Part shown: piece by piece, positions 1 to 24,000 of the stretch
Position numbering within the stretch: position 1 is the stretch's first letter
Layout of the letters: every line of letters begins with the position of its first letter
NCBI RefSeq assembly: GCF_013409045.1
Contig: NZ_JACCBT010000001.1
Location: forward strand, 6,960,669 to 6,984,668
Direction: 5' to 3'
Length of the DNA: 24,000 bases
DNA from: Actinomadura citrea
GTDB lineage: Bacteria > Actinomycetota > Actinomycetes > Streptosporangiales > Streptosporangiaceae
Made by a program: the position numbers and the translations under genes
The notes under the pieces: model-generated
The model's database searches: none
Told to the model about the DNA's origin: nothing
The model's input: the letters and a program-made list of their open reading frames with translations, nothing else

Positions 1-207
1 CCGAGAAAGCCGGGGTCGTTCGCCCCACCCCCTGGGAGGACTGCAGGTGCACGCTGATCCGGCCCCTGGCCTGCGCTCCCCCGCGTCCGATCGCTCGACG
101 CGCACGTCCCGGGCGGTGCGCCGGGCGTCCGCAGGGGGCGATCCCGCCGCCCTGCCGCCCCGGGCCCCCTGGACGGCCGGCACCGTTCTCACCCGTCGAG
201 GAGCATC

Positions 208-1293
208 ATGGCCATCCGCGTCCTGCACGTGGCCACCGGCAACGTCGGCCGCATCGCCCTGGCACAGCTGATCGAGGATCCCCGCTTCGAACTGGCCGGG
301 CTGGTCGTGTCGAGTCCCGGGAAGGTCGGGCGCGACGCCGGCGAACTCGCCGGGCTCGACGTGGTCACGGGGGTCGCGGCCACCGCCGACCTGGAGGCGG
401 CGCTCGCCGCGCGGCCGGAGTGCACCGTCTACTGCGCGATCGGCGAGACCCGGTTGTCCGGCGCCCTGGCCGACATCGGGAAGATACTCGCCGCGGGCAG
501 CAACGTCGTCGCCTCCTCGCCGGTGCCGCTGATCTACCCCTGGGGGCTGCTGCCGGACCGAATGATCCGTCCCGTCGAGGACGCCTGCCGGGCGGGCGGG
601 ACGAGCATCTTCGTCACCGGAGTGGACCCCGGCTGGGTCAACGACCTGCTGCCCTTCGCGATCGCGAGCACCTGCCAGCGGGTGGAGCAGGTGCGCTGCT
701 CGGAGATCGCCGACTACGCGACCTATGACGGCGGCCCGGTCATGCTCGACTTCATGGGCTTCGGACGTCCGGTGGGGGATCTGCCGAAGATCCTGCGACC
801 GGGGATGCTGGCCGCGTCGTGGGGCGTCAGCCTCCGGATGCTGGCCCGGGGGTTCGGTTTCGAGCTCGACGAGATCACCGAGTGGTTCGAGCAGGAGCCG
901 GCGCCGGAGGCGTTCGACGTGGCAGCCGGGCACATCCCCGCGGGCGGGATGGCGGCCGTTCGGTTCCAGATCAGCGGCGTCGTCGGCGGCAAGGAGGTCC
1001 TCGTCATCGACCACACGACCCGGCTGCGCGGCGACCTGCGTCCGGACTGGCCGCAGCCGGCGCAGGACGGCGGCTCCTACCGGGTCGAGATCGTCGGTGA
1101 GCCGTCCTACCGCGTCGACGTCTGCCCGACCAGCGCCAAGGGAGACCACAACTACGCCGCCATCGCCGCGGGCGCCGGGCGCGTCGTCAACGCGATCCCC
1201 GACGTCATCGCGGCGGCGCCGGGACTGCGGACGCCGCTCGACCTGCCTTTCACCACCGCCCGCGGCGTCTTCGCGGCGGCGCTGACCGACTAG
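208..1293 (+). CDS. NAD(P)-binding oxidoreductase, DapB-N-terminal-like / amine-dehydrogenase-like family (361 aa)
   Basis: ORF-track ORF. ATG 208 is preceded by GAGGAG at 198-203, and codons are GC3-rich. N-terminal Rossmann-type IRVLHVATGNVGR. Overall resemblance (from memory, not searched) to actinobacterial 'dihydrodipicolinate reductase N-terminus domain' proteins. Overlapping ORFs 420-728, 723-1016, 725-1285 and 819-1100 look like frame shadows. Confidence 0.75.
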   Translation: MAIRVLHVATGNVGRIALAQLIEDPRFELAGLVVSSPGKVGRDAGELAGLDVVTGVAATADLEAALAARPECTVYCAIGETRLSGALADIGKILAAGSNVVASSPVPLIYPWGLLPDRMIRPVEDACRAGGTSIFVTGVDPGWVNDLLPFAIASTCQRVEQVRCSEIADYATYDGGPVMLDFMGFGRPVGDLPKILRPGMLAASWGVSLRMLARGFGFELDEITEWFEQEPAPEAFDVAAGHIPAGGMAAVRFQISGVVGGKEVLVIDHTTRLRGDLRPDWPQPAQDGGSYRVEIVGEPSYRVDVCPTSAKGDHNYAAIAAGAGRVVNAIPDVIAAAPGLRTPLDLPFTTARGVFAAALTD

Positions 1294-1320
1294 GGCACCC
1301 CGTCAGAAGGGACGGCAACC

Positions 1321-2058
1321 ATGGGACGTGTGGACGGGAAGACCGCTCTGATCAGCGGCGGGGCCCGCGGCATCGGCGCGGCCAGTGCCCGGGCCCTGGC
1401 CGCCGAGGGCGCCAGGATCGTCATCGGCGACATCCTCGACGAGGAGGGCAAGGCCGTCGCGGACGAGCTCGGCGACGCGGGACGCTACGTGCACCTCGAC
1501 GTGACCAGCGAGGACGACTGGGCGGCCGCCGTCGAGACCACCGTCGCCGAGTTCGGCGCGCTGAACGTGCTGTTCAACAACGCGGGGATCGCCAACGGCG
1601 CGGCCATCAACCGTTTCAAGCCGGAGAAGTGGCGGCAGATCATCGACGTCAACCTCACCGGCCCGTTCCTCGGCATCCGCGCGGCCACCGACGCGCTGAT
1701 CGCCGCCGGGGGCGGTTCGATCATCAACAACTCCTCCATCGAGGGCCTTCGCGGCACCTCCTGGGCGCACGGCTACGTGGCCTCGAAGTGGGGGCTGCGG
1801 GGCCTGACCAAGTCGGTCGCCGTGGAGCTCGCCCCGCACGGCGTCCGGGTCAACTCGCTGCACCCCGGGCTGATCCGGACGCCGCTCACCGAGGGCATCC
1901 CCGACGACATGGTCCCGATCCCCCTCGGACGGCCCGGCCTGCCCGAGGACGTCGCCTCCTTCGTCGTCTTCCTCGCCAGCGACGAGTCGTCCTTCGCCAC
2001 CGGATCCGAGTTCGTCATCGACGGAGGGACCGTCCAGCAGATCCCCCACAAGGGCTGA
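1321..2058 (+). CDS. Classical short-chain dehydrogenase/reductase (3-alpha/20-beta-hydroxysteroid dehydrogenase / FabG-like), 245 aa
   Basis: ATG 1321 with GAAGGGA upstream. Cofactor motif TALISGGARGIG (TGxxxGxG), NNAG, catalytic Ser plus YVASK (YxxxK), and HPGLIRTP. Confidence 0.9.
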   Translation: MGRVDGKTALISGGARGIGAASARALAAEGARIVIGDILDEEGKAVADELGDAGRYVHLDVTSEDDWAAAVETTVAEFGALNVLFNNAGIANGAAINRFKPEKWRQIIDVNLTGPFLGIRAATDALIAAGGGSIINNSSIEGLRGTSWAHGYVASKWGLRGLTKSVAVELAPHGVRVNSLHPGLIRTPLTEGIPDDMVPIPLGRPGLPEDVASFVVFLASDESSFATGSEFVIDGGTVQQIPHKG

Positions 2059-2059
2059 C

Positions 2060-2080
2060 CCGGGGCGCGCGGCGCCCCGG
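2060..2080. terminator. GC-rich hairpin between convergent genes
   Basis: Perfect inverted repeat CCGGGGCGC-gcg-GCGCCCCGG, starting 2 nt after the SDR stop (2056-2058) and upstream of the convergent hydrolase stop (2135). There is no U-tract, so terminator function is inferred only. Confidence 0.45.
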
Positions 2081-2134
2081 CCGGACCTCGCACGACGCAT
2101 CACCGGCTCATCTGGCGCCGGACTCCATCGGGCT

Positions 2135-2833
2135 CTACACGCGCAGCAGGACCGGCCAGGTCAGCGGGCCGACGATCCCGTCGTCGTCGACGCGGCCCCA
2201 TCGCTGGACCGCCTTCACGGCCGCCTCGGTGGTGGCGTCGAACATGCCGTTGATCGAGACCTCGGAGTGGCTGCGCGCCAGCAGGAGACCCTGCACGGTC
2301 TGCACGTCCTCCCCGGTGGCTCCTCTGGCGAGCGTCGGGAGGTTCTTCACCATGTTCTCCGTCCAGTCGTCGTAAGCGGGCCGTCCGTAGCCGGCGATGA
2401 CGCCGGACGCGCGGACGCGGCGCTTCACCGCGTCATCGGTATTGGCCTCGATCGTCTGGAGGCGCCCGCCGCCGAGGACCTTCTCGACGACGCCGACATG
2501 GTCGATCGCGCCGACGCTGTTGGTGGCGCCCCAGTCGTAGAACACGATGTCGCCGGGCTTCGCCTGGTCGACGCTCGCGGTCGTCCCGCTGTGCCAGCTC
2601 CCGGCCTTCTGGAAGTCCTGCGCGTGCCACACGGTGTAGGCGCGGTCCCCGCCGGGCAGGACGGCGCCCGCGTTGCCGCTGTGCCGCGCCCAGTAGGTGA
2701 TGGCCATGTCGCACCAGGACGCCCGGAGGAACTCGTCGCCGTGCCGGGACGCGTACTCCCGGGTGATGGTGTTCGGCCGCCCGGACATCCCGAGCGACCC
2801 GCGGGCCTCGGCGACCATCTTCGCCGCGGTCAT
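2135..2833 (-). CDS. CHAP-domain peptidoglycan hydrolase with C-terminal PG_binding_1-like domain; no signal peptide (endolysin-like), 232 aa
   Basis: CHAP-type Cys/His context (SWCDMAITYW ... GAIDHVGVV ... TIEANT). C-terminal peptidoglycan-binding repeat (GATGEDVQTVQGLL...FDATTEAAVKAVQRWGRVDDDGIVGPLTWPVL). The N-terminus MTAAKMVAEARGSLGMSGRP is non-hydrophobic. ATG 2833 overlaps the TGA of the upstream small ORF (ATGA), and GAGGAGGG lies upstream. Confidence 0.85.
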   Translation of the reverse strand: MTAAKMVAEARGSLGMSGRPNTITREYASRHGDEFLRASWCDMAITYWARHSGNAGAVLPGGDRAYTVWHAQDFQKAGSWHSGTTASVDQAKPGDIVFYDWGATNSVGAIDHVGVVEKVLGGGRLQTIEANTDDAVKRRVRASGVIAGYGRPAYDDWTENMVKNLPTLARGATGEDVQTVQGLLLARSHSEVSINGMFDATTEAAVKAVQRWGRVDDDGIVGPLTWPVLLRV

Positions 2834-2994
2834 CGCTTCTCGCCCTCCTCGCGCGTCGGCGGACCGCGGAAGATCCCCTCACGGTCGGGCGGACCGTAGA
2901 GCCGTCCGAGGATCTCCTGCTCGTCGGGCTCGGTGGCGACGTGCACGTCCGGGTGGACGTCCACCTCGTCCATGTGCTCGATCTCCTGGTTCAT
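2830..2994 (-). CDS. Small acidic hypothetical protein (54 aa), translationally coupled to the CHAP hydrolase
   Basis: Internal ATG at 2994 of track ORF 2830-3120, preceded by a perfect AGGAGG (3000-3005 on minus) with a 5-nt spacer. Product: MNQEIEHMDEVDVHPDVHVATEPDEQEILGRLYGPPDREGIFRGPPTREEGEKR. Its stop overlaps the downstream ATG. The 42 codons upstream of this ATG are Arg-rich and have no RBS. Confidence 0.6.
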   Translation of the reverse strand: MNQEIEHMDEVDVHPDVHVATEPDEQEILGRLYGPPDREGIFRGPPTREEGEKR

Positions 2995-3499
2995 GCCGTC
3001 CTCCTGGTCGCGCACGCGCTTCCGGCTTCGCGGGCAGCCGCCGGCCGTGACCACGGTGACGCCGTCCTGGTGCCGGCCGTGCGGGCGTCGCTCGTCGCGG
3101 CCAGATTTCTGGAGGCGCATTGCCGAGACGGCGTACCGACGAAAGAATGATCACGCTCGGCAACGAGCCACTACAGAGAGTATGTCTCCCTGAATGCGGC
3201 GTTTCTCCAGCCGAACGGAAAGACCCTTGTCGCCCGCCCAGCAGTCCTTGCTCCTCTCCGGATTGTTCAGGGCCTTGCGTCACACCCGGCCCAGGAAGCA
3301 CCGCATGATGCAAGTTGTTTCGTCGCCCCAGGCCGGCCGGCGGGTTTTGAGAAACGGCTGTGCCTCCAGGGCCGGATGGGATTCAGCCTTCCTGTTTCCC
3401 GGCGGAGGGTGTTCGTCCGTCGGGCAGGCGGACGCCGGTCAGGGGCTCGAAGGCGTTCGCGGTCGCGCCCGGGCGCCGTCGACGCCTGAACGGCGCGCG

Positions 3500-3531
3500 A
3501 AAGGCAGGGCCCCTGTCAGGGCCCTGCCTTT
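3500..3531. terminator. Bidirectional-looking intrinsic terminator hairpin
   Basis: AAAGGCAGGGCCC-ctgtca-GGGCCCTGCCTTT: a 13-bp perfect stem with a 6-nt loop, flanked by an A-tract and a T-tract so either transcript ends in UUU. It begins 10 nt downstream of the stop (3541-3543) of the minus-strand mini-ORF. Confidence 0.7.
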
Positions 3532-3540
3532 CCTGCGGGG

Positions 3541-3705
3541 TCAGCGGTCGATCCACCATGAGATCAAGGTGATGGCCGCGGCGCCGCCCGCGGTGGCCGC
3601 GCCGTAGGCGAACCCGCGGACGGCGGCGAAAAGGGCGGCGTCCCGCAGGCGCCGGACCTTCCCGGCGCGCGCGGGGCGGCGCTCGGTCTGCGCGATGCGT
3701 TCCAT
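3541..3705 (-). CDS. Unlisted 54-aa membrane mini-protein (basic N-terminus plus one Gly/Ala-rich hydrophobic helix)
   Basis: Hand-translated and not in the ORF track, apparently because it is too short. ATG at 3705 is preceded by AGGAGGAGAGCA (RBS at about 3712-3717 on minus). Product: MERIAQTERRPARAGKVRRLRDAALFAAVRGFAYGAATAGGAAAITLISWWIDR, then TGA at 3541-3543 and the 3500-3531 terminator. Codons are GC3-rich. Confidence 0.55.
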   Translation of the reverse strand: MERIAQTERRPARAGKVRRLRDAALFAAVRGFAYGAATAGGAAAITLISWWIDR

Positions 3706-3768
3706 TGCTCTCCTCCTGGAGGTGATCGGCCGGACGTGGCCTGATGGAGGAAGCGTGCGCCGGGATGA

Positions 3769-3882
3769 TGTTCACCTGCGAGAGACTTCTGTTCATCCTG
3801 AGAAGCCGTCCGGGCGGGCAGGTCACCGGCTTCGCGCGCGCCGGAAGGCGAACGAACCTGAACACAACTGCCCGGGTGAACG
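3769..3882. promoter_or_regulatory. Four GTTCA-core repeats in the divergent promoter region between the mini-protein and the STAND gene
   Basis: Direct copies TGTTCACCTG (3769-3778) and TGTTCATCCTG (3790-3800) lie 21 nt apart. Inverted copies CCTGAACA (3857-3864, i.e. TGTTCAGG) and GGTGAACG (3875-3882, i.e. CGTTCACC) lie 18 nt apart. Binding function is inferred. Confidence 0.35.
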
Positions 3883-3906
3883 TCCAGGGTCCGGAGGAGG
3901 GCGTCG

Positions 3907-6792
3907 GTGGAGCGGATCGCACCCGAGAGGATCACGACCCGCCGCCAGTTCGTTGAACAGATGGGTCTGCTGTACGACCGCGGCGGCTGGAGCCATCACC
4001 GGCTCGCCCACAAGGCGGGCCTGAGCCCGGCTACCGTCCGCAAGGCCGTGAGCGACACCGCCGTGCTGCCGCGGGCCGACACGGTGAGGGCGCTCATGAA
4101 GGCCTTCCGCATGGACCCGGCGCCCTGGCTCGAAGCCCGCGGCCGCATCCGCGACAAGGAGAAGGGCCCGGAGAGGGCGGCCGTCTCGCCGCCCGCGCGG
4201 GAGGCCGCCGAGGAGCAGCCCCCGCCGGACGCGCCGCGCCATCTCGTCGGGGTGATCCCGAGAGGGGCCGACTGCTACCAGATACGTGACGTCCTGGCCC
4301 TGCTGGAGAAGGCGACGGCAGAGGCCGATGGAGCGGTTCCGCCCCGGGGCCGCGTGCTGACCGGGATGGGCGGGGTGGGCAAGACGCAGCTCGCCGCCGC
4401 CTACGCACGCGAGGTCTGGGACGCCGGACGGGTGCGGATGCTGCTGTGGGTGACGGCGTCGTCCCGTCCGGGGATCGTGGCCGGCTACGCCGAGGCCGCT
4501 GCGGCCCTGGGCCTGTCGGTCGCGACCGACGACCCGGAGCAGGCCGCGCGGCGGTTCCTGCAGTGGGCGTCCACGACCCGCGACACGTGGCTCATCGTCC
4601 TGGACGACATTCGGGAACCGGGCGACGTGCAGGGCTGGTGGCCGCCGGACCGGCCGTCGGGACAGGTGCTCGCCACGACCTGGCGCCGCGAGGCCGCCCT
4701 CGTCGAGCAGGGCCGGCGCCGGGTGAACGTCGGTCTGTTCACACCGGAAGAGGCACGGGACTATCTGACCGCGAAGTTCCGCGTCCATGAGATGACCGAC
4801 GATCCCGGCCAGATGGACGCGCTCGCCGAGGATCTGGGGTGGCTCCCCCTGGCGCTGGCGCAGGCGGCCGCCTACATGGTGGACCTCGGCCTGGACTGCG
4901 CGGGCTACCGCGAGCGGCTCGCCGACCGGCGCCGCACCCTGGCCGAGCTGGTGCCCGAGCCCGAACACCTCCCCGACGACCACGGCAAGGTCGTCGCGGC
5001 GGCGTGGTCGCTGTCGATCGAGCGCGCGGACCAGGCCCGCCCCGTGGGACTGGCGAGGCCGCTGCTGCAACTGTGCTCGGTGCTGAACCCGAACGGCATC
5101 CCCTCATCGGTGCTGACCAGCCCGCCCGCCCTGGGATACCTGACGTTCGCCGCTTCCGCCGGCGCGGCCGGCCGCGACACCGACGGCACCGACGGCACCG
5201 ACGTGTGGGACGGTCTGAGGGTCCTGCACCGGTTCAGCCTCCTCGACCACGACACGGCGGCCGGAGGCGCCGTCCGCGTCCACGCGCTCATCCAGCGCGC
5301 GACCCGCGAGACGCTCGGCGAGCAAGAGCGCCTGCGCACCGCGCACACGGCCGCCGACGCGCTCATGCACGTGTGGCCGCGCATCAAGTACGACCAGATC
5401 ACCAGCGTCCTGCGCACGAACGCGAACAGCCTGCACGAGGTCACCCACACGGACCTGTGGCGGCACACCGGCGACGGCGGCCGCGAGTGCGGCCATCCGG
5501 TGCTGTTCCGCGCGGCGCGAAGCCTGAGCGACACCGGCCAGGTCGAAGCGGCCGTCGGCGCCTACGACGAGCTCTTCCAGGCCGGCGACCGCATCCTCGG
5601 CCCCGAGCATCCGGACACCATGTCCGCACGCAGAGGCAGGGCCCACGCCCGGGGCGAAGCGGGCGACATCGCGGGCGCCATGGCCGAGTACGGGGAACTC
5701 CTGTCCGACCTCACCCGCACGCTCGGCCCCGAGCACCCGCGGACCTTCTCCGCCCGCAACGACCTCGCGACCCTCCGCCGCCGCGGCGGCGACGTCGCGG
5801 GCGCGATCGAAGAACTCGAAGAGCTGCTGGCCGAGCAGGAATGGATTCTCGGCGCCGACCACCCCGACGTCCTGGCCACCCGGAGGAACCTGGCGAACTC
5901 CCGCGGGGAGGCGGGCGACGCCGACGGCGCCGTGAACGCGTTCGAGAGCATCCTCGCCCACCAGGGGCGCCTGGCGAGGCCGGACGACCCCGACGACCTC
6001 CAGGCCATGCTGAGCGTCCGGGAGAGCCTGGCGAAATGGCGCGGTGACGCGGGCGACGCGGCGGGGGCGGCCGCCGCCTGCGAAGAACTCCTGGCCGACC
6101 GGGAACGGATCCAGGGGCCGGACCACCCCCAGACCCTGGCCGCCTGGAAGGACGCCCTCCACTGGCGGTGGCGCAGAGGGGACACCGAGAACCTCCTGGA
6201 GGAGTACGAGCGGCTCGTCGCCGCGCACGTGCGGATCCTGGGCGCCGACAATCCCGCCACCCTGGTCGTCAGCGGCATCCTCGCCCGCGTACGGGGAAAG
6301 AAGATCGACCCGGCGAGCGCGGTCGAGGATCTGGAGCGGCTCGTGGCCGACCACCTGCGCGTCCTCGGGCCCGACCATCCCGAGACCCTGCGCACCCGCG
6401 CCCAGCTGGCCTACTCCCGAGGCCAGGCCGGGGACGCGGTCAGCGCGGTCAGCGCCTACGAGGACCTTCTCGCCGACCACGAACGAATCCTGGGCCGCGA
6501 CCATCCCCAGACGTTGGCCACCCGCAACGGCCTCGGTCGCTGGCAGGCCGAATCAGGCGACGTGGTGGCGGCCGTCACCACCTTCGAGGAGGTCCTGGCC
6601 GACCGCTGGCGGGTGCTGGGCCGCAACCACGAGCACACCCAGAACACCCTCAAGAGCCTGGAACGATGGCGCCGCCGCCTGCAGCGCGAGTCCCAGGTCC
6701 AGCAACGGGACACCAAGCGCCGACGCACCAGGCATCGCAGCAAAGGACCCCGGGGCGGTCCTGAGTGGTCAGGACCGCCCGGGCACGAGTAG
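3907..6792 (+). CDS. STAND NTPase: N-terminal helix-turn-helix + NB-ARC ATPase + nine TPR-like repeats (961 aa)
   Basis: GTG 3907 preceded by GGAGGAGGG (3892-3900). HTH-like segment WSHHRLAHKAGLSPATVRKAVSD. Walker A GMGGVGKT (4363-4386), Walker B WLIVLDDI, and the NB-ARC GxP-type motif GWLPLALAQAA. Nine ~42-aa repeats of (I/V)LGP(D/E)HP.TL..R..LA...G.AGD..GA span about 5590-6660. Basic C-terminal tail. Confidence 0.9.
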   Translation: MERIAPERITTRRQFVEQMGLLYDRGGWSHHRLAHKAGLSPATVRKAVSDTAVLPRADTVRALMKAFRMDPAPWLEARGRIRDKEKGPERAAVSPPAREAAEEQPPPDAPRHLVGVIPRGADCYQIRDVLALLEKATAEADGAVPPRGRVLTGMGGVGKTQLAAAYAREVWDAGRVRMLLWVTASSRPGIVAGYAEAAAALGLSVATDDPEQAARRFLQWASTTRDTWLIVLDDIREPGDVQGWWPPDRPSGQVLATTWRREAALVEQGRRRVNVGLFTPEEARDYLTAKFRVHEMTDDPGQMDALAEDLGWLPLALAQAAAYMVDLGLDCAGYRERLADRRRTLAELVPEPEHLPDDHGKVVAAAWSLSIERADQARPVGLARPLLQLCSVLNPNGIPSSVLTSPPALGYLTFAASAGAAGRDTDGTDGTDVWDGLRVLHRFSLLDHDTAAGGAVRVHALIQRATRETLGEQERLRTAHTAADALMHVWPRIKYDQITSVLRTNANSLHEVTHTDLWRHTGDGGRECGHPVLFRAARSLSDTGQVEAAVGAYDELFQAGDRILGPEHPDTMSARRGRAHARGEAGDIAGAMAEYGELLSDLTRTLGPEHPRTFSARNDLATLRRRGGDVAGAIEELEELLAEQEWILGADHPDVLATRRNLANSRGEAGDADGAVNAFESILAHQGRLARPDDPDDLQAMLSVRESLAKWRGDAGDAAGAAAACEELLADRERIQGPDHPQTLAAWKDALHWRWRRGDTENLLEEYERLVAAHVRILGADNPATLVVSGILARVRGKKIDPASAVEDLERLVADHLRVLGPDHPETLRTRAQLAYSRGQAGDAVSAVSAYEDLLADHERILGRDHPQTLATRNGLGRWQAESGDVVAAVTTFEEVLADRWRVLGRNHEHTQNTLKSLERWRRRLQRESQVQQRDTKRRRTRHRSKGPRGGPEWSGPPGHE
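6753..6780. terminator. Strong hairpin at the convergent junction of the STAND and GH63 genes
   Basis: GGGCGGTCCTGA-gtgg-TCAGGACCGCCC: a 12-bp perfect stem with a 4-nt loop. It lies inside the last ~40 nt of the STAND ORF (stop 6790-6792) and 37 nt from the GH63 stop (6817-6819). No U-tract. Confidence 0.4.
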
Positions 6793-6816
6793 GCGGCGCG
6801 GTCGCCGCCCGGGACG

Positions 6817-11877
<5,061 letters not shown>

Positions 11878-11881
<4 letters not shown>

Positions 11882-12828
11882 CGGGACTTCTCCTTCCCGA
11901 AGAAGCGGAACTGGGCGTAGGAGATCAGGCCGATGACCACGACGACGACCCAGGAGAGGGCGGCCGCGTAGCCGAAGTCGAGCTGCTCGAAGCCCACCTT
12001 GTAGAGGTAGAGGACGGGCGTCGTCGTGGCGTTGCCCGGCCCGCCGCCGGTCAGGACGTAGTTCTCGTCGAAGAGCTGGAGCGTTCCGATCGTCGAGGTC
12101 ACCGAGCAGAACAGGATGACGGGGCGCAGCTGGGGCATGACCACCCGGACGAACGTGGTGACGGGCCCGGCGCCGTCGATGGCCGCCGCCTCGTACTGCT
12201 CCCGGCCGATCGACTGGAGGCCGGCCAGCAGGATGACCGCGTTGTAGCCCGTCCACCGCCAGGTGATCGAGCCGATCAGCGCCAGCCGCGCCCAGCCGGG
12301 CCCGTTCAGCCAGTCGACCGCGGGCAGGCCAACGGCGCCGAGCATCTGGTTGACCAGGCCGCCGTCGGTCTTGAGCAGGACGCGGAACACCACCGAGTAG
12401 GCGACCAGCATCGTGACGGCGGGCAGGAAGTAGGCGATGCGGAAGCCCGAGCGCAGGCGCAGCCAGGACTGGTTCAGCCCGAACGCCAGCAGCAGCGCCA
12501 GCCCGATCATGACCGGGACCTGGACGAGGAGGATCAGTCCGGTGTTGCGCAGCGCGGCCCAGAAGACGGGGTCCGCCGCCATCCGGCGGTACTGGGCCAG
12601 CCCGACCCAGGTCGTCACGCCGTCGCGGTCGGCGGTGAAGCTCTGGTAGAGGCCGGCCAGCAGCGGATAGGCGAAGAACAGCGCCAGCAGCGCCGCCGCC
12701 GGGCCCGCGAAGGTCCACGGGGTGCACCGGCGGCGCCAGCGCTCCCGCCGCCGGGGCGGCGCGTCCGGCCGGGCCGTCCGGGCGGGGCCGCTCTCTCCGG
12801 CCCTCCGTTTCGTCACGTCGACGACCAC
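11878..12828 (-). CDS. Carbohydrate ABC transporter permease (MalF/CUT1 type), 316 aa
   Basis: Track ORF. GTG 12828 lies 4 nt after the SBP stop. EAA-loop EAAAIDGAGPVTTFVRVVMPQLRP. The exact start is uncertain because the RBS is weak. Confidence 0.85.
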
Positions 12829-12832
12829 CGCG

Positions 12833-24000: not shown

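What the first reader, a model, noticed from the sequence alone, without database searches (positions are those of the whole stretch)
3907..6792. HTH-NB-ARC-TPR STAND NTPase next to a lysis-like gene set: possible sensor-controlled envelope or abortive module
Seen in sequence: the protein has an N-terminal HTH, an NB-ARC ATPase (GMGGVGKT, LIVLDDI, GWLPLAL) and nine ~42-aa TPR-like repeats.

Established knowledge: STAND NTPases are ligand-gated oligomerising switches. Bacterial examples include transcription activators (MalT, AfsR-type) and anti-phage Avs sensors. Filamentous actinomycetes carry expanded NB-ARC/TPR families that have been proposed as conflict systems.

Inference: the effector module here is a DNA-binding domain, so the output should be transcriptional. 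The nearest plausible targets are its own divergent promoter with the membrane mini-protein, and the signal-less CHAP hydrolase pair downstream of that. Together these could form a sensor, holin-like and endolysin-like programmed-lysis or defence unit. I cannot tell from the sequence alone whether this architecture has already been characterised.
Basis: partly seen in the sequence, partly recalled or inferred. Interest (0 to 1): 0.6.

Follow-up and report, generated by a model that had tools for sequence, protein, structure and literature searches.

The report
STAND regulator paired with mini-protein gene
The large gene is a real DNA-binding NB-ARC/TPR switch protein, but its conserved partner is the tiny gene transcribed away from it, not the nearby cell-wall hydrolase, which defines an undescribed two-gene module of filamentous actinomycetes.

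Summary
ORF 3907-6792 (+) encodes a 961-aa protein in an Actinomadura chromosome. It has a five-helix XRE-type HTH, an Apaf-1-like NB-ARC ATPase and nine 42-aa TPR units.

The proposed sensor + holin + endolysin unit does not hold:
- The CHAP/PG-binding enzyme and its 54-aa acidic upstream ORF form a conserved chromosomal pair in 95 of 104 Actinomadura genomes.
- None of 20 other copies has an NB-ARC gene within 8 kb.
- Two relatives have a methyltransferase in the syntenic slot, and one has ROK genes.

What is conserved is the 54-aa mini-gene at 3541-3705 (-):
- It belongs to an unannotated family of 41-57 aa with a conserved C-terminus ending WWITH.
- The family occurs in at least 13 genera of the same family and in Streptomyces.
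- It nearly always lies head-to-head with a gene for an N-terminal HTH fused to a STAND-type P-loop ATPase.
- The shared intergenic region carries repeated motifs that change with the HTH subtype. Here they are GTTCR/YGAAC.

Best reading: a ligand-gated STAND transcription factor controls the mini-gene and probably itself. The biological role is unknown, and no known defence model matches. The same scan noted a look-alike module in cyanobacteria on other DNA; I did not test it.

The parts
3907..6792 (+). Gene for the 961-aa HTH - NB-ARC - TPR STAND protein
   Evidence: ORF and translation. Pfam domains. AF2 model with mean pLDDT 87.1. Foldseek top hits Apaf-1 and CED-4.
3907..4167 (+). N-terminal XRE/Cro-type five-helix HTH domain (residues 1-87), followed by a disordered linker (88-105)
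   Evidence: HTH_31 E 9e-5 (below cut-off), plus HTH_26 and HTH_3. PHROG repressor hit. Five helices at pLDDT 83-97.
4240..5466 (+). NB-ARC nucleotide-binding domain with its helical and winged-helix (DUF7779) parts, residues about 112-520
   Evidence: Walker A at 153, Walker B at 229, TTWR at 257, GWLPLAL at 311, VHA at 458. Pfam NB-ARC above cut-off. Apaf-1-like fold.
5497..6741 (+). Nine kinesin-light-chain-type TPR units with a 42-aa period (presumed sensor), then a basic disordered tail
   Evidence: TPR_12 and TPR_10. Repeat spacing (the unit near residue 605 read). PDB sequence and fold hits to KLC1/2 and Podospora NLR TPRs.
3706..3906 (.). Shared 201-bp control region. GTTCR copies lie at 3769-3774 and 3790-3795. 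The inverse YGAAC copies lie at about 3849-3882, including TGAACA at 3859-3864.
   Evidence: TGTTCA occurs 3 times in 96 bp, against 13 in the whole 24-kb window. The region is 91% identical to the DSM 109109 orthologous region, above the roughly 84% of the neighbouring DNA. The same motif sits at the same distances in 4 of 4 loci with this HTH subtype, and other motifs occur with other subtypes.
3541..3705 (-). Gene for a 54-aa mini-protein with a basic head, a Gly/Ala-rich hydrophobic stretch and a WWI-containing C-terminus
   Evidence: GGAGGAG ribosome-binding site before the ATG. Against the 80%-identity orthologue, residues 15-52 carry 1 replacement and 9 silent changes. Family alignments A1 and A4. 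About 80 protein clusters, all labelled 'hypothetical' and without Pfam.
3494..3537 (-). Stem-loop (19-nt arms, 6-nt loop) a few bases after the mini-gene stop codon. It is a likely terminator that closes the mini-gene transcription unit.
   Evidence: Inverted repeat I2, 89% complementary. Sequence. The simple T-tract terminator scan did not list it.

Best explanation
The unit is a two-gene module. A STAND transcription factor (XRE-type HTH, NB-ARC ATPase, TPR sensor) is transcribed head-to-head with a gene for a 54-aa mini-protein of the 'WWITH' family.

Proposed mechanism:
1. The TPR array binds an unknown ligand.
2. Ligand binding triggers nucleotide exchange and oligomerisation of the NB-ARC module.
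3. Several HTH domains are thereby brought onto the phased GTTCR/YGAAC repeats of the 201-bp shared region.
4. This changes transcription of the mini-gene and probably of the regulator's own gene.
5. The mini-protein, a basic head plus a small-residue-rich hydrophobic helix, is the output and probably acts at or in the membrane.

Shown here: the domain architecture, the reality of the mini-gene, its conserved pairing with HTH-STAND genes, and the co-variation of the intergenic repeats with HTH subtype.

Inferred: DNA binding, the direction of regulation, ligand gating, and the mini-protein's membrane location and activity.

The neighbouring CHAP enzyme pair is not part of the module.
For: Architecture.

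The mini-gene is real:
- It has a ribosome-binding site and a following hairpin.
- Purifying selection: 1 replacement against 9 silent changes in residues 15-52.
- The profile search finds about 80 clusters in Actinomadura, Spirillospora, Nonomuraea, Thermomonospora, Acrocarpospora, Herbidospora and Streptomyces.
- It is found in 20 of 301 genomes and 13 of 90 genera of the family sample.

Pairing with HTH-STAND genes:
- 12 of 24 loci of NLR homologues in the genus carry a mini-gene upstream and divergent. All 12 have an HTH-type N-terminus, and the three clearly non-HTH loci have none.
- 4 of 4 look-ups of distant members show a divergent NB-ARC or large neighbour.
- In the family sample, about 21 of 28 loci have a divergent HTH + P-loop partner. 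Some belong to a second ATPase class, not recognised as NB-ARC, with the Walker A VLVGGSSTGKT.

Operators:
- GTTCR at 65-110 nt and YGAAC at 144-172 nt from the mini-gene ATG, in 4 of 4 subtype-A loci from two genera.
- TTTYCCGG with subtype B, including partners of the second ATPase class.
- TCCGGA with subtype C.
- The palindrome GTGCCCGC..GCGGGCAC with subtype D.
- The intergenic region is more conserved than the flanking DNA.

Precedent (established knowledge; named as non-immune STAND transcriptional regulators in PMC13581612 and PMC10936776): GutR, AfsR and MalT are STAND ATPases whose output is transcription.
Against: - There is no experimental or RNA evidence.
- The HTH_31 score is below Pfam's cut-off.
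- Pairing is not universal. Three HTH-type homologues in the genus lack a detectable mini-gene. About 7 of 28 mini loci lack a clear P-loop partner. Two loci have convergent or co-directional arrangements.
- The mini-protein's best 19-residue hydropathy is only 1.0-1.5, below the usual 1.6 for a membrane helix. Its AF2 model is of low confidence, pLDDT 63.6.
- The motif groups were defined by eye on small numbers of related loci, and relatives are not independent.
Confidence: 0.55

Rival explanations
1. The STAND protein, the mini-protein (as a holin) and the signal-less CHAP enzyme form one sensor-controlled programmed-lysis or abortive unit.
For: The three lie next to each other here and in the species-level relative Actinomadura sp. 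DSM 109109. The CHAP enzyme matches a phage endolysin family over its full length (phrog_21825, E 6e-45). It is 35-48% identical to Streptomyces phage endolysins. It lacks an obvious signal peptide.
Against: - The CHAP + acidic-ORF pair occurs in 95 of 104 genomes of the genus, usually in a core context of PspC kinase, TetR, PhoD, xanthine dehydrogenase and TagF-like genes. It had no NB-ARC homologue within 8 kb and no detected mini-gene in 20 of 20 other loci.
- The syntenic slot holds a Methyltransf_19 gene (G060, G061) or ROK genes (G027) instead.
- No CHAP gene lies near the mini + STAND pairs looked up elsewhere.
- A hairpin and about 500 bp separate the mini-gene from the CHAP pair.
Confidence: 0.06
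2. The mini-protein is mainly a protein partner of the STAND protein rather than its transcriptional target. It could be a membrane tether, an anti-activator, or a peptide ligand whose conserved Trp-rich C-terminus is read by the kinesin-light-chain-type TPRs.
For: - The mini-protein has a variable head and a conserved C-terminus. This resembles the small precursors with conserved C-terminal peptides that accompany AP-ATPase/TPR proteins in actinobacteria (PMC7159879).
- The TPRs resemble KLC TPRs, which were solved with bound cargo peptides, including a tryptophan-acidic motif (6f9i, 6swu).
- MalT is held inactive by protein partners (established knowledge).
Against: - The mini-gene follows the HTH end of the partner across two ATPase classes and several repeat types, which points to a link through DNA rather than through the sensor.
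- No peptidase or maturase gene accompanies it.
- If the hydrophobic stretch spans the membrane, the C-terminus would face outwards, away from the TPRs.
Confidence: 0.2
3. It is a component of the FxSxx-COOH peptide system, as the NCBIfam name that this protein would receive suggests.
For: NF040586 (FxSxx_TPR, equivalog) scores 324.6 bits against a cut-off of 300. Many homologues carry that name.
Against: - The score passes only as the sum of three stretches (167 + 111 + 61 bits).
- The genome's true Fxs locus lies about 260-270 kb away. It has a TPR protein at 542.7 bits (position 7,224,974) and FxsB at 436.8 bits (position 7,234,637).
- About 25 paralogous places in the genome hit the model.
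- The mini-protein does not end in FxSxx.
Confidence: 0.03
4. It is an ordinary pathway-specific regulator of a neighbouring metabolic operon, for example the GH63-like glycosidase and sugar-uptake genes downstream.
For: STAND regulators such as GutR, MalT and AfsR control catabolic or biosynthetic genes (established knowledge). A GH63/MGH1-like gene abuts its 3' end on the opposite strand.
Against: - G061 keeps the glycosidase gene at 93% DNA identity but lacks the regulator.
- The DSM 109109 orthologue is followed by a P450 gene instead.
- The neighbours of homologous pairs elsewhere are unrelated and often include transposases or an integrase.
Confidence: 0.05

Closest known systems
GutR of Bacillus subtilis (glucitol-responsive STAND activator)
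   Same: N-terminal HTH, an AP-ATPase-type nucleotide switch and C-terminal TPRs. The regulator gene is divergent from its target. Ligand-induced ATP binding and DNA binding are reported (Poon et al. 2001, cited in PMC13581612; otherwise my own knowledge).
   Different: The target here is a 54-aa mini-protein gene, not a catabolic operon. Sequence relatedness to GutR was not tested. This family is multi-copy, patchy and fast-diverging, and often sits near mobile-element genes.
AfsR and other large SARP regulators of Streptomyces (PMC10936776; bioRxiv 10.64898/2026.09.02.748808)
   Same: A DNA-binding domain, then NB-ARC/NOD, then TPR, in an actinomycete. The output is transcriptional.
   Different: The DNA-binding domain is an XRE-type HTH, not a SARP/BTAD domain. 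No AfsR chain appears among PDB sequence hits at E <= 0.01. No biosynthetic cluster lies nearby.
FxSxx-COOH and related peptide-processing systems with AP-ATPase/TPR proteins (Haft and Basu 2011; Kaur et al. 2020, PMC7159879)
   Same: An NB-ARC/TPR protein of the same broad family (NF040586 hit). It is coupled to a small protein with a variable body and a conserved C-terminal peptide.
   Different: No radical SAM, metallopeptidase or vWA-MoxR genes are adjacent. The C-terminal motif is WWITH-like, not FxSxx. The N-terminal domain is an HTH, not TIR. The true Fxs locus is elsewhere in this genome.
Bell/NLR gene pairs with bacterial amyloid signalling motifs (Dyrka et al. 2020, bioRxiv 10.1101/2020.01.06.895854)
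   Same: A small neighbouring protein next to an NB-ARC/TPR NLR-like protein in a filamentous actinomycete.
   Different: The mini-protein and the NLR share no motif (best BLASTP E 0.97). At 41-57 aa the mini-protein is too short for a Bell domain (about 120-140 aa). The NLR's N-terminus is a folded HTH.
Avs/AVAST anti-phage STAND sensors
   Same: A STAND ATPase with a large repeat sensor. Avs3 appears among the fold matches. The distribution is patchy and multi-copy.
   Different: There is no nuclease, protease or other killing domain. There are no PADLOC hits. The output domain is an HTH.

Membership tests
STAND NTPase, NB-ARC (AP-ATPase) clade | Walker A, Walker B and the GxP (ARC1) motif in order, with a Pfam NB-ARC score above the gathering cut-off | tested here: met
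   GMGGVGKT at 153, LIVLDDI at 229, GWLPLAL at 311. NB-ARC scores 28.3 bits against 23.5.
STAND NTPase, NB-ARC (AP-ATPase) clade | Fold of the nucleotide-binding, helical and winged-helix domains as in Apaf-1 and CED-4 | tested here: met
   AF2 model with pLDDT 87.1. Foldseek hits 1z6t at E 7.6e-9, then 3sfz, CED-4 and NRC3.
STAND NTPase, NB-ARC (AP-ATPase) clade | Nucleotide-dependent switching and oligomerisation | not testable with these tools
   Needs biochemistry.
STAND transcription factors (GutR / AfsR / MalT kind) | A DNA-binding domain fused to a STAND ATPase and a repeat sensor | tested here: met
   Five-helix HTH, NB-ARC and 9 TPR units.
STAND transcription factors (GutR / AfsR / MalT kind) | Sequence-specific binding at a target promoter | tested here: inconclusive
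   Comparative evidence only: repeats in the shared intergenic region co-vary with HTH subtype. There is no binding assay.
STAND transcription factors (GutR / AfsR / MalT kind) | Homology of the DNA-binding domain to SARP (AfsR) or LuxR (MalT) | tested here: not met
   No SARP/BTAD or GerE hit. No AfsR or MalT chain at E <= 0.01. The likeness is one of design, not of membership in those families. Homology to GutR was not tested.
FxSxx-COOH system TPR protein (NF040586) | HMM score above the curated cut-off | tested here: met
   324.6 bits against 300, but only as the sum of three stretches.
FxSxx-COOH system TPR protein (NF040586) | Encoded with FxsA peptide, FxsB radical SAM/SPASM and FxsC genes | tested here: not met
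   The only FxsB (436.8 bits) is at genome position 7,234,637, about 270 kb from this gene. It lies beside a different TPR protein that scores 542.7 bits.
Known anti-phage defence systems (PADLOC-DB 2.0, including Avs) | Match to a defence-protein model | tested here: not met
   No hit for the STAND protein, the mini-protein, the CHAP enzyme or the acidic ORF. Five of six partner proteins from other loci have no hit, and one hits only a generic TPR model. DefenseFinder was not available.
Phage-type holin-endolysin cassette | A small membrane protein gene adjacent to and co-transcribed with the endolysin, in a prophage | tested here: not met
   A hairpin follows the mini-gene and about 500 bp separate the two. 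tblastn at E <= 1e-5 found no mini-gene beside the CHAP pair in 20 of 20 other loci. The surroundings are chromosomal.
Bell/BASS amyloid-signalling NLR pair | A short motif shared by the C-terminus of the small partner and the N-terminus of the NLR | tested here: not met
   Best local alignment of the mini-protein to the NLR has E 0.97. The N-terminus is a folded HTH.

The most novel reading that the evidence does not exclude
The module is a transcription-coupled innate-immunity or cell-death switch. The TPR array recognises a foreign (for example phage) protein, the NB-ARC module oligomerises, and the clustered HTH domains switch on a small glycine-zipper-like membrane peptide. That peptide depolarises or permeabilises the infected hyphal compartment. 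It would be an NLR whose 'effector domain' is a promoter plus a separately encoded toxic micro-protein. The theme may be shared with the HTH/NB-ARC/TPR + micro-protein pairs that this scan noted in cyanobacteria.
Probability: 0.2. Interest if true: 0.8.

Novelty: new variant of a known kind. Interest (0 to 1): 0.55.

Why it matters
NB-ARC/TPR proteins are hugely expanded in filamentous actinomycetes, and almost none has a known output. Databases name them 'tetratricopeptide repeat protein' or, often wrongly, 'FxSxx-COOH system' protein.

This work gives one subfamily three testable handles:
- a specific candidate target, an unannotated 41-57-aa protein family;
- a candidate operator, which changes with the HTH subtype;
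- a simple reporter design.

If the mini-protein turns out to be a membrane-active effector, this would be a new way for an NLR-like sensor to deliver its output. If it is a signalling partner, it adds a micro-protein layer to STAND regulation. Either way, the finding corrects the tempting but unsupported link to the neighbouring endolysin-like gene.

Tried and rejected
1. CHAP pair as part of the unit: rejected.
2. The conserved 16-locus context of the CHAP pair as a mobile or conjugative element: rejected. It is core chromosomal, with PspC kinase/LuxR, TetR, PhoD, xanthine dehydrogenase, CoxG, a methyltransferase and a TagF-like gene.
3. FxSxx system membership: rejected.
4. Known defence systems: no PADLOC hits.
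5. Amyloid-motif sharing between the mini-protein and the NLR: none.
6. Riboswitch or other known RNA in 2800-3950 or anywhere in the window: no Rfam hit, even at E <= 1.
7. Sigma-70-type promoter and T-tract terminator scans of 2000-7200: uninformative in this 72% G+C DNA.
8. Fold of the mini-protein: low confidence, two helices, pLDDT 63.6. Not used as evidence.
10. Context look-up of P0020: not on record.
11. Two family scans failed on frame errors and were repeated.
12. Literature searches found no description of this pairing. Absence from the held library is not proof.
13. A second, weak mini-like ORF in this genome (position 3,678,9xx, E 1.4e-8) sits beside a LacI-type regulator, not a STAND gene. 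It was left unresolved.
Full report
**What is at 3907-6792.** The window comes from a 72% G+C, 8.99-Mb single-contig genome. The best protein match (99%) is named Actinomadura citrea. The ORF starts at GTG 3907, behind GGAGGAGGG, and encodes 961 aa.

Pfam gives these domains:
- NB-ARC above its cut-off;
- strong TPR_12 and TPR_10;
- DUF7779 just below its cut-off;
- HTH_31 at E 9e-5 but below its cut-off.

The quoted motifs are at residues 153 (Walker A), 229 (Walker B) and 311 (GWLPLAL). TTWR is at 257 and VHA at 458. Nine TPR units follow at 42-aa spacing: eight are found by pattern, and the ninth, near residue 605, is read from the translation.

An AlphaFold2 model built on 40 homologues has a mean pLDDT of 87.1. 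Residues 12-86 form five helices at pLDDT 83-97, which is the XRE/Cro pattern, and a disordered linker follows at 88-105. Foldseek puts Apaf-1, CED-4, plant NRC3 and Avs3 on top for the ATPase. For the repeats it finds kinesin-light-chain TPRs and a Podospora NLR TPR (by sequence).

**The family and its name.** The protein belongs to a very large actinomycete family. More than 1,500 proteins scored E <= 1e-20 among the candidates, mostly named 'tetratricopeptide repeat protein' or 'FxSxx-COOH system TPR protein', and their N-terminal domains vary. About 25 places in this genome match the same NCBIfam model.

The protein passes the FxSxx_TPR cut-off (324.6 against 300) only by summing three stretches. 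The genome's real Fxs locus is about 260-270 kb away, with a TPR protein at 542.7 bits and FxsB at 436.8 bits. That name would therefore be an over-annotation. Within 103 other Actinomadura species genomes the best match is only 55% identical. An 80% orthologue exists in Actinomadura sp. DSM 109109.

**The 'lysis-like gene set'.** ORF 2135-2833 (-) is a CHAP + PG_binding_1 enzyme. It matches a phage endolysin family over its full length (phrog_21825, E 6e-45) and is 35-48% identical to Streptomyces phage endolysins. Its start overlaps the stop of a 54-aa acidic ORF (2830-2994, -), so the 'pair' is this ORF plus one enzyme.

- The pair was found together in all 20 other loci examined.
- The enzyme occurs in 95 of 104 genomes of the genus, often in several copies. 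A second copy in this genome, at 8.18 Mb, is 84% identical.
- In 16 of the 20 loci it sits in one conserved chromosomal context: PspC-domain kinase and LuxR regulator, TetR, PhoD, the pair itself, xanthine-dehydrogenase-like subunits, CoxG, a methyltransferase and a TagF-like enzyme.
- The window copy is a paralogue beside SDR and DAP-dehydrogenase-like genes. That position is shared with G027, G060 and G061.
- In G061, DNA identity is 92-93% on both sides, but the 3.7 kb holding the mini-gene and the STAND gene is replaced by 1.1 kb with a Methyltransf_19 gene. G060 has a homologue of that gene, and G027 has two ROK genes.
- No NB-ARC homologue lies within 8 kb of any of the 20 other CHAP loci.
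- No CHAP gene lies near the mini + STAND pairs looked up elsewhere.

Only DSM 109109 shares the whole arrangement, and there a P450 gene follows the STAND gene instead of the glycosidase. That is what shared ancestry between two close species would give.

**The mini-gene is the conserved partner.** ORF 3541-3705 (-) has a GGAGGAG site before its ATG. A stem-loop with 19-nt arms begins a few bases after its stop codon. Against DSM 109109, residues 15-52 differ by one replacement and nine silent changes, while the head is free to vary.

tblastn, and then an HMM built from alignment A1, found homologues upstream of and divergent from 12 of 24 NLR-homologue loci in other Actinomadura species. These are 41-57 aa long and mostly have a ribosome-binding site. 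Their consensus is a basic head, then RRLxRxAxxAAVRGAATAAGAAxIxLxxWWITH, one more residue and the stop codon.

A profile search of 5.8 billion proteins gave about 80 clusters. All are labelled 'hypothetical' and none has a Pfam domain. They come from Actinomadura, Spirillospora, Nonomuraea, Thermomonospora, Acrocarpospora, Herbidospora and Streptomyces. In a sample of the GTDB family, 20 of 301 genomes and 13 of 90 genera have a match, so the family is patchy.

**What the partners share.**
- All 12 paired genus loci encode an HTH-like N-terminus. The three loci with clearly different N-termini (L025, L029, L030) have no mini-gene. Three HTH-type loci (L023, L026 and the truncated L033) also lack one.
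- Four look-ups of distant members all showed a large divergent neighbour 0-240 bp away. They were an NB-ARC/DUF7779/TPR protein in Nonomuraea, an HTH_31 + NB-ARC protein in Thermomonospora, an NB-ARC protein in a Streptomyces, and a 1,210-aa protein with only a weak TPR hit in S. lutosisoli. Transposase, integrase or restriction-type genes lie nearby.
- In the 28 loci of the family sample, 10 have an NB-ARC gene within 1.5 kb.
- Of the other 18 loci, 11 have a divergent ORF with an XRE-like HTH followed by a P-loop. Two of these (L143, L146) are NB-ARC by Pfam or sequence match. The others are not recognised as NB-ARC: their Walker A reads VLVGGSSTGKT, and where scanned they gave only weak AAA_16 and TPR or helical-repeat hits.
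- Exceptions exist. About 7 loci have no clear P-loop partner, and two NB-ARC genes lie convergent or co-directional to the mini-gene.

The mini-gene therefore tracks 'HTH fused to a STAND-type ATPase' in general, not one ATPase or sensor type.

**Operator-like repeats.** In this window TGTTCA occurs three times within 96 bp of the 201-bp intergenic region, against 13 in the whole 24 kb. The copies lie at 3769 and 3790 in one orientation and at 3859 in the other, and further YGAAC copies lie at about 3849-3882. The region is 91% identical to that of DSM 109109, more than the roughly 84% of the adjoining DNA.

| HTH subtype | Loci | Motif in the shared region |
|---|---|---|
| A | this window, DSM 109109, G029, Thermomonospora | GTTCR at 65-110 nt and YGAAC at 144-172 nt from the mini-gene ATG |
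| B | including three partners not recognised as NB-ARC (L136 has the second-class P-loop) | TTTYCCGG, usually twice |
| C | | TCCGGA-type palindromes |
| D | | GTGCCCGC..GCGGGCAC palindrome |

The motif follows the HTH, not the ATPase. These groups were made by eye on few and related loci, so this is supportive evidence, not proof.

**Mechanism.** The most economical reading is a STAND transcription factor of the GutR/AfsR/MalT design. Ligand binding by the TPRs and nucleotide-driven oligomerisation would bring several HTH domains onto the phased repeats. That would control the mini-gene and, through the repeats 25-58 bp upstream of its own start codon, probably the regulator itself.

The sign of regulation and the ligand are unknown. 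So is the mini-protein's role. It has a basic head and a hydrophobic stretch rich in small residues, with an invariant Arg and a WW belt. This suggests a membrane-inserted or self-associating helix. However, its hydropathy is marginal (1.0-1.5) and its model is weak.

It shares no motif with the NLR, which argues against amyloid templating. A role as a protein partner or peptide ligand of the TPRs remains possible and does not exclude transcriptional control.

Patchy distribution, multiple copies in some genomes (five in G248), fast divergence and mobile-element neighbours fit a conflict system. No defence model matches, and STAND clades include non-immune regulators (PMC13581612).

**Novelty.** STAND transcription factors are known, and HTH domains on bacterial NLR-like proteins have been listed (PMC7159879; bioRxiv 10.1101/2022.07.19.500537). 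I found no description of the WWITH mini-protein family or of its pairing with HTH-STAND genes. Earlier notes of this scan report an analogous HTH/NB-ARC/TPR + two-helix micro-protein pair in cyanobacteria (e1-3128320) and an NLR + membrane mini-effector pair (e1-3960556) on other DNA. I did not test those.

I rate this a new variant of a known kind, of moderate interest.

**Limits.** The counts come from samples with short flanks and from related genomes. DefenseFinder and a dedicated membrane-helix predictor were not available.

Noticed in passing
window 2135-2994 (-); second copy at genome position 8,179,723; loci L074-L093: A 54-aa acidic ORF overlaps the start of a signal-less CHAP + PG_binding_1 enzyme that resembles Streptomyces phage endolysins. 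The two form a conserved pair in all 20 loci examined. The enzyme is found in 95 of 104 Actinomadura genomes, often in 2-6 matches per genome. Most copies lie in a core context next to PspC-kinase, PhoD, xanthine-dehydrogenase and TagF-like genes. How the enzyme is exported and what the acidic partner does are open questions. The window copy is more diverged (84-85% DNA identity) than its flanks (92-94%).
   Followed up: partly
L089:7706-8689 (G061) and L087:7931-8878 (G060); L135:6271-7248; L139:4395-5240: A Methyltransf_19 (PF04672) gene fills the syntenic slot of the mini-gene + STAND pair in G061, and a homologue does so in G060. Genes of the same family also lie beside the mini-gene in two unrelated loci. 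This may mark a shared variable-island gene pool.
   Followed up: no
genome position 3,678,899-3,679,135 (+), locus L142: A weak second member of the mini-protein family (E 1.4e-8) has a more hydrophobic helix and a C-terminal extension. It lies head-to-head with a LacI-type regulator rather than a STAND gene.
   Followed up: partly
loci L129-L139 (for example L130:6322-9321, L139:6216-9557, L135:843-5828): A second class of large partner proteins, 720 aa or longer. They have an XRE-like HTH, a P-loop with the Walker A VLVGGSSTGKT preceded by a conserved LPPYVRRxHD motif, and C-terminal TPR or helical repeats. Pfam sees only weak AAA_16. This is probably an undescribed STAND-like clade.
   Followed up: partly
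window 2995-3499: About 500 nt without a convincing ORF lie between the mini-gene hairpin and the acidic ORF's ribosome-binding site. The stretch is conserved up to window position 3361 in G027. No Rfam family matches, even at E <= 1.
   Followed up: partly
window 6817-8970 (-): An exported YgjK_N + MGH1-like (GH63-type) glycosidase heads a sugar-utilisation gene set. It is 92-93% conserved in G061 and independent of the STAND gene.
   Followed up: no
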